Numbered from the stretch's first letter, positions 1-64,000 are shown. The stretch is DNA of 64,000 nt from Acidimicrobiales bacterium (GCA_038255915.1 JBBSKY010000004.1:432-64431); one strand, 5' to 3'. Notes: generated by a model not told the origin, from the letters alone. Program-made: numbers and translations.

Positions 1-171
1 CTGGCGTTCGTGAACGAGGTGGGGGCGATCGCCGAGGCGGCCAACCACCACCCCGACATCGACATCCGCTGGAACGTCGTCACGCTCCGGCTCAGCACCC
101 ACAGCGAGGGGAACGTGGTGTCCGACCGCGATAACGATTTGGCCGCCCGCATCGACCGGCTCGGCTCCTGA
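1..171 (+). CDS. phhB: Pterin-4-alpha-carbinolamine dehydratase, 3' part (runs off window start)
   Basis: Frame 1 reads LAFVNEVGAIAEAANHHPDIDIRWNVVTLRLSTHSEG...DLAARID*; HHPD and TH motifs; TGA overlaps next ATG. Confidence 0.9.
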   Translation: MAFVNEVGAIAEAANHHPDIDIRWNVVTLRLSTHSEGNVVSDRDNDLAARIDRLGS

Positions 172-1865
172 TGGCGTTTGCGGCCGAGCAGCTGCGCCGC
201 CAGCTCGAGCTGGCCCGGAACAAGGGGGTGCTGCCCGGGACCGTCATCGAGGTCGACTGGGCCACGCCGCCGCCCGAGACCATCAGCCAGTCGCCGCTGC
301 AGCTGCTCGCGGCCGGGTTCCAGAAGCCCCTCACCCTCCGCCAGACCGTGGCCGCGCTCGACCGGGCCAGCCGCGACGACCGGGTCAGCGGCCTGGTGGC
401 CCGGGTCCAGCCCACCCTGGTCCCCCTCGCCGTCCTGCAGGAGCTGCGTGACGCCGTCCTGGCCTTCCGGGCCGCGGGCAAGCGGGCCACCGCCTGGGCC
501 GAGGCGTTCCCGGGCAACGGATCGCTCTACCTGGCATCGGCCTTCGACCGGGTCCTTCTGCAGCCGGCGGGAACCGTGGGCCTGGTCGGCGTCTCGGCCA
601 CGGCCAGCTTCCTGGGCGAGACCCTGCCGTGGATCGGCCTGGAACCCGACTTCGCCCAGCGCCACGAGTACAAGAACGCCGTCAATGTCTTCACCGAGAC
701 CGGCTTCACCGACCCGCACCGCGAGGCCACCGAGCGCCTCCTCGAGAGCCAGCTCGAGCAGCTGGCGACCGGCATCGCCGAGGGGCGGGGCCTGACACCC
801 GCCCAGGTCCGGGCGCTGGCCGACCAGGGCCCCTTCGAGGCCGAGGAGGCGGTGGCGGCCGGCCTGGTCGATGCCCTCGCCTTCCGTGACGAGGTGTACG
901 CCGAGGCCAGGGGCGCCGACGCACCCCTGCTCTACCTGGGCCGCTTCGCCAAGCGGGCCCGGCCGAAGAACCTGAAGAAGCTGCCCCGGGTGGCCGTGGT
1001 CCAGATCAGCGGCGCCATCGCCCCGGGCCGCAACGGCGTCAAGCCGGGCCTGCCGCCGGGACCCGGCACCGGATCCGACACCGCCACCGCGGCGATCCGC
1101 GACGCCGTCGCCGACCCGAAGGTGAAGGCGATCGTGCTGCGGGTCGACAGCCCCGGGGGAGCGGTCGGGGCATCGGAGGCGATCTGGCGCGAGGCATCGG
1201 TGGCCCGGGCCGCCGGCCGCCCCGTCGTCGCCTCCATGGGCTCGGTGGCGGCCAGCGGCGGCTACTACGTGGCCATGGGCGCCGACCGCATCGTGGCCCT
1301 GCCTGGCACCATCACCGGCTCGATCGGGGTGTTCAGCGGCAAGTTCGTCACCGCCGGCCTGCGCCGCCGGCTGCGGCTGGCCACCGAGGTGCTGCAGTCG
1401 AACCCGAACGCCGACATGTACGGGACCCAGGCCCCGTTCACGCCGGCGCAGCGGGCCAAGCTCGACACCTCGCTCGACAAGGTCTACGCCACGTTCTCGG
1501 CCCGGGTGGCCGAGGGCCGCGGCCTGTCGGCTGAGGCGGTGGACGCCGCTGCCCGGGGCCGGGTGTGGACCGGGGCTGACGCGGCGGAGCGGGGCCTGGT
1601 CGACGTGCTCGGCGGCTTCGCCACCGCGGTGGGCGAGGCCAAGGTCCTCGCCGGGCTGGCCGCCGACGACCCCGTCGCCGTCGTCGCCTTCCCCAAGGCG
1701 GGCCCGCTCGACCGGTTCCGACCCAAGGAGTCGAGCGAGCCGGCCGCCGCCCGCTTCCTGGCCTGGCTCGCCTGGGCCGTGCTGTCGGGCATCGACCACC
1801 TGGATCACCGCGCGGGACAGCCCGGAGCTCAGGCCACCCTGCCCGGCGACTGGCGGATCGGCTAG
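171..1865 (+). CDS. sppA: Signal peptide peptidase SppA (protease IV, tandem S49 domains)
   Basis: HEYKNA, LRVDSPGG, AASGGYY, TITGSIGV, GRVWTG motifs. Confidence 0.92.
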   Translation: MAFAAEQLRRQLELARNKGVLPGTVIEVDWATPPPETISQSPLQLLAAGFQKPLTLRQTVAALDRASRDDRVSGLVARVQPTLVPLAVLQELRDAVLAFRAAGKRATAWAEAFPGNGSLYLASAFDRVLLQPAGTVGLVGVSATASFLGETLPWIGLEPDFAQRHEYKNAVNVFTETGFTDPHREATERLLESQLEQLATGIAEGRGLTPAQVRALADQGPFEAEEAVAAGLVDALAFRDEVYAEARGADAPLLYLGRFAKRARPKNLKKLPRVAVVQISGAIAPGRNGVKPGLPPGPGTGSDTATAAIRDAVADPKVKAIVLRVDSPGGAVGASEAIWREASVARAAGRPVVASMGSVAASGGYYVAMGADRIVALPGTITGSIGVFSGKFVTAGLRRRLRLATEVLQSNPNADMYGTQAPFTPAQRAKLDTSLDKVYATFSARVAEGRGLSAEAVDAAARGRVWTGADAAERGLVDVLGGFATAVGEAKVLAGLAADDPVAVVAFPKAGPLDRFRPKESSEPAAARFLAWLAWAVLSGIDHLDHRAGQPGAQATLPGDWRIG

Positions 1866-1884
1866 CGAGCCGCTCGGGTCCTGG

Positions 1885-2241
1885 TCAGAGCGTCGCCCGG
1901 CGCACGACCTGCTCGAGGGCCTCGACCTCGTGGACCTCCAGGTCGGCGAACGCCAGGCGGTACTCCCAGCCGTCCTCAACAGCGCCTCCGCCGGCCACCG
2001 TGGCCTCGCACAGCAGGGCCGGCCCATCCGGGAGCTCGAGCTTGACGGTGGCCCGGAGGGCGCCAGGGAGGGGGCCGTCGACCAGGACCCGCGTCCCGCC
2101 GACGCTCAGGTCGACCGTCTCCCCGAGCAGCACCCGGAAGTCGCCCTCGGTGTCGATCAGGCGCAGCGGCAGGCGAACCCGGGCCCGGTGCCAGCGCCGC
2201 CGATCCCTCCCGTCGATCCGCTCTGCCTCGATCACGCTCAT
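1885..2241 (-). CDS. Stand-alone PilZ domain protein (c-di-GMP receptor)
   Basis: DRRRWHR (RxxxR) and DLSVGG (DxSxxG) motifs. Confidence 0.85.
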   Translation of the reverse strand: MSVIEAERIDGRDRRRWHRARVRLPLRLIDTEGDFRVLLGETVDLSVGGTRVLVDGPLPGALRATVKLELPDGPALLCEATVAGGGAVEDGWEYRLAFADLEVHEVEALEQVVRRATL

Positions 2242-2272
2242 AGCAACCCCTCACCTTTCGCCTCAAGCTCAG

Positions 2273-2298
2273 ATCGGTCGCGAAGGTGCTGACCTGAA
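2273..2298 (-). promoter_or_regulatory. Possible sigma-28 (FliA/WhiG-type) promoter of the PilZ gene
   Basis: Minus strand TTCAGG-N14-ACCGAT, about 30 nt upstream of the ATG. Confidence 0.45.
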
Positions 2299-2352
2299 GG
2301 ATGCGGAGGAATCGTCACCCCGAGCCGACCCGACCTCCCCCGCCCGGGTGGC

Positions 2353-3591
2353 ATGCTCCACGGCGTGACCGCCACCCATCCGACCACGACGGCGTACCTC
2401 AGCCGCCTGCAGCGCTTGTCGCTGCTCGACGGTGACGGCGTGGTCATCGGGAGGGTCGAGGACGTGGTCATCGTCCCCTCGACGCCGGGTGACCCCCCAC
2501 CGGTCATCGGCTTCGTGGTGGGCACGCCCGGGCGCCGCCGCATCTTCGTGAACGGCAACAGGGTGGCCGAGATCGACGCCGGCGGGGTGCGCCTGGTGCA
2601 GGGCAGCGTCGACCACCGGGTGTTCCACCAGCGTGACGGCGAGCTGCTGGCCCGGGCCGACATCATCGGCCGGGAGATCGAGGGTGAGGTGGTGGGCGAC
2701 CTGTCGATCATCCCGACGCCCCTCGGCACCCGGGCCTGGCAGGTGCAGGACGTGGCTCTGGTGGCGCCCGGGGTGCTGCGGCGGCGGCGAGTGGGCCGCA
2801 CGGTGACGTGGAAGGAGATGCCCGATCTGTTCGACACCGGCCGCCAGGTCGACCGGCAGGTGGCGGCGCTGCGCGACCTCCACCCCTCCGAGGTGGCGGC
2901 CCGGGTGGCGCGCCTGCCGCTGGCCCAGCGCCGCGTGCTGGCCGAGGCCATGGAGGACCCCGAGCTGGCCGACCTGCTGGAGGAGCTGCCCGAGGACGAG
3001 CAGGTGCGGCTCATCCAGGACCTCGGGGTCGAGCGGGTGGCCATCGTCCTGGGCGAGATGGAGGCCGACGACGCCGCCGACCTGCTGGCCGAGATGGCGG
3101 AGGGCGACCGGGAGGAGGTGCTGGAGGCCATGGACGACGAGGAGCAGGCCGACGACCTGCGCCGCCTCCTGTCCTATGACTCCCGCTCGGCCGGCGGCCT
3201 CATGAACCCCGACCCGCTCATCCTGCGCCCCGACATCACCGTGGGCGAGGCGCTGGCCCGGCTCCGGGCCTTCGACCTGGCCCAGGTCCTGGCCTGCAAC
3301 GTGTTCGTCGCCGAGCCCCCGACCGAGGCGCCCACCGGCCGCTACCTCGGCATGGTCGGCTTCCAGCGCCTGCTGCGGGTCCCGCCCGGCGAGCCGATCG
3401 GCCGGGTGCTCGACGACGAGGCCCCCGAGCCGGTGGCCCCCGAGGCCCCCGAGGGCGAGGTGGCCCGCCGCCTCGCCGCCTACGACGGGGTGGCCCTCCC
3501 CGTGGTCGACCGGGCCGGACGGCTCCTCGGGGCCGTCACCGTCGACGACGTCCTCGACCGCATCCTCCCCGTCGGGTGGCGGCGGCGATGA
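2353..3591 (+). CDS. MgtE intracellular N-domain/CBS protein (no transmembrane part)
   Basis: PRC-like N-terminus, acidic MEADDAADLL repeats, SAGGLM, C-terminal CBS pair (LPVVD...GAVTVDDVLD). Confidence 0.85.
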   Translation: MLHGVTATHPTTTAYLSRLQRLSLLDGDGVVIGRVEDVVIVPSTPGDPPPVIGFVVGTPGRRRIFVNGNRVAEIDAGGVRLVQGSVDHRVFHQRDGELLARADIIGREIEGEVVGDLSIIPTPLGTRAWQVQDVALVAPGVLRRRRVGRTVTWKEMPDLFDTGRQVDRQVAALRDLHPSEVAARVARLPLAQRRVLAEAMEDPELADLLEELPEDEQVRLIQDLGVERVAIVLGEMEADDAADLLAEMAEGDREEVLEAMDDEEQADDLRRLLSYDSRSAGGLMNPDPLILRPDITVGEALARLRAFDLAQVLACNVFVAEPPTEAPTGRYLGMVGFQRLLRVPPGEPIGRVLDDEAPEPVAPEAPEGEVARRLAAYDGVALPVVDRAGRLLGAVTVDDVLDRILPVGWRRR

Positions 3592-3624
3592 TGAGCGCCA
3601 GCTCTGACCGAGGGAGGCCTCCAG

Positions 3625-4224
3625 GTGCCCCGCCGCGACCCGGCCCAGCGCCTGGCCACCCCGGCGGCCGGCGAGGCTCGGCGCATCTCGCCGCCCAGGT
3701 TCAGGCCTGACACCTTCGGCCGCTTCGCCGAGGGCGTCGCCCGCTACCTCGGCACGGCGAAGTACCTCCTGATCCAGACGATCGTCATCATCTTCTGGAT
3801 CGCCTTCACCGAGCTGGTCTTCAACTTCGACAGGTACCCCTACGTCTTCCTCACCCTCATCCTGTCGATGCAGGCGTCCTACGCCGCTCCCCTCATCCTG
3901 CTGGCCCAGAACCGCCAGGAGGACCGTGACCGGGAGGCGCTGGAGCGCGACCGCGACGAGGCCAGGCGCACCCAGCAGGACACCGAGTACCTGGCCCGCG
4001 AGCTGGCCTCCATCCGCATCGCCCTGGCCGACGTGGCCACAGCCGAGGACCTGGAGCGCTCGCTGGAGCGCATCCTCGACGCCAACGGTGCCGCCCGAAA
4101 GAAGGCCAAGAAGAAGAAGCGCCTTGATGACGCTGCGCTGGCCGAGCAGGATCAGGAGCCCGACCTGGACCCCGCTGCTGACGAGGAGGTCCCCGGGGTG
4201 GGGGACGAGGATGTGAGCGGGTAG
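3625..4224 (+). CDS. DUF1003 membrane protein
   Basis: FDRYPYVFLTLILSMQASYAAPLILLAQNRQ signature; usual partner of the MgtE-N/CBS gene. Confidence 0.88.
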   Translation: MPRRDPAQRLATPAAGEARRISPPRFRPDTFGRFAEGVARYLGTAKYLLIQTIVIIFWIAFTELVFNFDRYPYVFLTLILSMQASYAAPLILLAQNRQEDRDREALERDRDEARRTQQDTEYLARELASIRIALADVATAEDLERSLERILDANGAARKKAKKKKRLDDAALAEQDQEPDLDPAADEEVPGVGDEDVSG

Positions 4225-4258
4225 GGACTCGCCGCCCCCTTGTAGCGTTGCGCGCCCT

Positions 4259-5500
4259 ATGGAACCCGGCGCCCATCTCACGCTCACCACCACGGGGGTG
4301 GCGGCGGGCGGCGACGCCCTGGCTCGGGCCGAGGATGGGCGGGTGGTGTTCGTGGGCGGGGCGCTGCCCGGGGAGCGGGTGGTGGCCGAGGTGGTGGCGA
4401 CCAAGGCCGACTTCCTCCGGGCCAACGCCGTCGAGGTGCTCGACGCCTCGCCGCACCGCACCGTCCCACCGTGCGCCCACTTCTTCGCTGGCTGCGGGGG
4501 CTGCGACCTGCAGCACGCCGACCTCGCCGGCCAGCGCGAGGTGAAGCGGGCCATCGTCGTCGACGCCCTGCGCCGCATCGGCCGGATCCCCGAGCCGCCC
4601 GTGCTCGAGGCCGTCCACGGCGTGCCGCCCGACGGCTACCGCACCACGGTGCGGGCCACCGTCGACCCGGCCGGGGTGCCCGGGCTGCGCCGGCGGGGCG
4701 GGCACGACCACGTCGCCGTCCCCGGGTGCGTCATCGCCGCCCCCGCCGTGCAGCAGGTGCTGGCCGAGGGCCGCTTCCCCGGCGCCAAGGAGGTGCTGAT
4801 CCGGGCCTCGCTGGCCACCGGGCACGTGGTGTGCGTCCCCGCCCCCCGGGTGAGCGCCGGGGCCACGGTGCCGGCCGGGGCCAAGGTCATCCCCTCCCAC
4901 GCCCTCGGGCACCGCAACGGGGCCATCACCGAGGTGGTCCACGGCCGACGGTTCCGGGTGTCGGCCCGGTCGTTCTTCCAGTCGGGGCCGGCCGCAGCCG
5001 AGCTGCTGGTCGACGCCGTCGACAACGCCCTGGGCCGCGATCTCGACGACGGCGGCCTGCTGGTGGATGCCTACGCCGGGGTCGGGGTGGTCGGCGCCGT
5101 CCTGGCCGAGCGCCACCCTGGGGTCCGACTGGAGCTCGTCGAGTCGGGCCGGGCCGCGGTCGAAGACGCCCTCCACAACCTGAAGGGCTTCGACGCCGAG
5201 GTGCTGGAGGGCGACGTGACCGCCTGGACGACCGACGAGGAGCCTGCCGTCATCGTGGCCGATCCCGCGCGCACCGGCCTCGGGCCCGAGGCCGCCGATG
5301 CCCTGGCCGCCGCCGGCGCCCCCACCCTGGTGCTGGTCAGCTGCGACCCGGCCGCCCTGGGCCGCGACACCCGCCTCCTCCTGGCCCGGGGCTACGTCCT
5401 GGAGCGGGTACGGGTCCTCGACCTGTTCCCCCACACCAGCCACGTCGAGGCTGTCGCCCGCTTCACCCTGCCCTCCGCGGCCGGCCCTGCGCCAGGGTGA
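4259..5500 (+). CDS. TRAM-domain 23S rRNA (uracil-5)-methyltransferase, RlmD/TrmA family
   Basis: C-x6-CGGC Fe-S motif, SFFQ, DAYAGVG, VSCDP, DLFPHTSHVE. Confidence 0.9.
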   Translation: MEPGAHLTLTTTGVAAGGDALARAEDGRVVFVGGALPGERVVAEVVATKADFLRANAVEVLDASPHRTVPPCAHFFAGCGGCDLQHADLAGQREVKRAIVVDALRRIGRIPEPPVLEAVHGVPPDGYRTTVRATVDPAGVPGLRRRGGHDHVAVPGCVIAAPAVQQVLAEGRFPGAKEVLIRASLATGHVVCVPAPRVSAGATVPAGAKVIPSHALGHRNGAITEVVHGRRFRVSARSFFQSGPAAAELLVDAVDNALGRDLDDGGLLVDAYAGVGVVGAVLAERHPGVRLELVESGRAAVEDALHNLKGFDAEVLEGDVTAWTTDEEPAVIVADPARTGLGPEAADALAAAGAPTLVLVSCDPAALGRDTRLLLARGYVLERVRVLDLFPHTSHVEAVARFTLPSAAGPAPG

Positions 5501-5501
5501 T

Positions 5502-6596
5502 TCAGGCCCAGGCGACGGGCGCCCTGGCCCCGTCGGGGCGCAGCCAGGCCAGGAGGAGGCGGCCCTCGGCGGCGACGGCCCGCTTCTGCGGGGCGGTGAG
5601 GCGCACGAGCGGCCGGAGGGTCATCCCCGCCGGCGCGGCGCGAGGGGTGACGGCCCACATGCCGGCCACGAAGCCGTCGACGAGGAAGGTGGGGGCCACG
5701 TCGCCGTTCTTGGCGATGACCAGCTTGCGGTGGTCGTCGGTCAGCACCCGCTCCCGCCGGGCGTGGGCCAGCAGCAGGCTGTCCCACACGGGCAGGAAGC
5801 GGATGGGCGCCGGGGTGTCGGCCGCCGGCCTGGGGCTGTCCGCCAGGTCGACCAGGGTCCGGCCGTCGTCGGCCCGGAAACGCACCAGGTCGAGGGTGGC
5901 CAGCGCCTGGGCGAAGTCGCGGGCCGGCCGGCCCGACCACGACGCCAGGTCGGCCGGGGTGGCCGGCCCGTAGGCGGCCAGGTAGTCCGACGCCACCTGG
6001 CGGGCGGCGTCGAGCGGGTCGGCCGGCGGCGTGCGCAGGACCTCGTAGCGGCTCTTGCCGACCGTTCCGAACAGGGCGTCGGTGGCGGCGTTGACCAGGT
6101 CGGTGGTGACCGACAGGGCGGCCACCGCGCTGGGCCGGTCGGTAAGCCACTGCGGGTGGGGCTCAGGCACCTGCTCGGCCACGAGCCGGAACACCTCGGT
6201 GCGCGACCGCGGCCGCTCGGCGACCTGGGCGACGACCCGGGCCCGGATGGCGTCGAGGTCGACGCCGAGGCCGTCCAGCAGGCGGAGGGTTCCGTCGTAG
6301 TAGCCGCTGCCGGTGGCCTGCCGGAAGGCGGCCAAGCGGCTGGCGGCCACCAGGTGGAGGGTGCCCCGCATCACCGTGGTCTTCACCACCGACCGGGCCA
6401 ACAGGGCGTCCTCCAGGTCGGCGACACCGAACCCGACCAGCCGTGACCACAGGCCGATGAAGGGGGCGCTCGGGTTCTGGGCCTGCATGCCGGCCAGGTG
6501 CTCTACCGCCGCCAGAGGGCTTAGCGGCACCCGGTCGAGCAGGTGCTGGCGGGCCAGCGTCCACCGGTTCAGCTCCCTCGTGGTGACCGGCTGCAC
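5502..6596 (-). CDS. AlkZ-like (HTH_42) DNA glycosylase
   Basis: TLARQHLL, MQAQ (QxQ), GLWSRL, MRGTLHLV, FLPVWD, DGFVAGMW; start set at GTG 6596. Confidence 0.85.
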   Translation of the reverse strand: MQPVTTRELNRWTLARQHLLDRVPLSPLAAVEHLAGMQAQNPSAPFIGLWSRLVGFGVADLEDALLARSVVKTTVMRGTLHLVAASRLAAFRQATGSGYYDGTLRLLDGLGVDLDAIRARVVAQVAERPRSRTEVFRLVAEQVPEPHPQWLTDRPSAVAALSVTTDLVNAATDALFGTVGKSRYEVLRTPPADPLDAARQVASDYLAAYGPATPADLASWSGRPARDFAQALATLDLVRFRADDGRTLVDLADSPRPAADTPAPIRFLPVWDSLLLAHARRERVLTDDHRKLVIAKNGDVAPTFLVDGFVAGMWAVTPRAAPAGMTLRPLVRLTAPQKRAVAAEGRLLLAWLRPDGARAPVAWA

Positions 6597-6657
6597 GCCC
6601 CCCTTCCTAGCCGGCGGTCGGCTTCGAAGCCTCCACGCCTGAGGGAGAATCGCCGCC

Positions 6658-7503
6658 ATGCGCCCCTGCCTCCTCGCTGTCCACGCTCACCCCGACGACG
6701 AGTCGTCGAAGGGGGCGGGGACGGTGGCCCGCTACGCCGCCGAGGGGGTGCACTGCGTGTTGGTGTGCTGCACCGGCGGCGAGGAGGGCTCGATCCTGAA
6801 CCCGGCCATGGAGCGGCCCGAGGTGGCCGAAAGGCTGCACGAGGTGCGGCTCGACGAGCTAGCCGAGGCGGCCCGCATCATCGGCTACCACGAGATCGTG
6901 ATGCTCGGCTACCGCGACTCGGGGATGCCCGAGACCGAGGCCAACGCCCGGGCCGACAACTTCGCCAACGCCCCATTGGAGGAGGCCGTGGGCCGCCTGG
7001 TGGGCATCCTGCGCCGCCACCGTCCCCAGGTGGTGCTGACCTACGGCGACGACCAGAAGGGCTACCCCCACCCCGACCACCTCCGGGTCCACGAGGTGAC
7101 CATGGCGGCCGTAGCCGCCGCCGCCGACCCGGCCCAGCACGCCGAGGCGGGACCGCCCTGGCAGGTGGCCAAGGTCTACTGGTCGGTCTGGTCTCGGGCC
7201 CGGATCCAGGGCCTGCACGAGAAGTTCCTCGAGCTCGGGCTCGAGTCGCCCTACAGCCCCGAGTGGCTGGAGCGAGCCAGCCAGGACGACACCATCACCA
7301 CGTCGGTGCCCATCAACGGGTTCGAGGACGTGCGCCGCGACGCCCTGCTGGCCCACGCCACCCAGGTCGACCCCACCAGCCCGTTCTGGTTCGGCCTGCC
7401 GTGGGACGTGGCCCGCACCGTCCACCCCTACGACGACTGGGTTCTGGCCGCCTGCACCGTCGCCACCGACCTGCCGGAGTCCGACCTGTTCTCTGGTATC
7501 TAG
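6658..7503 (+). CDS. mca: Mycothiol S-conjugate amidase (PIG-L family)
   Basis: HAHPDDESSKGA, CTGGEEGSILNP, GYPHPDH, ALLAHATQVDP. Confidence 0.9.
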   Translation: MRPCLLAVHAHPDDESSKGAGTVARYAAEGVHCVLVCCTGGEEGSILNPAMERPEVAERLHEVRLDELAEAARIIGYHEIVMLGYRDSGMPETEANARADNFANAPLEEAVGRLVGILRRHRPQVVLTYGDDQKGYPHPDHLRVHEVTMAAVAAAADPAQHAEAGPPWQVAKVYWSVWSRARIQGLHEKFLELGLESPYSPEWLERASQDDTITTSVPINGFEDVRRDALLAHATQVDPTSPFWFGLPWDVARTVHPYDDWVLAACTVATDLPESDLFSGI

Positions 7504-7534
7504 GATCAGCGGCCACACCACCAGAGGGGGAGCG

Positions 7535-7921
7535 ATGGCGAAGTTCTTGTCGCAGGAGTACATGGACCTGCAGAAGAAGCTGGCCGAGGATCAGCCGGAG
7601 CGCCCGGGCACCACGGCCCGGATGCAGTACGTGGTCACCGGCGGCCCCGACGGCGACATCAGGTACTTCTGGGTGCTCGAGGACGGCAAGCTGCTCGAGG
7701 CGGCCCTGGGAGACAAGGACGACGCCGAGGTCACCCTCACCCAGACCTACGACGACGCCGAGAAGATCGCCAAGGGCGAGCTCGACCCCAACGCCGCCTT
7801 CATGCAGGGCAAGATCAAGGTCACCGGCAACATGCAGAAGCTGATGCAGCTGATGCCGCTGACCAACGCCCCGGAGTACAAGGAGCTGCAGAAGGCGCTG
7901 CGAGGCCAGACCGAGTTCTGA
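7535..7921 (+). CDS. SCP2 sterol/lipid-binding domain protein
   Basis: KFLSQEY start; GELDPNAAFMQGKIKVTGNMQKLM. Confidence 0.88.
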   Translation: MAKFLSQEYMDLQKKLAEDQPERPGTTARMQYVVTGGPDGDIRYFWVLEDGKLLEAALGDKDDAEVTLTQTYDDAEKIAKGELDPNAAFMQGKIKVTGNMQKLMQLMPLTNAPEYKELQKALRGQTEF

Positions 7922-7940
7922 CGACCCGGGGCCGGGCGGG

Positions 7941-8735
7941 CTAGACGCCGACGGGGGCCAGCGCCTCGGCGGTGGTGAGGAAGCCCGGGGCGGTGGAGGC
8001 GATGGGCTTGCCCGTCAGGTTCGACAGCAGGGCGGCGTGGCGGAACTCGGTGGCGCCGATCGACATGGTGGCCGAGCTGAGCTTGGGGCCCTTCAGCTGA
8101 CCGACGCTGGCGAGATAGGTGGACGCCGCCTTCACCTCGAGGTCGAGGGCGAAGGCGAGGGCGTCCTCCTCGGAGGCCAAGGCGTCGAGCTGGGGCTTCA
8201 GCGTGGCCAGCAGCACGCTGTTGGGCTCGGTGAAGGCCTTCTCGCCGCTGGCGACGAGCTGGCCGTTGAACATCTTGGCGTGGTCCTTGTGGTGGCCCTG
8301 GAACAGCGTGGCGGCCGCCAGCAGGGCTGGGGTCGTGATCAGCTTGGCGGCGGTGTCGTAGGCCGCCACGGCCAGGTTCTCGAGGCTGGCCGAGAACCGG
8401 AAGATCCGCAGGTCGGCCGGGTCCTCCTTGGTCATCTCGGGCGTGGTGGTGGTGGGGCCGCCGGGCGCCGCCGCAGGAGGGGCGGGCTCGCCGCCGCTGC
8501 AGGCGGCCAGCACCGCGCTGGACAGCACGGCGACGCCGCCCACCCGCATCCACCGGGCCCGCTGGGCGCCGCCGGTGATCACGTCCCACTTGGTGGCCGA
8601 CGGCGCCTCGGCCTGGTACAGCCGGTCGATGCCCTCGGTCGTGGACGCCAGCTCCTCGCGGTGGCAGGCGTCGATCTCCCGCAGAGACCGTCGGACCGCA
8701 TCGTTGCTGATGTCCATGTCTGCTCCTCGTGCCAT
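7941..8735 (-). CDS. Ferritin-like domain protein (Ferritin_2 type), possible lipoprotein
   Basis: SLENLAVAAY, HHKDH, LEVKAASTY, TEFRHAA helices; internal LAAC lipobox-like motif. Confidence 0.82.
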   Translation of the reverse strand: MARGADMDISNDAVRRSLREIDACHREELASTTEGIDRLYQAEAPSATKWDVITGGAQRARWMRVGGVAVLSSAVLAACSGGEPAPPAAAPGGPTTTTPEMTKEDPADLRIFRFSASLENLAVAAYDTAAKLITTPALLAAATLFQGHHKDHAKMFNGQLVASGEKAFTEPNSVLLATLKPQLDALASEEDALAFALDLEVKAASTYLASVGQLKGPKLSSATMSIGATEFRHAALLSNLTGKPIASTAPGFLTTAEALAPVGV

Positions 8736-8742
8736 GGCGATC

Positions 8743-9498
8743 TCAGGCCACGGGGTTCTTGGTGGGGTCGACGAAGCCGGCCTCGGTCTGGAAGGGGGGG
8801 AGCCAGTGCTTCTCCAGGTCCTTCTTCGGGTCTCCCGCGAACAGGATCTGGCCGAGGACGGCGGCGTGGCCGGCTTCGATGGGAAGGATCGAGGCGGTCA
8901 GCTGCTTGAAGCGGAGGGTCTCGAGGGCGCCCAGGGCGAACTGGTAGGTGGCGGCCGCCGCGTTCTCGACCTGGAAGAGCACCCGGACGACCCCCATCTC
9001 GTCGACGGCCTGGCTGAGCTGGGTGCTGAGTGCGGTCAGGAGGTTCTTGTTGGTGGTGCCCGTGGTGATCGCGCCGTTGGCCATGGCGGCGAAGGCGTCG
9101 CCGTGGGCCTGGTGCTGGGCCGAGAAGCTCGCGCCGGCGTCGAGCACGGCCCTGTCGGTGGCCTTGCCGCTGGCGGCCGCGGCGGTGTAGGTAGCCACCG
9201 CGGTGTACTCGAGCGAGGCGGCGAAAGCCGCGATGTCGGCGTCGGTGAGGACCTGGGCGCCGGCCACGCCGCTGAACAGGCTCCGCATCGGCAGCAGCTG
9301 GCTGCCGATGGTGAGGGTGGTGGTGGCGATGGCCGAGCGGATCAGGAAGTCGCGGCGGCTGGCCCCGCCCACCGCCCGGCGGGTCTCGGCGTGCAGCTCG
9401 CGCAGGTCGTCCCCGAGCGTGCCCAACGACTCGTGGTGCTGCTCGTCGTTCTCCCCGACGGCTTCGTTAAAGCGCTCGACGTCGAAGTCGAGGGTCAT
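8743..9498 (-). CDS. Ferritin-like domain protein with Tat motif
   Basis: ATG 9498 with GGAGA RBS; SRRDFL; SLEYTAVATY, QHQAH, VENAAAATY, IEAGH. Confidence 0.82.
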   Translation of the reverse strand: MTLDFDVERFNEAVGENDEQHHESLGTLGDDLRELHAETRRAVGGASRRDFLIRSAIATTTLTIGSQLLPMRSLFSGVAGAQVLTDADIAAFAASLEYTAVATYTAAAASGKATDRAVLDAGASFSAQHQAHGDAFAAMANGAITTGTTNKNLLTALSTQLSQAVDEMGVVRVLFQVENAAAATYQFALGALETLRFKQLTASILPIEAGHAAVLGQILFAGDPKKDLEKHWLPPFQTEAGFVDPTKNPVA

Positions 9499-9524
9499 GT
9501 CGTCTCCTGTTTGTGAGGCGGGGC

Positions 9525-9905
9525 TCAGGCGGTGACCATGACCGAGGCAGTCATGTACTCGTGGATGCCGCAGCGGTAGTTGACCAGGCCGGGCTTGGTG
9601 AAGGTGAAGTCGAAGGTCTCCCCGTTCTTCAGGTCCGGGCTCTTGGTCAGCTCGGCGCCGCCCGTGCCCTCGACGTTGTGGGCCGCATCGTCCTTGAAGG
9701 TCCAGGTGACCTTGGTCCCGACCTTGACCGTGGCCTTCTCGGGCTTGTAGGCGAAGTCCTTCACCTCGATCTGGTCCGTGGTCGCACCGGCCGCACCCCC
9801 GGCCGGGTCGGCAGCCTCGGGCTCCGAGTCGCTCCCGCACCCGGCGAGGGCGACGAGCAGGACACCGGCGGCGGCTGCGGATCTGAGGGAGCGCTTCGGG
9901 GCCAT
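9525..9905 (-). CDS. Cupredoxin (plastocyanin/amicyanin-like) lipoprotein
   Basis: LAGC lipobox; type-1 Cu ligands HNV and C-x2-H-x2-M (YRCGIHEYM). Confidence 0.9.
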   Translation of the reverse strand: MAPKRSLRSAAAAGVLLVALAGCGSDSEPEAADPAGGAAGATTDQIEVKDFAYKPEKATVKVGTKVTWTFKDDAAHNVEGTGGAELTKSPDLKNGETFDFTFTKPGLVNYRCGIHEYMTASVMVTA

Positions 9906-9915
9906 ACGCTCACTC

Positions 9916-9941
9916 TACGGAGCGGTGCCGTCCACAGATGA
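9916..9941 (-). promoter_or_regulatory. SigK-type ECF promoter for the cupredoxin-ferritin operon
   Basis: TCATCT-N15-CCGTA, 10 nt before ATG; resembles mycobacterial SigK consensus CCATCC...CCGAA. Confidence 0.65.
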
Positions 9942-9942
9942 A

Positions 9943-10005
9943 CCCGACCTTGCCCGGCGGCCCCGTCCCGGGTGCCCGACCTTGCCCGGCGGCCCGTCCC
10001 GGGTG
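9943..10005. repeat. Tandem duplication of a 31-32 bp unit between divergent SigK-type promoters
   Basis: CCCGACCTTGCCCGGCGGCCC(C)GTCCCGGGTG twice (9943-9974, 9975-10005). Confidence 0.9.
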
Positions 10006-10012
10006 CCCGGCG

Positions 10013-10039
10013 TCATCCGGCCCCCCTTTCGGCACCGAA
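10013..10039 (+). promoter_or_regulatory. SigK-type autoregulatory promoter
   Basis: TCATCC-N16-CCGAA, 11 nt before ATG 10051. Confidence 0.7.
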
Positions 10040-10050
10040 TGAACGAGCAC

Positions 10051-10626
10051 ATGCCGAACACGATCCTGCGAGACATGGGGGACGCCGCCCTGGTGGTGGC
10101 GATCGGCCGCTGGCGCCAGGACGCGCTGGCCGAGGCGTTCCGCCGCCACGCCGGCGCCGTGCACGCCCTCGCCCGCCGGGTGCTCTACGAGGACGCCGCC
10201 GCCGAGGAGGTCGTGCAGGAGATCTTCCTGCGGCTGTGGAACTCGCCCGACCGCTTCGACCCCGACCGGGGAAGCCTCCGCTCGTTCCTGCTGGCCCAGT
10301 CCCACGGGCGGGCGGTCGACATCCTCCGCTCGGACATCTCCCGCAAGCGGCGGGAGGAAAAGGACGCCCGGGGCACGGCCGAGGCCGGATACGACATCGA
10401 GCACGAGGTCTGGGACCTGGCCGTCGCCGACCACGTGAAGGAGGCCGTGTCCGACCTGCCGGTCGACGAGCGACGGGCCATCGAGCTCGCCTACTTCGGC
10501 GGCCACTCCTATCGCGAGGTCGCCGAGCTGCTCGGCGCCCCCGAGGGCACGGTCAAGTCACGCATCCGCTCGGGCCTGCGCCGGATGCGGGGCTCGCTGG
10601 CCGCCGCCGGGATCGGTGCACCGTGA
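10051..10626 (+). CDS. sigK: ECF RNA polymerase sigma factor, SigK-like
   Basis: AEEVVQEIFLRLW...FDPDRGS, LAYFGGHSYREVAELLGAPEGTVKSRIR. Confidence 0.85.
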   Translation: MPNTILRDMGDAALVVAIGRWRQDALAEAFRRHAGAVHALARRVLYEDAAAEEVVQEIFLRLWNSPDRFDPDRGSLRSFLLAQSHGRAVDILRSDISRKRREEKDARGTAEAGYDIEHEVWDLAVADHVKEAVSDLPVDERRAIELAYFGGHSYREVAELLGAPEGTVKSRIRSGLRRMRGSLAAAGIGAP

Positions 10627-11405
10627 GCACCCACCAGGAGATCCAGGAGCTGCTGGGCGCCTTCGCCCTCGACGCCGTCGACCCCGCAGAGGCGATCCTC
10701 GTCGAGGCCCACCTCGCCACCTGCCCCCGCTGCGGCAACGAGGTCCGTGAGCACCGGGAGGTGGCCTCTCTGCTGGCCTACGCCGGCACCAGCGCACCCG
10801 AGGGCATGTGGGACCGGCTGGCCGCCACCCTCGAGGGTGCACCCCCTGCCCCCGCCGCCCCGCCGCTCCTCATGAGGGGCCGCCAGGCCGCCTACGAGCT
10901 GCCCGGCCGTCGGGGCGCCACGATCGTCAAGCTGGTGGCGGCGGCGGCGCTCGTCGCCGGCCTGGGCGCCGGCGGCCTGCAGGTCCAGCGCACCCTCCGC
11001 AGCCAGGATGACCAGATCGACAGCGTCGCCCGGGCGCTGACCCAGGACGCCTCTCGGGCCCGGCTCCTGGGCGAGGCCGCCGCTGCCGCGCTGGCCGACG
11101 GGGCCCGCCAGGTCCACCTGGTCACCCCGGACCGCCAGCCGATCGCCGACGCCGTGATCCTGGCCAGCGGCGATGGCTACCTGCTCGACAAGGGGGCCCC
11201 CGGCCTGCCCGAGGACCGCACCTACCAGCTGTGGGCGGTCACGGGAGGCCAGAAGCTGTCGCTCGGCATGCCTGGCCGGGACATCGACGTCCTCGCCTTC
11301 AAGGTCCCCAAGGACACCGACGCCCTGGCCCTGACCGTCGAACAGGCTCCGGGCGCGGTGACGCCCCAGAACCAGGCCGTCGGGTTCGGCCTGGTGCAGC
11401 GCTGA
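10623..11405 (+). CDS. rskA: Anti-sigma factor RskA-like (zinc finger, TM, RskA domain)
   Basis: HLATCPRC (HxxxCxxC), TM helix, RTYQLW, ALTVEQAPG; GTGA overlap with sigma stop. Confidence 0.85.
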   Translation: MSTHQEIQELLGAFALDAVDPAEAILVEAHLATCPRCGNEVREHREVASLLAYAGTSAPEGMWDRLAATLEGAPPAPAAPPLLMRGRQAAYELPGRRGATIVKLVAAAALVAGLGAGGLQVQRTLRSQDDQIDSVARALTQDASRARLLGEAAAAALADGARQVHLVTPDRQPIADAVILASGDGYLLDKGAPGLPEDRTYQLWAVTGGQKLSLGMPGRDIDVLAFKVPKDTDALALTVEQAPGAVTPQNQAVGFGLVQR

Positions 11406-11420
11406 GAGGGCGAGACCCGG

Positions 11421-12278
11421 TCAGGCCCGCATGGCGTCGCGGAGCGCCCGGTAGCCGGTCACCACGACCTTGGCCCGGGCCAGGAGGCCGGCGACCGCTG
11501 CGTCGGTGGTGACCAGGTCGTGGTCGTCGACCCGCTCGGCCCACCCCGGCTCCATGGCCCGCAGCTCGGGCGTGTCGAGCGCCGGCCGCACCACCAGCTC
11601 GGTGATGCCGGGCGGCGGCTCCATCAGGAACCGCTCGAGCAGCACCCGGGCGGGCCGGCCCGGGCGGGAGCGCAGCACCCGGTCGGGCGCCACGACCCGC
11701 TCGTCGGCGCACAGCTGGCGCAGGGGGAACCCGACCAGGGCGAGGGAGTGATCGGGGGGCAGCCGCAGGGGGAGGCGCTCGTCGACTGCCAGCTCGAGGA
11801 CGACGTCGAAGAACTCCGGGCGCAGGAGCAGAGCGTCGAGGTGGACCGACAGGTGGGTGACGTCGAAGCCCCACAGCACGGCCCGCTCGAGCTGGGCCCG
11901 CACCTCGCGGCGGACCTCGTCGACATCGGCATGGTCCCACAGGTCCTCGACCGTGCGGGGGAAGCCGCCGTCCCCGTCGAGCAGGGAAGGGGCGTGGGTG
12001 ATGGGTCCCCACCGCACGGCATCGAGCTCGGCGTTGACCACCAGGTGCACACCTACGTCCTCGCCCCGGTAGCCACCGGCGGCCGCCCGAGCCCAGGGGC
12101 AGGGGACCGACAGCCCGGCGCTTGAGGCCAGGCCTCGGCGGAGCGCATCGAAGCAGCCGGCGGTGGCGGCCTGACTGGTGCCGAGGTCGTCGGCGGTGAC
12201 CACCAGCACCGGCCCGCCGGGGCGGTGGCCCAGCCGCTCGGCGAGCGGGCTGGCCGGCGACGGCGACGGGTCGGTCAC
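11421..12278 (-). CDS. YdjC/ChbG-family carbohydrate deacetylase
   Basis: VTADDLG, VPCPWA, DVGVHL, THLSVH. Confidence 0.85.
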   Translation of the reverse strand: MTDPSPSPASPLAERLGHRPGGPVLVVTADDLGTSQAATAGCFDALRRGLASSAGLSVPCPWARAAAGGYRGEDVGVHLVVNAELDAVRWGPITHAPSLLDGDGGFPRTVEDLWDHADVDEVRREVRAQLERAVLWGFDVTHLSVHLDALLLRPEFFDVVLELAVDERLPLRLPPDHSLALVGFPLRQLCADERVVAPDRVLRSRPGRPARVLLERFLMEPPPGITELVVRPALDTPELRAMEPGWAERVDDHDLVTTDAAVAGLLARAKVVVTGYRALRDAMRA

Positions 12279-12799
12279 GGCGGCAGGCTAGCGGCGGCCG
12301 GGCAGGAGCCCCACAGGCCCCGGCCGGCTCGCCGGGCGTCTCCGGCGGCCCGGCGCAGCTCGTCGACGTGGGCCACGTTGGGCGGGTAGGTGAGCAGCTG
12401 GGCGTAGCCGCCGCGCACCAGGTCGAGGTTGACGAAGAGGTCGTCGGGCTGGCGGTAGACATAGGCCAGCAGGCGGCCGTAGCGGTCGCGCTCCTCGACG
12501 TCGCGCACCAGGCGCACGGTGACCCCGGGGGGCAGCAGGCTGTGCAGGCGGGCCGACGCCTCCCTGGCGAAGCACTCGACCGGGGTGGCGGCCTTGACCG
12601 ACTCGGGGGTGTCGATCCCGAGGAGGCGCACGCGCTCGGTGCGGCCAGCAAGGCGCACCGAGACGGTGTCGCCGTCGACGACCCGCTCCACGGTGGCCAG
12701 GCCCGGGCCGGCGACAGCAGGGCCCGCAGCCGGCCCGCACGCTGCGCCGGCCAGGGCCGCAACCATAAGAAGCGCAGAGAAGTGTGCAGAGCACATCAC
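12275..12799 (-). CDS. Thermonuclease (SNase) family, probably lipoprotein
   Basis: VVDGDT, VRLLGIDTPE, DRYGRLLAYV, GRGLW; start uncertain. Confidence 0.9.
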   Translation of the reverse strand: MMCSAHFSALLMVAALAGAACGPAAGPAVAGPGLATVERVVDGDTVSVRLAGRTERVRLLGIDTPESVKAATPVECFAREASARLHSLLPPGVTVRLVRDVEERDRYGRLLAYVYRQPDDLFVNLDLVRGGYAQLLTYPPNVAHVDELRRAAGDARRAGRGLWGSCPAAASLPP

Positions 12800-12835
12800 G
12801 CGATCCAGAATGCCACGACCGTGCCGGGGTGCGGG

Positions 12836-13048
12836 TCAGGCGGCCTGGCTGTGACCCGGGCGGGCGGCGGCCCGACGGGCGGCAGCCTCGGCCAGGGCGT
12901 GGCGGGCGGCGGCGACGCCCTGGCGACCCCGGGTGCGGGTGGCGTCGTCCAGCCGCCAGGGGGCGCGGCGGCCGCCGCCGGCCAGCGCCTCATCGGGCAG
13001 GAGGGCCAGCTGCTCGGTGCGCTCGCTGTCGGTGCGCTCGGTTCCCAT
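12836..13048 (-). CDS. Small hypothetical protein (70 aa) with QLALL motif
   Basis: MGTERTDSERTEQLALL...WRLDDATRTRGRQGVAAARHALAEA; leaderless-type promoter directly upstream. Confidence 0.6.
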   Translation of the reverse strand: MGTERTDSERTEQLALLPDEALAGGGRRAPWRLDDATRTRGRQGVAAARHALAEAAARRAAARPGHSQAA

Positions 13049-13054
13049 GTGCAT

Positions 13055-13076
13055 CAGTCTCCTGTCCACTGTGACA
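13055..13076 (-). promoter_or_regulatory. TGTCACAG-N4-CAGGAGACTG motif, copy 1 (PafBC/RecA-NDp-like promoter)
   Basis: 18/22 identical to 32921-32942; GAGACT ends 7 nt before ATG. Confidence 0.6.
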
Positions 13077-13208
13077 ACGAAGATGAGGGCTGGTTTCTTT
13101 CCGTTGTCAGGGACATCGGCGTCGGACTGGGCGAACATGACGCCCTGTACGGGTTGCGGTCCCACGCCGGCGCACTGAGCACCACCGCCAGGTCACGTCC
13201 GTGCGCCG

Positions 13209-13556
13209 CTAAAGCAGGATCTCGACGGCCTCGGGTGGGCGGCCCAGGCGGGCCCGACCGTCGTCGGCCACCAGGATGGGCCGCTCGATGAGGATGGGGT
13301 GCTCGATGAGGGCCGTGATCCAGCGTCCCCGGTCCTCATGCGGCCACGCCTTCATGCCGAGCTCGGCAGCCACGGGCTCACCGAGGCGGGCCAGGTGCCA
13401 GGGCTCGAGGTCGAGGGCGGTCAGGATCCGGTCGAGCTCGGCGGCCGTCGGCGGCTCGTCGAGGTAGCTGCGCTCGGTGTAGGCGACGCCCCGCTCGTCG
13501 AGGATCGCCTTCGCCGCCCGGCTTTTCGAGCACGTCGGGTTGTGCCACAGCTCCAC
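13209..13556 (-). CDS. arsC: ArsC/Spx-family (glutaredoxin-type arsenate reductase-like) protein
   Basis: WHNPTCSKSR, HPILIERPI, LGRPPEAV; GTG start 7 nt after TAGCGT. Confidence 0.88.
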   Translation of the reverse strand: MELWHNPTCSKSRAAKAILDERGVAYTERSYLDEPPTAAELDRILTALDLEPWHLARLGEPVAAELGMKAWPHEDRGRWITALIEHPILIERPILVADDGRARLGRPPEAVEILL

Positions 13557-13558
13557 GG
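13355..13558. repeat. 204-bp direct repeat, copy 1 (arsC 5' part)
   Basis: Matches 15759-15962 with about 12 mismatches by manual alignment. Confidence 0.92.
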
Positions 13559-13620
13559 CCCCGACGCTAGGTCCGGCGTGCGGTGAGGGGTTGGGCCACC
13601 GGTCCTGCCCTCGCCGGCGG

Positions 13621-13710
13621 GTCCAGTCGAAGATGGCGCCCATCAGCCCGAGGGGCGGGGCGCCCAGGCCCAGGAGCGCCCAGTCCCAGGAGCGCGTCGT
13701 GGAAGCGCCG
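13621..13710 (-). pseudogene. Possible 3'-end remnant of a DUF885-family gene, disrupted by a 16-bp tandem duplication
   Basis: Reads RRFHDALLGLGAPPLGLMGAIF once one of the units 13664-13679/13680-13695 is removed. Confidence 0.45.
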
Positions 13711-13786
13711 GTGGGCGAATTGCCCCTTGTGGGGGGGATCGATTCGTGAGACCATTTTGTGTAGGCATCGAAGCCTTGGAGGATCC

Positions 13787-15709
13787 ATGCGCAAGAAGCT
13801 CGTCCCTGTCGTCGCCGCAGCGCTCGTGGCCCTGCTCGTGGGGGGCCAGGCCTCGGCCAACCCCCAGCAGCACGGCTCGGACGAGGGTCACCTGATCGGT
13901 ACGGGTGACTACGGCAAGATCGAGCTGGTCGGCCAGCTTGAGGTGACCCAGACCGAGGGTCTGGTGGCCGACGTCGCCGCCTACGGGAGCTACGCCTACC
14001 TGGCGAACTGGGGCGAGCCCGACTGCGCCGGCCCGGAGGCGGGCGGGGTCAACACGCCCGACTCCGGCGCCTGGGTGATCGACATCTCCGATCCGGCCAA
14101 CCCGAAGCAGGTCAACTTCATCGCCATGCCCCAGGACACCCGTCCCGGCGAGGGGATGCAGGTCGTCCACATAGAGACCAAGAAGTTCGCCGGCGAGATC
14201 CTGGTCATGAACGCCGAGGCCTGCGGCAAGAACTACGAGGGCGGCTTCATGCTCTACGACGTTACCAACCCCCTGAAGCCGGTGAAGCTGAAGGAGGGCT
14301 TCGGCGAGCGCACCGGGTCGGACGCCCACCAGACCCACAGCGCCTTCGTCTGGCAGCCCGTGGCCGGTGGGCCCGCCTACCTGGTCACCCAGGACGAGGA
14401 GGACCTGGCCGACGTCGACATCTACGACATCACCAACCCCCGCCGCCCCCGGCTGCTGACCGAGCTCGACCTCGACGACTTCGCCGTGGCCCAGCCCGCG
14501 CTGAACCTGGCCGACTCGAACCTGCACGACATGACGGTCAAGTGCATGACCTCCGGCACCTACGCCGGCAAGTGCATCATGATCGCCTCGTACTGGGACG
14601 GCGGCTACGTCCTGCTCGACGTCACCAACCCGGCCAGCCCGGTGTTCCTCTACGACACCGACTTCGCTGCCATCGACCCCGAGCTGTTCGAGCAGACCGG
14701 CATCGCCCTCACCCCCGAGGGCAACGCCCACCAGGCCGAGTTCACCGCCGACAACCGGTTCTTCATCGGCGCCGACGAGGACTTCTCGCCCTACCGGCCC
14801 CGCATCGTCACCGACGACGGCGGCAGCTACGACGCCGGCGAGTTCGGCTGGACCGTCCCCATCAGCGAGCTCTACGGCACGCTCAACGGCCCGACCGTTT
14901 ACGGCGGCTACGGCTGCCCGGCCGACCGGGGTTCGATCCCTAACGCGTCGACGCTGACGCTGGCTCCCGGCGAGGAGTCGATCCTGGTCCTGCAGCGCGG
15001 CCCGCTCAACGACCCGAGCCAGACCCAGGGCGCCTGCTTCTTCTCCGAGAAGGTGGAGACGGCCCAGCTCCTCGGCTACGACGCCGTGATCATCGCCAAT
15101 CACCACACCGGTGCGCTGGGCGGCGCCGGGCCCGACACCTACTTCTGCGGCGGCCAGGGCCACGAGTTCGACATCCAGATCTCGGCCCTGTGCGTGGGCC
15201 ACACAGCTATGCACGAGCTGTTCGACGACCCGAACGCCGCCGACAACTTCACCTATCCGGAGGCCGTGCCGGCCATCGGCACCGTCGGCGACAGGATCAG
15301 CGTCACCACCCAGTTCGACGGCTGGGGCTACCTCCACCTCTACGACGCAGCCACCGGCGCCGAGCTGGACACCTTCGCCATCCCCGAGGCCATGGACCCG
15401 GCATACGCCTCCGGCTTCGGCGACCTCACCGTGCACGAGGTGGCCACCGACCCCACCGATCCCAGCCTGATGTACCTCTCCTACTACTCGGGCGGCCTGC
15501 GGGCGCTGCAGATCCAGTGCTCCGACCCGGCCGACACCAGCACGTGTGAGCTGGTCGAGGTGGGCGGCTACCTCGACCCGGAGGGGAACAACTTCTGGGG
15601 CGTCGAGGTCATCGCCAACCCGGCTGACGATCCGGCCGTGCAGGGTGACGAGGTGCTGATCCTGGCCAGCGACCGCGACTACGGGCTGTTCATCTTCCGG
15701 GACCCCTGA
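13787..15709 (+). CDS. Secreted LVIVD-repeat beta-propeller protein with inserted PA domain
   Basis: Signal peptide; VIDISDPANP, LYDVTNP, IYDITNP, LLDVTNP repeats; QRG...CFFSEKVETAQ..G...VIIAN PA motif; GGAGG RBS. Confidence 0.85.
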   Translation: MRKKLVPVVAAALVALLVGGQASANPQQHGSDEGHLIGTGDYGKIELVGQLEVTQTEGLVADVAAYGSYAYLANWGEPDCAGPEAGGVNTPDSGAWVIDISDPANPKQVNFIAMPQDTRPGEGMQVVHIETKKFAGEILVMNAEACGKNYEGGFMLYDVTNPLKPVKLKEGFGERTGSDAHQTHSAFVWQPVAGGPAYLVTQDEEDLADVDIYDITNPRRPRLLTELDLDDFAVAQPALNLADSNLHDMTVKCMTSGTYAGKCIMIASYWDGGYVLLDVTNPASPVFLYDTDFAAIDPELFEQTGIALTPEGNAHQAEFTADNRFFIGADEDFSPYRPRIVTDDGGSYDAGEFGWTVPISELYGTLNGPTVYGGYGCPADRGSIPNASTLTLAPGEESILVLQRGPLNDPSQTQGACFFSEKVETAQLLGYDAVIIANHHTGALGGAGPDTYFCGGQGHEFDIQISALCVGHTAMHELFDDPNAADNFTYPEAVPAIGTVGDRISVTTQFDGWGYLHLYDAATGAELDTFAIPEAMDPAYASGFGDLTVHEVATDPTDPSLMYLSYYSGGLRALQIQCSDPADTSTCELVEVGGYLDPEGNNFWGVEVIANPADDPAVQGDEVLILASDRDYGLFIFRDP

Positions 15710-15960
15710 TCGGCACCGGCGAGCGCCGGCCCAGGCTGTCTTGGCTTCGTCCCCTCCCTGCCGAGCTCGGCGGCCATGGGCTCGCCGAGCCGGGCCAGCT
15801 GCCAAGGCTCGAGGTCGAGGGCGGTCAGTACCCGGTCGAGCTCGGCGGCCGTCGGCGGCTCGTCGAGGTAGCTGCGCTCGGTGTAGGCGACGCCCCGCTC
15901 GTCGAGGATCGCCTTCGCCGCCCGGCTCTTCGAGCAGCGCGGGTTGTGCCACAGCTCCAC
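15679..15960 (-). pseudogene. arsC: 3'-truncated second arsC copy
   Basis: VELWHNPRCSKSR...AELG, then unrelated tail running into the LVIVD gene; lacks ERP/GRP motifs. Confidence 0.8.
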
Positions 15961-15962
15961 GG
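15759..15962. repeat. 204-bp direct repeat, copy 2
   Basis: Offset 2404 bp from copy 1. Confidence 0.92.
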
Positions 15963-15971
15963 GGCCCAAAC

Positions 15972-16907
15972 CTAGAGCTCGGCGGGCGTGATGGCCACGT
16001 CCACGAGGATCGAGCGGTGGTCGCTGCCGGCGGAGGGACCGGTGGAGTGGAAGGTGGCCACCAGGCCGGGGCCGCAGAGCACGTGGTCGATGCGCAGCGT
16101 CGGTGGCAGCCGACCCCCGGCCCGCCACGTGGGCGACCATGGCTGGCCGAGCGCGGCGGCGGCGTCGTCGAGCCCTACTCCGAGCAGCCGGCGGAACGGG
16201 GCGTGGCCCCAGGTGGCGTTGAAGTCGCCGGCCAGCAGGACCGGCGGGCCCGGACGGGTTGCCTCCTCGCCGAGCAGGCGCAGCTGGCGTGTCCACGTGG
16301 CCGGCCCCTCCGACGCGATGGGCGACAGGGTGTGCACGTTCACGAGGCGCACCGGGCCCGCCGGGGTGCGCACCACCGCCCTGGTCATCGGCAGCCCCTC
16401 GGCGTCGATCTCCTCGGGTCCCTCGAGGGGCAGCCGGCTCCAGATGCCCGACCCGAAGGCCGACGGAACCGGTGAGACGAAGCTGTGTGGGTAGGCCGAC
16501 AGGGCGGGGGAGCGCCGCAGCAGGGGGAGATTGGCGACCGAGACCTCCTGGAGCACCACGACGTCGGCGTCGGCGTCGACGACCACCCGCTCGATGGCCG
16601 CGGCGTCGGTGTTGCCGAAGTACAGGTTCCAGCTGAGGACCCGGATCGTCGGGGCATGGCGGGCGGCGACGGGCAGGCTGGTGCGGGCGGCCAGCTCGGG
16701 CAGGCCGGTCGGGACGGCGGCGGCGGCCACGGCCAGGGCCACCAGGCCCAGTCGGCGGTGGCTGCGGATCAGGGCCAGGGCCGCCACCGGGAGGGCGGTC
16801 AGGAAGGGGAGGGCGCCGAGGCCGAACAGCCCGAGCAGGGCCGGGGACCGCACATCGGGGGCCACGGCCCGGGTCAGGGCCAGCAGGCCCAGCCCGGCGA
16901 CGACCAC
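15972..16907 (-). CDS. Membrane-anchored endonuclease/exonuclease/phosphatase (EEP) family protein
   Basis: SWNL, LQEV, AGDFNAT, RIDHVL, GSDH; start uncertain. Confidence 0.88.
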   Translation of the reverse strand: MVVAGLGLLALTRAVAPDVRSPALLGLFGLGALPFLTALPVAALALIRSHRRLGLVALAVAAAAVPTGLPELAARTSLPVAARHAPTIRVLSWNLYFGNTDAAAIERVVVDADADVVVLQEVSVANLPLLRRSPALSAYPHSFVSPVPSAFGSGIWSRLPLEGPEEIDAEGLPMTRAVVRTPAGPVRLVNVHTLSPIASEGPATWTRQLRLLGEEATRPGPPVLLAGDFNATWGHAPFRRLLGVGLDDAAAALGQPWSPTWRAGGRLPPTLRIDHVLCGPGLVATFHSTGPSAGSDHRSILVDVAITPAEL

Positions 16908-17052
16908 CCAGCCGATGAGCCGGAACAGCCGAGCCAGGTGCCTCAGCCCCGCCGTCGTTGGTTGGACGATCTTCCTCTGGGCTGGGCCACCTCCACCAGC
17001 CTACGAGGCCGTCAGCGGGCCCTCCCTCCCTACACTGCAGCGCCGAGATGCG

Positions 17053-17904
17053 GTGGAGGCCCTGCTGAGCGAGGACGACGCCTACGACGTGCTCGGGCTC
17101 GCTCCGCGGGCGGAGCCCGAGCGGGTGGATGCCGTCCACCGCCGGCTGGCCTCACGGGCCCACCCGGACCGGTGGCTCGACGCCCCGGCCGACGAGCAGG
17201 AGGCGGTGCGCCAGCGGTTCGAGGAGGTGAACGAGGCCTACCGGGTGCTGAAGGCCGCCCGCAAGGCCGGCCTCGGACCGGACCCGGGTGGGTCGACCGG
17301 AGGGCCCCGCCGTCGGTCGGCGCCCGAGCCCGAGCCTGTCCCGACCCCGGTCGTCCAGGCGCCCCGGACCGCCTCCACCGGCGGAGCGGCCACCGTCGAG
17401 GGCCCCTGGGGTGACATCGAGGAAGACCCCGTCCACAAGATCCCGCCCCGGCTGGTGGCCGCCGCCGCCGCGGTCGCCGTGGTGGTGGTGCTCCTGGCCG
17501 TGATCGGGCTGTCGTCCCCGTCGCCCGACGGCAGCCGCCAGCGGCAGGTTCTCGGCCCCCTCGCCCATCGGCTGCTGGAGGCCGAGCGCGCCGGCGACCA
17601 CGGCACGATGTGGGACCTGGCCGAGGACTCCTTCAAGGCATCGGTCGAGCGCGACGGCTTCGTGGCCCGGCTCGACGCCTGCCCCCGCCGCCGCCCGTCC
17701 CGCCAGGTGGTCGACATGCAGGCCACCTCCCGTGGGGTGTGGGAGGTGCAGTGGGTCGATCCGAGCGGCGCGCCCGGCCTGGCCTACTTCCGCCAGGAGG
17801 AGCCCTACCGCTTCGGCGCCATCCTCAACGACGGCGACCTGGTCGCCCTGCTCGCCGCCCCCCTCGAGCAGGCCCTCACCACGGGCTGGTGCCAGCGCCG
17901 GTGA
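17053..17904 (+). CDS. DnaJ (J-domain) protein with TM helix and extracytoplasmic domain
   Basis: AYDVLGL, HPD, RFEEVNEAYRVL; hydrophobic stretch; TACACT upstream. Confidence 0.8.
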   Translation: MEALLSEDDAYDVLGLAPRAEPERVDAVHRRLASRAHPDRWLDAPADEQEAVRQRFEEVNEAYRVLKAARKAGLGPDPGGSTGGPRRRSAPEPEPVPTPVVQAPRTASTGGAATVEGPWGDIEEDPVHKIPPRLVAAAAAVAVVVVLLAVIGLSSPSPDGSRQRQVLGPLAHRLLEAERAGDHGTMWDLAEDSFKASVERDGFVARLDACPRRRPSRQVVDMQATSRGVWEVQWVDPSGAPGLAYFRQEEPYRFGAILNDGDLVALLAAPLEQALTTGWCQRR

Positions 17905-18374
17905 AGGTGAAGGTGATCGTTCGCGTGGCCCTTGCCGCCGACCGGCCCGCGCTGCACGCCCTGCGCCGGCGGGTCTTCGTCGACGAGCAGGGCGTGCCGG
18001 CCGACCTCGAGCTCGATGTCTTCGACGACGAGGCCGTCCACGCCGTGGCCCACGACGCCGCCGGCGCCGTGGTGGGCACCGGCCGTCTGCTCGTCGGCCC
18101 CGACGGCCGGGCCCGCATCGGCCGGATGGCAGTGGACGGGCCGGCCCGGAGGAGCGGGGTGGGCGGCGCCCTTCTGGCGGTGCTCGAGGGCGCGGCAGCT
18201 GACGCCGGCTGCCGGCGCTGTGAGGTGCACGCCCAGCTCCACGCCGTCGGGTTCTACCGGCGGGCGGGCTACACCCCGCAGGGGCCGCCGTTCCTCGAGG
18301 CCGGCATCGCCCACCTGGCCATGGGAAAGGACCTCCCCGCCAAGGGCGTCGCAGGTGCGGGCGGTAGCCTGTGA
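17901..18374 (+). CDS. GNAT N-acetyltransferase (ElaA/YjcF-like)
   Basis: LRRRVFVDEQGVP, IGRMAV, HAQ..AVGFY, FLEAGIAH. Confidence 0.9.
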   Translation: MKVKVIVRVALAADRPALHALRRRVFVDEQGVPADLELDVFDDEAVHAVAHDAAGAVVGTGRLLVGPDGRARIGRMAVDGPARRSGVGGALLAVLEGAAADAGCRRCEVHAQLHAVGFYRRAGYTPQGPPFLEAGIAHLAMGKDLPAKGVAGAGGSL

Positions 18375-19438
18375 CCCCGATGCCAGACCCCGCCAAGGTG
18401 GACGAGGGCACGCCGACCGACCGGTCCGTGCGGGTTCACAAGGTGCCCAGGCTGCGCCCGTGGATCATCGCCGGGATCCTCGGCGCCTTTGCCGTCAGCT
18501 TCCAGCAGATCACCCAGCCCGACTACAACACCAACCGCCGGGCCACCCCCGACGAGTGGCTGTGGTTCGTCATCCCGGCCGTGGCCATGATGGGCTACGG
18601 CGGCTGGCGGGTGTGGCGCAGCCGCATCGAGACCAGTCCGCGGGGCCTGCGGGTCGTGCGGGCCGTCGACTCCGACGAGGTGCCGTGGGACCGGCTGGCC
18701 CGGGTCGAGCTGCGCCCCACCCCGAACCGGGCCGGCACCATGATCAGCGCCCGCCTGGTCGACCAGCGCCTGGTGCGCCTCGGCACCGTGCCTGGCCGCA
18801 AGCCCAGGCACCGGGCCCGGGCCGAGGCGTTCGTGGCCGCCCTCGACGCCGACCGGGCCCACTTCCAGCCGGGCCCGAGCGGCCCCGCAGAGCGGGAAAG
18901 CCCGGCAGCTTGCGCAAAACCTGACCAACATGGTCAACTTTCGCCCATGACCGCAACCGACGAGCTTCTGAAGCACAACGAGAGCTACGCCGCATCCTTC
19001 TCCAAGGGCGACCTGCCGATGCCCCCGGGCAAGAAGATGGCGGTGGTGGCCTGCATGGACGCCCGCCTGGATGTGGCCCGGGCCCTCGGCCTGGAGGAGG
19101 GCGACGCCCACGTGATCCGCAACGCCGGCGGCATCGTCACCGACGACGCCATCCGCAGCCTGGCCATCAGCCAGCGCCTGCTCGGCACCGAGGAGATCAT
19201 CCTCATCCACCACACCGACTGCGGCATGCTCACCTTCAAAGACGACGAGTTCAAGCAGCAGATCCTGGACGAGACGGGCCAGAAGCCGGCGTGGGCGGCA
19301 GAGTCGTTCTCCGACCTCGATGTCGACGTCAGGCAGAACGTCGCCCGCATCAAGGCGAACCCGTTCATCCCGAGGACCACCAGCATCCGCGGGTTCGTCT
19401 ACGAGGTCGAGTCGGGCAGGCTGCGCGAGGTCAGCTGA
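18371..19438 (+). CDS. Membrane bacterial-PH-domain protein continuous in frame with beta-carbonic anhydrase
   Basis: Two TM segments, GLRVV...EVPWDRL; no stop before the CA domain. Confidence 0.6.
   Translation: MTPMPDPAKVDEGTPTDRSVRVHKVPRLRPWIIAGILGAFAVSFQQITQPDYNTNRRATPDEWLWFVIPAVAMMGYGGWRVWRSRIETSPRGLRVVRAVDSDEVPWDRLARVELRPTPNRAGTMISARLVDQRLVRLGTVPGRKPRHRARAEAFVAALDADRAHFQPGPSGPAERESPAACAKPDQHGQLSPMTATDELLKHNESYAASFSKGDLPMPPGKKMAVVACMDARLDVARALGLEEGDAHVIRNAGGIVTDDAIRSLAISQRLLGTEEIILIHHTDCGMLTFKDDEFKQQILDETGQKPAWAAESFSDLDVDVRQNVARIKANPFIPRTTSIRGFVYEVESGRLREVS
18947..19438 (+). CDS. Beta-class carbonic anhydrase (probably also translated from its own ATG)
   Basis: ACMDARL, RNAGG, HHTDCGM zinc ligands. 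Confidence 0.92.
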   Translation: MTATDELLKHNESYAASFSKGDLPMPPGKKMAVVACMDARLDVARALGLEEGDAHVIRNAGGIVTDDAIRSLAISQRLLGTEEIILIHHTDCGMLTFKDDEFKQQILDETGQKPAWAAESFSDLDVDVRQNVARIKANPFIPRTTSIRGFVYEVESGRLREVS

Positions 19439-19607
19439 CCCGGGGAGGCACCCAGTCGGCGTCCGGCGGGGTGCGGTACCGGTAGGTCGACCCGCACGAG
19501 CTGCAGGAATAGGTGTCGGTGCCGAAGGGGCCGCCCTGCTCGGTCATGTCCACCCCCACCTTGCAGGTGGGGCAGACCGCTTCGGTGAGCTCGATGTCGT
19601 CAGCCAT
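19431..19607 (-). CDS. 58-aa zinc-ribbon protein (not in ORF track)
   Basis: MADDIELTEAVCPTCKVGVDMTEQGGPFGTDTYSCSSCGSTYRYRTPPDADWVPPRVS*; TAGGTT 6 nt before ATG. Confidence 0.7.
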   Translation of the reverse strand: MADDIELTEAVCPTCKVGVDMTEQGGPFGTDTYSCSSCGSTYRYRTPPDADWVPPRVS

Positions 19608-19634
19608 GGGCCAAACCTAAGCGGCGGGCCGGCG

Positions 19635-20906
19635 CTACCGCTCAGCCCACGGGTCGGACCGCCGGCGCAGCAGCCTGGTGGCCGTGGCCCGGGCCCGGCC
19701 GGCCGCCGGCGGGGTGGCGCCCGGCCGGTCGACCGGGGCCTGGGCGGCGGCGATGGCGGCCAGGCCGGTGGTGATCGGCACCGACAGCACCAGCCCGATC
19801 GCCCCGACCAGGCCGCGCACCACCTCCTCGGCCACCAGGCTGCTCGTGATCACGTCGCCGAAGGAGCGGTCGGCCAGCGAGAAGAAGATGAGCAGGGGCA
19901 GGGCGGCGCCGGCGTAGGCCAGGATCAGGGTGTCGACGGTGGCGCCGATGTGGTCGCGGCCGACCTGCATCCCCTGGCGGTAGAGCTGGACCGGCTGCAG
20001 GGTGGGGTCGGCCAGGTGCAGCTGCCACACCGTCGAGGCCTGGGTGATGGTGACGTCGTTGAGCACGCCGAGCCCACCGATGATGATGCCGCCGATGAGC
20101 AGGCCTCGCAGGTCGACCTGGCCGGCCAGCGCCGTCAGGGTGAGCGCCTCCTCGGTGCCGGCCCCGCTGAGCCGTGACGCCGAGGTGGCCCAGGTGGCCA
20201 GCACGCCGGTGACCAGGAGGCTGAGGAGCGTGCCCACGAGCGCGGTGGAGGAGCGGACGGTGATGCCGTGGGCCAGGTAGAAGACGACGAACATGGTGAC
20301 CGAGGCGCCCACGATGCACACCGCCAGCGGGTCCTTGCCGTCGAGGATGGCCGGCAGCACGAACTTGGCCAGCACGGCCAGCGTGGCGGCCAGGCCCACC
20401 AGGGCGGCCAGGCCCTTCCACCGGGCCAGCGCCACCACCAGCACCGAGAACACCACGGCCAGCAGCAGCAGCGGGCGGCCGCGCTGGAAGTCGACGAAGG
20501 TGTAGGAGTCGGGGCCTGAGGGCTGCACCACGACGCGGTCGCCCTGGCCGAGCGTGGGGATCCCCGGGTTGGCCAGGACGTTGAAGACCAGCTCGGTGGG
20601 CAGCCCGGCGTCCGGCCCGCTCGAAAGGCGCAGGCCCACGACCTGGCAGGCCGACTCGGCGCCCCCCTGTTCGGGTGGGCAGGCGCCGAAGGTGGACCGC
20701 TCGACCACCGCCTTCACCGCGGTGGCGGGCGAGCCGATCTCGGGTGGCACCTCGGGGTCGCGCTCGGGCCACAGCAGCACCAGCCCCACCAGGGTGCCGA
20801 TGGCGAGCGGGGTGATGATGAGCAGCAGGAGGCGGCGGACGGCCCGATCGGCGGCCCGGCTGCGGGGGTCATCGCCCTCGACGTGGTGGTGGTGGTCGGC
20901 GGCCAA
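19635..20906 (-). CDS. YibE/F family membrane protein
   Basis: His-rich N-terminus, DFQRG, GLGVLNDVTITQAS, GRDHI, LAYAGAALPLL; start TTG 20906 or further upstream. Confidence 0.9.
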   Translation of the reverse strand: MAADHHHHVEGDDPRSRAADRAVRRLLLLIITPLAIGTLVGLVLLWPERDPEVPPEIGSPATAVKAVVERSTFGACPPEQGGAESACQVVGLRLSSGPDAGLPTELVFNVLANPGIPTLGQGDRVVVQPSGPDSYTFVDFQRGRPLLLLAVVFSVLVVALARWKGLAALVGLAATLAVLAKFVLPAILDGKDPLAVCIVGASVTMFVVFYLAHGITVRSSTALVGTLLSLLVTGVLATWATSASRLSGAGTEEALTLTALAGQVDLRGLLIGGIIIGGLGVLNDVTITQASTVWQLHLADPTLQPVQLYRQGMQVGRDHIGATVDTLILAYAGAALPLLIFFSLADRSFGDVITSSLVAEEVVRGLVGAIGLVLSVPITTGLAAIAAAQAPVDRPGATPPAAGRARATATRLLRRRSDPWAER

Positions 20907-21019
20907 CGCCCCATCCTCGCCACAACCCGGCCCGGCCGCGCGGATGCCCGCCAACCGACACTGCCCACACCACCCACGGCGAGGGCTGTTTGCACGATCA
21001 GGGGCTCAGGTCCCCGGGG

Positions 21020-21334
21020 TCAGATCTCCAGCTCGAAGACGTGGTCGAGGCGCAGGAGCCGCAGCTCGTGCAGCAGGTGAGGGGTGGCGTGGCGCAGCAC
21101 CAGCGAGCCCGAGCGCTCCTCCTGCAACCGCCGGGCGGCGTCGGCGAGCACGGCCAGCCCGGTCGCCCCGATGAATTGGGCCTTGGCCACATCGACCACC
21201 AGCACCTGGGTGCCCACCTCGATCCGGCCCCGCAGCTCGGCCTCCATCCGGGCCGCCACGGGGCCCTGGATCCTCCCCTCCACCACGACCACCCCCATCG
21301 GAGGTGCCGTCGACGAGGGTTCGGTCACCGTCAT
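21020..21334 (-). CDS. STAS domain protein (anti-anti-sigma-like)
   Basis: VVVVEGRI, VVDVAKAQFIGATGLAVL, LRLLRLDHVF. Confidence 0.8.
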   Translation of the reverse strand: MTVTEPSSTAPPMGVVVVEGRIQGPVAARMEAELRGRIEVGTQVLVVDVAKAQFIGATGLAVLADAARRLQEERSGSLVLRHATPHLLHELRLLRLDHVFELEI

Positions 21335-21372
21335 GAGGACCCCACTACCCGCATGAGGACCCCACTACCCGC
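21332..21372. repeat. Exact 20-bp tandem duplication covering the -10 element and ATG of the STAS gene
   Basis: CATGAGGACCCCACTACCCG twice. Confidence 0.95.
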
Positions 21373-21391
21373 TCGGCCCCTGGTGCAAAAC
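21365..21391 (-). promoter_or_regulatory. SigF/SigB-type promoter
   Basis: GTTT-N17-GGGTAG upstream of the STAS gene. Confidence 0.6.
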
Positions 21392-21524
21392 GAACTTCAC
21401 ACATCGCTGCGAAAACCTAGCGGGGCGGCGGTGCCGGCGCAAGGGATCGGGCCGCGAAACGGACGAGAAAGCTCAGAATCAGGCCGTGGCGGCGGGTACG
21501 GGGCCGACGTGATCGACTGTGGGG

Positions 21525-22157
21525 ATGCCCCTCGACCTCACCCCCGTCGAGGTGCGGGTGGTGGCCAGCCTCCTCGAGAAGGAGGCGACGACCCCCGACG
21601 CCTATCCGCTCACCCGCAACGCCCTGGTCGCCGCGTGCAACCAGTCGACCGGTCGGGCCCCGGTCCTGCAGCTCGACCACGCCGAGGTCGAGGCCGCCGT
21701 GGTCACCCTGAAGGAGCGGGGTTTGGTGCGCTTCGTCCACCCCTCTCACGGCGGTCGCAGCGAGAAGTACCGCCACGTCCTGCCCGAGGCGCTCGAGCTG
21801 GGCCGCCCCGAGGTCGCTGTCCTGTGCCTCCTGGCCCTGCGGGGCCCGCAGACGCCGGGCGAGCTGAAATCGCGCTCGGACCGGCTCCACGGCTTCGCCC
21901 ACCTCGACGACGTCCAACGGGCCCTCGAGGCGCTGGCGGACCGGCCCGAGGCGCTGGCCACCCGCCTGCCCCGCCGGCTGGGCCAGAAGGAGCTGCGGTG
22001 GGCCCACCTGCTGTGCGGGGCGCCCCGCGACGTGGACGAGGTGGAGCGGCCGCTGGTGCCGCCGCGCCGGGACAACCGGCTGGCCGACCTCGAGGACCGG
22101 GTGGCCGAGCTCGAGGCGGGCCTGGCCGAGATCAGGGCCAGCCTCGGTGTGGTCTAG
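21525..22157 (+). CDS. DUF480/YceH family protein
   Basis: LLEKEATTPDAYPLT.NAL..ACNQ, LRGPQTPGEL, RWAHLL. Confidence 0.92.
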   Translation: MPLDLTPVEVRVVASLLEKEATTPDAYPLTRNALVAACNQSTGRAPVLQLDHAEVEAAVVTLKERGLVRFVHPSHGGRSEKYRHVLPEALELGRPEVAVLCLLALRGPQTPGELKSRSDRLHGFAHLDDVQRALEALADRPEALATRLPRRLGQKELRWAHLLCGAPRDVDEVERPLVPPRRDNRLADLEDRVAELEAGLAEIRASLGVV

Positions 22158-22429
22158 AACAGCTCGAGCTGGTCGCCGCGGGTCATGCGCTCGGACAGGG
22201 GCTCCCAGCGGGCGCCGCCCTTCGGCCCGGAGGCGGCCACCTCCACCAACCCGGCCGGTAGGGCGCGGGCGGCGCCGTCGTCGTCGCGCACCCCGATGCT
22301 GCCGTCGCGCTCGATGCGCTCCAGGCGACCCCGGCGCCAGCGGCCGCGGGTCACCCGGCGGAAGCGGACGGCCTCGCCGGCCCGCAGCCCGAAGGCGGCC
22401 AGGTCGACACCCGCGACCCCCTCGACCAC
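22154..22429 (-). CDS. Small SH3-like hypothetical protein ending in QLELF
   Basis: GEAVRFRR...ERDGSIGVRD..G..RAL; TAGCCT 8 nt before GTG. Confidence 0.65.
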   Translation of the reverse strand: MVEGVAGVDLAAFGLRAGEAVRFRRVTRGRWRRGRLERIERDGSIGVRDDDGAARALPAGLVEVAASGPKGGARWEPLSERMTRGDQLELF

Positions 22430-22505
22430 GGGCCGGGAGGCTACCGCCGCCCGCTCGGCCGTGACCGCAGGGCAGGCGACCTGACCGGTAACGTTCGGCT
22501 TCGCC

Positions 22506-24668
22506 ATGCGCCCGCTCGTCCGCTTCCTCCTGGTCGTCAGCGTGGCCTCGGTGCTGCTGGCCGCCGGGCTCGGGGCGCTGTCGATCCCCTACCGGGGGGT
22601 CACCTCCGACCTGTGGCTGGCCAAGGCCTCGAAGCTGGGCGAGCTCACCGAGCTGAGCCAGCCGTCGTTCGTCTATGACCGCAACGGCGAATTCCTCACC
22701 GTGCTGAAGGCCGACGAGTACCGCAAGCCGGTGGCCCTGGCGGCGGTGCCCGCCGTCATGCGTGACGCCATCCTCGACGTCGAGGACGCCGACTTCTACG
22801 AGCATGACGGCTTCGACATGAAGAGCACCGCCCGGGCCGTGCTCAGCAACGCCGACGCCGGCAGCATCCGCCAGGGCGGCTCCACCATCACCCAGCAGCT
22901 GGTGAAGAAGACCCTGCTCACCGACGAGCGGTCGGTCGACCGCAAGGTGAAGGAGGCGGTGATCGCCACCCGCCTCGAGAAGGAGATGACCAAGGACCAG
23001 ATCCTCGAGCACTACCTGAACCTCGTCTACTTCGGCAACGGCGCCTACGGCGTGGGGGCGGCCACCGAGACCTACTTCAACCTCCCGCTGGCCGAGATCG
23101 GCCCCGGCCAGGCCGCCCTGCTGGCCGGGCTGATCCGCAACCCGCTGGCCAACGACCCGTTCCGCAACCCCGAGCAGGCCATGTCCCGGCGGGCCACCGC
23201 CCTGTCGCAGATGGTGGAGCGGGGCCACCTGTCAGCCGAGGAGGCCGACAAGCTCAAGGAGACCCCGCTGCCGGCGGCGCCCAATAAGCCCCAGGAGCGC
23301 CAGGGCTACTTCCTCGAGGCCATGAAGCAGCGGCTGCTCGACGACTCCCGCCTGGGCGAGACCGCCGTCGACCGCTACGACACGGTGTTCCGGGGCGGCC
23401 TGAAGATCTACACGACCTTCGACCCCCGGGCCCAGCAGCTGGCCGAGGAGACCACCAAGGCCGGGGTGCCGCCCCCGGGCCGCTCGAACCCGATGGGGGC
23501 CATCGCCGCCCTGGTCACGCTGGACCCGGGTGACGGCGCCGTGCGGGCCGTGGTCGGAGGTCCCGGGTTCTCCGAGGAGAACAAGTTCGACATCGCCACC
23601 CAGGGCTACCGCCAGCCCGGGTCCACCTTCAAGCTGTTCACCCTCCTCGCCGCCCTCGAGGCGGGCTACGGCCCGGGCTCCACCGTCGACGGCAGCGGCC
23701 CGTGCCTGGTGAACGAGGGACGCAGCAAGCGCAGCCGCCGGTCGGTGCTGAGCAAGGACAACATCATCAACAACGCCGGCGACGGGGTGGGCGGCGGCAC
23801 CATGTCGATGACGTCGGCCACTGCCGGCTCGGTGAACTGCGCCTTCGAGCGGATGGCCGCCACTATCGGCTTCCCCAAGGTGATCGACATGGCCAAGCGC
23901 CTCGGCCTTGGCCAGAACCCGCGCTACCCGATCGAGAACGTGCCGACCATGCCGATCGGTGTGGAGGAGGCCACGCCTCTCGAGATGGCCGCCGCCTACG
24001 CGGCGGTGGCCAACGACGGCGTGTACCACGCCCCCACCTTCGTCGACCGGGTCGAGGACCGCACCGGCAAGGTCCTGTTCAAGGGGGCGGGGGAGGGCAA
24101 GCGGGTGCTGCCGATCGCCGTGGCCCGCACCGCCGCCGACATCCAGACCGGCGTCTTCGGGGGCACGGCCACCTGCTGCCGGCTCGGCGGCAACCGGCCG
24201 GCGGCGGGCAAGACGGGCACCACCGACGGCTCGAAGAACACCTGGTTCGCCGGGTACACCCCCAACAACACCACCGTGGTGTGGGTCGGGGTGCCCCGTG
24301 GGAACGTGTCGATGCAGGGCCTGGGCGGGCGGGGCGCGGTGTACGGCGCCACCTTCGCCGCTCCCATCTGGAAGAAGTTCACCGACGCCTACATGGCGGG
24401 CAAGCCGGCCCCCGACTTCGCCAAGGTCCCCGCCAAGTCCGGCATCGGCAGCCGCCCGTTCGTGGTCCCCCCGGGGGCCCCGATCCTGCCGGGCAGCGGG
24501 AGCGCGCCGACCAGCACCAGGTCCCGCAGCGCCACCACCAAGGTCGCGCCCGCCACGACCAAGCCAGCGGCGCCCACGACCAAGGGCGGCGCGGCCACGA
24601 CGGTCCCCCAGGGCACGACCAAGACGACCAAGACGACCAAGACGACCAGGTCCACCAGGGGCCGCTGA
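22506..24668 (+). CDS. Class A penicillin-binding protein (transglycosylase/transpeptidase)
   Basis: EDADFYEH, QGGSTITQQLVK, YLNLVYFG; STFK, SVN, KTG motifs; Thr/Lys-rich tail. Confidence 0.95.
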   Translation: MRPLVRFLLVVSVASVLLAAGLGALSIPYRGVTSDLWLAKASKLGELTELSQPSFVYDRNGEFLTVLKADEYRKPVALAAVPAVMRDAILDVEDADFYEHDGFDMKSTARAVLSNADAGSIRQGGSTITQQLVKKTLLTDERSVDRKVKEAVIATRLEKEMTKDQILEHYLNLVYFGNGAYGVGAATETYFNLPLAEIGPGQAALLAGLIRNPLANDPFRNPEQAMSRRATALSQMVERGHLSAEEADKLKETPLPAAPNKPQERQGYFLEAMKQRLLDDSRLGETAVDRYDTVFRGGLKIYTTFDPRAQQLAEETTKAGVPPPGRSNPMGAIAALVTLDPGDGAVRAVVGGPGFSEENKFDIATQGYRQPGSTFKLFTLLAALEAGYGPGSTVDGSGPCLVNEGRSKRSRRSVLSKDNIINNAGDGVGGGTMSMTSATAGSVNCAFERMAATIGFPKVIDMAKRLGLGQNPRYPIENVPTMPIGVEEATPLEMAAAYAAVANDGVYHAPTFVDRVEDRTGKVLFKGAGEGKRVLPIAVARTAADIQTGVFGGTATCCRLGGNRPAAGKTGTTDGSKNTWFAGYTPNNTTVVWVGVPRGNVSMQGLGGRGAVYGATFAAPIWKKFTDAYMAGKPAPDFAKVPAKSGIGSRPFVVPPGAPILPGSGSAPTSTRSRSATTKVAPATTKPAAPTTKGGAATTVPQGTTKTTKTTKTTRSTRGR

Positions 24669-25390
24669 TGGCCGCGCCCGACCAGGAGGCCCTGCTCCTG
24701 GTGCAGGCGGCCGACACCTCAGCCGACCAGCTGCGCCACCGCCGGTCGCACCTGGAGGAGCGGGCGGCGGTGGCCGCGGCCGAGACGGCGGCGGTGGCGG
24801 CCAAGCGGGCCGACGAGGAGGCGGCCGGGCGGCTGGCCGTGCTGGCGGCCCGCCAGGCCGAGCTGGAAGCCCATCTGGCCACCACCGACGCCCGGGCCAC
24901 GGCCGTCGAGGCCCGGCTGCGCTCGGGAGAGTCGACGGCGGCCCGGGACATCGTGCGCTGGGGGGAGGAGGTGGCTCACCTGCGCGAGCGGTCCACCTCC
25001 TTCGAGGACCAGGCCTTCGAGGCGCTGGTCGAGCGCGAGGCCGCCGAGGCCGAGGCCGCCGCCGCCGCCCAGCGGCTGGCCGAGGCGGTGGCCGCGGTGC
25101 GCTTGCACCGGGGCGCGCTGGCCGTGGCCGAGCAGGCGGTCGACGTCGAGCTGGCCCGGGTGGCGGCGGACAGGGCAGGCCGGGCCAGCGCCGTGCCGCC
25201 CGAGCTGCTGGCCCGCTACGACAAGCTGCGGGCCCACCTGGGCGGCACCGGCGCCGCCCGCCTCGAGGACGGCAAGTGCGGCGGCTGCCACCTGGCCCTG
25301 TCGCCCCGCGACCTCGACGACGCCCGGAGGGCGCCGGCCGGGGAGGTGCTGACCTGCGACGCCTGCGGTCGCATCCTCGTCCGGGTCTGA
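24668..25390 (+). CDS. Coiled-coil C4 zinc-ribbon protein (DUF164 type)
   Basis: Long coiled coil, LLARYDKLR, CGGC...CDACGRIL. Confidence 0.88.
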   Translation: MAAPDQEALLLVQAADTSADQLRHRRSHLEERAAVAAAETAAVAAKRADEEAAGRLAVLAARQAELEAHLATTDARATAVEARLRSGESTAARDIVRWGEEVAHLRERSTSFEDQAFEALVEREAAEAEAAAAAQRLAEAVAAVRLHRGALAVAEQAVDVELARVAADRAGRASAVPPELLARYDKLRAHLGGTGAARLEDGKCGGCHLALSPRDLDDARRAPAGEVLTCDACGRILVRV

Positions 25391-25396
25391 GCGTCC

Positions 25397-25900
25397 GTGC
25401 TGCTCTGGTTCGCCGGGCTCTCCTTCGTGCTCGTCGTGGCGGTCTTCCGCGACGCCGCCCTCGACGAGCGGCTGGTCATGGCCGCGGCCACGGTGCCGGC
25501 CGTGCTCGACCTGACGGTCGGCGGCGTCCGCCCTCTCCACACCCTGGCCTTCCCGATCGGGCTGCTCACAGTGGTGATGGTGGGCACCATCGGCCGTCGG
25601 CCCCTGCGGCGGCACCTCCTGGCCCTGCCGATCGGGGCCTTCATGAACCTGGTGCTCGACGGGATGTGGTCGTCGACCCGGCTGATCGCCTGGCCGCTCG
25701 GCGGCCTGTCGTTCGGCGACGAGCAGCTGCCCACCCTCGGCCGCCCCTGGCCCCTGCGCCTGGCCATGGAGCTGGCCGGGCTGGCGGCACTGTGGTGGTG
25801 CGTGCACCGCTTCCGGCTGCTGGAGCCGCAGAACCGGGAGCGGTTCCTCCGCTCGGGCCGCCTCGACCGGACCCTGATCGGGCCGTCCGGCCGCAGCTGA
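25397..25900 (+). CDS. Hypothetical membrane protein
   Basis: Multi-TM ORF continuing the operon; HTL and LVLDGMW resemble metal-dependent hydrolase membrane proteins. Confidence 0.7.
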   Translation: MLLWFAGLSFVLVVAVFRDAALDERLVMAAATVPAVLDLTVGGVRPLHTLAFPIGLLTVVMVGTIGRRPLRRHLLALPIGAFMNLVLDGMWSSTRLIAWPLGGLSFGDEQLPTLGRPWPLRLAMELAGLAALWWCVHRFRLLEPQNRERFLRSGRLDRTLIGPSGRS

Positions 25901-25931
25901 CGCGGCACGCCCAACGCTGAGCCGCGTGGGC

Positions 25932-26213
25932 TCAGCCCACCGACCCGTAGGTGCTGCACAGGCCCGAGGCGTTGATGAGCAGGAAGGCGGCCAGCACGAC
26001 GCCGATCACGATCCGCTGGCGCCGGCCCGAGGTGCGCCGCAGCGGCCGGGGCATGTACCAGGCGGGCAGCAGGTGAGGCTCGGCGTCGGCCTCGGCCCAG
26101 ATGCTCACGGCCCCGGGGCCGACGGCGGTGTCGGGGTCGGCGGCCAGGGCGAGCGCGGTGAGCTCGTCGTCGGAGACCGGCCGCTCGTCCTCGGCTGGAG
26201 CGGCTGTCGGCAC
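25932..26213 (-). CDS. Small hypothetical membrane protein
   Basis: DDELTALALAADP, LLPAWYMP, TM, GLCSTYG. Confidence 0.65.
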   Translation of the reverse strand: MPTAAPAEDERPVSDDELTALALAADPDTAVGPGAVSIWAEADAEPHLLPAWYMPRPLRRTSGRRQRIVIGVVLAAFLLINASGLCSTYGSVG

Positions 26214-26351
26214 CTCGGCTCCCCTCAGGGCGGACGGGCCGCCGCACCCGGTGCCGACAGTACCGCCCGGGGCGCTGCTGTCCGCAGCAGCCGGGCCCCC
26301 GCGGGCAGAACAGGGGGATAGGCTGCGACGACTGCCGATCGAGGGGGAAGC

Positions 26352-26588
26352 ATGGCTGACGAGGTGCCCGGGGGCGTCGTGAAGATCATCGAGCTGGTGG
26401 GCAGCTCGCCGAGCTCGTTCAGCGATGCCGTCCGCAGCGCGGTGGCCACCGCGTCAAAGACCCTTCGCAACATCACCGGGGTCGACGTGATCTCGAGCAG
26501 CGCCACCGTCGAGAACGGCAAGATCAGCCTCTACAAGGTGCAGGTCAAGATCGCCTTTGTGCTGGATCCGGGCGGGGCAGGGGAGTAG
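26352..26588 (+). CDS. Dodecin family protein
   Basis: KIIELVGSS..SF.DA, ASKTLRNI, YKVQVKIAF. Confidence 0.9.
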   Translation: MADEVPGGVVKIIELVGSSPSSFSDAVRSAVATASKTLRNITGVDVISSSATVENGKISLYKVQVKIAFVLDPGGAGE

Positions 26589-26620
26589 CGGTCCGGCACA
26601 GGTCGAGGTCGGAGCGGGGG

Positions 26621-28492
26621 ATGAAGGTCGAACGGGGCATGCGGGTCGACGAGATGATGCAGCGCGAGGTGGCCACGGTCGAACCGGAGGCGACGCTGCA
26701 GGACGCGGCCCGGACGCTGCGCAAGTGGCAGGCCTCGGCGCTGATGGTGATGAAGGACGACCGACCGGTCGGCATCCTGACCGAGCGCGACCTGGTGCAG
26801 GTGGTCGGCGACGGCGAGAACCCGGCCTGGAACCGAGTCAGCACCCACATGGCCACCGACCTGGTCACCGTCGGCCCCGACCTCGACTGCGGCTCGGCGC
26901 TGGCCATCATGTCCGAGCACGCCATCCGCCACCTGCCGGTGGTCGACGACGGCCGCCTCGTCGGCCTGGTCTCGCTCGACGCCCAGCTTGACCGCGACCC
27001 GCCCGCCCACCAGGCCCACGCCCCCAGCAACGGCTCGGCGGCGCCCAAGGCCACCGAAGCGCCCAAGGCGCCGGCGGCCCCGGCCAAGGAGATTCCTCGG
27101 TTCCGGGGCCCTTACGCCGACGGCCCGCCCGATTCGGCCCTGGTCGTCGACCCGCCCAGCCTCACCGGGTTCGGGTTCGCCGAGCTACGGCGCATGGCCG
27201 TGGTGGGCCTGGTCCTCACCCTCACCGTGCTGCGGCGCCTGATCCCGAGCCTGCTGAAGATCCGCCACCGGGCCCCCGCCACCGCCGCCTGCAGGGGGCT
27301 CATCGACGGGTTCGAGGCGCTCGGCCCCACCTACGTCAAGCTGGGCCAGCTGATCGCCTCGTCGCCCGGCATCTTCCCCAAGGTGCTGTCGGACGAGGCC
27401 ATGCACACCCTCGACGAGGTGCCGCCCTTCGACGGCAAGGTGGCCAAGGAGATCATCCGCAAGGACCTGGGCCGCCCGGTGGCCCAGCTGTTCCTCAGCT
27501 TCGACCAGGCCCCCCTGGCCGCCGCCTCGGTGGGCCAGGTGCACGCCTGCGTGCTGCCCGACGGGCGCGACGCCGTGGTCAAGCTGCAGCGGCCCAACAT
27601 CTGCCACCGGATGGGCACCGACCTGCGGATCATGTACCGCCTGGCCAAGATCCTGTGCCGCTTCAGCAGCTTCGCCCGCAGCTCGAACGTGCTGGGCATC
27701 GTCGAGGACCTGCACCACGTCACCTTCATGGAGCTGAACCCGGTGGTCGAGGCCCACCGCCAGACCCGCTTCCGCAACGGCATCTCGGCCTTCGGCGACA
27801 ACAAATGGGTGACCGCCCCCGAAGTGTTCTGGGACTACTGCGGACCGAACATGATCTGCATGGAGCGGATGTACGGCATCCCGGTCGACGAGTTCGACAC
27901 CCTGCGGGAGCGGGGCATCGACTGCGAGCTGGTGCTGCGCCGGGGCGTGAAGGTGTGGATGGAGGCGGCGCTGGTGCACGGCGCCTTCCACGGCGACGTC
28001 CACTCCGGGAACCTGTGGATGCTGGAGGACGGGCGCCTGGCCTTCCTCGACTTCGGGATCATGGGCGAGCTGGAGGAGGACTGGAAGCAGCTGCTGCGCG
28101 ACCAGTTCACCACCACCATGCTCGACAACGACTTCAGCCGGGTGGCCCGGGCCTTCAAGCGGGTGGGCGCCTTCCCCGAGGACACCGGCACCGACGAGGA
28201 GGTGGGCCTGCGCATGCAGCTGGTGTTCGGGGCCATGCTCGACTCCGGCCTGTCGGACGTGAACCTGGGCGAGCTGCTGTCGTCGATCGTGGGCCTGATG
28301 GACCAGTACTCCAAGGAGGGCACGCCCCGCGAGCTGGTGCTGGTCATCAAGCAGCTCCTCTACTTCGAGCGCTACGCCAAGGAGCTGGCCCCGAAGTGGC
28401 TGATGTTCCGCGACCTGTTCCTCATGAAGAACGTTCTGGGCGAGCCGGTGCTGGCCGCCATCAAGGAGCGCGGCCTCACCATGCCCGAGTGA
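26621..28492 (+). CDS. CBS-pair fused to ABC1/UbiB (AarF) atypical kinase
   Basis: GILTERDL and IRHLPVVD CBS pair; LGPTYVKLGQ, AASVGQVH, VKLQRP, HGDVHSGN, DFG; start may be ATG 26639. Confidence 0.88.
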   Translation: MKVERGMRVDEMMQREVATVEPEATLQDAARTLRKWQASALMVMKDDRPVGILTERDLVQVVGDGENPAWNRVSTHMATDLVTVGPDLDCGSALAIMSEHAIRHLPVVDDGRLVGLVSLDAQLDRDPPAHQAHAPSNGSAAPKATEAPKAPAAPAKEIPRFRGPYADGPPDSALVVDPPSLTGFGFAELRRMAVVGLVLTLTVLRRLIPSLLKIRHRAPATAACRGLIDGFEALGPTYVKLGQLIASSPGIFPKVLSDEAMHTLDEVPPFDGKVAKEIIRKDLGRPVAQLFLSFDQAPLAAASVGQVHACVLPDGRDAVVKLQRPNICHRMGTDLRIMYRLAKILCRFSSFARSSNVLGIVEDLHHVTFMELNPVVEAHRQTRFRNGISAFGDNKWVTAPEVFWDYCGPNMICMERMYGIPVDEFDTLRERGIDCELVLRRGVKVWMEAALVHGAFHGDVHSGNLWMLEDGRLAFLDFGIMGELEEDWKQLLRDQFTTTMLDNDFSRVARAFKRVGAFPEDTGTDEEVGLRMQLVFGAMLDSGLSDVNLGELLSSIVGLMDQYSKEGTPRELVLVIKQLLYFERYAKELAPKWLMFRDLFLMKNVLGEPVLAAIKERGLTMPE

Positions 28493-28496
28493 GGGC

Positions 28497-29390
28497 TCAG
28501 GGGCAGGGGAGCTCCATGACCTGGCCCGGGAAGATGAGGTCGGGGTCGTCGGGCACGACGAGCCGGTCGCGGTTGCGGGCCACCAGGTCGACCCAGCAGG
28601 CCACCACCTCGCCGTCGGTGGGCTGACGCCCCAGCCGTTCGGCCTGGTGGCGCTCGGCCAGCCGCCAGAACGAGTCCCCGGGGCGCACGACCACCTCCCG
28701 GACGCCGGTGGCCGTCGGGTCGGTCGTTGGGCTGAGGCCGACGGACTGGTCCGTCGAAGCCGGGGCGGCCGCAGGGACTGGAGGTGCGGTGGCGGCGGGC
28801 CCGCCGGGTCGGCTGGCATCGGGGAGGCGGCGCAGCGTCGTGGTCGTGGGGTCTGGCGGGACAGCGGCCGCGTCGGGGAGGCGGCGCAGCGTGGTGGTGG
28901 GGTCGGACGGGGCGGAGGGTCCGTCGGCAAGGCGGCGAAGGCTCGGGACGGGGGTGTCGGAGGGGGCCGTGGCCGTGGCCGCGGCGGTGCCCGATCGACT
29001 CTGGCCGCCGTCCGGGCCGGCACCGGCCGGGGTGCTCAGCCCGATGGTGGCGGCCAGGCCGACGCCGAGCGCACCGTCCAGGAGGCGGCGGACGCCGGGC
29101 GGCGTCCACCGGTCGACCCGGGCCACCAGCCGGGCGGCGCCGAGCGCCCGGGCGACCAGGCCGGCCATCGTGACGGCGATCAAGCCAGCTCCGAGGACGA
29201 GGGCGGCCAGGCGCAGGACGCCGACGGCGAGGGCCAGCGGGTCGGCCTCGACCAGGGTCGGCGCCAGCCGGTCGGGATCGAGGGAGAGCGGCGGCAGGCG
29301 CCGCCCGGCCTGCCAAAGGACGGCCTCGCCGCCGACCAGTGCCGCCAGAGTGACAGCCACCCCCGCCAGGCGGCCGAGGCGGGTGCTCAT
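28497..29390 (-). CDS. Membrane protein with C-terminal LysM domain
   Basis: N-terminal TM helices, three LRRL(P/A)D repeats, VVRPGDSFW.LA...PDLIFPGQ. Confidence 0.82.
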   Translation of the reverse strand: MSTRLGRLAGVAVTLAALVGGEAVLWQAGRRLPPLSLDPDRLAPTLVEADPLALAVGVLRLAALVLGAGLIAVTMAGLVARALGAARLVARVDRWTPPGVRRLLDGALGVGLAATIGLSTPAGAGPDGGQSRSGTAAATATAPSDTPVPSLRRLADGPSAPSDPTTTLRRLPDAAAVPPDPTTTTLRRLPDASRPGGPAATAPPVPAAAPASTDQSVGLSPTTDPTATGVREVVVRPGDSFWRLAERHQAERLGRQPTDGEVVACWVDLVARNRDRLVVPDDPDLIFPGQVMELPCP

Positions 29391-30967
29391 GGCATGCCCC
29401 GAGGGTCGATCAGCAGATCGGCCGCTCCCGGACGGCTGAGCGAGGGCCGGTCGCAGCCGTCGGGCCCGGACACCACGGAGAGCTGGCGGGCCCCCGGCAC
29501 GGTGGCCACGGGGCGCCCGCGCTCCTCGGCCCCCGGTCCTGGCCAGGTGTCGAAGACGGCCAGCGACCCGGCGTGCAGGAGGGCGGGGGTCGGCTGCCCG
29601 TCACAGTTCCAGTCGCCCACCGCCCACCCGTCCCCGGCAGCCCCGAAGGCGAAGCGGGCGGCACCGGCCTGCAGCACCCCGTCGCTCCACGTCACCGTCT
29701 CTCTGCACCCGTCGAGGTCGACATCGGCCGAGGGGCCGGCCACGGCGGGACACCGGGGTGCCGGCGCCGCCGTCGGTTCGGGAAGGGAGGTCCGGGCGGC
29801 AACGACGACACCGACCAGGGCCAAGAGCGCGGCTCCCCCGGCAACCAGCCGTCGGCCGAGCAGCGCCCTGGCGAACCACGAGCGCCCCCGGCGAGGCACT
29901 GCGAAGGCAGCGGCCGGGAGGGTGTCGTCTGCTCCACCCTCGGGCGAACCCGTCAGCTCGTCAGGATCTCCCGACGCCAGGACCGCAAGGCGCCCGGGAC
30001 CGGCGCTTCGGCTCCGACGGGCTAGGAGCATCGACCGGCGGCGGCCCAGGGCGTCGTCCCGGCGATCTGTCCGGGCTGGCCCCCCGCTCCGACCCTCGAC
30101 CTCGGGCCGGGGGACCATCGGTCCCTCACCGCTGGGGGTGGGCGTCAGGTGGCCGGAGAGACGGTCGAGGAGCCCGGCCGGCGCCGTGCGGCCGGCGGGG
30201 AGGGCGGCGGCCCCGGGGAGGCGGCCCTGGGGGATCCGGTGGGCGACGGTGGCGGCCAGCGACCGGGCCGTCGGCCGGCGGGCCGGGTCGGGGTCCTGGG
30301 CCTGGTCAGCCAGCGCCGCCAGCGCCCGCCGGTCAACCTCAGCCGCGGGCGTCGGGGTCCGTGCCCGCCGCCGTGGGTTCGGCCGGCTGCCGAGGGCGCG
30401 GCGCAGGGCCAGCAGGGGCTCCTCCTCGGCGGTGGCCGACCAGTCGAGGAGGTGGGTGACGAGCGCCCCCCAGCCGGCGACGTCGGCGGTCGGGTCGAGG
30501 CGAGCCGGCGCCGCCGGGCCGGCATCGGCGGCGCCCACCACCGAACCGGCCTCGCCGCCGTGGCCGAGCGACACCAGGATGGCGCCCCGAACGCCGTCGA
30601 GCACCACGTGCCCGGGCTCCACGGCCCCGTGGACCAGGCCGGCGTCGTGGAGCCCGGCCAGCAGGCGGGCCACCTCGGCGGCGACGCCCGCCACCTCGAG
30701 CACCGGGAGGGGACCGGCCACGGCCAACGACGGCCCGGCCGCCGCCGTCGTGATCAGAACCGGATCGGAGTCATCCGACGACGGTGCCGCCACCACACTC
30801 GCCAGGCCGGCGACGCCCCGCTGGGCAGCCATCCGCAGCACCTCGGCCTCGTGCAGGAGCCTCTCCCGCTCACCCTGCAGGCAGGCGGTCTTGTGCACCA
30901 CCTCCGGACCCGACGGAACACCGACATCGGCCGGCACCAGGAGAACCTCCACGGCATCATGGTGCAT
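29387..30967 (-). CDS. Degenerate Ser/Thr kinase-like protein with TM and C-terminal Ca-binding-like loops
   Basis: LHDAGLVHGAVEPGHVVL (catalytic Asp absent), ADVAGWG, DPARRP; DLDGC, VGDWNCDG; start uncertain (frame open to 31204). Confidence 0.65.
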   Translation of the reverse strand: MHHDAVEVLLVPADVGVPSGPEVVHKTACLQGERERLLHEAEVLRMAAQRGVAGLASVVAAPSSDDSDPVLITTAAAGPSLAVAGPLPVLEVAGVAAEVARLLAGLHDAGLVHGAVEPGHVVLDGVRGAILVSLGHGGEAGSVVGAADAGPAAPARLDPTADVAGWGALVTHLLDWSATAEEEPLLALRRALGSRPNPRRRARTPTPAAEVDRRALAALADQAQDPDPARRPTARSLAATVAHRIPQGRLPGAAALPAGRTAPAGLLDRLSGHLTPTPSGEGPMVPRPEVEGRSGGPARTDRRDDALGRRRSMLLARRSRSAGPGRLAVLASGDPDELTGSPEGGADDTLPAAAFAVPRRGRSWFARALLGRRLVAGGAALLALVGVVVAARTSLPEPTAAPAPRCPAVAGPSADVDLDGCRETVTWSDGVLQAGAARFAFGAAGDGWAVGDWNCDGQPTPALLHAGSLAVFDTWPGPGAEERGRPVATVPGARQLSVVSGPDGCDRPSLSRPGAADLLIDPRGMP

Positions 30968-31045
30968 CAGAAAGCAATGACAAGCAAGTCCAAGACGTCC
31001 TAATCCCTGGTCGCTCGGACCAAGGGCATGTCGTGGCAAGGGATC

Positions 31046-31180
31046 GGGCCATCCCCGGCACCTCGGCCCAGGCTGCGCAGCAGCCTTACGCTGGGATGGT
31101 CGAGTCTCTCTGACGGGTCGAGGCCTCCTCAGCCAGCGCGGGCTCGGCTTGCTCGTGGACCCCGGGGCCATCCCCGGCAC
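31046..31180. repeat. 16-bp direct repeat pair enclosing hairpin-rich sequence
   Basis: GGGCCATCCCCGGCAC at 31046-31061 and 31165-31180. Confidence 0.85.
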
Positions 31181-31184
31181 TCTG

Positions 31185-31202
31185 GGCGAACAGACGTTCG
31201 CC
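31185..31202. promoter_or_regulatory. LexA (SOS) box
   Basis: GGCGAAC-AGAC-GTTCGCC; matches Gram-positive CGAAC-N4-GTTCG, between divergent genes. Confidence 0.8.
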
Positions 31203-31241
31203 ACGTCCAGGGTCGCACGGCCCGGGTCGTACGCTCCGAAC

Positions 31242-31445
31242 GTGCCCGCCCGCTACCGCTGCACCGCCTGCGGCAACCTCACCAGGTTCGACGTGCTGGC
31301 CACCCGGCGCACCCGGGCCTACCACCACTACTCGGTGGGCGGCGACCTGGAGGTCGAGGCCGAGGCCGTGCTGTCCGAGCGGGTCGAGGAGGTCACCTGC
31401 CGCTGGTGCGGCACCAGCGCGGCCGTCGAGGAGCTGCCCGGGTGA
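31242..31445 (+). CDS. Small zinc-ribbon protein
   Basis: CTACGNLTRFDV...CRWCG; TACGCT 6 nt before GTG. Confidence 0.8.
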   Translation: MPARYRCTACGNLTRFDVLATRRTRAYHHYSVGGDLEVEAEAVLSERVEEVTCRWCGTSAAVEELPG

Positions 31446-32917
31446 ACGGAGTCGACCCCGGGCCTGAGCGGCCCCTCGGAGCGGACGACGACGTCGAGCT
31501 TCTGGCCGGCCCCGAAGCCGACGAGCTGCTGCGGCCGGCGGCGGAGCTGGCCATCGAGCTGGCCCGGGCCGGCGCCCGCCTCCAGCCCCCGCAGGAGGTG
31601 CCCAGGGCCCTGATCCCGCTGCTCGGCCACGTCAAGGTCACCCGGGCGGCGCTGGCCACCGCCCGTCGTGTCGTCGAGTCGGACCCGGTGTACCGGGCCC
31701 GGCTGGCCGCGGCCACCCAGCTCCCCGACGCCCCCTCAACCCTCGGCCCGGCTGGGATGCTGTGGCTCAGCCGGCCCGAGGGGTGGCAGGCCGAGCTGGG
31801 CGCCCTGGTGGCCGAGGCCCGGGCGGCGGCCACGGCCCGGGCCGAGGAGGCCGGCGAGCGCAACGCCACCCGGCGTCTTCGCCATGCCGAGCAGTCCCGG
31901 GAGGGAGCCGAGCGGGCGGCCGAGACAGCACGGGCCACGGCCGAGGCGGCCCGCCACGAGCTGCAGGAGGAGCGCCGCCTGCGCCGCAGCGCTGACGAGG
32001 CGGTGGCCCAGGCCCGACGGCACGCCGCATCCCTGGAGGAGCAGCTGCGGGCCGCCCACCGCCAGGCCGCGGCGGCCGCCCAGCGGGTCACCGAGCAAGC
32101 CGGGGCCGCCGCCGAGGCCGCCGCCGCCCTTGCGGCCGCCGACACCGAGCGGCGAGCGCTGCGCTCGGAGGTGGAAGCCCTGCACCTGGCCGCCGCCGTG
32201 GTGCCGCCGGCCCCGGCCTCGCCGTCCGGGCCGACGGCCGAGCTGGCTGGCGTCGGCGAGGCGGTGGCCGCGGCCTCGTCGGCCGCCCTGGCCCTGAGCG
32301 CCGCCCTGGCCCGGGCTGCGGGAGCGCTGCAGCCGGCGGCCCCGGGGGATCCGCAGCAGGTAGAGCCGTCAGCCCGCGTCCCGGTCGTGGGCCCGACGCC
32401 GGCCCCCCGGCCGGCCACCCGACCCCGGTGGGTCCGAGCGCAGCGTCGGGGGGCCCGGCGCCGGCCGGCCCGCCTGCCGCCCCTCCTCCTCGACGACTCC
32501 CCCGCCGCGGCCCGGCACCTGGTCGGCCTGCCCGGCGTGGCCGTGCTCGTCGACGGCTACAACACCACGCTCACGGCCTGGCCCGAGCTGCCCCTGCCCG
32601 AGCAGCGGCTCCGGCTGGTGGATGCCCTGAGCGAGCTGGCCGCCCGCACCGGCGCCCGTCCCGAGGTGGTGTTCGACGGCGACGAGGTGGGCCCGAGCGT
32701 GCGGAGCGACACCCGCCCACGCTCGCTGGTCCGGGTCTCATTCACCGCCTCCGATGTGGAGGCCGACGACATTCTCATCGCCCGGGCCGGCGCCCTCCCA
32801 CTGCCGGTGGTGGTGGCCTCGGACGACCGGCGGGTGCGCGACGGCGCCCGATCTGCCGGCGCCAACGTCGTCGGCGTCGCCCAGCTGCTCGCCGTCCTCC
32901 ACCGCAAGCCGGGCTGA
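31442..32917 (+). CDS. Coiled-coil protein with C-terminal NYN/YacP-like RNase domain
   Basis: LVDGYN, VVFDG, EADD, VVASDDRRVRDG; GTGA overlap. Confidence 0.85.
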   Translation: MNGVDPGPERPLGADDDVELLAGPEADELLRPAAELAIELARAGARLQPPQEVPRALIPLLGHVKVTRAALATARRVVESDPVYRARLAAATQLPDAPSTLGPAGMLWLSRPEGWQAELGALVAEARAAATARAEEAGERNATRRLRHAEQSREGAERAAETARATAEAARHELQEERRLRRSADEAVAQARRHAASLEEQLRAAHRQAAAAAQRVTEQAGAAAEAAAALAAADTERRALRSEVEALHLAAAVVPPAPASPSGPTAELAGVGEAVAAASSAALALSAALARAAGALQPAAPGDPQQVEPSARVPVVGPTPAPRPATRPRWVRAQRRGARRRPARLPPLLLDDSPAAARHLVGLPGVAVLVDGYNTTLTAWPELPLPEQRLRLVDALSELAARTGARPEVVFDGDEVGPSVRSDTRPRSLVRVSFTASDVEADDILIARAGALPLPVVVASDDRRVRDGARSAGANVVGVAQLLAVLHRKPG

Positions 32918-32920
32918 GGC

Positions 32921-32942
32921 TGTCACAGCGCCCAGGAGACTG
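32921..32942 (+). promoter_or_regulatory. TGTCACAG-N4-CAGGAGACTG motif, copy 2
   Basis: GAGACT ends 6 nt before GTG 32948. Confidence 0.6.
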
Positions 32943-32947
32943 GGGCC

Positions 32948-33154
32948 GTGGACACCTCCTTCACCATCTCCTGTGCCGACTGCACCAGGCGGGCCACCCC
33001 GGCCTGCGACGACTGCATCGTCACCTTCCTGTGCGAGCGCGAACCGGACGACGCCGTGACCATCGACCTGGCTGAGGAGCGGGCCGTCCGCCTGCTGGCT
33101 GATGCGGGGCTGGTGCCCCGGCTGCGCCACCAGGCCTGCGGGCCCGGCGGCTGA
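32948..33154 (+). CDS. Small Cys-rich protein (CxxC-x7-CxxC)
   Basis: ISCADC...ACDDCIVTFL...LADAGLVPRLRH. Confidence 0.75.
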   Translation: MDTSFTISCADCTRRATPACDDCIVTFLCEREPDDAVTIDLAEERAVRLLADAGLVPRLRHQACGPGG

Positions 33155-33256
33155 CCCGTCGGTCACGGGTCGACGGCGGGGCGCAATCGTTCCACCAGTT
33201 GGGTGGGTGGTAACTGGTACGGTGCGCTGGACCGCCACGGCCAGGAGCCAGAAGCG

Positions 33257-35128
33257 TTGCACCAGCTGCACCTCGTCGGATTCACGGCCGACCACGACGG
33301 CCTGATCTTCAGCACCAGGCGGGACGCCACGTCTGGCGCGTACGTCGTCGGGATAGACGACGCGCTCTTCTCCGCCCTCGAGGAGGCCCGCCGGGCGGCG
33401 ACGGCCGAGCCGAACGACCCGACGGCCCAAGCGGACGCCGAACGGGTCAAGGCGCTCCGGCCCACCCAGCGCAGCAGCCTGTCGGTGCGCGACATCCAGT
33501 CGCGGCTGCGGACCGGCGTGACCCTGGTCGAGGTGGCCGCCGAGGCTGGGGTCGATGAGGAGTGGGTGGCCCGCTTCGCGGCACCGGTGCTGGCCGAACA
33601 GGCGGCCGTGGTCGAACGGGCCCTGCCCATGACCTTCACCACCAACCGCAAGGGCGCCTCCGGCCGCCCGCTGGGCGACTCGGTGCGCTGGAACCTGGCC
33701 GACCGCCACATCGCCGTCGACGCCGGGGCCCAGGCTACGGGGTGGACGGCGTTCCAGCTGGCTCCCGGCCAGTGGGGCGTGCGCTTCTCCTACCTGTCCC
33801 GGGGCCGCCATCAGGTGGCCGAGTGGAAGGTCAGCTTCGAGGCCGACGAGCTGACAGCGCGCAACCGCCTGGCCAGCGAGCTCGGCTACGTCGAGCCCGG
33901 TGCCCGGCGCCGCCCGCAGCCCGAGCCGCCCGCGGCCACGCCGGCCGCCACCTCCAGGAAGGCCTCCGCCGGTCGTCCGGGTCGGCCGGCCCGAACCGGG
34001 ACGGCCCGGACCAAGGCGGCCAAGGCCACGACCCCCAAGGCGGCTCGAGCCGCATCGTCCAAGCCGGCCACGGTGCCGGCAACGCCCAGCGCAACGAGGT
34101 CCACGGCGGCCAAGTCGGCCACGAAGAAGGCCACTGCGGCGAAGGCTGCGGGGGCGAGGAAGGCCGCGGGGGCGAGGAAGGCCGCGGGGGCGAGGAAGGC
34201 CGCGACGGCGAAGGCCGTGGCTACGAAGGCAACCCCGGCGAAGGCCGGCTCGAAGAAGGCCACGAGGGCCAAGGCCGCCTCGACGAACGTCACCGCGGCC
34301 AGGGCCACGCTGGGGCGGGCGACGCAGGCCGCTCGGCCCACGCCGGCCTCGAGGGGCGCAGCGGGGACGGCCAAGCGGGGCCTCGGTGCCTCGGCCCCGG
34401 CTCCTGCGCCGTCCGCGGCCGCCACCCCGGCCCCGGCCGCCGGGGCCGCCCGCTTCCCGGCCCCCCGGCCCGCGGCGGCCCGGGTGGGGACACGTCCGTC
34501 GGCCCCCGCCACCGCCGCTCGCTACCAGCCGGCCCCGCCCGCGCCGCCCGTCGCCCGCCCGTCGGCGCCGGCACCCCGCCCGCCGGCGCCCCGGGTGGCC
34601 AGCACGCGCCCGGCACAGGCCGCCCCCGAGCCCCTCCGTCGGCCCCGTCCGGGTCCCACGCCCCGGCCGCCGGCCGAGGCCGCTCGTCGGGCTGCCCGGG
34701 TCGTCCCCGAACCGGTCCACCGGGCCGGAGTCGAGCCCACCCTCCGCAGGGTTGCACCGCCCACGCCCCCGGCAGCGCCCAAGCTCACCGCAGACGCCCG
34801 GGCCATGCCCCTCGCCGAGCCTGCTCAGAACGACGCTCCCCCCTCGGTGACCCCGCTCCAGACGTCCCAGGCGGTCCGCCGCCTCCCGTCCCCGTCCGCC
34901 GCCTCCGGTCGCAGCGCCGAGGCCCGGCGCGCCGCCATCCGTCCCAACCCCCCCACCCAGACACCCCCCGATCCTCAACCTGAATCCCAACAACAAGCCC
35001 AACCAGAAGCCCAACCGACCTCCTCCCGACCTGCGCCTGCCATCGTGCGACCGGTCGGGGGCAGCGACGGAAGGCCCACCATCCTGATCATCGACGCCGA
35101 ACGGGCTTCGGACCGCCGACGGTCGTAG
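33257..35128 (+). CDS. sepH: Septation regulator SepH (DUF3071) with long Ala/Lys- and Pro-rich tail
   Basis: QLHLVG, LSVRDIQSRLRTG...VARFAAPVLAE; TTG start with AGGAG RBS. Confidence 0.85.
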   Translation: MHQLHLVGFTADHDGLIFSTRRDATSGAYVVGIDDALFSALEEARRAATAEPNDPTAQADAERVKALRPTQRSSLSVRDIQSRLRTGVTLVEVAAEAGVDEEWVARFAAPVLAEQAAVVERALPMTFTTNRKGASGRPLGDSVRWNLADRHIAVDAGAQATGWTAFQLAPGQWGVRFSYLSRGRHQVAEWKVSFEADELTARNRLASELGYVEPGARRRPQPEPPAATPAATSRKASAGRPGRPARTGTARTKAAKATTPKAARAASSKPATVPATPSATRSTAAKSATKKATAAKAAGARKAAGARKAAGARKAATAKAVATKATPAKAGSKKATRAKAASTNVTAARATLGRATQAARPTPASRGAAGTAKRGLGASAPAPAPSAAATPAPAAGAARFPAPRPAAARVGTRPSAPATAARYQPAPPAPPVARPSAPAPRPPAPRVASTRPAQAAPEPLRRPRPGPTPRPPAEAARRAARVVPEPVHRAGVEPTLRRVAPPTPPAAPKLTADARAMPLAEPAQNDAPPSVTPLQTSQAVRRLPSPSAASGRSAEARRAAIRPNPPTQTPPDPQPESQQQAQPEAQPTSSRPAPAIVRPVGGSDGRPTILIIDAERASDRRRS

Positions 35129-35175
35129 CCGCTGGCACGCCCCGGGGCGGCGCCAACCGGCTCTCACAGAACGAG

Positions 35176-37230
35176 ATGCCCATGCACGTCGTCGTCGACG
35201 GCTCCAACCTCGCCACCGAGGGTCGCACGCTCCCCAGCCTGAAGCAGCTGATCGAAGGGGTGCTCGATTTTCGCGGCGAGAACCCAGACGCCGACGTCGT
35301 CGTCGTCGTGGACGCCACCTTCGGGCACCGCATCGACGACTCCGAGCGCCCGCTGTTCGAAGACGCCATCGTTCACCAAGAGATCGTGTCGCCGCCGGCC
35401 GGCGCCATCGGGCGGGGTGACGCCTTCGTCCTGCGCATCGCCGAGAAGGTGGGCGCCACCGTGCTGTCCAACGACTCGTTCCAGGAGTTCCACGCCGAGC
35501 ACGAGTGGCTGTTCGAGCAGGGTCGTCTCATCGGCGGCAAGCCGGTGCCCGGCATCGGGTGGATCTTCACCCCCCGCACCCCGGTGCGCGGACCCCGATC
35601 CCGCGAGGCGACCCAGGAGGCCAAGCGCAAGCAGCGCAAGTCGACCGCCGCCAGCGAGGCGGCCCCGCTGCTCACCGGGGCCGAGCTGCTGGAGAAGGGC
35701 AAGGCCGCCCTCGACAAGCTGCCCAAGGGTCGGCGGGAGAAGCAGAAGAAGGACGAGCCGAAGGGCCGGGAGCCGAAGAAGGACGAAGCCAGGCGCAGCG
35801 AAGCGCCGGCTCCCGACACCGAGGCCGCCGCCTCGGGTCCCCGCCGCAACCGTCGCAGCCGCGGCCCGGTCGAAGACGCCATCGCCCTCGCCACCGTCGA
35901 GGCGGTCGTGCCGGGCGCCGATGCCGACGACGAGGACGGCGGCGGTGGGGGCAAGCGCCGCAAGCGGCGCCGCAAGACCGCTGTCGCCCCGGCCGAGCCG
36001 GTGAACGAGCCGGGGGTGTTCCTGGAGCTGGTTTCGGCCTTCCGCCCCGGCGATCTGGTCGAAGGCGAGGTCGAGCAGTTCTCGAGCCACGGCGCCTTCG
36101 TCACGGTCCGGGGCACCCGCTGCTACATCCCGCTCTCGCTGATGGCCGACCCGGCTCCGCGAGCCGCCCGCGACGTCCTGAAGCGTGGCGAGGTGCGCAC
36201 GTTCGTCCTCCGCGCCTTCGACGCCGCCCGTCGCGGGGTCGAGCTCGCCCTGCCCGGAACCCCGCTGCCGGTTGGCCCGGTGGCCGAGGAGACGGCGGCG
36301 GCGGCGGTCGGCACCGAGGCCCCCGAGGCCGACGACGCCGGCACCTCCCCCAAGCCCCGCCGGGCCAAGAAGGCGGCGGCCCGCTCGGCCGAGGTCGCCC
36401 CGGCCCCGGCGGAGGCCGACGAGGACGCCGAGCCGGCCCCCAGCCGTCCCCGGCGGGCCAAGAAGGTCGCACCGGTCGAGGCGGCCCCGGCGGAGGCCAG
36501 CCCCACCCGGGGAAGGCGTCAGAAGGCCGCAGCCGGGCCTGTCGCCGCCGACCCTGTCATCGACGAGGCGGCGGGAGGGGCTCCTGCGCCACCCGCGCCC
36601 CGACGGCGGGTGCGCAAGGCGGCGGGCGCCGTGGAGCCCGTCGAGCAGATCGCCGTGCCAGCCGAGCCCGTTGTCGACGATCCGACGCCGCCGCGCCGGC
36701 GGGTGCGCAAGGCGGCGGCGACCGCCGAGCCTGACGCCCCGCTCGAGGCCTCCATCCCCGCCGAGGCCCCCGCCCCGGTTCGGAGCCGGGCCCGCAAGGC
36801 GGCTACCGAGACCACCTCGGGGGCCCCGGTCGCCTCCACCCGGCCATCGAGGGCCAGGAAGGCGGCCGTGCCCTCGGAGGCGGCCCTCCTCGGCGTCCCC
36901 GAGAGCGCCCCGCCCGCAGCGACCCCGACCCCGCCGCGCTCCCGGGCTCGGAAGGCGGCCGGTCCAGCCGAGGCGACCCCGGCCGCCGCCGCCGCCGAGG
37001 TGGCCCCCCGGTCCCGAGGGTCCCGGAAGGCCAAGGTGGGCATCGAGCAGCCGGCGGCCACCCTCGCCGAGGCCGCCACGGACCCGGCCCCGGCGACGCC
37101 GGTCCGCAAGCGGGCCGCCAAGAAGGCGGCCCCGCCCGCTCCTGCGCCGGTCGACAACCCCGAGGCGCCCCCGGCGCCGGTCAAGGCCCGGGCCAAGCGG
37201 TCTCCCGCCAAGAAGGCGCCCCCGGCCTGA
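35176..37230 (+). CDS. PIN/NYN (Zc3h12a-like) RNase + S1 domain + low-complexity basic tail
   Basis: VVVDGSNL, VVVDA, GDAF, VLSNDSF; GDLVEGEVEQFSSHGAFV S1; repeated R-RKAA. Confidence 0.82.
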   Translation: MPMHVVVDGSNLATEGRTLPSLKQLIEGVLDFRGENPDADVVVVVDATFGHRIDDSERPLFEDAIVHQEIVSPPAGAIGRGDAFVLRIAEKVGATVLSNDSFQEFHAEHEWLFEQGRLIGGKPVPGIGWIFTPRTPVRGPRSREATQEAKRKQRKSTAASEAAPLLTGAELLEKGKAALDKLPKGRREKQKKDEPKGREPKKDEARRSEAPAPDTEAAASGPRRNRRSRGPVEDAIALATVEAVVPGADADDEDGGGGGKRRKRRRKTAVAPAEPVNEPGVFLELVSAFRPGDLVEGEVEQFSSHGAFVTVRGTRCYIPLSLMADPAPRAARDVLKRGEVRTFVLRAFDAARRGVELALPGTPLPVGPVAEETAAAAVGTEAPEADDAGTSPKPRRAKKAAARSAEVAPAPAEADEDAEPAPSRPRRAKKVAPVEAAPAEASPTRGRRQKAAAGPVAADPVIDEAAGGAPAPPAPRRRVRKAAGAVEPVEQIAVPAEPVVDDPTPPRRRVRKAAATAEPDAPLEASIPAEAPAPVRSRARKAATETTSGAPVASTRPSRARKAAVPSEAALLGVPESAPPAATPTPPRSRARKAAGPAEATPAAAAAEVAPRSRGSRKAKVGIEQPAATLAEAATDPAPATPVRKRAAKKAAPPAPAPVDNPEAPPAPVKARAKRSPAKKAPPA

Positions 37231-37258
37231 GAGCAGCGAAGGCTAGAACGGTGCCGCC

Positions 37259-38029
37259 ATGCGCATCGCCACCTGGAACGTCAACTCGCTGAACGTCCGG
37301 CTGGGCCGGGTCGAGGAGTGGCTCGACTATGCCCATCCCGACGTGCTGTGCTTGCAGGAGACCAAGCTCGCCGACGCCGCCTTCCCCTACCTGGCCTTCG
37401 AGGCCCGGGGATACCAGGCCGCCCACCACGGCCAGGGCCGCTGGAACGGGGTGGCCATCCTCTCCCGGGTCGGCATCGAGGACGTGACGGTGGGGATGCC
37501 CGCCCGCGAGGTGGGGGACCCGCTGGAGGCTCGGCTGCTCACCGCCACCTGCGGGGGGGTGCGGGTGTCGAGCGTCTACGTCCCCAACGGCCGCAGCCTG
37601 GCCGACGACCACTACCGCTACAAGCTTGCGTGGCTGGCCGACCTGCGCCGGTTCCTCGAGGCCACCGGCGACCCGACCGCGCCCACGATCGTGGCCGGTG
37701 ACTTCAACATCGCTCCCGGCGACCTCGACGTGGCCCCCGGCATCCGGGCCGAGACCCACACCTCACCCGAGGTGCGGGGTGCGCTCGGTGCGCTGGAGGC
37801 GTGGGGGATGGTCGACGTCTTCCGTCAGCACCACCCGACCGAGCCGATCTACTCGTGGTGGGACTACCGGGCCGGCGACTTCCACAAGGGCCGCGGCCTG
37901 CGCATCGACCTGCTGCTGGCGTCGGCCGCGGTGGCCGAGCGGACGAGCTTCGTGCTGGTCGACCGGCAGGCCCGCAAGGGGAAGCTGCCCAGCGACCACG
38001 CCCCGGTGCTGCTCGACGCCGACCTGTAG
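37259..38029 (+). CDS. xth: Exodeoxyribonuclease III
   Basis: ATWNVNS, LQETK, YVPNG, GDFNIAP, SWWDYR, PSDHAP. Confidence 0.95.
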   Translation: MRIATWNVNSLNVRLGRVEEWLDYAHPDVLCLQETKLADAAFPYLAFEARGYQAAHHGQGRWNGVAILSRVGIEDVTVGMPAREVGDPLEARLLTATCGGVRVSSVYVPNGRSLADDHYRYKLAWLADLRRFLEATGDPTAPTIVAGDFNIAPGDLDVAPGIRAETHTSPEVRGALGALEAWGMVDVFRQHHPTEPIYSWWDYRAGDFHKGRGLRIDLLLASAAVAERTSFVLVDRQARKGKLPSDHAPVLLDADL

Positions 38030-38040
38030 GTCGGGCGGGG

Positions 38041-38454
38041 TCAGCCGACGGGGGAGAGGGTGCGCCGGTCGAGGGCGATGAGCTCCTCGCCCATCCACTC
38101 GATGGCGATGGGGAGCGGCAGGGACGCCGCCCCGGAGCCGATGAGAGGGCGGGGGCGACGGGGCACGCCACGGCCGGCGTTGCCGCCCCGGCCCCGGTAG
38201 ACGATCAACCCGCTGATGGGGTCGGGCACGGCGTCCAGCGCCGCCTCGACCGCCGGCAGGGCCCGGAACCGCTCCCAGGCCGACTCGTCGGCGAAGCTGA
38301 GCTCGAGCACGACACCCCAGGTGTGGCGGTGCCAGCCCCAGTCGGCGGCTCCACCGGTGAAGGCGGACTCGATCAGAGCATCACCATGGGCCTCGGCCCA
38401 CAGGGACGCGCTGCTGGCCCCGTCCAACACCTCGATGCTCATCCAGCACGCCAC
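38041..38454 (-). CDS. Conserved hypothetical protein
   Basis: Coding-like ORF with W-rich core and VYRGRGG motif. Confidence 0.65.
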   Translation of the reverse strand: MACWMSIEVLDGASSASLWAEAHGDALIESAFTGGAADWGWHRHTWGVVLELSFADESAWERFRALPAVEAALDAVPDPISGLIVYRGRGGNAGRGVPRRPRPLIGSGAASLPLPIAIEWMGEELIALDRRTLSPVG

Positions 38455-38488
38455 AGCAGGATGACCATACGCCTTTCGGAGCCGGGGG

Positions 38489-38995
38489 TCAACGGTGGCG
38501 GGTCACGAAGGCCCCAAAAACCTGCTCTTCGACCTCGGCGTGCTCCCGTAGCCCCGAGACCACCGCCCCTTCGACCCTCCCCCCGACCAGGGGCACCCGC
38601 ACCTTCACCTCACCGTCGAGGGTGCGGCCGGTGCTGTCGCCGTCGGGTCGCAGGACGACCGACCCGGTGAAGCGCAGCAGGTCGCCGTAGTGGTCGGGCA
38701 CCACCCGCAGCTCGATGGCGTGCAGCTCGCGGTCGAGGGTGGACACCTCGACCCAGGACAGGCGGCCCGGGTCCACCACCCGGGACGCCGCCGCGCTCAG
38801 CTTCCCCCGGAAGCGGTACCGCACCTGCAGGCCGACCTTCGCCCCGCCGAGCTCCTCGACGTCCAGCAGCTCGGGAGCCCAGACCGACGTCGACGCCGTG
38901 ACGGCCTGGTACCAGGTGGGGTCGACCAGCGCCGCCTCGACCCGCTCGACCGGGGCCGCCAGGCACTGCTCGACGTTGAACCGCACCGTCGGCAC
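38489..38995 (-). CDS. DUF2505 (START/SRPBCC-like) protein
   Basis: LSWVE, GEVKVRVPLVGGRVE. Confidence 0.8.
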   Translation of the reverse strand: MPTVRFNVEQCLAAPVERVEAALVDPTWYQAVTASTSVWAPELLDVEELGGAKVGLQVRYRFRGKLSAAASRVVDPGRLSWVEVSTLDRELHAIELRVVPDHYGDLLRFTGSVVLRPDGDSTGRTLDGEVKVRVPLVGGRVEGAVVSGLREHAEVEEQVFGAFVTRHR

Positions 38996-39049
38996 GCTAA
39001 CCAGGCCCGGCCTGCGGCGCCGTGACGAGCGCGCGAGGGTGAGGAGGCG

Positions 39050-39844
39050 ATGGCGGTGCTCGACCTGGTGGTGGCCTTCGGGGGCCTGGCCGCCGCCTCC
39101 GCTGCCGGGCTGCGCTGGCTCCGGGTGGCCCAGCGCGAGGGGTGGGTGCCGGGGTCAGCCAGCGGGTGGGCGCTGCGGTGGTGGACCCTCGATGGCAACG
39201 TCGCCGTGCTCGCAGTGGCCCTCGCCAGCCTCGTCGCCGCCCCCGTCTTCCGGCCCGCGGCCCTGGCCACCGCCGCCATCGTGGCGGTCGGCCCGCTCGG
39301 CCTCCCCCTGCGGGGCCGGCGACCGGGGCCGCTGGCGTGGACCCCCCGCTGCCGCCGGGCCGCAGCGGTCGGCGCCACCCTCACCCTCGCCGTGGTCGGC
39401 GCCGGCCTGGTGGTGGGGCCCGCCACCGCCGCGGTGCTGGCCGGGATCACAGCCGTCCTGGCCCCGGCGGTCGTCGACGCCGCCGCCCTCGCGTCCGGCG
39501 GGCCCGACCCGGCCGAGGGCGTGGTGGCCACGGGCGTCGAGCCCGCGGACGCGCTCGCCCGCCTGGCGGCCCGCTCGGGGGGCAAGCGGGTGCTGGTGGC
39601 CGCCGGCCCCCGGGGTGCCGCTGGCGAGGACCTGGCCGAGCGGGCCGTGGCCGTGGCCACCCACCTCGTGCTGGTCGGCCGCCACGCCCGGGGCCACCTC
39701 CAGCGCGGCGCCGCCCGCGGCCCAGCCGGCTGCACCATCGTGGTGTGCCACGACCTGGAGCACGCCGAGGCGTGGGTCAGGACCGAGACCACCCCGACCG
39801 ACCTCGTCGTCTGGCTGCCCACCCCCCCTGACCACGTGCCCTGA
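39050..39844 (+). CDS. Degenerate membrane MurF-like protein lacking the central ATPase domain
   Basis: RWLRVAQRE and LAWTPR..R N-terminus, DLVVWLPTPPDHVP C-terminus; no GSxGKT. Confidence 0.55.
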   Translation: MAVLDLVVAFGGLAAASAAGLRWLRVAQREGWVPGSASGWALRWWTLDGNVAVLAVALASLVAAPVFRPAALATAAIVAVGPLGLPLRGRRPGPLAWTPRCRRAAAVGATLTLAVVGAGLVVGPATAAVLAGITAVLAPAVVDAAALASGGPDPAEGVVATGVEPADALARLAARSGGKRVLVAAGPRGAAGEDLAERAVAVATHLVLVGRHARGHLQRGAARGPAGCTIVVCHDLEHAEAWVRTETTPTDLVVWLPTPPDHVP

Positions 39845-39899
39845 CCACGGGACCCTCCCGCCGAGCGTGTCTTTCCGCATGCTCCTACCGTTGGGTCTG

Positions 39900-40388
39900 A
39901 TGGCCGAGGCAGAGGAGGGGTTCGAGGCGAAGGTGCGGCGGTGGGTGACGTCGAACGGCTGGGTGGCCCACGACGTCAACGCCAAGCGGGCCGTCGTCAA
40001 GTTCGACCTGCCGTCGGGGCGAACCCAGACCCTCTACGCCATCGACCTCGGGGTGGTGGTCGAGCTGTCGGTGCCGAGCGTCCTGGTGTTCGACACCGTC
40101 GAGGACGTGCCGCCCGACCTCGCCGTCACCTGCCTGCGCCGCAACGCCAAGACCACCGTCGGCTTCTGGTGCCTCGAGCAGATCGAGGGCAAGCAGGCCT
40201 TCTCCTTCATGTGGAACCTGCCCCACCGGCTCCTCGACGCCGAGACCTTCGGCCAGGTCGTGCGGGAGCTGGTCGTAGTCTGCGACGAGCTGGAGTCGGC
40301 CGTGGTGGTCGACCCTGTCCGCCTCGACCAGGAGATCCACGACCTCCTCGACGGCAACCCCGGCGCCGACCCGCCTACCCCGCCCTGA
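39900..40388 (+). CDS. YbjN/type-III-chaperone-like domain protein
   Basis: GRTQT, LRRN...GFW, CDELE pattern; TACCGT 8 nt before ATG. Confidence 0.6.
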   Translation: MAEAEEGFEAKVRRWVTSNGWVAHDVNAKRAVVKFDLPSGRTQTLYAIDLGVVVELSVPSVLVFDTVEDVPPDLAVTCLRRNAKTTVGFWCLEQIEGKQAFSFMWNLPHRLLDAETFGQVVRELVVVCDELESAVVVDPVRLDQEIHDLLDGNPGADPPTPP

Positions 40389-40439
40389 ACGCGGCCGGCC
40401 GGGTGTGGTGGCGCACGCCTAGCTCTGCTTCACACACTC

Positions 40440-41729
40440 CTAGGCCAGGAGGGCCGCCGCCGTCCGCTCCAGCCGTGCTGCCCGGCTGGCCTTCACCAGG
40501 ACGGCGTCGCCCTGGCCGAGCAGGCCGGCGGCGCCGACCGGGTCGTCGGCGGGCGGCGGGCCGTAGAGGGGGGTGGCCGTCGGGATGAGCTCGATGCCGA
40601 GCTGGGCAGCCAGGGCGGCGACCTCGGCGTGGGCGGCGGCTGGATCGGCCAGCTCGGTCATCGGGCCGAGGATGGCCACCCGGCGGCCGGCGCCGGGAAG
40701 GGCGGCCAGGGCGCGGAGGGCGGCGGCCATCGAGGTCGGGTTGGCGTTGTAGGCGTCGTTCAAGACCACCGCGCCGCCCCGGGTGCGCTGGAGGTCCATG
40801 CGCAGGGGCGACGCGACGGCGGCGCCCAGACCCTCGGCCACCGCCGGCAGCGTCACCCCGCAGGCCAGGGCGGCGGCGGCGGCGGCCAGGGCGTTGGCGA
40901 CCTGGTGGGCGCCGCGCACCTCCAGCCGCACCGGCGCGTCGCCCCACGGCGTGCACAGCCGGAACGACGGCCGCAGCTCGTCGTCGCAGGCCACGGCTTC
41001 GGCCCGCACCTCTCCTGCACGCCCGAAGCGCAGCACCCGGGCTGCCGTGCGAGCGGCCATGGCCGCCACCCGTTCGTCGTCGGCGTTCAGGACCGCCGTG
41101 CCCGAGGGCGGCAACCCCTCGACCAGCTCGCCCTTGCCGACGGCCACTTCCTCGATCGACCCGAAGAGCTCGGTGTGCACCGCCGCCACCGAGGTGACCA
41201 CGCCCACCGTGGGTCGGCCCACCTCACACAGGAGGCGAATGTGGCCCACGCCACGGGCCCCCATCTCCAGCACGACCGCCTCGGTGCCGTCGGGGGCGCC
41301 GAGCAGGGTGAGCGGCACTCCGATCTCGTTGTTGAACGACCGCTCGCTGGCCGCGGTGGCCCAGGTGCTGGCCAGCGTCGCGGCCAGGAGGTCCTTCACC
41401 GAGGTCTTGCCGACGCTGCCCGTGACCCCGACCACCCGCTCGGGCAACCTCGTGCGGGCCAGCCGCCCGCAGGCCAGGAGGGCGGAGCCGGTGTCGTCGA
41501 CGACGATGGCCGTGGCCTCGACCGGGGGCCGGGCCGTCAGGTAGGCGGCGGCACCGGCGGCCAGGGCGGCCGGCACGAACTCGTGGCCGTCGCGCTCGGC
41601 CACGAGGGGGACGAAGAGCTGCCCGGGGCGCAGCGACCGTGAGTCGTTGGTGGCGCCGTCCACCTCGACGTCGGGGCCGGAGAGCGCACCGCCGCAGGCG
41701 AGGGCCAGCGCGGCGGCACGGAGGCGCAC
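40440..41729 (-). CDS. murF: UDP-N-acetylmuramoyl-tripeptide--D-Ala-D-Ala ligase
   Basis: DSR, VTGSVGKTSVK, FNNEIGVPLT, EMGA, NDAYNANP, LVKASR. Confidence 0.95.
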   Translation of the reverse strand: MRLRAAALALACGGALSGPDVEVDGATNDSRSLRPGQLFVPLVAERDGHEFVPAALAAGAAAYLTARPPVEATAIVVDDTGSALLACGRLARTRLPERVVGVTGSVGKTSVKDLLAATLASTWATAASERSFNNEIGVPLTLLGAPDGTEAVVLEMGARGVGHIRLLCEVGRPTVGVVTSVAAVHTELFGSIEEVAVGKGELVEGLPPSGTAVLNADDERVAAMAARTAARVLRFGRAGEVRAEAVACDDELRPSFRLCTPWGDAPVRLEVRGAHQVANALAAAAAALACGVTLPAVAEGLGAAVASPLRMDLQRTRGGAVVLNDAYNANPTSMAAALRALAALPGAGRRVAILGPMTELADPAAAHAEVAALAAQLGIELIPTATPLYGPPPADDPVGAAGLLGQGDAVLVKASRAARLERTAAALLA

Positions 41730-41737
41730 GGGGGCCA

Positions 41738-41747
41738 AGCCTAGGCT
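41738..41747. promoter_or_regulatory. Palindromic bidirectional -10 element for murF and ddl
   Basis: AGCCTAGGCT gives TAGGCT on both strands, 8 and 6 nt from the two GTG starts. Confidence 0.7.
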
Positions 41748-41753
41748 CCGCCC

Positions 41754-42818
41754 GTGCCCCGGACCCGACTCGTCGTGCTGTTCGGCGGCCAGTCGGCCGA
41801 GCACGAGGTGTCGTGCATCTCGGCGCGCCACGTGCTCGCCGCGATCGACCCGGGGCACTACGACGTCGTCCCGATCGGCATCACCCGTCAGGGCACTTGG
41901 GTCGACGCCGCCGACGCCGTGGCCGCCCTCCCCGCCGGCGCCGGCACCCTCCCGAGCCCTGACGGCCTGCCCGGCCCCGGGCTCGACCCGTCCTCGGTCG
42001 TGGCGGCTGCGGCCGAGGTCGTGGTGTTCCCGCTCCTCCACGGGCCGATGGGCGAGGACGGCACCGTGCAGGGTCTGCTCGAGGTGGCCGGGGTCCCCTA
42101 CGTCGGCGCCGGCGTCCTGGCCTCCGCGCTGTGCATGGACAAGGGCGCGGCCAACGACGTCCTCGCCGCTCAGGGGCTGCCCCAGCCCCGATGGCGGTCC
42201 CTGCGCACCACCGAGCTGACCGAGGGGGCGGTGGCGTCGCTCATCCACGACCTCGGCCTGCCCCTGTTCGTCAAGCCGGCCAACATGGGCTCCTCGGTCG
42301 GGGTCGGCCGGGCGGCCAGCACCGCTGAGCTGGTTGCCGCCCTCGCCACCGCCTGCCGCTACGACGAGTTCGTCGTGATCGAGGAGGGCCTCTCCCACCC
42401 TCGGGAGATCGAGGTGGCCGTCCTCGGCAACGCTGAGCCCCGGGCCTCGGTGCCCGGCGAGGTCGTGCCCAGTCATGACTTCTACGACTTCGACGACAAG
42501 TACCTGGCCGGCTCCGCCGGCCTGCGCGTCCCCGCCGACCTCGGCCCCGACGAGGTGGCCGAGGCCCAGGCGCTGGCCCTGGCCGCCTACCGGGCGCTGC
42601 GGGTCGACGGGATGGCCCGGGTCGACCTGTTCTACGAAGCCGGGGGCCGGGGCTTCCTCGTCAACGAGGTGAACACCATCCCCGGCTTCACCGAGATCTC
42701 GATGTACCCCCGCCTGTGGGAGGCGTCGGGCATCCCCTACCCGCAGCTGGTCGACGAGCTTGTGCGGCTCGCCGCCGAGCGCCACGACCGCCGTTCGACC
42801 TTCGCGACCACGAGGTGA
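41754..42818 (+). CDS. ddl: D-alanine--D-alanine ligase
   Basis: GGQSAEHEVS, LHGPMGEDG, KPANMGSSVG, NEVNTIPGFT. Confidence 0.96.
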   Translation: MPRTRLVVLFGGQSAEHEVSCISARHVLAAIDPGHYDVVPIGITRQGTWVDAADAVAALPAGAGTLPSPDGLPGPGLDPSSVVAAAAEVVVFPLLHGPMGEDGTVQGLLEVAGVPYVGAGVLASALCMDKGAANDVLAAQGLPQPRWRSLRTTELTEGAVASLIHDLGLPLFVKPANMGSSVGVGRAASTAELVAALATACRYDEFVVIEEGLSHPREIEVAVLGNAEPRASVPGEVVPSHDFYDFDDKYLAGSAGLRVPADLGPDEVAEAQALALAAYRALRVDGMARVDLFYEAGGRGFLVNEVNTIPGFTEISMYPRLWEASGIPYPQLVDELVRLAAERHDRRSTFATTR

Positions 42819-42822
42819 CCTG

Positions 42823-43251
42823 ATGAGCAGCTTCCCCCCCGCCACTGATGCCGACCGCATCTCCCGCTGGCCGGTGGTCGACGAGGACGGCGACCGGGTG
42901 GGCGTCATCGTCGCCCTGTACGCCGACGTCGATGGCGGCACCCTGCAGTGGGCCGCCGTCGACTCGGGCATTGCCGGCCGCCGCCGCCACCTGGTGCCGC
43001 TGGCCGGCGCCTTCGTCGGTGACGGCTTCCTCCAGGTCGGCTACGGAAAGGAGCGCATCGAGCGCTCGCCGGTGCCCGACGACGCCGCCGATCTCGTCCA
43101 TGAGGTGGAGCAGGCCCTCTACCAGCACTTCGGGCTGCCCTGGCTCGACGAGCAGATCGGGGCGGGCCACGAGCCCGACGACGGGGCCGAGACCGCCCAC
43201 AAGATCCTGGTCCACCGTCCGTCGCTCCTGGAGCGCATCGGCTACGCCTGA
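42823..43251 (+). CDS. PRC-barrel domain protein
   Basis: VVDEDGDRVG, LVPLAGA, EQALYQHFG. Confidence 0.75.
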   Translation: MSSFPPATDADRISRWPVVDEDGDRVGVIVALYADVDGGTLQWAAVDSGIAGRRRHLVPLAGAFVGDGFLQVGYGKERIERSPVPDDAADLVHEVEQALYQHFGLPWLDEQIGAGHEPDDGAETAHKILVHRPSLLERIGYA

Positions 43252-43294
43252 GGGCCTCGGCCCCATCACTGCGAGCGGGAGATACGGTCCGCCC

Positions 43295-43822
43295 GTGCCT
43301 TTGTTCGCCGTGCTCGCCGTCGGGGCCGACCGGCCGGGGATCGTGGCCGCGGTCACCGGGGTGCTGGCCGAGGCCGGCGCCAACCTCGACGACACCTCGA
43401 TGACCATTCTCCACGGCCACTTCGCCATCGCCATGGTGGTCGGAGGACCCGACGACCTCGACGTGGCGGGAGCCCTGGCCCCCGTGGCCGAGCGGCTCGA
43501 GCTCACCGTCGACGTCCGACCGATCCCCGAGGGCACCCCCCCGACCCCGCCCGGCGAGCGCTGGTCGCTGGCCGTCTACGGCGCCGACCGGCCCGGCCTG
43601 GTGTCCTCGGTCACCGCCGCAGTGGCCGAGGCCGGCGGCAACGTCACCGATCTCACCACCCGGGTCGTGGGCGGGCCGCCGCGCCCCGTCTACGCCATGC
43701 AGCTCGAGCTGGCCATCCCGGCCGGCGTCGACGCCACCGCCCTCGGCGACACCCTGGCCGCCCTTGCCGCCGACCTCGGCGTCGACTGCACCCTGCACCC
43801 GGTCGACGCCGATCTCCTGTGA
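43295..43822 (+). CDS. Tandem ACT-domain protein (GcvR-like)
   Basis: GADRPG motif twice. Confidence 0.88.
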   Translation: MPLFAVLAVGADRPGIVAAVTGVLAEAGANLDDTSMTILHGHFAIAMVVGGPDDLDVAGALAPVAERLELTVDVRPIPEGTPPTPPGERWSLAVYGADRPGLVSSVTAAVAEAGGNVTDLTTRVVGGPPRPVYAMQLELAIPAGVDATALGDTLAALAADLGVDCTLHPVDADLL

Positions 43823-44028
43823 TCTTCACCTTCGCTCGCTCGCTCCGTTCAGGCGAGTTTCATCTCTGGCCGTCGCGGCTGGCCTCCTCGGCGGCGGAGC
43901 CGCCTGCGGGGCGGCTTCCGGGCGATACGGGGACCCAGGTCAGGGCTGCCCGGTCAGCGGCCGCTCACTGTCTTGCGCAGCCGCAGCTGCCCTTGCTGGC
44001 GCCTGTCCTCTTCTTCGATGAGCCATGA
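43819..44028 (+). other. Intergenic MIRU-like insert forming a coupling mini-ORF
   Basis: Starts on GTGA overlap with ACT stop and ends on ATGA overlap with def start; atypical codons; CGCT repeats and hairpins. Confidence 0.5.
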
Positions 44029-44522
44029 GCGTCCTGTCCGTTGTCCGGCTTCCTGAGCCGGTGCTGAAGCAGCGCGCCCTCGAGGTGGGCGAGATCACGG
44101 ACGCGGTGCGGCGCCTGTGCGACGACCTCGTGGAGACCATGCGGGCGTCGCCGGCGTGCGTCGGCCTCGCCGCCCCCCAGGTGGGGGTGGGGCTGCGGGT
44201 GTTCTGTGTCGACGTCACCGGGCACCGCAAGGCCTTGTCCTGCCATGGAACAGTGGTACTCGTTGACCCCGAGGTGGTGGCCTCCGGCCCGTCGGCCACC
44301 GGTCGGGAGGGGTGCATGAGCGTGCCCGATCTGACCGGTGACGTGGCCCGGGCCACCGAGCTGGTCATCCGGGGCTGGACCCCCGAGGGGACCGAGCGGG
44401 TGCTGCAGGTCGACGCCTTCGAGGCCCGGGCGTTCCAGCACGAGCTGGACCACCTCGACGGGCTGCTCTTCCTCGACCGGGTGACCGGCGGAAGGCTGTT
44501 TCCCCGCAAGGTCTACAGGTAG
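44025..44522 (+). CDS. def: Peptide deformylase
   Basis: VGLAAPQVG, EGCMSVP, QHELDHLDG. Confidence 0.95.
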   Translation: MSVLSVVRLPEPVLKQRALEVGEITDAVRRLCDDLVETMRASPACVGLAAPQVGVGLRVFCVDVTGHRKALSCHGTVVLVDPEVVASGPSATGREGCMSVPDLTGDVARATELVIRGWTPEGTERVLQVDAFEARAFQHELDHLDGLLFLDRVTGGRLFPRKVYR

Positions 44523-44534
44523 CGTTCGCCCTCG

Positions 44535-45158
44535 ATGGGGTTCCCGCCGGATCTGCTGAACGAGTCCGAGGAGATCGTCCTCGACCTGCGGCCCCACTGG
44601 GCCAAGCTGTTCTTCCCGGTCGTGTGGGTGGTGGTGGCCATCGCGGCCACGGCCGCGTCCAGCATCCTGGGTGCCCTGCCCGTGGTCACCTTCGTCCTCC
44701 TGGCCATCCTGGCCGTGGCCGTCGCCCTGCTGCTGGCCCGCTACGTGCGGTGGACCACGACCAACTTCGTGGTCACCAACGAGCGGCTGATCCACCGCGA
44801 GGGCATCATCGCCAAGCGGGGCATCGAGATCCCGCTCGACCGGGTGCAGACCATCAGGTTCAGCCAGACCGTCTTCGAGCGGATGATCGGCGCCGGTGAC
44901 CTGCTCATCGAGTCGGCGGGCGAGACGGGCCAGAACACCTTCAGCGACATCCGCAAGCCGAGCGTGGTGCAGAACGTGATCTACCGCGAGATCGAGGCCT
45001 ACGAGAACCGGCGGGTCGACCGGATGGCCGGCGGCCGGCGCCCGACGTCGGGGGGGCTGTCGGTCCCCGAGCAGCTCGAGAAGCTGCACCACCTGCTGCA
45101 GCAGGGCGCCATCAACCCCGCCGAGTACGAGGCCCAGAAGGCCCGCCTGCTCGCCTAG
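44535..45158 (+). CDS. Bacterial PH domain membrane protein with SHOCT tail
   Basis: RPHW, FVVTNERLI..GII, IPLDRV; LEKL..L...G.I...EYEAQKARLL. Confidence 0.85.
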   Translation: MGFPPDLLNESEEIVLDLRPHWAKLFFPVVWVVVAIAATAASSILGALPVVTFVLLAILAVAVALLLARYVRWTTTNFVVTNERLIHREGIIAKRGIEIPLDRVQTIRFSQTVFERMIGAGDLLIESAGETGQNTFSDIRKPSVVQNVIYREIEAYENRRVDRMAGGRRPTSGGLSVPEQLEKLHHLLQQGAINPAEYEAQKARLLA

Positions 45159-45181
45159 GCCCTGAACGAACGGCCCGACCG

Positions 45182-45613
45182 TCAGAGCACCGTCAACGCC
45201 TCGGCGGCCGCGCCGCAGACGGCCGACGACACCACCGAGCGGTTGAAGGTCACGAACCGGCCGCCTCGGTGAACCGCCAGGGCCAGCAGATAGGCATCGG
45301 TCACCTGCCGGGGACCGTGCAGCCGGCGGCGGTCGATCACGAGTTGGTCGACCAGGCTGATCTCACAGGACCAGAACTCGTGGTGGGCCGTGGCGCACGC
45401 CTGTTCGAGCAGGTCGGCCACGACGGCGGGCGGCGCCGGGCTCGGGTACCGGGGTTGGCTCATGAGGCGCACGACACCGTTCTGGGTGATCGCGCACGAT
45501 GCCCAACCGGTGTCGACCTCGTCCTCCAACCAGGCTCGGGCCCGGAGGTGGTCGGCATGGTCGCGGTCGAGCAACGCCAGGAGGACGTTGACGTCGAGCA
45601 GAGCCCGACTCAC
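45182..45613 (-). CDS. vapC: VapC PIN-domain toxin
   Basis: LLDVNVLLAL.D.DH..H, CAITQNG, QVTDAYLLALA, FVTFN. Confidence 0.9.
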   Translation of the reverse strand: MSRALLDVNVLLALLDRDHADHLRARAWLEDEVDTGWASCAITQNGVVRLMSQPRYPSPAPPAVVADLLEQACATAHHEFWSCEISLVDQLVIDRRRLHGPRQVTDAYLLALAVHRGGRFVTFNRSVVSSAVCGAAAEALTVL

Positions 45614-46761
45614 TCCGGTTCGTCCTCGCGCAGCTGGTCAATCAGACCGTTGGTCACCAAAGGACCCCGCGGGGGCAGCGGTCGGAAGCCGAGGAACTGC
45701 TCGTCCAGTCGCTCCTCGTCGGGCGGGAGGAGGCGGGCGCCGGCGGAGGGCCGCACCAGCCACGACGCCCGGTCGCCCACGTCGATCCGGCCGGTGGCGC
45801 CGGCCTCGACCAGGGCGACGGCGCAACCGCCGAAGCCGGCCCCGGTGAGGCGGGCGCCGATCACGCCGCGCTGTCCGCTGAGGTGGTCAACGAGGGCATC
45901 GAGCGCCGGAGTCGACACCTCGAAGTCGTCCCGGAGGCTGGCGTGGCTGGCGGCGAGGGCCTCGGCCAGCACGGCCCGGCCGAACCCGCTGGCGGCCACG
46001 GCCCGGACCCGCTCGCACTCGCTCACCACGTGGCGGGCCCGCCGGCGCAGCATCGGGTCGGCCAGCCGCTCGACGTCGTCTCGGCGGGCCCGGGGGAGCG
46101 GCCCGACCAGGAGGGCCGCCGACTCGCAGTCGGCCCGCCGCTCGGCATAGGCCGACCCGGCCAGCGTGCGGGCCTGACCCGAGTGCACCACCAGCACCTC
46201 GATCCCCGAAGGCAGCGGCACCGGGGTGACGGCGAGGGTGGCGCAGTCGATGAGCAGGGCGCAGCCGGCGACGCCCGCCGCCGAGGCCAGCTGGTCCATA
46301 ACCCCGCAGGGCACGCCGCTGGCCCGCTGCTCGGCCCGCTGGCCGAGGAGGGCCAGCTGGACGGCGTCGCCGCGGAAGCCGAGAGCCAACGCCACCGCCA
46401 GCTCGAGGGCGGCGCTGGACGACAGCCCGGCCCCGACCGGCAGGGTCGTCTCCACCGTGCCCCGGCCCCCTGCGACCCGGTTCGAGCCGCCCCGCACCTG
46501 CACCGGCCCGGCACCGAGCTCGGCCACGACTCCGGCCACGTAGCGGGCCCAGGGTGGTTCCACGCCTGCCGCGTCCTCGACCTCGCTGGCCACCTCGGCC
46601 ACCCCTGGCTCGGCCGCCGAGGTGAGGCGCACCACCCGGCCCCCGGGGGCGAACCGGACTGTGGTGCCGAGGTCGATCGCCATGGGCAGCACGGGACCGC
46701 CGGCGTAATCGATGTGGTCGCCGATGAGGTTGACCCGCCCCGGCGCCCAGGCCGAGATCAC
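45610..46761 (-). CDS. galK: Galactokinase with C-terminal VapB-antitoxin-like extension
   Basis: APGRVNLIGDHIDY, PVGAGLSSSAA, CGVMDQ, GARLTGAGFGGC; extra tail GFRPLPPRGPLVTNGLIDQLREDEPE. Confidence 0.9.
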   Translation of the reverse strand: MISAWAPGRVNLIGDHIDYAGGPVLPMAIDLGTTVRFAPGGRVVRLTSAAEPGVAEVASEVEDAAGVEPPWARYVAGVVAELGAGPVQVRGGSNRVAGGRGTVETTLPVGAGLSSSAALELAVALALGFRGDAVQLALLGQRAEQRASGVPCGVMDQLASAAGVAGCALLIDCATLAVTPVPLPSGIEVLVVHSGQARTLAGSAYAERRADCESAALLVGPLPRARRDDVERLADPMLRRRARHVVSECERVRAVAASGFGRAVLAEALAASHASLRDDFEVSTPALDALVDHLSGQRGVIGARLTGAGFGGCAVALVEAGATGRIDVGDRASWLVRPSAGARLLPPDEERLDEQFLGFRPLPPRGPLVTNGLIDQLREDEPE

Positions 46762-46837
46762 GGTGCCGACACAGGGACGCCAGCGTCGCCGAGATGCTCT
46801 CCGACGAGGTCGAACCAGTCCGGCGAGGCCACCGCCG

Positions 46838-47704
46838 TCAGGCCCCGGGCAGGGCCCGCAGCCGGGCGGCGGCGTCCTCGGGCGACACCGGGTTGAAGTA
46901 CACCCCGCTGCCCAGCTCGCCGGCGGCCACGAAGCGGGGCGTGCCCGGTGCCCGCAGGAGCGGGGCGATGTGGGCGTGGAGGTGGGCCAGCGGCCACTCG
47001 CCGGCGTCGGAGGGCCGCTGGTGCCACCACAGCATGTAGGGCATCGGGGCGTCGAACAGCTGATCGAGTCGCGCCAGGGCGTCAACCAAGATCTCGGCCA
47101 GCGCCGTGCGCTGCTCCTCGTCCAGGGCCGGAAGCGACTGGATGTGGCTGGACGGCGCCACCCGCAGCTCGAAGGCCCAGGCGCTGGCCTCGGGGCACCA
47201 GGCCCGCCAGGGGCCCGACTCGCTGACGACCGTGCGCTCGGGCGGCGTCTCGCATAGAGCGCAGCGTCCCAGCGTCAGCTCGCGCAGCGGCGCCTGGGGC
47301 ACCTCGTCGAAGGCGTAGGCCTGGCCGTGGGGATGGTCGATGGTGGCGCCCACCTCGGCCCCCCGGTTCTCGAAGAGCAGGACGTAGGCGACCCCTTCGA
47401 GGGCGCCCATGGCCACGGTCCGGTCGATCCACAGGCCGACGACCCGGCGCACCCCCTCCACCCCCAGCTGCCAGAGGGCGACGCTGTGCTCGGGGGAGTA
47501 GAGGAGCACCTCGGCCCGGTCCTTGCCGAGCGGCGGCCACCGGTTCGGGAACCAGCGGACGACGTAGGGCTCGGGCGCCTCGAGGCCTCCAGGGCAGAAC
47601 GGGCAGCCGCTGGCCGGCCGGTTGGGGCGGCCCTGACGAGCGCCCGTGACCACCACCTGAGCCCGCGTCAGCCGATCGAGCCGCACGTGCGGACCCTCTG
47701 CCAC
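46838..47704 (-). CDS. galT: Galactose-1-phosphate uridylyltransferase (HIT superfamily)
   Basis: CPFCPG, FENRG..VG.T..HPHGQ, PE.AAARLR. Confidence 0.92.
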   Translation of the reverse strand: MAEGPHVRLDRLTRAQVVVTGARQGRPNRPASGCPFCPGGLEAPEPYVVRWFPNRWPPLGKDRAEVLLYSPEHSVALWQLGVEGVRRVVGLWIDRTVAMGALEGVAYVLLFENRGAEVGATIDHPHGQAYAFDEVPQAPLRELTLGRCALCETPPERTVVSESGPWRAWCPEASAWAFELRVAPSSHIQSLPALDEEQRTALAEILVDALARLDQLFDAPMPYMLWWHQRPSDAGEWPLAHLHAHIAPLLRAPGTPRFVAAGELGSGVYFNPVSPEDAAARLRALPGA

Positions 47705-47797
47705 AACGCCGACCGTAGGCGTTGCTGGCCCCGCGGGCTGGGATGGACCCGCGTCCCAGGTTGACCGGCACGGTGACGACCAGGGACGCTGAGAGCG

Positions 47798-48658
47798 ATG
47801 CCGGTCGCAGCAACCCAGGGGATCCCGCTGTTCTACGAGGACGAGGGGAAGGCCGACGACGAGCCGCTCCTGCTCGTCATGGGCTTCACCGCCCAGCTCA
47901 CCTCGTGGCCCGCCCCGTTCGTCGCCGAGCTGGTGCGGCGGCGGTTCCGGGTCATCCGGGTCGACAACCGGGACTGCGGGCTGTCCGGCTACCTCGACGG
48001 CGTCGTGGTCAACCCCTTCGAGGTCGACCCCACCAAGGTGCCCTACCTGCTCGGCGACATGGCCGACGACCTCGTCGGCCTCCTCGATCACCTCGAGATC
48101 GCGAGCGCCCACCTCGTCGGCGCCTCGATGGGCGGGATGATCGCCCAGAGCCTCGCCGTCGACCACCCGGAACGGGTCCGCAGCCTGTGCTCGATCATGA
48201 GCACCACCGGGGCCGCCGACGTGGGGCAGCCGACCGCCGAGGCCGTCATGGCCCTCCTCACCCCGGCGCCCACCGACCGGGAGGGGGTGCTGGACCGCAG
48301 CGTCGCCGTGTCGGCGGTGCTCGGCTCCAAGTCGCACCCCCAGGACCCCGCCGACGCCCGGGCCCGGGCCGCCGAGTCGTTCGACCGGGCCTACTACCCA
48401 GAGGGGGCCACCCGGCAGCTGGCGGCCATGCTGGCCAGCGGCGACCGCACCGAGCGTTTGTCCCGGCTCCGCCTGCCCACGCTGGTCATCCACGGCCTCC
48501 AGGACCCCCTCATCCAGCCCGACGGGGGTCGGGCCACCGCCGCCGCCATCCCCGGGGCCCGCCTGATGGAGCTGGCCGACATGGCCCACGACCTGCCGCC
48601 CCACCTGTGGCCCCTGCTGACCGAGGCCATCGCCGACAACGCCCGCGGCGCGGGCTGA
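47798..48658 (+). CDS. Alpha/beta hydrolase
   Basis: DNRDCGLS, GASMGG, HG..DPLI, MAHDLP. Confidence 0.9.
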   Translation: MPVAATQGIPLFYEDEGKADDEPLLLVMGFTAQLTSWPAPFVAELVRRRFRVIRVDNRDCGLSGYLDGVVVNPFEVDPTKVPYLLGDMADDLVGLLDHLEIASAHLVGASMGGMIAQSLAVDHPERVRSLCSIMSTTGAADVGQPTAEAVMALLTPAPTDREGVLDRSVAVSAVLGSKSHPQDPADARARAAESFDRAYYPEGATRQLAAMLASGDRTERLSRLRLPTLVIHGLQDPLIQPDGGRATAAAIPGARLMELADMAHDLPPHLWPLLTEAIADNARGAG

Positions 48659-48661
48659 GGC

Positions 48662-49243
48662 GTGGAGCCGGAGTCCCGGGTGGCCCAGGCCCGCGCCCTG
48701 GTCGAGGCGTTCGAGCCGGTGGAGCCCTCCCAGGTCGCAGCCCGGTCGGCCACGCTGGCGCTGCTCGAGCGGACGGCCCAACCCCTCGGCCGCCAGGATG
48801 GCGGCCACCTCACCGGCTCGGCGCTGGTCGTCGACGCCGCCTTCGAGCGGGTGCTGGTGCTGTGGCACAAGAAGCTGGCCATATGGGTGCAGCCGGGCGG
48901 TCACCTCGACGGGGACGGCGACCTGGCCCGTTCGGCGTTGAGGGAGGCGGTCGAGGAGACCGGCATCGACGGCCTCCGGCTGGCTGACGGGGCGCCCGTC
49001 GACCTCGACGTGCACCGCGTCGCCCCGGGCGACGCCGATCCCCACGACCACCACGACGTCCGCTTCGTGGTGGTGGCCCCGCCCGGTGCCGAGCCCGTGG
49101 CCAACTCCGAGGCCGACCGCTTCCGCTGGCTGACCCTGGCCGAGGTCGAGGCCGACTCCGGCTGCGACCCGAGCCTGCGCCGTCTGGCCCGCCTCGGCCT
49201 GGCCGCCCTCCCGAGCCGGCGGGGGCCGTCAGCACAGCCCTGA
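48662..49243 (+). CDS. NUDIX hydrolase
   Basis: HLTGSA, QPGGH, ALREAVEETG. Confidence 0.9.
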   Translation: MEPESRVAQARALVEAFEPVEPSQVAARSATLALLERTAQPLGRQDGGHLTGSALVVDAAFERVLVLWHKKLAIWVQPGGHLDGDGDLARSALREAVEETGIDGLRLADGAPVDLDVHRVAPGDADPHDHHDVRFVVVAPPGAEPVANSEADRFRWLTLAEVEADSGCDPSLRRLARLGLAALPSRRGPSAQP

Positions 49244-49265
49244 GGCCCCGCTACCTTCGCCGGCC

Positions 49266-50054
49266 GTGGCCACCGTCGTGTTCCTCCACGCCCACCCGGA
49301 CGACGAGTGCCTGACCACGGGGGGCACCATGGCCCGCCTGGCGGACGAGGGGCACCGGGTCCTGCTGGTCACCGCCACCGACGGGGCGCTGGGCGAGTGC
49401 CCCGAGGATCTGCTCGCCGCAGGCGAGGCGCTGGTCGAGCTGCGGGCCAGGGAGGTGCAGGCCTCGGCCGCCGCCCTCGGGGTGGCTGAGCACCGCTTCC
49501 TCGGCTACGGCGACTCGGGCATGGTGGGCACCGACGGCAACGCCGTCTCCGGTGCGTTCTGCAACGTCGACGTCGAGGAGGCGGCCGCCCAGCTGGCCGC
49601 CTGGCTGGCCGAGGTGGGGGCCGACGTCCTAGTGGCCTACGACGAGCACGGCGGCTACGGCCACCCCGACCACATCCAGGTCCACCGGGTCGGTGTCCGG
49701 GCCGCTGAGCTGGCCGGAACCCCGGCGCTGTACCAGGCCACCATCAACCGCGAGGCGGTCCAGGCCCTGTTGGCCCAGGCCGCCGAGCTCGGGATGGTGC
49801 GTGAGGACGGAACCGGCCCCTCGCCCGAGGAGATGGCCACCATCGGGCTGCCGGCCGACGAGATCACCACCGTGGTCGACGTCGCCGCCTACACCGATGC
49901 CAAGCAGGCGGCGATGCGCTGCCACCTCACCCAGGTCGGCGACATGGCCTTCTTCCTCGGGATGCCCGCCGACACCTTCAACCAGGCGTTCGGACGCGAG
50001 TGGTTCGTGCGGATGCGGGCGCCGGAGGGCACCCCCGAGGACCACCTCGTCTGA
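49266..50054 (+). CDS. PIG-L family deacetylase (MshB-like)
   Basis: HAHPDDE, GY.DSGM, GGYGHPDHIQ. Confidence 0.9.
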   Translation: MATVVFLHAHPDDECLTTGGTMARLADEGHRVLLVTATDGALGECPEDLLAAGEALVELRAREVQASAAALGVAEHRFLGYGDSGMVGTDGNAVSGAFCNVDVEEAAAQLAAWLAEVGADVLVAYDEHGGYGHPDHIQVHRVGVRAAELAGTPALYQATINREAVQALLAQAAELGMVREDGTGPSPEEMATIGLPADEITTVVDVAAYTDAKQAAMRCHLTQVGDMAFFLGMPADTFNQAFGREWFVRMRAPEGTPEDHLV

Positions 50055-50073
50055 GGGGTGGGAGGCTGCACCG

Positions 50074-50256
50074 GTGAGCCACGTGGTCATCAACGCCATC
50101 AACGTCCCCGCCGAGCAGCACGACGCCATGGCCGAGCGCTTCGCCAAGCGGGCCGGCCTGGTCGAGCAGGCCGAGGGGTTCGAGCGCTTCTCCCTGCTCC
50201 GCCCCGCCGACGGTCACGAGATCTGGGCCTTCTCGGTGGCCCAGCAGGTCGGTTGA
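50074..50256 (+). pseudogene. Internally deleted ABM/MhuD-like monooxygenase
   Basis: VVINAINVP...RFAKRAG.VEQAEGFERFSLLRPADG joins directly to C-terminal EIWAFSV; 60 aa versus about 100 expected. Confidence 0.7.
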
Positions 50257-50293
50257 CCCAGCGGCCGCCCCCGCCCCGGCCGGGGCCCCGACC

Positions 50294-50662
50294 GTGAGGC
50301 TCAGCAGCCTGCACAGCGGGTTCGCCTGGGTGGTGATCGGGGCCAACGCCGGCGCCGGGCTGTGGGCGCTCGGCGCTCACAAGTGGTCGGCGCTGCGCTG
50401 CCGGGCCCTGTGGTGGGCGACGGTGGCGGCCGAGCTCACGATCTTCGTCCAGGTGGCCCTGGGCGCGGCCCTGGTGGGCGGCCAGGGCCGGGAGGTGGCC
50501 CAGTTCCACGCCTTCTACGGGTTCGTGGGGATCGTCGCCGTCGGGATCCTCTTCAGCTACCGGGCCCAGCTGGCCCACCGTCTCTACCTGCTCTACGGCC
50601 TCGGCGGCCTGTTCCTCATGGGCCTGGCCATCCGGGCCCTCCAGATCCCCGCCCGCCCCTGA
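50294..50662 (+). CDS. Hypothetical 4-TM membrane protein
   Basis: Hydrophobic ORF with LH and FHAFYG motifs. Confidence 0.75.
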   Translation: MRLSSLHSGFAWVVIGANAGAGLWALGAHKWSALRCRALWWATVAAELTIFVQVALGAALVGGQGREVAQFHAFYGFVGIVAVGILFSYRAQLAHRLYLLYGLGGLFLMGLAIRALQIPARP

Positions 50663-50697
50663 CGCCGCTTACCTCAGGAGCATGCTGAAGCACACTC

Positions 50698-50937
50698 CTA
50701 GTCGAGGTGCACGACCGTGCAGGTCAGGGTGCGGGTGATGCCCTCGATCTGGCCCACGTCGGAGACCACGGTCCGGGCCAGCTCGTCCATGCTGTCGGCC
50801 TCGGCTCGGACGATGACGTCATAGACGCCCGCCACCGCCTCGGCGGTCACGAAGCCGGGGAGCTGCCCGACGGCGCGGGCCACCTCGGCCGCCTTGCCCA
50901 CCTCGGTCTGGATGAGGACGTACGCGGTGACGGGCAT
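50698..50937 (-). CDS. Lrp/AsnC ligand-binding domain-only protein
   Basis: AYVLIQTEVGK, G.YDVI, GITRTLTC. Confidence 0.9.
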   Translation of the reverse strand: MPVTAYVLIQTEVGKAAEVARAVGQLPGFVTAEAVAGVYDVIVRAEADSMDELARTVVSDVGQIEGITRTLTCTVVHLD

Positions 50938-51044
50938 GGTCGCTCCTTCGGCGGCGGGGCAGCGACCGGACAGTAGTGGCGGTGCCGTCCGCCCAGGGCC
51001 GGCCCGCGGTCGATCGGGGCCTCAACGCAAGTACCATGCCCCGT

Positions 51045-51959
51045 GTGCGCCCCGGCCTGGTCGTGGTCGCTGCCCTCGCCACCGCGGCCGCGGCCGCCGC
51101 CGTCGGTGTGGCCGGCTCCGCCGTGGCCCAGGTCACAGGCTCGATCATGGTGGCTCCGGCCGCCGCCGATCCGGGCGGGACGGTCGTGGTGAGCAACGGA
51201 GCCGACTCGCTGTGCTTCCCGGTCCCGGTGGGGGCCACCAGCCCGTCGGTCTCGGTCGACCTCTACGCCGCCGGCTCGGATACGCCGGCTAACCGGCTCC
51301 CCTATCTGGGCGCGGTCGGCGCCCTCGGGGCCTGGTCGATCGAGGTTCGGCTGGCTCCCGACCTGCCGCCCGGCCTGTACCGGGTGCAGGCCGGCTGCTT
51401 CACCGACTCGGGCCTGAACGCCGGGTTCGGCCCCGATTACCAGCCCGGCCGGCTCGAGCTGCGCCAGCAGGAGCTGGGCCCGCCCCGACCCAACACCAGC
51501 CTGGGCCGCCCCGGTCAGGTCGTGCAGGTCGCCTCAGGGCAAGCGCCCTGCGTCCCGCCGGTGGGGTCGCCGAGCCCCCGGGTGCGGGTCAGCCTCCTCG
51601 ACGCCGCCCGGGCCACCCGGGCCGAGGCCGAGGGCACCGTCGACAGCTCCAACGGGGCGTGGTCGGTGACCCTCACCATCCCCTCGGTCGAGCCCCAGGA
51701 CGCCCAGATCAGCGCCGTCTGCCTGGCCCGGGTCGGGGCATCGGTTCCCTACGCCCGGTACGGCCCCGCTCCCTTCGCCATCGATGCGCTGCCACTCCCG
51801 CCGACCACGACGACGTCCTCAACGGTCCCCGGGCCCGTCACCCCGTCCACCACGCCCGGCACCGCGACGCCACCGACCTCGGTCCAGCCGCCGCCCGGCG
51901 AACTGCCGATCACCCCCCTGGCCTCAGCCGTCGTCGCCGAGCCCACCTACACGGGCTGA
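51045..51959 (+). CDS. Secreted two-domain beta-sandwich-like protein with Pro/Thr linker ending in PTYTG
   Basis: Signal peptide; two repeats each with a Cys pair and GAWS; start GTG 51045 (TACCAT 7 nt upstream) or ATG 51036. Confidence 0.75.
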   Translation: MRPGLVVVAALATAAAAAAVGVAGSAVAQVTGSIMVAPAAADPGGTVVVSNGADSLCFPVPVGATSPSVSVDLYAAGSDTPANRLPYLGAVGALGAWSIEVRLAPDLPPGLYRVQAGCFTDSGLNAGFGPDYQPGRLELRQQELGPPRPNTSLGRPGQVVQVASGQAPCVPPVGSPSPRVRVSLLDAARATRAEAEGTVDSSNGAWSVTLTIPSVEPQDAQISAVCLARVGASVPYARYGPAPFAIDALPLPPTTTTSSTVPGPVTPSTTPGTATPPTSVQPPPGELPITPLASAVVAEPTYTG

Positions 51960-51978
51960 GCCCGACCCGCCCCGCCCG

Positions 51979-52740
51979 TCAGCGGCGCACCTCGACCGGG
52001 ACCCCGAGCGGGAGCTGGGTGGCCAGGGCGGAGATGGCCTCGTTGGAGACCCGGAGGCAGCCGAGGCTGACGCTGCGGCCCAGCGTCGTGGGGTCGTTGG
52101 TGCCGTGCAGCCCGAGCTGGCCGAACGCCGCGGTCGGGCCGGTCTCAGTGCCGGTGAAGCCGGAGAGGCCGAAGGCGTAGGTGCCGTAGGGGCCGTCGGG
52201 GCTCGGCGGCTGCAGCAGCTCGGTGGTGTACCAGCGCCCTCCCGGGGTGGGCGTGCCGCTGGTGCCGATCCCTATCGTCTCGACCCGCACCACATCGGGG
52301 CCCTGGAACACCGTCATCCGGTAGACGCCCAGCTCGACCACGATGCGCCAACGGTGCTGGCTCAGCTTCACATCCTGGAGCCGTACCCAGCCGGTCGACC
52401 CGGCGGGCCGCGTGGGGAGCAGCACCTCGGCCATCTCAGAGCGGCGCTGGAGGACCTGGAAGACCGTGGCCGTGCCCGACGGCTGTGGCGAGGCCACCCA
52501 ACGGGCGGGCGAGCTGTCGCCGGCCTCGTCGAACACCTCGACCGAGGGCACTACGGCCTCGGCGACGATCACCGGGTCCGGGCTCGGGGAGCCCGGGAGG
52601 GGACGGGCGTCGGCTCGCCCCGGCGCCGGCTCGGGCAGGGTGCCCTGCACGGCCGCCGGCTTCTCCTCGCAGCCGGCCAGCCCTGCCGCCGCCAGCCCGG
52701 CCAGCGCGGCCAGCACCAAGGTTGCTGCCCGTCGACCCAC
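51979..52740 (-). CDS. L,D-transpeptidase (YkuD) lipoprotein
   Basis: LAGC lipobox, TPTPGG, GLHGTN...SLGCLRV. Confidence 0.92.
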   Translation of the reverse strand: MGRRAATLVLAALAGLAAAGLAGCEEKPAAVQGTLPEPAPGRADARPLPGSPSPDPVIVAEAVVPSVEVFDEAGDSSPARWVASPQPSGTATVFQVLQRRSEMAEVLLPTRPAGSTGWVRLQDVKLSQHRWRIVVELGVYRMTVFQGPDVVRVETIGIGTSGTPTPGGRWYTTELLQPPSPDGPYGTYAFGLSGFTGTETGPTAAFGQLGLHGTNDPTTLGRSVSLGCLRVSNEAISALATQLPLGVPVEVRR

Positions 52741-52771
52741 GGGCCGACGCTACCGCCGCCCGGGCGGCGAC

Positions 52772-53008
52772 CTACGTCGCCGGGCCGAAGGGCTCGCCGG
52801 CCTCGGTGTAGCAGGCCTGGTGGTAGTGCTCAACCCGCCGCCAGCGGCCGGCCTCGTAGATGTTGCAGATGACCTGTGTGCACCGGACCCGGGCCTGGAA
52901 CTTCACCTGCAGATCGCACACGGGGCAGAAGGCCGAGCTGCCCGGTTCGATGGTCCGCGCCACCGCTCGGCTCTGAGATGTGAAAGTCGCCGATGTCACG
53001 GTCGCCAC
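52772..53008 (-). CDS. Small putative zinc-finger protein
   Basis: CPVC...QVICNIY...EHYHQAC; GGAGG RBS. Confidence 0.7.
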   Translation of the reverse strand: MATVTSATFTSQSRAVARTIEPGSSAFCPVCDLQVKFQARVRCTQVICNIYEAGRWRRVEHYHQACYTEAGEPFGPAT

Positions 53009-53016
53009 ACCTCCCC

Positions 53017-53043
53017 ATCGGCACCCTTCACCGCCATCTTGAG
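53017..53043 (-). promoter_or_regulatory. Sigma-28 (FliA/WhiG-type) promoter
   Basis: CTCAAG-N15-GCCGAT upstream of the zinc-finger gene. Confidence 0.65.
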
Positions 53044-53064
53044 CCTTTGTGCGTCAGCGCGCTC

Positions 53065-54762
<1,698 letters not shown>

Positions 54763-54787
54763 GACCGAGGAGGCTACCGGCGACCCC

Positions 54788-55816
54788 TCAGGGGAGCTTC
54801 TGCTGCCAGGCCAGGCTGAGGCCGGCGGCGACGACGAGGAGGGCGACGCCGACGCCGAGGGGCCAGTGGGTGGCGTCCTTGCGCTCCTTGCGGAAGCCGA
54901 TCTTGGAGCCGATGTCGTCGTAGACCTTCTCCAGCTGGCCGGCCGAGGGGGCGTCGTAGAACTGGCCGCCCGTGCGCTCGGCCACGGCCTGGAGGGTCTC
55001 GGGGTCGGGCGGGACGGTCTGCAGGCGGCTGCCGCCCCGGCCGTCGGGGATGAGGGCCTGGCCGGTGGCCGTGCCGAGGGCGACGGTGTAGATCGGCACC
55101 TGCAGCTCGTTGGCGATGTCGGCGGCGTCGAGCGGCTGGGTCTGGCCCACGGTGTTGGCCCCGTCGGAGATGAGGAGGACCGACGCCGGCACCCGGGCGT
55201 TCGGGTCGGGGTTGATGGCACCGCCGTCCAGGGGCGGGATCCCGCCGTCCTCGGACGCGGCGAGCGCCTCGGGCCGCACCAGGCCGACGCCGTTGATGAG
55301 GGCGTCGCCCATGGCGGTGCCCCCACCGGCTGAGAGGGTGTCGATGGCGGTGCGCACCTGCCCGCGATCCTGGGTGGGCGGGGCCAGCACCCGAACGGTG
55401 GACGAGAAGGCGATGAGACCCACCCGGAACTTGGGGGGCAGGCCGTCGACGAAGCTGCGGGCCGACTCCTGGGCCGCGGTGATCCGGTCGGGCTGCACGT
55501 CGTCGGCCTTCATCGAGCCCGAGACGTCGAGGATGAGGACGATGGTCGCCTCCTCCCGCGGGACGTTGATGTTGGCCTGCGGGCGGGCCAGCCCGCCCAG
55601 GAGGGCGGTCATGGCCAAGAGGAACACCGCGGCGGGCACGTGGCGGCGCCATCGGGGGCTGCGCTCGACCACCGACTCGAGCAGGGCGAGGTTGGTGAAG
55701 CGCACCACGTCCTTCGGGCGCCGCCGCTGCAGCAGCACGTAGGCGGCCAGGAACGCAGGCACCAGGACCAGGAGCCACAGGAAGCGGGCGTCGCCGAAGC
55801 TCTCCGAGAAGCTCAT
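54788..55816 (-). CDS. VWA domain membrane protein (BatA-like)
   Basis: DVSGSM MIDAS, TAMGDA, SDG, C-terminal TM. Confidence 0.9.
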   Translation of the reverse strand: MSFSESFGDARFLWLLVLVPAFLAAYVLLQRRRPKDVVRFTNLALLESVVERSPRWRRHVPAAVFLLAMTALLGGLARPQANINVPREEATIVLILDVSGSMKADDVQPDRITAAQESARSFVDGLPPKFRVGLIAFSSTVRVLAPPTQDRGQVRTAIDTLSAGGGTAMGDALINGVGLVRPEALAASEDGGIPPLDGGAINPDPNARVPASVLLISDGANTVGQTQPLDAADIANELQVPIYTVALGTATGQALIPDGRGGSRLQTVPPDPETLQAVAERTGGQFYDAPSAGQLEKVYDDIGSKIGFRKERKDATHWPLGVGVALLVVAAGLSLAWQQKLP

Positions 55817-56772
55817 GAGGTAGCACCCGCCGTCCCGCTCTGCTGGTCGGCTCGGGCCCCGTCCCGCAGGGTGAGGAAGCTGGCCAGTGGGGCCAGCCAG
55901 TCGCCCTCGGTGGTGAGGACCACGTGGTCGGCCCCGGTGCCGGTCACAGCACCAGCCACCGCGGCCCGCTCGGCGGCGGCGGCGGCGGCGAAGCGCTCGC
56001 GCAGCCGTCGGCTGGAGGTGTCGACCCGAAGGAGCCGGCCGGTCTCGGGGTCGACCAGGGTCAGCTCGCCCACCGCCGGCAGCGACTGCTCCCGGGCGTC
56101 GCGGACCTCGGTGACCACCACGTCGTGGCGGGCGGCCAGGCCGAGCAGCGCTACGCGCCAGGCGCGGTCCGCGTCGCCCCGAAGGTCGGTGACGACCACC
56201 ACCAGGCTCCGGCTGCGGGCCAGGCGGCCGGTGCGCTGCAGGGCCGCGGCCAGGCCTTCGGTGCTCCGCTCGGCCGCCGGCTCGGGGGGCGGGCGGTCGC
56301 GGGCCGCCCGCAGGGTGGACGACACGGCCAGCAGGCCGTGCCGGCCCTGGCTCGGGGGGCGGTGGCCCTCCTCGCCGTCGCCGAAGGTGACGACCCCGAC
56401 CCGGTTCACACCCCGGGTGGCGGCGTGAGCCACGGCGAGGCAGGCGCCGCTGGCCACATCGGCCTTGGTGCGGTCAGCCGTGCCCCAGGTCATCGAGGCG
56501 CTGACGTCCAGCACCAGCCAGGTGGTGAGGGCCCGCTCGGCCACGTGCACCCGCACGTGGGGCTGGCCGGTGCGGGCGGTGGCGTTCCAGTCGATCTTGC
56601 GCACGTCGTCGCCGGGCACGTACGGCCGGACCTGGGCCAGCTCGGTGCCCTGGCCGAGGCGCAGCGACCGGTGGTCGCCTGACAGCAGCCCGTCGACCTT
56701 CCGCCGCACCGACAGCTCGAGGGCGCGCAGCACCGCCCCACCCGGCACCAGCTCGTCTGCCACCGCACTCAC
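55813..56772 (-). CDS. DUF58 domain protein
   Basis: RPYVPGDDVRKIDWNATAR, DVSASM. Confidence 0.92.
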   Translation of the reverse strand: MSAVADELVPGGAVLRALELSVRRKVDGLLSGDHRSLRLGQGTELAQVRPYVPGDDVRKIDWNATARTGQPHVRVHVAERALTTWLVLDVSASMTWGTADRTKADVASGACLAVAHAATRGVNRVGVVTFGDGEEGHRPPSQGRHGLLAVSSTLRAARDRPPPEPAAERSTEGLAAALQRTGRLARSRSLVVVVTDLRGDADRAWRVALLGLAARHDVVVTEVRDAREQSLPAVGELTLVDPETGRLLRVDTSSRRLRERFAAAAAAERAAVAGAVTGTGADHVVLTTEGDWLAPLASFLTLRDGARADQQSGTAGATS

Positions 56773-57770
56773 GCCGGGATGGCCCCGGCACGGGTCAGGT
56801 CGATCCTGGGCTGGGGCACCGTCTGCAGGACGGTCTCGACGATCCGGTCGGCCTCGACGCCCTCGGCCAGCGCCTGGTAGCTGAGCACGAGGCGGTGGCG
56901 CAGCACGTCGGGGGCCAGGTCGGTGACGTCGTGGGGCAGGGCGTAGGAGCGGCCCCGCAGGAGGGCCAGCGAGCGGGCCCCGTGCACCAGGTTGAGCGAG
57001 GCCCGGGGGCTGGCGCCGTAGTCGACGAAGGCGGTGAGGTGGCCGAGGCCGACCTGCTCAGGGTGGCGGGTGGCGTTGACCAGGCTGACGGCGTACTCGG
57101 CCACCGACTGGTCGACGAAGACCTTGGCCGCCGCGGCCTGGAAGCGGTGCAGCTCCTCGACGGTCAGCACCTGCTCGACCCGGTCGGGCGGCAGGAGGCT
57201 TCGGCGCACCACCTCCAGCTCCTCGCGCGGCGTCGGGTAGTCGACCCGCACCTTCATCATGAAGCGGTCGACCTGGGCCTCGGGCAGCGGGTAGGTGCCC
57301 TCGGACTCGATCGGGTTCATCGTGGCCAGGACCAGGAACGGGTCGGGCACGGCAAAGGTGTCCTTGCCGATGGTGACCTGGCGCTCCTGCATCACCTCGA
57401 GCAGGGCCGACTGCACCTTGGCTGGAGCCCGGTTGATCTCGTCGGCGAGGAGCAGGTTGCAGAAGACCGGCCCCTTCTCGGTGTCGAAACCCTTGCCGTC
57501 GGTGCGGTAGATCCGGGTGCCCACCAGGTCGGACGGCACCAGGTCGGGGGTGAACTGGATCCGGGCGTCGGTGCCGCCCAGGACCCGGGCCAGGGTGGAC
57601 ACCGTCTTGGTCTTGGCCAGCCCGGGGACCCCCTCGATGAGGAGGTGCCCGCCGGTGAGAAGGGCGACGAGGACCCGCTCCAGCAGCTGCTCCTGGCCGA
57701 CGATGACCTTCTTGATCTCGAACAGCGCCTGTTCGAGCCGGGCTTGTGCGCTGTTCTCGTCCACGGGCAT
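56769..57770 (-). CDS. moxR: MoxR-family AAA+ ATPase
   Basis: EGVPGLAKT, RIQFTPDL, DEINRAPAKVQSALLE, GASPRA. Confidence 0.95.
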   Translation of the reverse strand: MPVDENSAQARLEQALFEIKKVIVGQEQLLERVLVALLTGGHLLIEGVPGLAKTKTVSTLARVLGGTDARIQFTPDLVPSDLVGTRIYRTDGKGFDTEKGPVFCNLLLADEINRAPAKVQSALLEVMQERQVTIGKDTFAVPDPFLVLATMNPIESEGTYPLPEAQVDRFMMKVRVDYPTPREELEVVRRSLLPPDRVEQVLTVEELHRFQAAAAKVFVDQSVAEYAVSLVNATRHPEQVGLGHLTAFVDYGASPRASLNLVHGARSLALLRGRSYALPHDVTDLAPDVLRHRLVLSYQALAEGVEADRIVETVLQTVPQPRIDLTRAGAIPA

Positions 57771-57825
57771 GCCCAACGGTAGGCCAGGGTCCTCCAGTTC
57801 CCCGACCGGGCCTAGCCTCGTCGGT

Positions 57826-60800
57826 GTGGCAGGCGAGGGCGGCACGCGGACGGCCGGGATCTCGGGTCCCAACGACTGGTTCGTCGACGAGATGTTCGAC
57901 GCCTGGAAGCTGGACCCGGCCTCAGTCCCCGAGGTCTGGCGCGACTTCTTCGGCGGCGACGTGCCGTCGTCGGCCGGGCCGGCCCGGGGTGCCCACCGGC
58001 CGGCGCCGGCGCCGCCCAGCCCGGCGCCGACCCGGCCCCCCAAGCTGGCCCCGCCGCCGGTGCGCACCGCAACGCCAGCCCCGGCCCCGCCCGCCCCGCC
58101 CGCCGTCTCCCCGGAGGGGTCGCCGCTGCGGGGCGTGGCCCTCACCGTGGCCCGCAACATGGACTCCAGCCTGTCCATGCCGACGGCCACGTCGGTGCGG
58201 GCCGTCCCGGCCAAGCTGCTCGAGCGCAACCGGCTGATCATGAACAACTACCTGCGGCGCCACCGGGAGGGGAAGGTCAGCTTCACCCACCTCATCGGCT
58301 ACGCCGTCGTCAGCGCCGTCAAGGCCCTGCCCGTCATGAACAACGAGTACGTCCCCGCCGCCGCCGACCGCGGGGCTCTCCTCCACCAGCGGGAGCACAT
58401 CGGCCTCGGCTTGGCCGTCGACACCGCCCGGCCTGACGGCACCCGCACCCTGATGGTCGTGTGCATCAAGAACGCCGAGGCCCTCGACTTCCGGGGCTTC
58501 TGGCTGGCCTACGAGGAGCTGATCCGCAAGGTCCGCACCGGCAAGATCACCCCCGACGACTTCAGCGGGGTCACCGTGACCCTGACCAACCCCGGCACCA
58601 TCGGCACCGGCCACTCGGTGCCCCGGCTCATGCCGGGCCAGGGCTGCATCGTCGGCGTCGGCCGGATCGACTACCCCGCCGCCTTCAAGGCGGCCGACGA
58701 GCGGGCCCTGGCCGAGCTGGGGCTGTCGAAGGAGGTGGTCCTCACCTCCACCTACGACCACCGCATCATCCAGGGCGCCGAGTCGGGCCAGTTCCTGGCC
58801 ACGATCGAGCACTACCTGATGGGTGAGGACGGGTTCTACGACCGGGCCTTCGAGAGCCTGGGCGTGCCCTACGTCCCGGTGCGCTGGAGCCGCGACGTCA
58901 ACCCGGTCGACTCCGAGACCGGCCGGCTGCACAAGCAGATCCACGTCCAGAACCTCGTCTTCAACTACCGCCTCCGCGGCCACCTCATCGCCGACCTCGA
59001 CCCCCTCGGCCTCATGGCGCCGAAGCTGCACGCCGAGCTCGACCCGGCCACCTACGGGCTCACCCTGTGGGACCTCGACCGCGAGTTCCTCACCGACGGG
59101 CTGGCCGGCACCCAACGGCTGACGCTGGGCGAGATCCTCGGCCTGCTGCGCGACGCCTACTGCCGCACCGTCGGGATCGAGTACCTCCACATCCAGGAGC
59201 CGGCCGAGCAGCGTTGGATCCAGGAGCAGGTCGAGGGCCGCTCGTGGTCCACCAGCCCGGAGGAGCAGCACCACGTCCTCGACCGGCTCAACGCCGCCGA
59301 GGCCCTCGAGAAGTTCCTCGACACCAAGTACCGGGGGGCCAAGCGCTTCGGCATCGAGGGAGCCGAGTCGGCCATCGTGATCCTCGACGCCGTGCTCGAC
59401 GCCGCCGCCGTCGCCGGGGTGCCCGAGGCCGTCCTCGGGATGACCCACCGGGGCCGGCTCAACGTGCTGGTGAACATCGTCGGCCAGCCCTACGGCGAGC
59501 TGTTCGACCAGTTCGAGGGCAACCTCGATCCCGAGACCACCCAGGGGTCGGGGGACGTGAAGTACCACAAGGGGTTCCACGGCACCTACGCCGGCCTGTC
59601 CGACACGCCGATCGACGTCACCCTGGCCTCAAACCCCAGCCACCTCGAGGCGGTCGACCCGATCGTCGTCGGCATGGTCCGGGCCCGCCAGGACGTCCGG
59701 GACGAGCCCGGCCGCGCCGCCGTGCTGCCCGTCCTCATCCACGGCGACGCCGCCTTCGCCGGCCAGGGGGTGGTGGCCGAGACGCTGAACATGAGCCAGC
59801 TGCGGGGCTACAGCGTGGGCGGCACCGTGCACCTGGTCATCAACAACCAGCTGGGCTTCACCACCGCCCCGGACGCCGCCCGGTCCTCGCAGTACTCCAC
59901 CGACGTGGCCAAGATGGTGCAGGCCCCCATCTTCCACGTCAACGGCGACGACCCCGAGGCCTGCGCCCGAGTCGGCCGGCTGGCCCTGGCCTACCGCCAG
60001 GCGTTTCACAAGGACGTCGTCATCGAGATGGTCTGCTACCGCCGGTTCGGCCACAACGAGACCGACGACCCGAGCCTCACCCAGCCGCTCATGTACGAGC
60101 GCATCAAGAACCGCCGATCGGTGCGCAAGCTCTACGTCGAGTCCCTCGTCCGCCGGGGCGATATCACCGTGGACGAGGCCGAGACCGCCCTGGCCGACTT
60201 CTCCTCCCGCCTGCAGCGGGCCCTCGAGGAGACCCGCAAGGCGGCCCCGCCCAAGCTCAGCGTGCTGCCCCCTCCACCGCGGCCGGCGCCCCTGCTCCCC
60301 CCGGCCAAGACCGCCGTCGACCACGGGACCCTCGATCGGGTGGCGTCGGCGCTGTTCAGCCACCCCGACGGCTTCTCCGTCCATCCCAAGCTGGAGAAGG
60401 TGCTCGACCAGCGCCGCCAGCGGTGGGAGCAGGGCCAGGTCGACTGGGCCATGGGCGAGTCCCTGGCGTTCGGCACCATGCTGCTGGAGGGCCACGACGT
60501 GCGGATCGCCGGCCAGGACACCCGGCGGGGCACCTTCAGCCACCGCAACGCCGTCCTGGTCGACCACCGCACCGGCGTCGAGCACCGACCGCTCGATCAC
60601 GTCGACCCCGAGCAGGGTCGCTTCTTCATCTACGACTCGTTGCTCAGCGAGTACGCGGCCCTGGGCTTCGAGTACGGCTACGCCACCGTCCACCGCCACG
60701 CCTTTGTGGCCTGGGAGGCCCAGTTCGGCGACTTCGTCAACGGCGCCCAGATCGTGATCGACCAGTTCCTGGCCGCCGCCGAGGACAAGTGGGACCAGAC

Positions 60801-61464
60801 CTGCGGCCTCACCCTCCTGCTGCCCCACGGCTACGAGGGCCAGGGCCCCGAGCACTCCTCCGGCCGGATCGAGCGCTTCCTCACCCTGTGCGCCGAGTCG
60901 AACATGCAGGTGGCCGACGTCACCACCGCCAGCCAGCTGTTCCACCTGCTGCGCCGGCAGGTCGTGCGCGACTTCCCCAAGCCGCTGGTGCTGTTCACCC
61001 CCAAGGCGTTCCTGCGGGCCAAGGAGGCCCACAGCCCCCTCGACGAGCTCACCGACGGGGTCTTCCACGAGGTCCTCGACGACGACACCGTGACGGACGC
61101 CGCCGCCGTGCGCCGGGTGGTGCTGGCCAGCGGCAAGGTGGCCCTCGAGGCCCGGAACGACAAGGCCAGCCGCGGCCTGGGCGAGGTCGCCGTCGTGCGG
61201 GTCGAGCAGCTCTACCCCTTCCCCGAGGGTCCCATCGCCGAGGTGCTGGCCCGCTACGGCCAGGCCACCTCGCTGTGCTGGCTGCAGGAGGAGCCGGAGA
61301 ACATGGGCGCCTGGAGCTTCGTGCGCAGCCGCCTCGAACGGGCCTTCGGCGGCGACCTGGCCCTCACCCACGTCTCCCGCTGGGAGTCCGGCAGCCCCGC
61401 CACCGGCTCCAAGGAGGTCTCCGACCTGGAGAAGGCCGACCTCCTGCGGCGGGCCCTGACCTGA
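57826..61464 (+). CDS. kgd: Multifunctional 2-oxoglutarate decarboxylase/dehydrogenase (E2+E1 fusion)
   Basis: TYDHRIIQGAESG, HRGRLN, HGDAAF.GQG, LPHGYEGQGPEHSS. Confidence 0.96.
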   Translation: MAGEGGTRTAGISGPNDWFVDEMFDAWKLDPASVPEVWRDFFGGDVPSSAGPARGAHRPAPAPPSPAPTRPPKLAPPPVRTATPAPAPPAPPAVSPEGSPLRGVALTVARNMDSSLSMPTATSVRAVPAKLLERNRLIMNNYLRRHREGKVSFTHLIGYAVVSAVKALPVMNNEYVPAAADRGALLHQREHIGLGLAVDTARPDGTRTLMVVCIKNAEALDFRGFWLAYEELIRKVRTGKITPDDFSGVTVTLTNPGTIGTGHSVPRLMPGQGCIVGVGRIDYPAAFKAADERALAELGLSKEVVLTSTYDHRIIQGAESGQFLATIEHYLMGEDGFYDRAFESLGVPYVPVRWSRDVNPVDSETGRLHKQIHVQNLVFNYRLRGHLIADLDPLGLMAPKLHAELDPATYGLTLWDLDREFLTDGLAGTQRLTLGEILGLLRDAYCRTVGIEYLHIQEPAEQRWIQEQVEGRSWSTSPEEQHHVLDRLNAAEALEKFLDTKYRGAKRFGIEGAESAIVILDAVLDAAAVAGVPEAVLGMTHRGRLNVLVNIVGQPYGELFDQFEGNLDPETTQGSGDVKYHKGFHGTYAGLSDTPIDVTLASNPSHLEAVDPIVVGMVRARQDVRDEPGRAAVLPVLIHGDAAFAGQGVVAETLNMSQLRGYSVGGTVHLVINNQLGFTTAPDAARSSQYSTDVAKMVQAPIFHVNGDDPEACARVGRLALAYRQAFHKDVVIEMVCYRRFGHNETDDPSLTQPLMYERIKNRRSVRKLYVESLVRRGDITVDEAETALADFSSRLQRALEETRKAAPPKLSVLPPPPRPAPLLPPAKTAVDHGTLDRVASALFSHPDGFSVHPKLEKVLDQRRQRWEQGQVDWAMGESLAFGTMLLEGHDVRIAGQDTRRGTFSHRNAVLVDHRTGVEHRPLDHVDPEQGRFFIYDSLLSEYAALGFEYGYATVHRHAFVAWEAQFGDFVNGAQIVIDQFLAAAEDKWDQTCGLTLLLPHGYEGQGPEHSSGRIERFLTLCAESNMQVADVTTASQLFHLLRRQVVRDFPKPLVLFTPKAFLRAKEAHSPLDELTDGVFHEVLDDDTVTDAAAVRRVVLASGKVALEARNDKASRGLGEVAVVRVEQLYPFPEGPIAEVLARYGQATSLCWLQEEPENMGAWSFVRSRLERAFGGDLALTHVSRWESGSPATGSKEVSDLEKADLLRRALT

Positions 61465-61471
61465 GGGAGAC

Positions 61472-62146
61472 TCAGGGGCTCGGCTCGGCGTCGACCAGCT
61501 TCTGCTCGAGGTGGAAGCGGACGCGGGCGGCCGTGCAGGGCTCGTCCTGGCGCAGGGTGCCCCGGCCGAGAGGGGTGGCGTCGGAGGCCCGGGCGGCCAG
61601 CAGGTAGCAGCGCCCGCTGTCGGAGCGGGTGGTCCCGAACCAGAAGCCCTGGGCCTGGTCAGCTGAGACCCGGGTGGCCTGGTCGGACGCCACGTCGCCG
61701 GCCAGGACGGTGACCACGGCCTCCTGGCGGTACCCGGGGTCGTCGGTGGCCCGGTGCAGGGCGGTGGCCAGGCTGGCGATGGCCTCCCGGTCGCTGCGGG
61801 CGCCGGGGGAGGAGGTCGAGACCACCGCCCCGATCCCCGCCAGGAGCAGCAGGACCGACGAGAGCCCGAGCAGCCAGGCCACGATCCGGATGCGGTGGCC
61901 CCGGCCGCCGTGGACCTTGGCCCGTCCCGGGTCGTAGCGCCCGCCCGGGGCTGGGGCGCTGGGGGCCCGGACCGAGGTGGCCGTGGAGCTGGTGCCGCTG
62001 GGCTCCGTCGGGCTGAAGCCACCACCGTCGGCGGCGGCCATGGTGAGCGGGAACTGACAGTGCGGGCACTCGGTGGCCCGCTGGGGGAGGCTGGCGTCGC
62101 ACCAGGGGCACCGCGCTACCGCGCTCTGCTGTGCTCGCCTGGACAT
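61472..62146 (-). CDS. Hypothetical protein: zinc ribbon, TM, pilin-like extracellular domain
   Basis: CPWC...CPHC, hydrophobic helix, RSDSGRCY...C; GGAGGA RBS. Confidence 0.65.
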   Translation of the reverse strand: MSRRAQQSAVARCPWCDASLPQRATECPHCQFPLTMAAADGGGFSPTEPSGTSSTATSVRAPSAPAPGGRYDPGRAKVHGGRGHRIRIVAWLLGLSSVLLLLAGIGAVVSTSSPGARSDREAIASLATALHRATDDPGYRQEAVVTVLAGDVASDQATRVSADQAQGFWFGTTRSDSGRCYLLAARASDATPLGRGTLRQDEPCTAARVRFHLEQKLVDAEPSP

Positions 62147-62250
62147 CGGCTTCTCCTCCGGAACCTTCCGGGAACAGCCTGCCATGGCCTGGGGTGATGT
62201 GCGTAGGGCTCCTCGGCCGGCACGGGGCGAACCTAGGTTGGGCAGCCGCC

Positions 62251-63453
62251 GTGGCCTCCCTCCTCGTGACCAACGACTTCCCCCCCAAGCTGGGCGGCAT
62301 CCAGTCCTACCTGTGGGAGCTGTGGCGGCGGCTCCCCGCCGGACGGGCATCGGTCCTCGCCACCCCCCACGCCGGAGCAGCGGCCTTCGACGCCGCCGCC
62401 GCCCCGCTCCGGGTCACCCGCACCATCGAACCGGTCCTGCTGCCCCACCCCCTCCTCGGGGCCCGGATCCGCCGCCAGGCCCGGCACGACGGCGCCAGCC
62501 TGGTCGTCCTCGACCCGGCCCTGCCCCTCGGCTGGGTCGGCCCTGCCCTGTCCCGGGCCTCCCGGCCGGGCAGCATCGCACTGCTGTCTGCCTCCGGAGC
62601 GGGCGGGCTGTCCTGCCTGCCCTATGCCTTGGTGCTGCACGGGGCGGAGGTGACGGTGGCCGCCAGCCTGCCCGGCCTCGACCGGATGCTGGCCCGGGTA
62701 GTGCGGGGCGCGAGCCTCCTCATCTGCGCGGGCGGCTACCCGGCGGCCCAGGCCGCCCGCTGCGTCGGCGGGTCGGCCTTGCTGCCCCCGGTGGCGGTGA
62801 TCCCGCCCGGAGTCGACATCGAGCGCTTCCGGCCCCTGGATGCGCTACAGCGCAAGACGGCCCGCCGCCGGCTCGGGCTGGCGGAGGACGCCCCGCTCGT
62901 CGTCGGCGTCAGCCGTCTGGTGCCCCGCAAGGGCTTCGACGTGCTGCTGCGGGCGGCCGCCCGGCTGGCCGACCGGCTGCCCGGGCTCGTCGTGGCCATA
63001 GCCGGCGACGGCCGGGACCGGCCCCGCCTGGAGCGTGAGGCCCGCCGCAGCGGAGCCCCCGTGCGGTTCCTCGGGTTGCTCTCAGACGAGGAGCTCCCGG
63101 CCTTGCTCGGGTGCGCCGACGCCTTTGCCATGTGCTGCCGGGACCGCTGGCTCGGCCTCGAGCAGGAGGGCTTCGGGATCGTGTTCCTCGAGGCCGCGGC
63201 CTGTGGGGTGCCCGTGCTCGCCGGCTCCAGCGGCGGCGCCTCCGAGGCCGTCCTCGACGGTATGACCGGGCTGGTGTGCGACCGGCCCCGCGACGCCGAC
63301 GCCGTGGCTGCCACCCTCCTCCCCCTCCTGGCTGACCCCGATCTGGCCCGGCGCCTGGGTCGGGCCGCCCGCCTCCGGGTCGAGCGCCACCACGACTACG
63401 ACCGCCTGGCCGTTCAGCTCGACGCCACCCTGCACGCGGCAGAGGTGCGGTGA
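62251..63453 (+). CDS. GT4 glycosyltransferase, PimB'-like mannosyltransferase
   Basis: VTNDFPP..GGIQSY, HGAE, SRLVPRKG, EGFGIVFLEA. Confidence 0.9.
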   Translation: MASLLVTNDFPPKLGGIQSYLWELWRRLPAGRASVLATPHAGAAAFDAAAAPLRVTRTIEPVLLPHPLLGARIRRQARHDGASLVVLDPALPLGWVGPALSRASRPGSIALLSASGAGGLSCLPYALVLHGAEVTVAASLPGLDRMLARVVRGASLLICAGGYPAAQAARCVGGSALLPPVAVIPPGVDIERFRPLDALQRKTARRRLGLAEDAPLVVGVSRLVPRKGFDVLLRAAARLADRLPGLVVAIAGDGRDRPRLEREARRSGAPVRFLGLLSDEELPALLGCADAFAMCCRDRWLGLEQEGFGIVFLEAAACGVPVLAGSSGGASEAVLDGMTGLVCDRPRDADAVAATLLPLLADPDLARRLGRAARLRVERHHDYDRLAVQLDATLHAAEVR

Positions 63454-63545
63454 CCCGCAGCAACGGCCTCCGATTCGGCAGCTGTCGGGAGTGTGTGTCG
63501 CTCAGCGCACCCCTACTCCCGGCAGCTCGAGGGGGACGACAGTGA
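63450..63545 (+). other. MIRU-like hairpin mini-ORF (31 aa)
   Basis: GTGA overlaps at both ends; 13-bp stem 63480-63492/63515-63527. Confidence 0.55.
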
Positions 63546-64000
63546 CGGCCGAGCCGACCCGCCCGGCCGTCACCGCTCCTCCCGAGGGAACGGGGCGCGG
63601 CGTGGTGAAGGCCGCCTGGGCCGGGGTGGCCGTGCAGGCCCTCGCCGCTGCGGCGGCGCTCGCGGCAGCCGCAGGCCGAGGGCCCCACGTCGTCGTCTGC
63701 GTCCTCTTGGCGCTCGGTGGCCTGGCCGCCTCCGCCCTCGCGTTCGTGCGGGCGGTGGCTCGCAGCCGGACCGAGCTGGTCGACGTCGCCGGCCTCTTCC
63801 TGCTCCTCGGCTCGGCCCCGAGGCGCACTCGCGGGTGGCTGTGGGGAGCGGTCGCCACCCAGACCACGCTGGGCGTTGCCACCGCCGCCGCCCGCCCCTA
63901 CACCTCGCTGGCCTTCGGCGTGCTGACCCCGCTGTGGGCCTACGGCCTCACCACCTGGTGGAACGCCCGCTACGGGGCCTTCCCCCCCCGGCCCCGGCGC
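63542..64000 (+). CDS. Hypothetical membrane protein (runs to window end)
   Basis: VTAEPTRP...AVARSR...GLF...RPYTSLAFGVL...ARYGAFPPR. Confidence 0.7.
   Translation, partial: MTAEPTRPAVTAPPEGTGRGVVKAAWAGVAVQALAAAAALAAAAGRGPHVVVCVLLALGGLAASALAFVRAVARSRTELVDVAGLFLLLGSAPRRTRGWLWGAVATQTTLGVATAAARPYTSLAFGVLTPLWAYGLTTWWNARYGAFPPRPRR

Follow-up and report, generated by a model that had tools for sequence, protein, structure and literature searches.

The division of labour within a VapBC pair has been described for VapBC26 of Mycobacterium tuberculosis, in which the flexible C-terminus of VapB blocks the toxin's active site and the N-terminal RHH domain binds DNA; the catalytic site of VapC26 consists of three acids, and the fourth acid is situated away from the metal site (PMC5737657). 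In PIN proteins this fourth acid is almost always an Asp within the motif L/V-X-S/T-X-D and its mutation inactivates other members, and the Asn variant VapC1 of Haemophilus influenzae works only with a Glu three residues further on (PMC4229260). Toxicity was observed for 21 of 45 VapCs when tested (PMC6118392). VapC25, VapC33, VapC37, and VapC39 are described as cutting tRNA-Trp (PMC5175351).

The locus described here resides in a window of 64,000 nucleotides, by which the whole stretch of DNA analysed is meant. The window represents contig C4 of a metagenome-assembled genome of 2.9 Mb (118 contigs, 72.7% GC, 95% complete). The nearest named vapC loci belong to the Acidimicrobiales, and the sequencing run matching the window best is a soil metagenome. 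The genes galT, galK, and vapC are all located on the minus strand and converge on a PH-domain gene (Table 1); galT is likely the first gene of a galT-galK-vapC transcription unit. The whole galK reading frame extends from 46761 to 45610 and encodes 383 aa. Its TGA (45612-45610) overlaps the GTG start codon of vapC (45613-45611) in the form GTGA, as already recognised in the preliminary description of this locus. A scan for sigma-70 promoters and terminators returned nothing, as expected at 73% GC. GC3 amounts to 0.79 for the 34 codons of the galK extension, 0.89 for vapC, and 0.92-0.99 for five flanking genes, a gap too small to be weighed.

Table 1. Features of the galT-galK-vapC locus, with positions counted from the first nucleotide of the window.
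Feature	Position	Strand	Remarks
galT, galactose-1-phosphate uridylyltransferase	46838..47704	-	Pfam PF01087/PF02744; TIGR00209 103.7 bits, cut-off 102.1
galK body, residues 1-349	45715..46761	-	PF10509, PF00288, PF08544; complete galactokinase fold
Inferred junction, 4-base microhomology GAGC	45711..45714	-	Common to galK end and vapB linker
VapB C-terminal half, GalK residues 350-383 and stop	45610..45714	-	8 linker residues and whole conserved toxin-binding block
vapC, PIN-domain toxin of TIGR00028, 143 aa	45182..45613	-	119.3 bits, cut-off 73.6
AAC codon (Asn124), fourth acidic position of VapC	45242..45244	-	GAC in sister contigs
PH-domain/SHOCT membrane gene, convergent	44535..45158	+	PF03703, PF09851; fixed flank of variable insertion site

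Only one galK was found in the assembly by a tblastn search of the genome. The galactose-binding signature as well as the GHMP N and C domains and motifs are all present in the encoded protein, and the structure model constitutes a complete fold with pLDDT values of 81-99 in blocks up to residue 350. From residue 351 onward the values drop to 42-51, with 2 of the 59 alignment rows covering this tail. GalK scores 215.3 bits against the galactokinase equivalog TIGR00131, just below the cut-off of 226.65, and stays below the cut-offs of the PRK models as well. From the LTGAGFGG motif to its end GalK comprises 79 aa, compared to 34-66 aa beyond this motif at other galK loci (98 of 109 with readable motif and stop). 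The GalK-tail fusion is rare: none of these 109 loci showed a match to the tail or to vapC, and a single other fusion, with a different junction, is known to us from protein sequences (see below), while a trigger enzyme would be expected to keep its fused part across the lineage. Within the genus, galK of G004 has no tail; the closest galK (G002, 90% identical) is interrupted where its contig stops, in a 67% complete genome, and is uninformative on this point. A metagenome scan with the C-terminal half of GalK, covering 2 of 64 parts, returned distant galK genes only.

That GalK runs past its normal end was the starting observation of the preliminary description, and the 36 codons at 45720-45613 read as first given. 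The first two residues (D-E) of this extension, however, belong to the galK side, and the antitoxin sequence begins at approximately 45714 (residue 350). No separate antitoxin ORF is present between galK and vapC. For the in-frame GTG, CTG, and TTG codons around the junction, no ribosome-binding site at a suitable distance was recognised by eye, in line with the earlier statement that neither a separate antitoxin gene nor an internal start exists. The sole candidate start inside the tail near a GAGGAG sequence, a CTG only 3 bases away from it (by eye), was rejected.

From residue 350 the tail is identical in 32 of 34 residues to P0004, a stand-alone RHH VapB. When residues 342-383 were searched among short proteins, 7 of 8 candidates matched; these are 72-81 aa long, six of the seven start with M/V-RTT, and P0004 as the best short match has an N-terminal RHH-type start. 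The proposed resemblance of the tail to antitoxins of this VapC subfamily is thereby borne out. In the same genus, G004 carries an intact vapB (86 aa) and a vapC reading TFD at another site, with 84% DNA identity to the window from the tail onward; matches of its VapB to RHH-family Pfam models are weak and below cut-off. In an alignment of 75 intact antitoxins, conservation is found in columns 1-39 and 56-81 and variation in columns 40-55. In the fusion, columns 1-47 including the N-terminal RHH were lost, all of columns 56-81 were kept, and 13 of 14 near-invariant antitoxin residues are retained. As in most intact loci, the antitoxin-coding frame is situated directly upstream of vapC and overlaps its start, except that the frame is that of galK. 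Sequence searches of the PDB with VapC, the VapC alignment, and the tail alignment gave no match.

A complex model of VapC with GalK residues 344-383 reached a score of 0.73, compared to 0.02 for the best control; of 157 solved pairs 116 attained the complex-score mark, and of 215 mismatched pairs 2 did. At least 92% of the contacts agree between the runs, with a partner pLDDT of at least 70. Predicted contacts extend from tail residue 354 to 381, all in the captured part, and reach VapC residues 8-9 and 123-124. This prediction, which had been proposed as a check in the preliminary description, supports binding of VapC by the tail alone. The model was built from our own alignments for a textbook kind of pair, so that a pass denotes likeness to such pairs and not measured binding by this copy. 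According to the model, binding would proceed as in a type II pair, but the locus has neither the DNA-binding domain nor the complete active site of a VapBC pair.

Retention of the whole conserved block, contacts that fall entirely within it, and the absence of a second close antitoxin copy from the 95%-complete assembly all speak for the reading that VapC is still toxic, that the GalK tail serves as its required antitoxin, and that loss or silencing of galK would be harmful. This reading is the main alternative to the decay favoured below, and we consider it rather unlikely; Asn124 and Gln44 of the toxin speak against it. VapC belongs to PF01850 (E 1.4e-09) and its model adopts the PIN fold (pLDDT 95.7), aligning to 7vwo_A of M. 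tuberculosis, which we take to be VapBC43 (VIA Z 15.4, rmsd 2.5, 135 aligned). This fold is common to the M. tuberculosis structures 7vwo and 5x3t (VapBC26), but identity to them is only 15-19%. Presumably VapC25, VapC33, VapC37, and VapC39 belong to TIGR00028 as well. D7 and D106 are present and both are invariant in 80 relatives chosen by similarity to the window VapC. The protein reads TFN at 122-124, and position 124, Asn in the window, is occupied by Asp in 79 and by Glu in one of these relatives. At position 44, the second acidic position, the window has Gln, as do 45 relatives, with Glu in 34 and Val in one. Three residues past Asn124 there is no acid (Val127), nor has any of the 80 relatives an acid at this position. 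D16 and D18 are conserved acids, but not canonical sites. Two of the four canonical active-site acids are left, where a VapBC pair would be recognised by three or four.

One contig each from runs X3, X5, and X7 reads the Asp codon (C at plus strand position 45244) and that of X1 does not; the three sister contigs covering codon 124 derive from two studies, and one is below depth 5. For locus L156 position 124 is Asp according to the alignment, the label 'LSLA' assigned by a regular expression being a mis-hit. Due to Asn124 without a compensating Glu, together with Gln44, the activity of VapC is likely low, and a weakened toxin with little RNase activity is the likely outcome on the basis of these alignments. 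The replacement D124N need not abolish activity, because the fourth acid of VapC26 lies off the metal site. The caveat of the preliminary description that VapC reads TFN rather than TFD has turned out to be central, given an acid at this position in 80 of 80 relatives and in three sister contigs.

In the run that possibly is the source (X1), one contig of 1,364 letters holds positions 44981-46345 at depth 45.9 with no differing letter; neighbouring X1 contigs have depths of 43-56. Its single gap at 45164 is located outside both genes. The evidence for the junction consists of contigs, not raw reads, and the exact junction occurs in X1 only, as a contig, in a 118-contig assembly, which could be taken as a hint of an assembly chimera. 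We regard a chimera as extremely improbable: the X1 contig spans the junction without mismatch and no joint is listed there, the 4 shared bases are too few for a repeat-driven misjoin, and a similar fusion of different origin exists in P0003. As far as contigs show, the junction, for which the preliminary description had asked that reads be verified, is no chimera.

Contigs from 7 of 22 listed runs were aligned to obtain sister alleles. In X2 contig 9, which shows 26 differences over 769 letters, position 45711 of galK and position 45159 of the PH gene are separated by 8 letters and no cassette is present; X7 contig 29 resembles this cassette-free allele. X6 contig 26 matches positions 45432-45714 with 9 differences and continues with letters translating to LTGRVTPGSD, the vapB linker of P0006. 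A contig of X7 departs at 45708 into vapB sequence in the same manner, so that in both contigs the tail is found behind vapB sequence of the LTGRVTPGSD or GRVTRGSGEQ type. X4 contig 17 comprises the tail, vapC, and the end of the PH gene, and the 230 letters upstream of these are not galK. X5 contig 21 (360 letters, depth 5) follows galK for 121 letters and rejoins at 45715 with 36 letters; the approximately 200 unseen letters in between appear to give room for the galK end, the promoter, and vapB codons 1-47. GAGC at 45714-45711 is common to the galK end of X2 and vapB of X6, sister strains (X2 contig 9, a loose end in X6) that stand in for the ancestor. Likely, a deletion of about 190 bases at this short homology made the fusion, both the deletion and its size being deduced from these alleles. 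The cassette-free and intact-vapB alleles of related strains fit the deletion origin suggested earlier.

Of 75 intact vapB starts, 44 are preceded within 30 bases by GCATCnGATG, a motif that we take as a putative vapB operator; it was found 0 times in the 64-kb window, with 0.42 expected. The PH-gene site is variable in the genus: galT is situated directly next to it in G001 and G003, and foreign-looking DNA in G004. Searches of a plasmid set with the P0004 antitoxin and of viral contigs with the VapC alignment gave no match, and by these sequence comparisons no carrier element is found in the sets searched.

Alternatively, a 5'-truncated cassette may have been acquired directly by recombination with a strain carrying vapBC beside the PH gene, through homology at the PH gene and microhomology at galK, without an intact intermediate in the lineage. 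Donor-type (tail-vapC-PH) and recipient-type (galK-PH) alleles both occur in soils, and the graft points of other proteins differ, some lying within the RHH and others as far on as the border of the conserved block. This route is nevertheless improbable, since X5 contig 21, with galK and tail approximately 200 letters apart, appears to be the expected pre-deletion allele, its intervening letters being unseen and its depth 5.

Considering all of these observations, we favour, with a probability of roughly 60%, a decaying passenger vapBC cassette on the gal transcript, in which a deletion of about 190 bases at a 4-base repeat left a tail predicted to bind VapC and a VapC that is likely weak or dead. 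A mobile vapBC cassette would have inserted between galK and the convergent PH gene, where alleles with and without it are found in related strains. The subsequent deletion joined galK codon 349 in frame to approximately vapB codon 48; the junction is directly seen, and the putative deletion would have removed the promoter and the DNA-binding half of vapB. With its own promoter and autoregulation presumably lost, vapC would be read from the galT-galK transcript and coupled to it via the GTGA overlap. The captured block, according to the model, would neutralise any VapC made. Asp124 was replaced by Asn in the window strain, by which, judging from other VapCs, most RNase activity has likely gone. 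Either the deletion or this replacement may have come first; in the former case, the tail, being in frame, would have bridged the gap. Several points run against decay: vapC is full length, every other position invariant in the 80 relatives is unchanged, and the tail keeps nearly all of its near-invariant residues, which a recent event explains equally well. The VapC26 precedent (PMC5737657) allows D124N to leave activity. Moreover, in-frame grafts have arisen elsewhere.

The second GalK ending in this tail is P0003 (376 aa, 91% identical, one ENA contig), which came up when the fusion was sought in other genomes as the preliminary description had advised. P0003 reads EEELLGFRP, and the galK end of X2 reads DEELL; these sequences fit a separate, apparently independent in-frame junction a few codons away. 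Alternatively, the X2 allele could represent a later loss from a P0003-like fusion.

Among proteins longer than 142 aa, the tail profile gave 21 matches in 7,990 scored candidates. Twelve of these contain a full RHH, two retain no more of it than its last helix, following an AAA domain, and seven are tail-only. The latter are GalK, HEPN, MazF, FAD oxidoreductase in two clusters, a dienelactone hydrolase, and an ORF that is doubtful. Among the best 150 of the 376 representatives of clusters, 71 have the RHH, 59 are too short upstream to judge, 15 have no RHH behind at least 45 residues, and 5 have a partial RHH; a set of representatives is biased toward oddities, a wrongly called start or a misassembly may account for some, and all stand without genomic context. 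Pfam named the upstream part in 6 of the 24 RHH-lacking or partial proteins scanned. At the DNA level, 115 distinct tail loci were compared, of which 80 were chosen for a similar VapC and the others derive from sampling 1,400 genomes and from the window. The RHH is intact in 105 of them, 4 lie at the edge of a contig, and 6 have no full RHH. These six are the window, L173, L206, L240, L244, and L251. In L173 the tail ends a PIN toxin and the VapC behind it is intact at D7, D106, and D124. In L206 an intact VapC follows a tail in no evident gene frame; L240 and L244 have a broken vapC, and L251 is situated at a contig end. Together with 8 of the 105 intact-RHH loci, which lack a full vapC, two of the six loci without a full RHH have a broken one, and by this count decay is common in the cassette. 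The tallies include the unpublished genomes G173, G070, and G785, on which alone no claim rests; L153 (G785) contributes a single row to the 58 in the alignments for the VapC model, the complex model, and the representative search.

For a working antitoxin, the nine tail-only or last-helix cases among the 21 long matches, the graft of L173 ahead of an intact VapC, which is also an argument against decay, and two graft types (P0028/P0029 and P0022/P0023) persisting across approximately 85% protein identity can be put forward. In-frame capture would then be the main survivable way to lose the front of vapB, and hence recurrent. Recurrence does not show selection, however, because protein searches see in-frame grafts only; L206 carries the tail in no evident frame ahead of an intact VapC, and the tails of both persisting pairs are not significantly more conserved than the rest (1 of 24 differences each; P 0.21 and 0.09).

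It is tempting to speculate that tail capture is a recurrent and selected route, in which a 26-residue toxin-binding block is repeatedly grafted onto upstream genes and host proteins become the sole antitoxin. We hold this broader reading to be possible but doubtful. As part of it, the window locus would represent a late stage with a toxin since blunted. Its recipients would be GalK (twice), HEPN, MazF, FAD oxidoreductase, dienelactone hydrolase, AAA kinase, nucleotidyltransferase, and a PIN toxin. If it is true, recipient genes would be addictive while the toxin lasts and control of the toxin would pass to their promoters. The block would then act as a portable antitoxin tag that could make ordinary genes addictive, a route of gene stabilisation.

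Finally, binding of galactose or ATP, or the abundance of GalK, might control the release of VapC. Such a sugar-sensing toxin accords with galT-galK preceding vapC on one strand with a stop/start overlap, and with the origin of the fusion at galK at least twice (P0003). It is very improbable all the same: in the model the GalK fold is complete and the tail is appended to it with low confidence; sharing one transcript, toxin and antitoxin would vary in parallel; the toxin has likely been weakened; the genus has not retained the fusion, galK of G004 being tailless; and the same tail is found on unrelated proteins. No support was found in these data for the earlier idea that the fusion ties RNase activity to sugar status. 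Likewise, the notion of an addictive galK is not supported. Of the central proposal of the preliminary description, that a deletion turned GalK into an antitoxin, the VapB tail, the deletion origin, the predicted binding, and the recurrence find support, but an active toxin does not, due to Asn124.

The fusion in the window is well supported and likely a transient, strain-level event. Read as a decaying cassette, it would provide a snapshot of the loss of a chromosomal toxin-antitoxin system without death of the host, along a path on which regulation is lost, the neutralising tail is kept on a neighbour, and the toxin is blunted; empty, intact, and fused alleles are all seen in related soil strains. 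That a single short antitoxin block has been grafted repeatedly onto genes unrelated to each other was unexpected, and is the part worth following. In the full-text literature searched, which mostly excludes subscription journals, neither a GalK-VapB fusion nor a recurrent capture of such tails was found to be described.

Compared to intact VapBC pairs of TIGR00028 (Mtu_PIN_fam) with an RHH VapB, such as those of G004 and P0004, the locus shares the VapC family, the C-terminal block of the antitoxin, and the GTGA overlap, but lacks the RHH, the operator-like motif, and probably the promoter, carries the tail on GalK, and has Asn in place of the fourth acid. The GalK graft would rely on the same division of labour as VapBC26, with a neutralising C-terminus separable from the DNA-binding RHH. 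The alternative site of H. influenzae VapC1 (L-X-S/T-X-N plus E120) likewise has Asn for the fourth Asp; there, Glu is needed three residues on (PMC4229260), whereas the window VapC has Val127 and its family keeps Asp. Pneumococcal PezA, a repressor fused to an epsilon-like domain, is alike in that a toxin-neutralising module is attached to an N-terminal part of foreign origin (PMC4803016). In the established and conserved PezA system the partner binds DNA, whereas in the window an enzyme of metabolism takes its place, in a fusion of recent date and patchy occurrence. In-frame gene fusions left as scars by microhomology deletions resemble the locus in the short repeat, the strain-level distribution, and the damage to the downstream gene. 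In contrast to ordinary scars of this kind, the retained piece of VapB is a complete functional module that has been captured repeatedly by unrelated genes.

The toxin-binding C-terminal half of VapB, which is fused to GalK in the window, also occurs behind other N-terminal domains. A fusion of an AAA kinase to this tail is common to three proteins from the tail searches, namely P0022, whose recorded location is a 6.76-Mb contig, P0023, and P0082, in which most of the AAA domain is gone and the tail is kept. In locus L244, and also in P0172, the tail follows a different N-terminal domain. In case of L173, the antitoxin block for the following toxin, VapC, appears to be carried by the preceding PIN toxin. 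Strict in-frame capture of the VapB tail has a counter-example in L206.

Loci with relatives of the tail or of the site occupied by vapC
Locus	Coordinates	Strand	Feature
L206	2234-2929		VapB tail without the ribbon-helix-helix half, no evident gene frame; VapC downstream with the acidic positions D7, D106, and D124
L230 (G004, contig C22)	150-1720		Foreign-looking genes for secreted-type proteins directly after the PH gene, the position held by vapC in the window
L244	1291-1900	-	VapB tail behind a different N-terminal domain; vapC frameshifted
L173	1768-2929		AbrB-like antitoxin, PIN toxin with VapB tail as C-terminus, intact VapC

In the related genomes G001 and G003, galT is located directly after the PH-domain/SHOCT membrane gene (PH gene), at the position of vapC in the window, and the site after this gene resembles a hot spot for insertions. 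The window and the contig of sequencing run X1 differ by one base (45164), which lies in the gap separating vapC from the PH gene. The galT-galK gap is filled by a 24-codon open frame (46832-46758, minus strand), the stop of which overlaps the galK start; one contig of run X6 contains 10 extra letters at 46763-46764.

The genome harbouring the window encodes a second, distant galT (C27:21406-22362, 31% identical) and at least three other vapBC-like pairs (C32:22714, C12:6082, and C26:27124), two of which were read and both contain TLD motifs and separate antitoxins.
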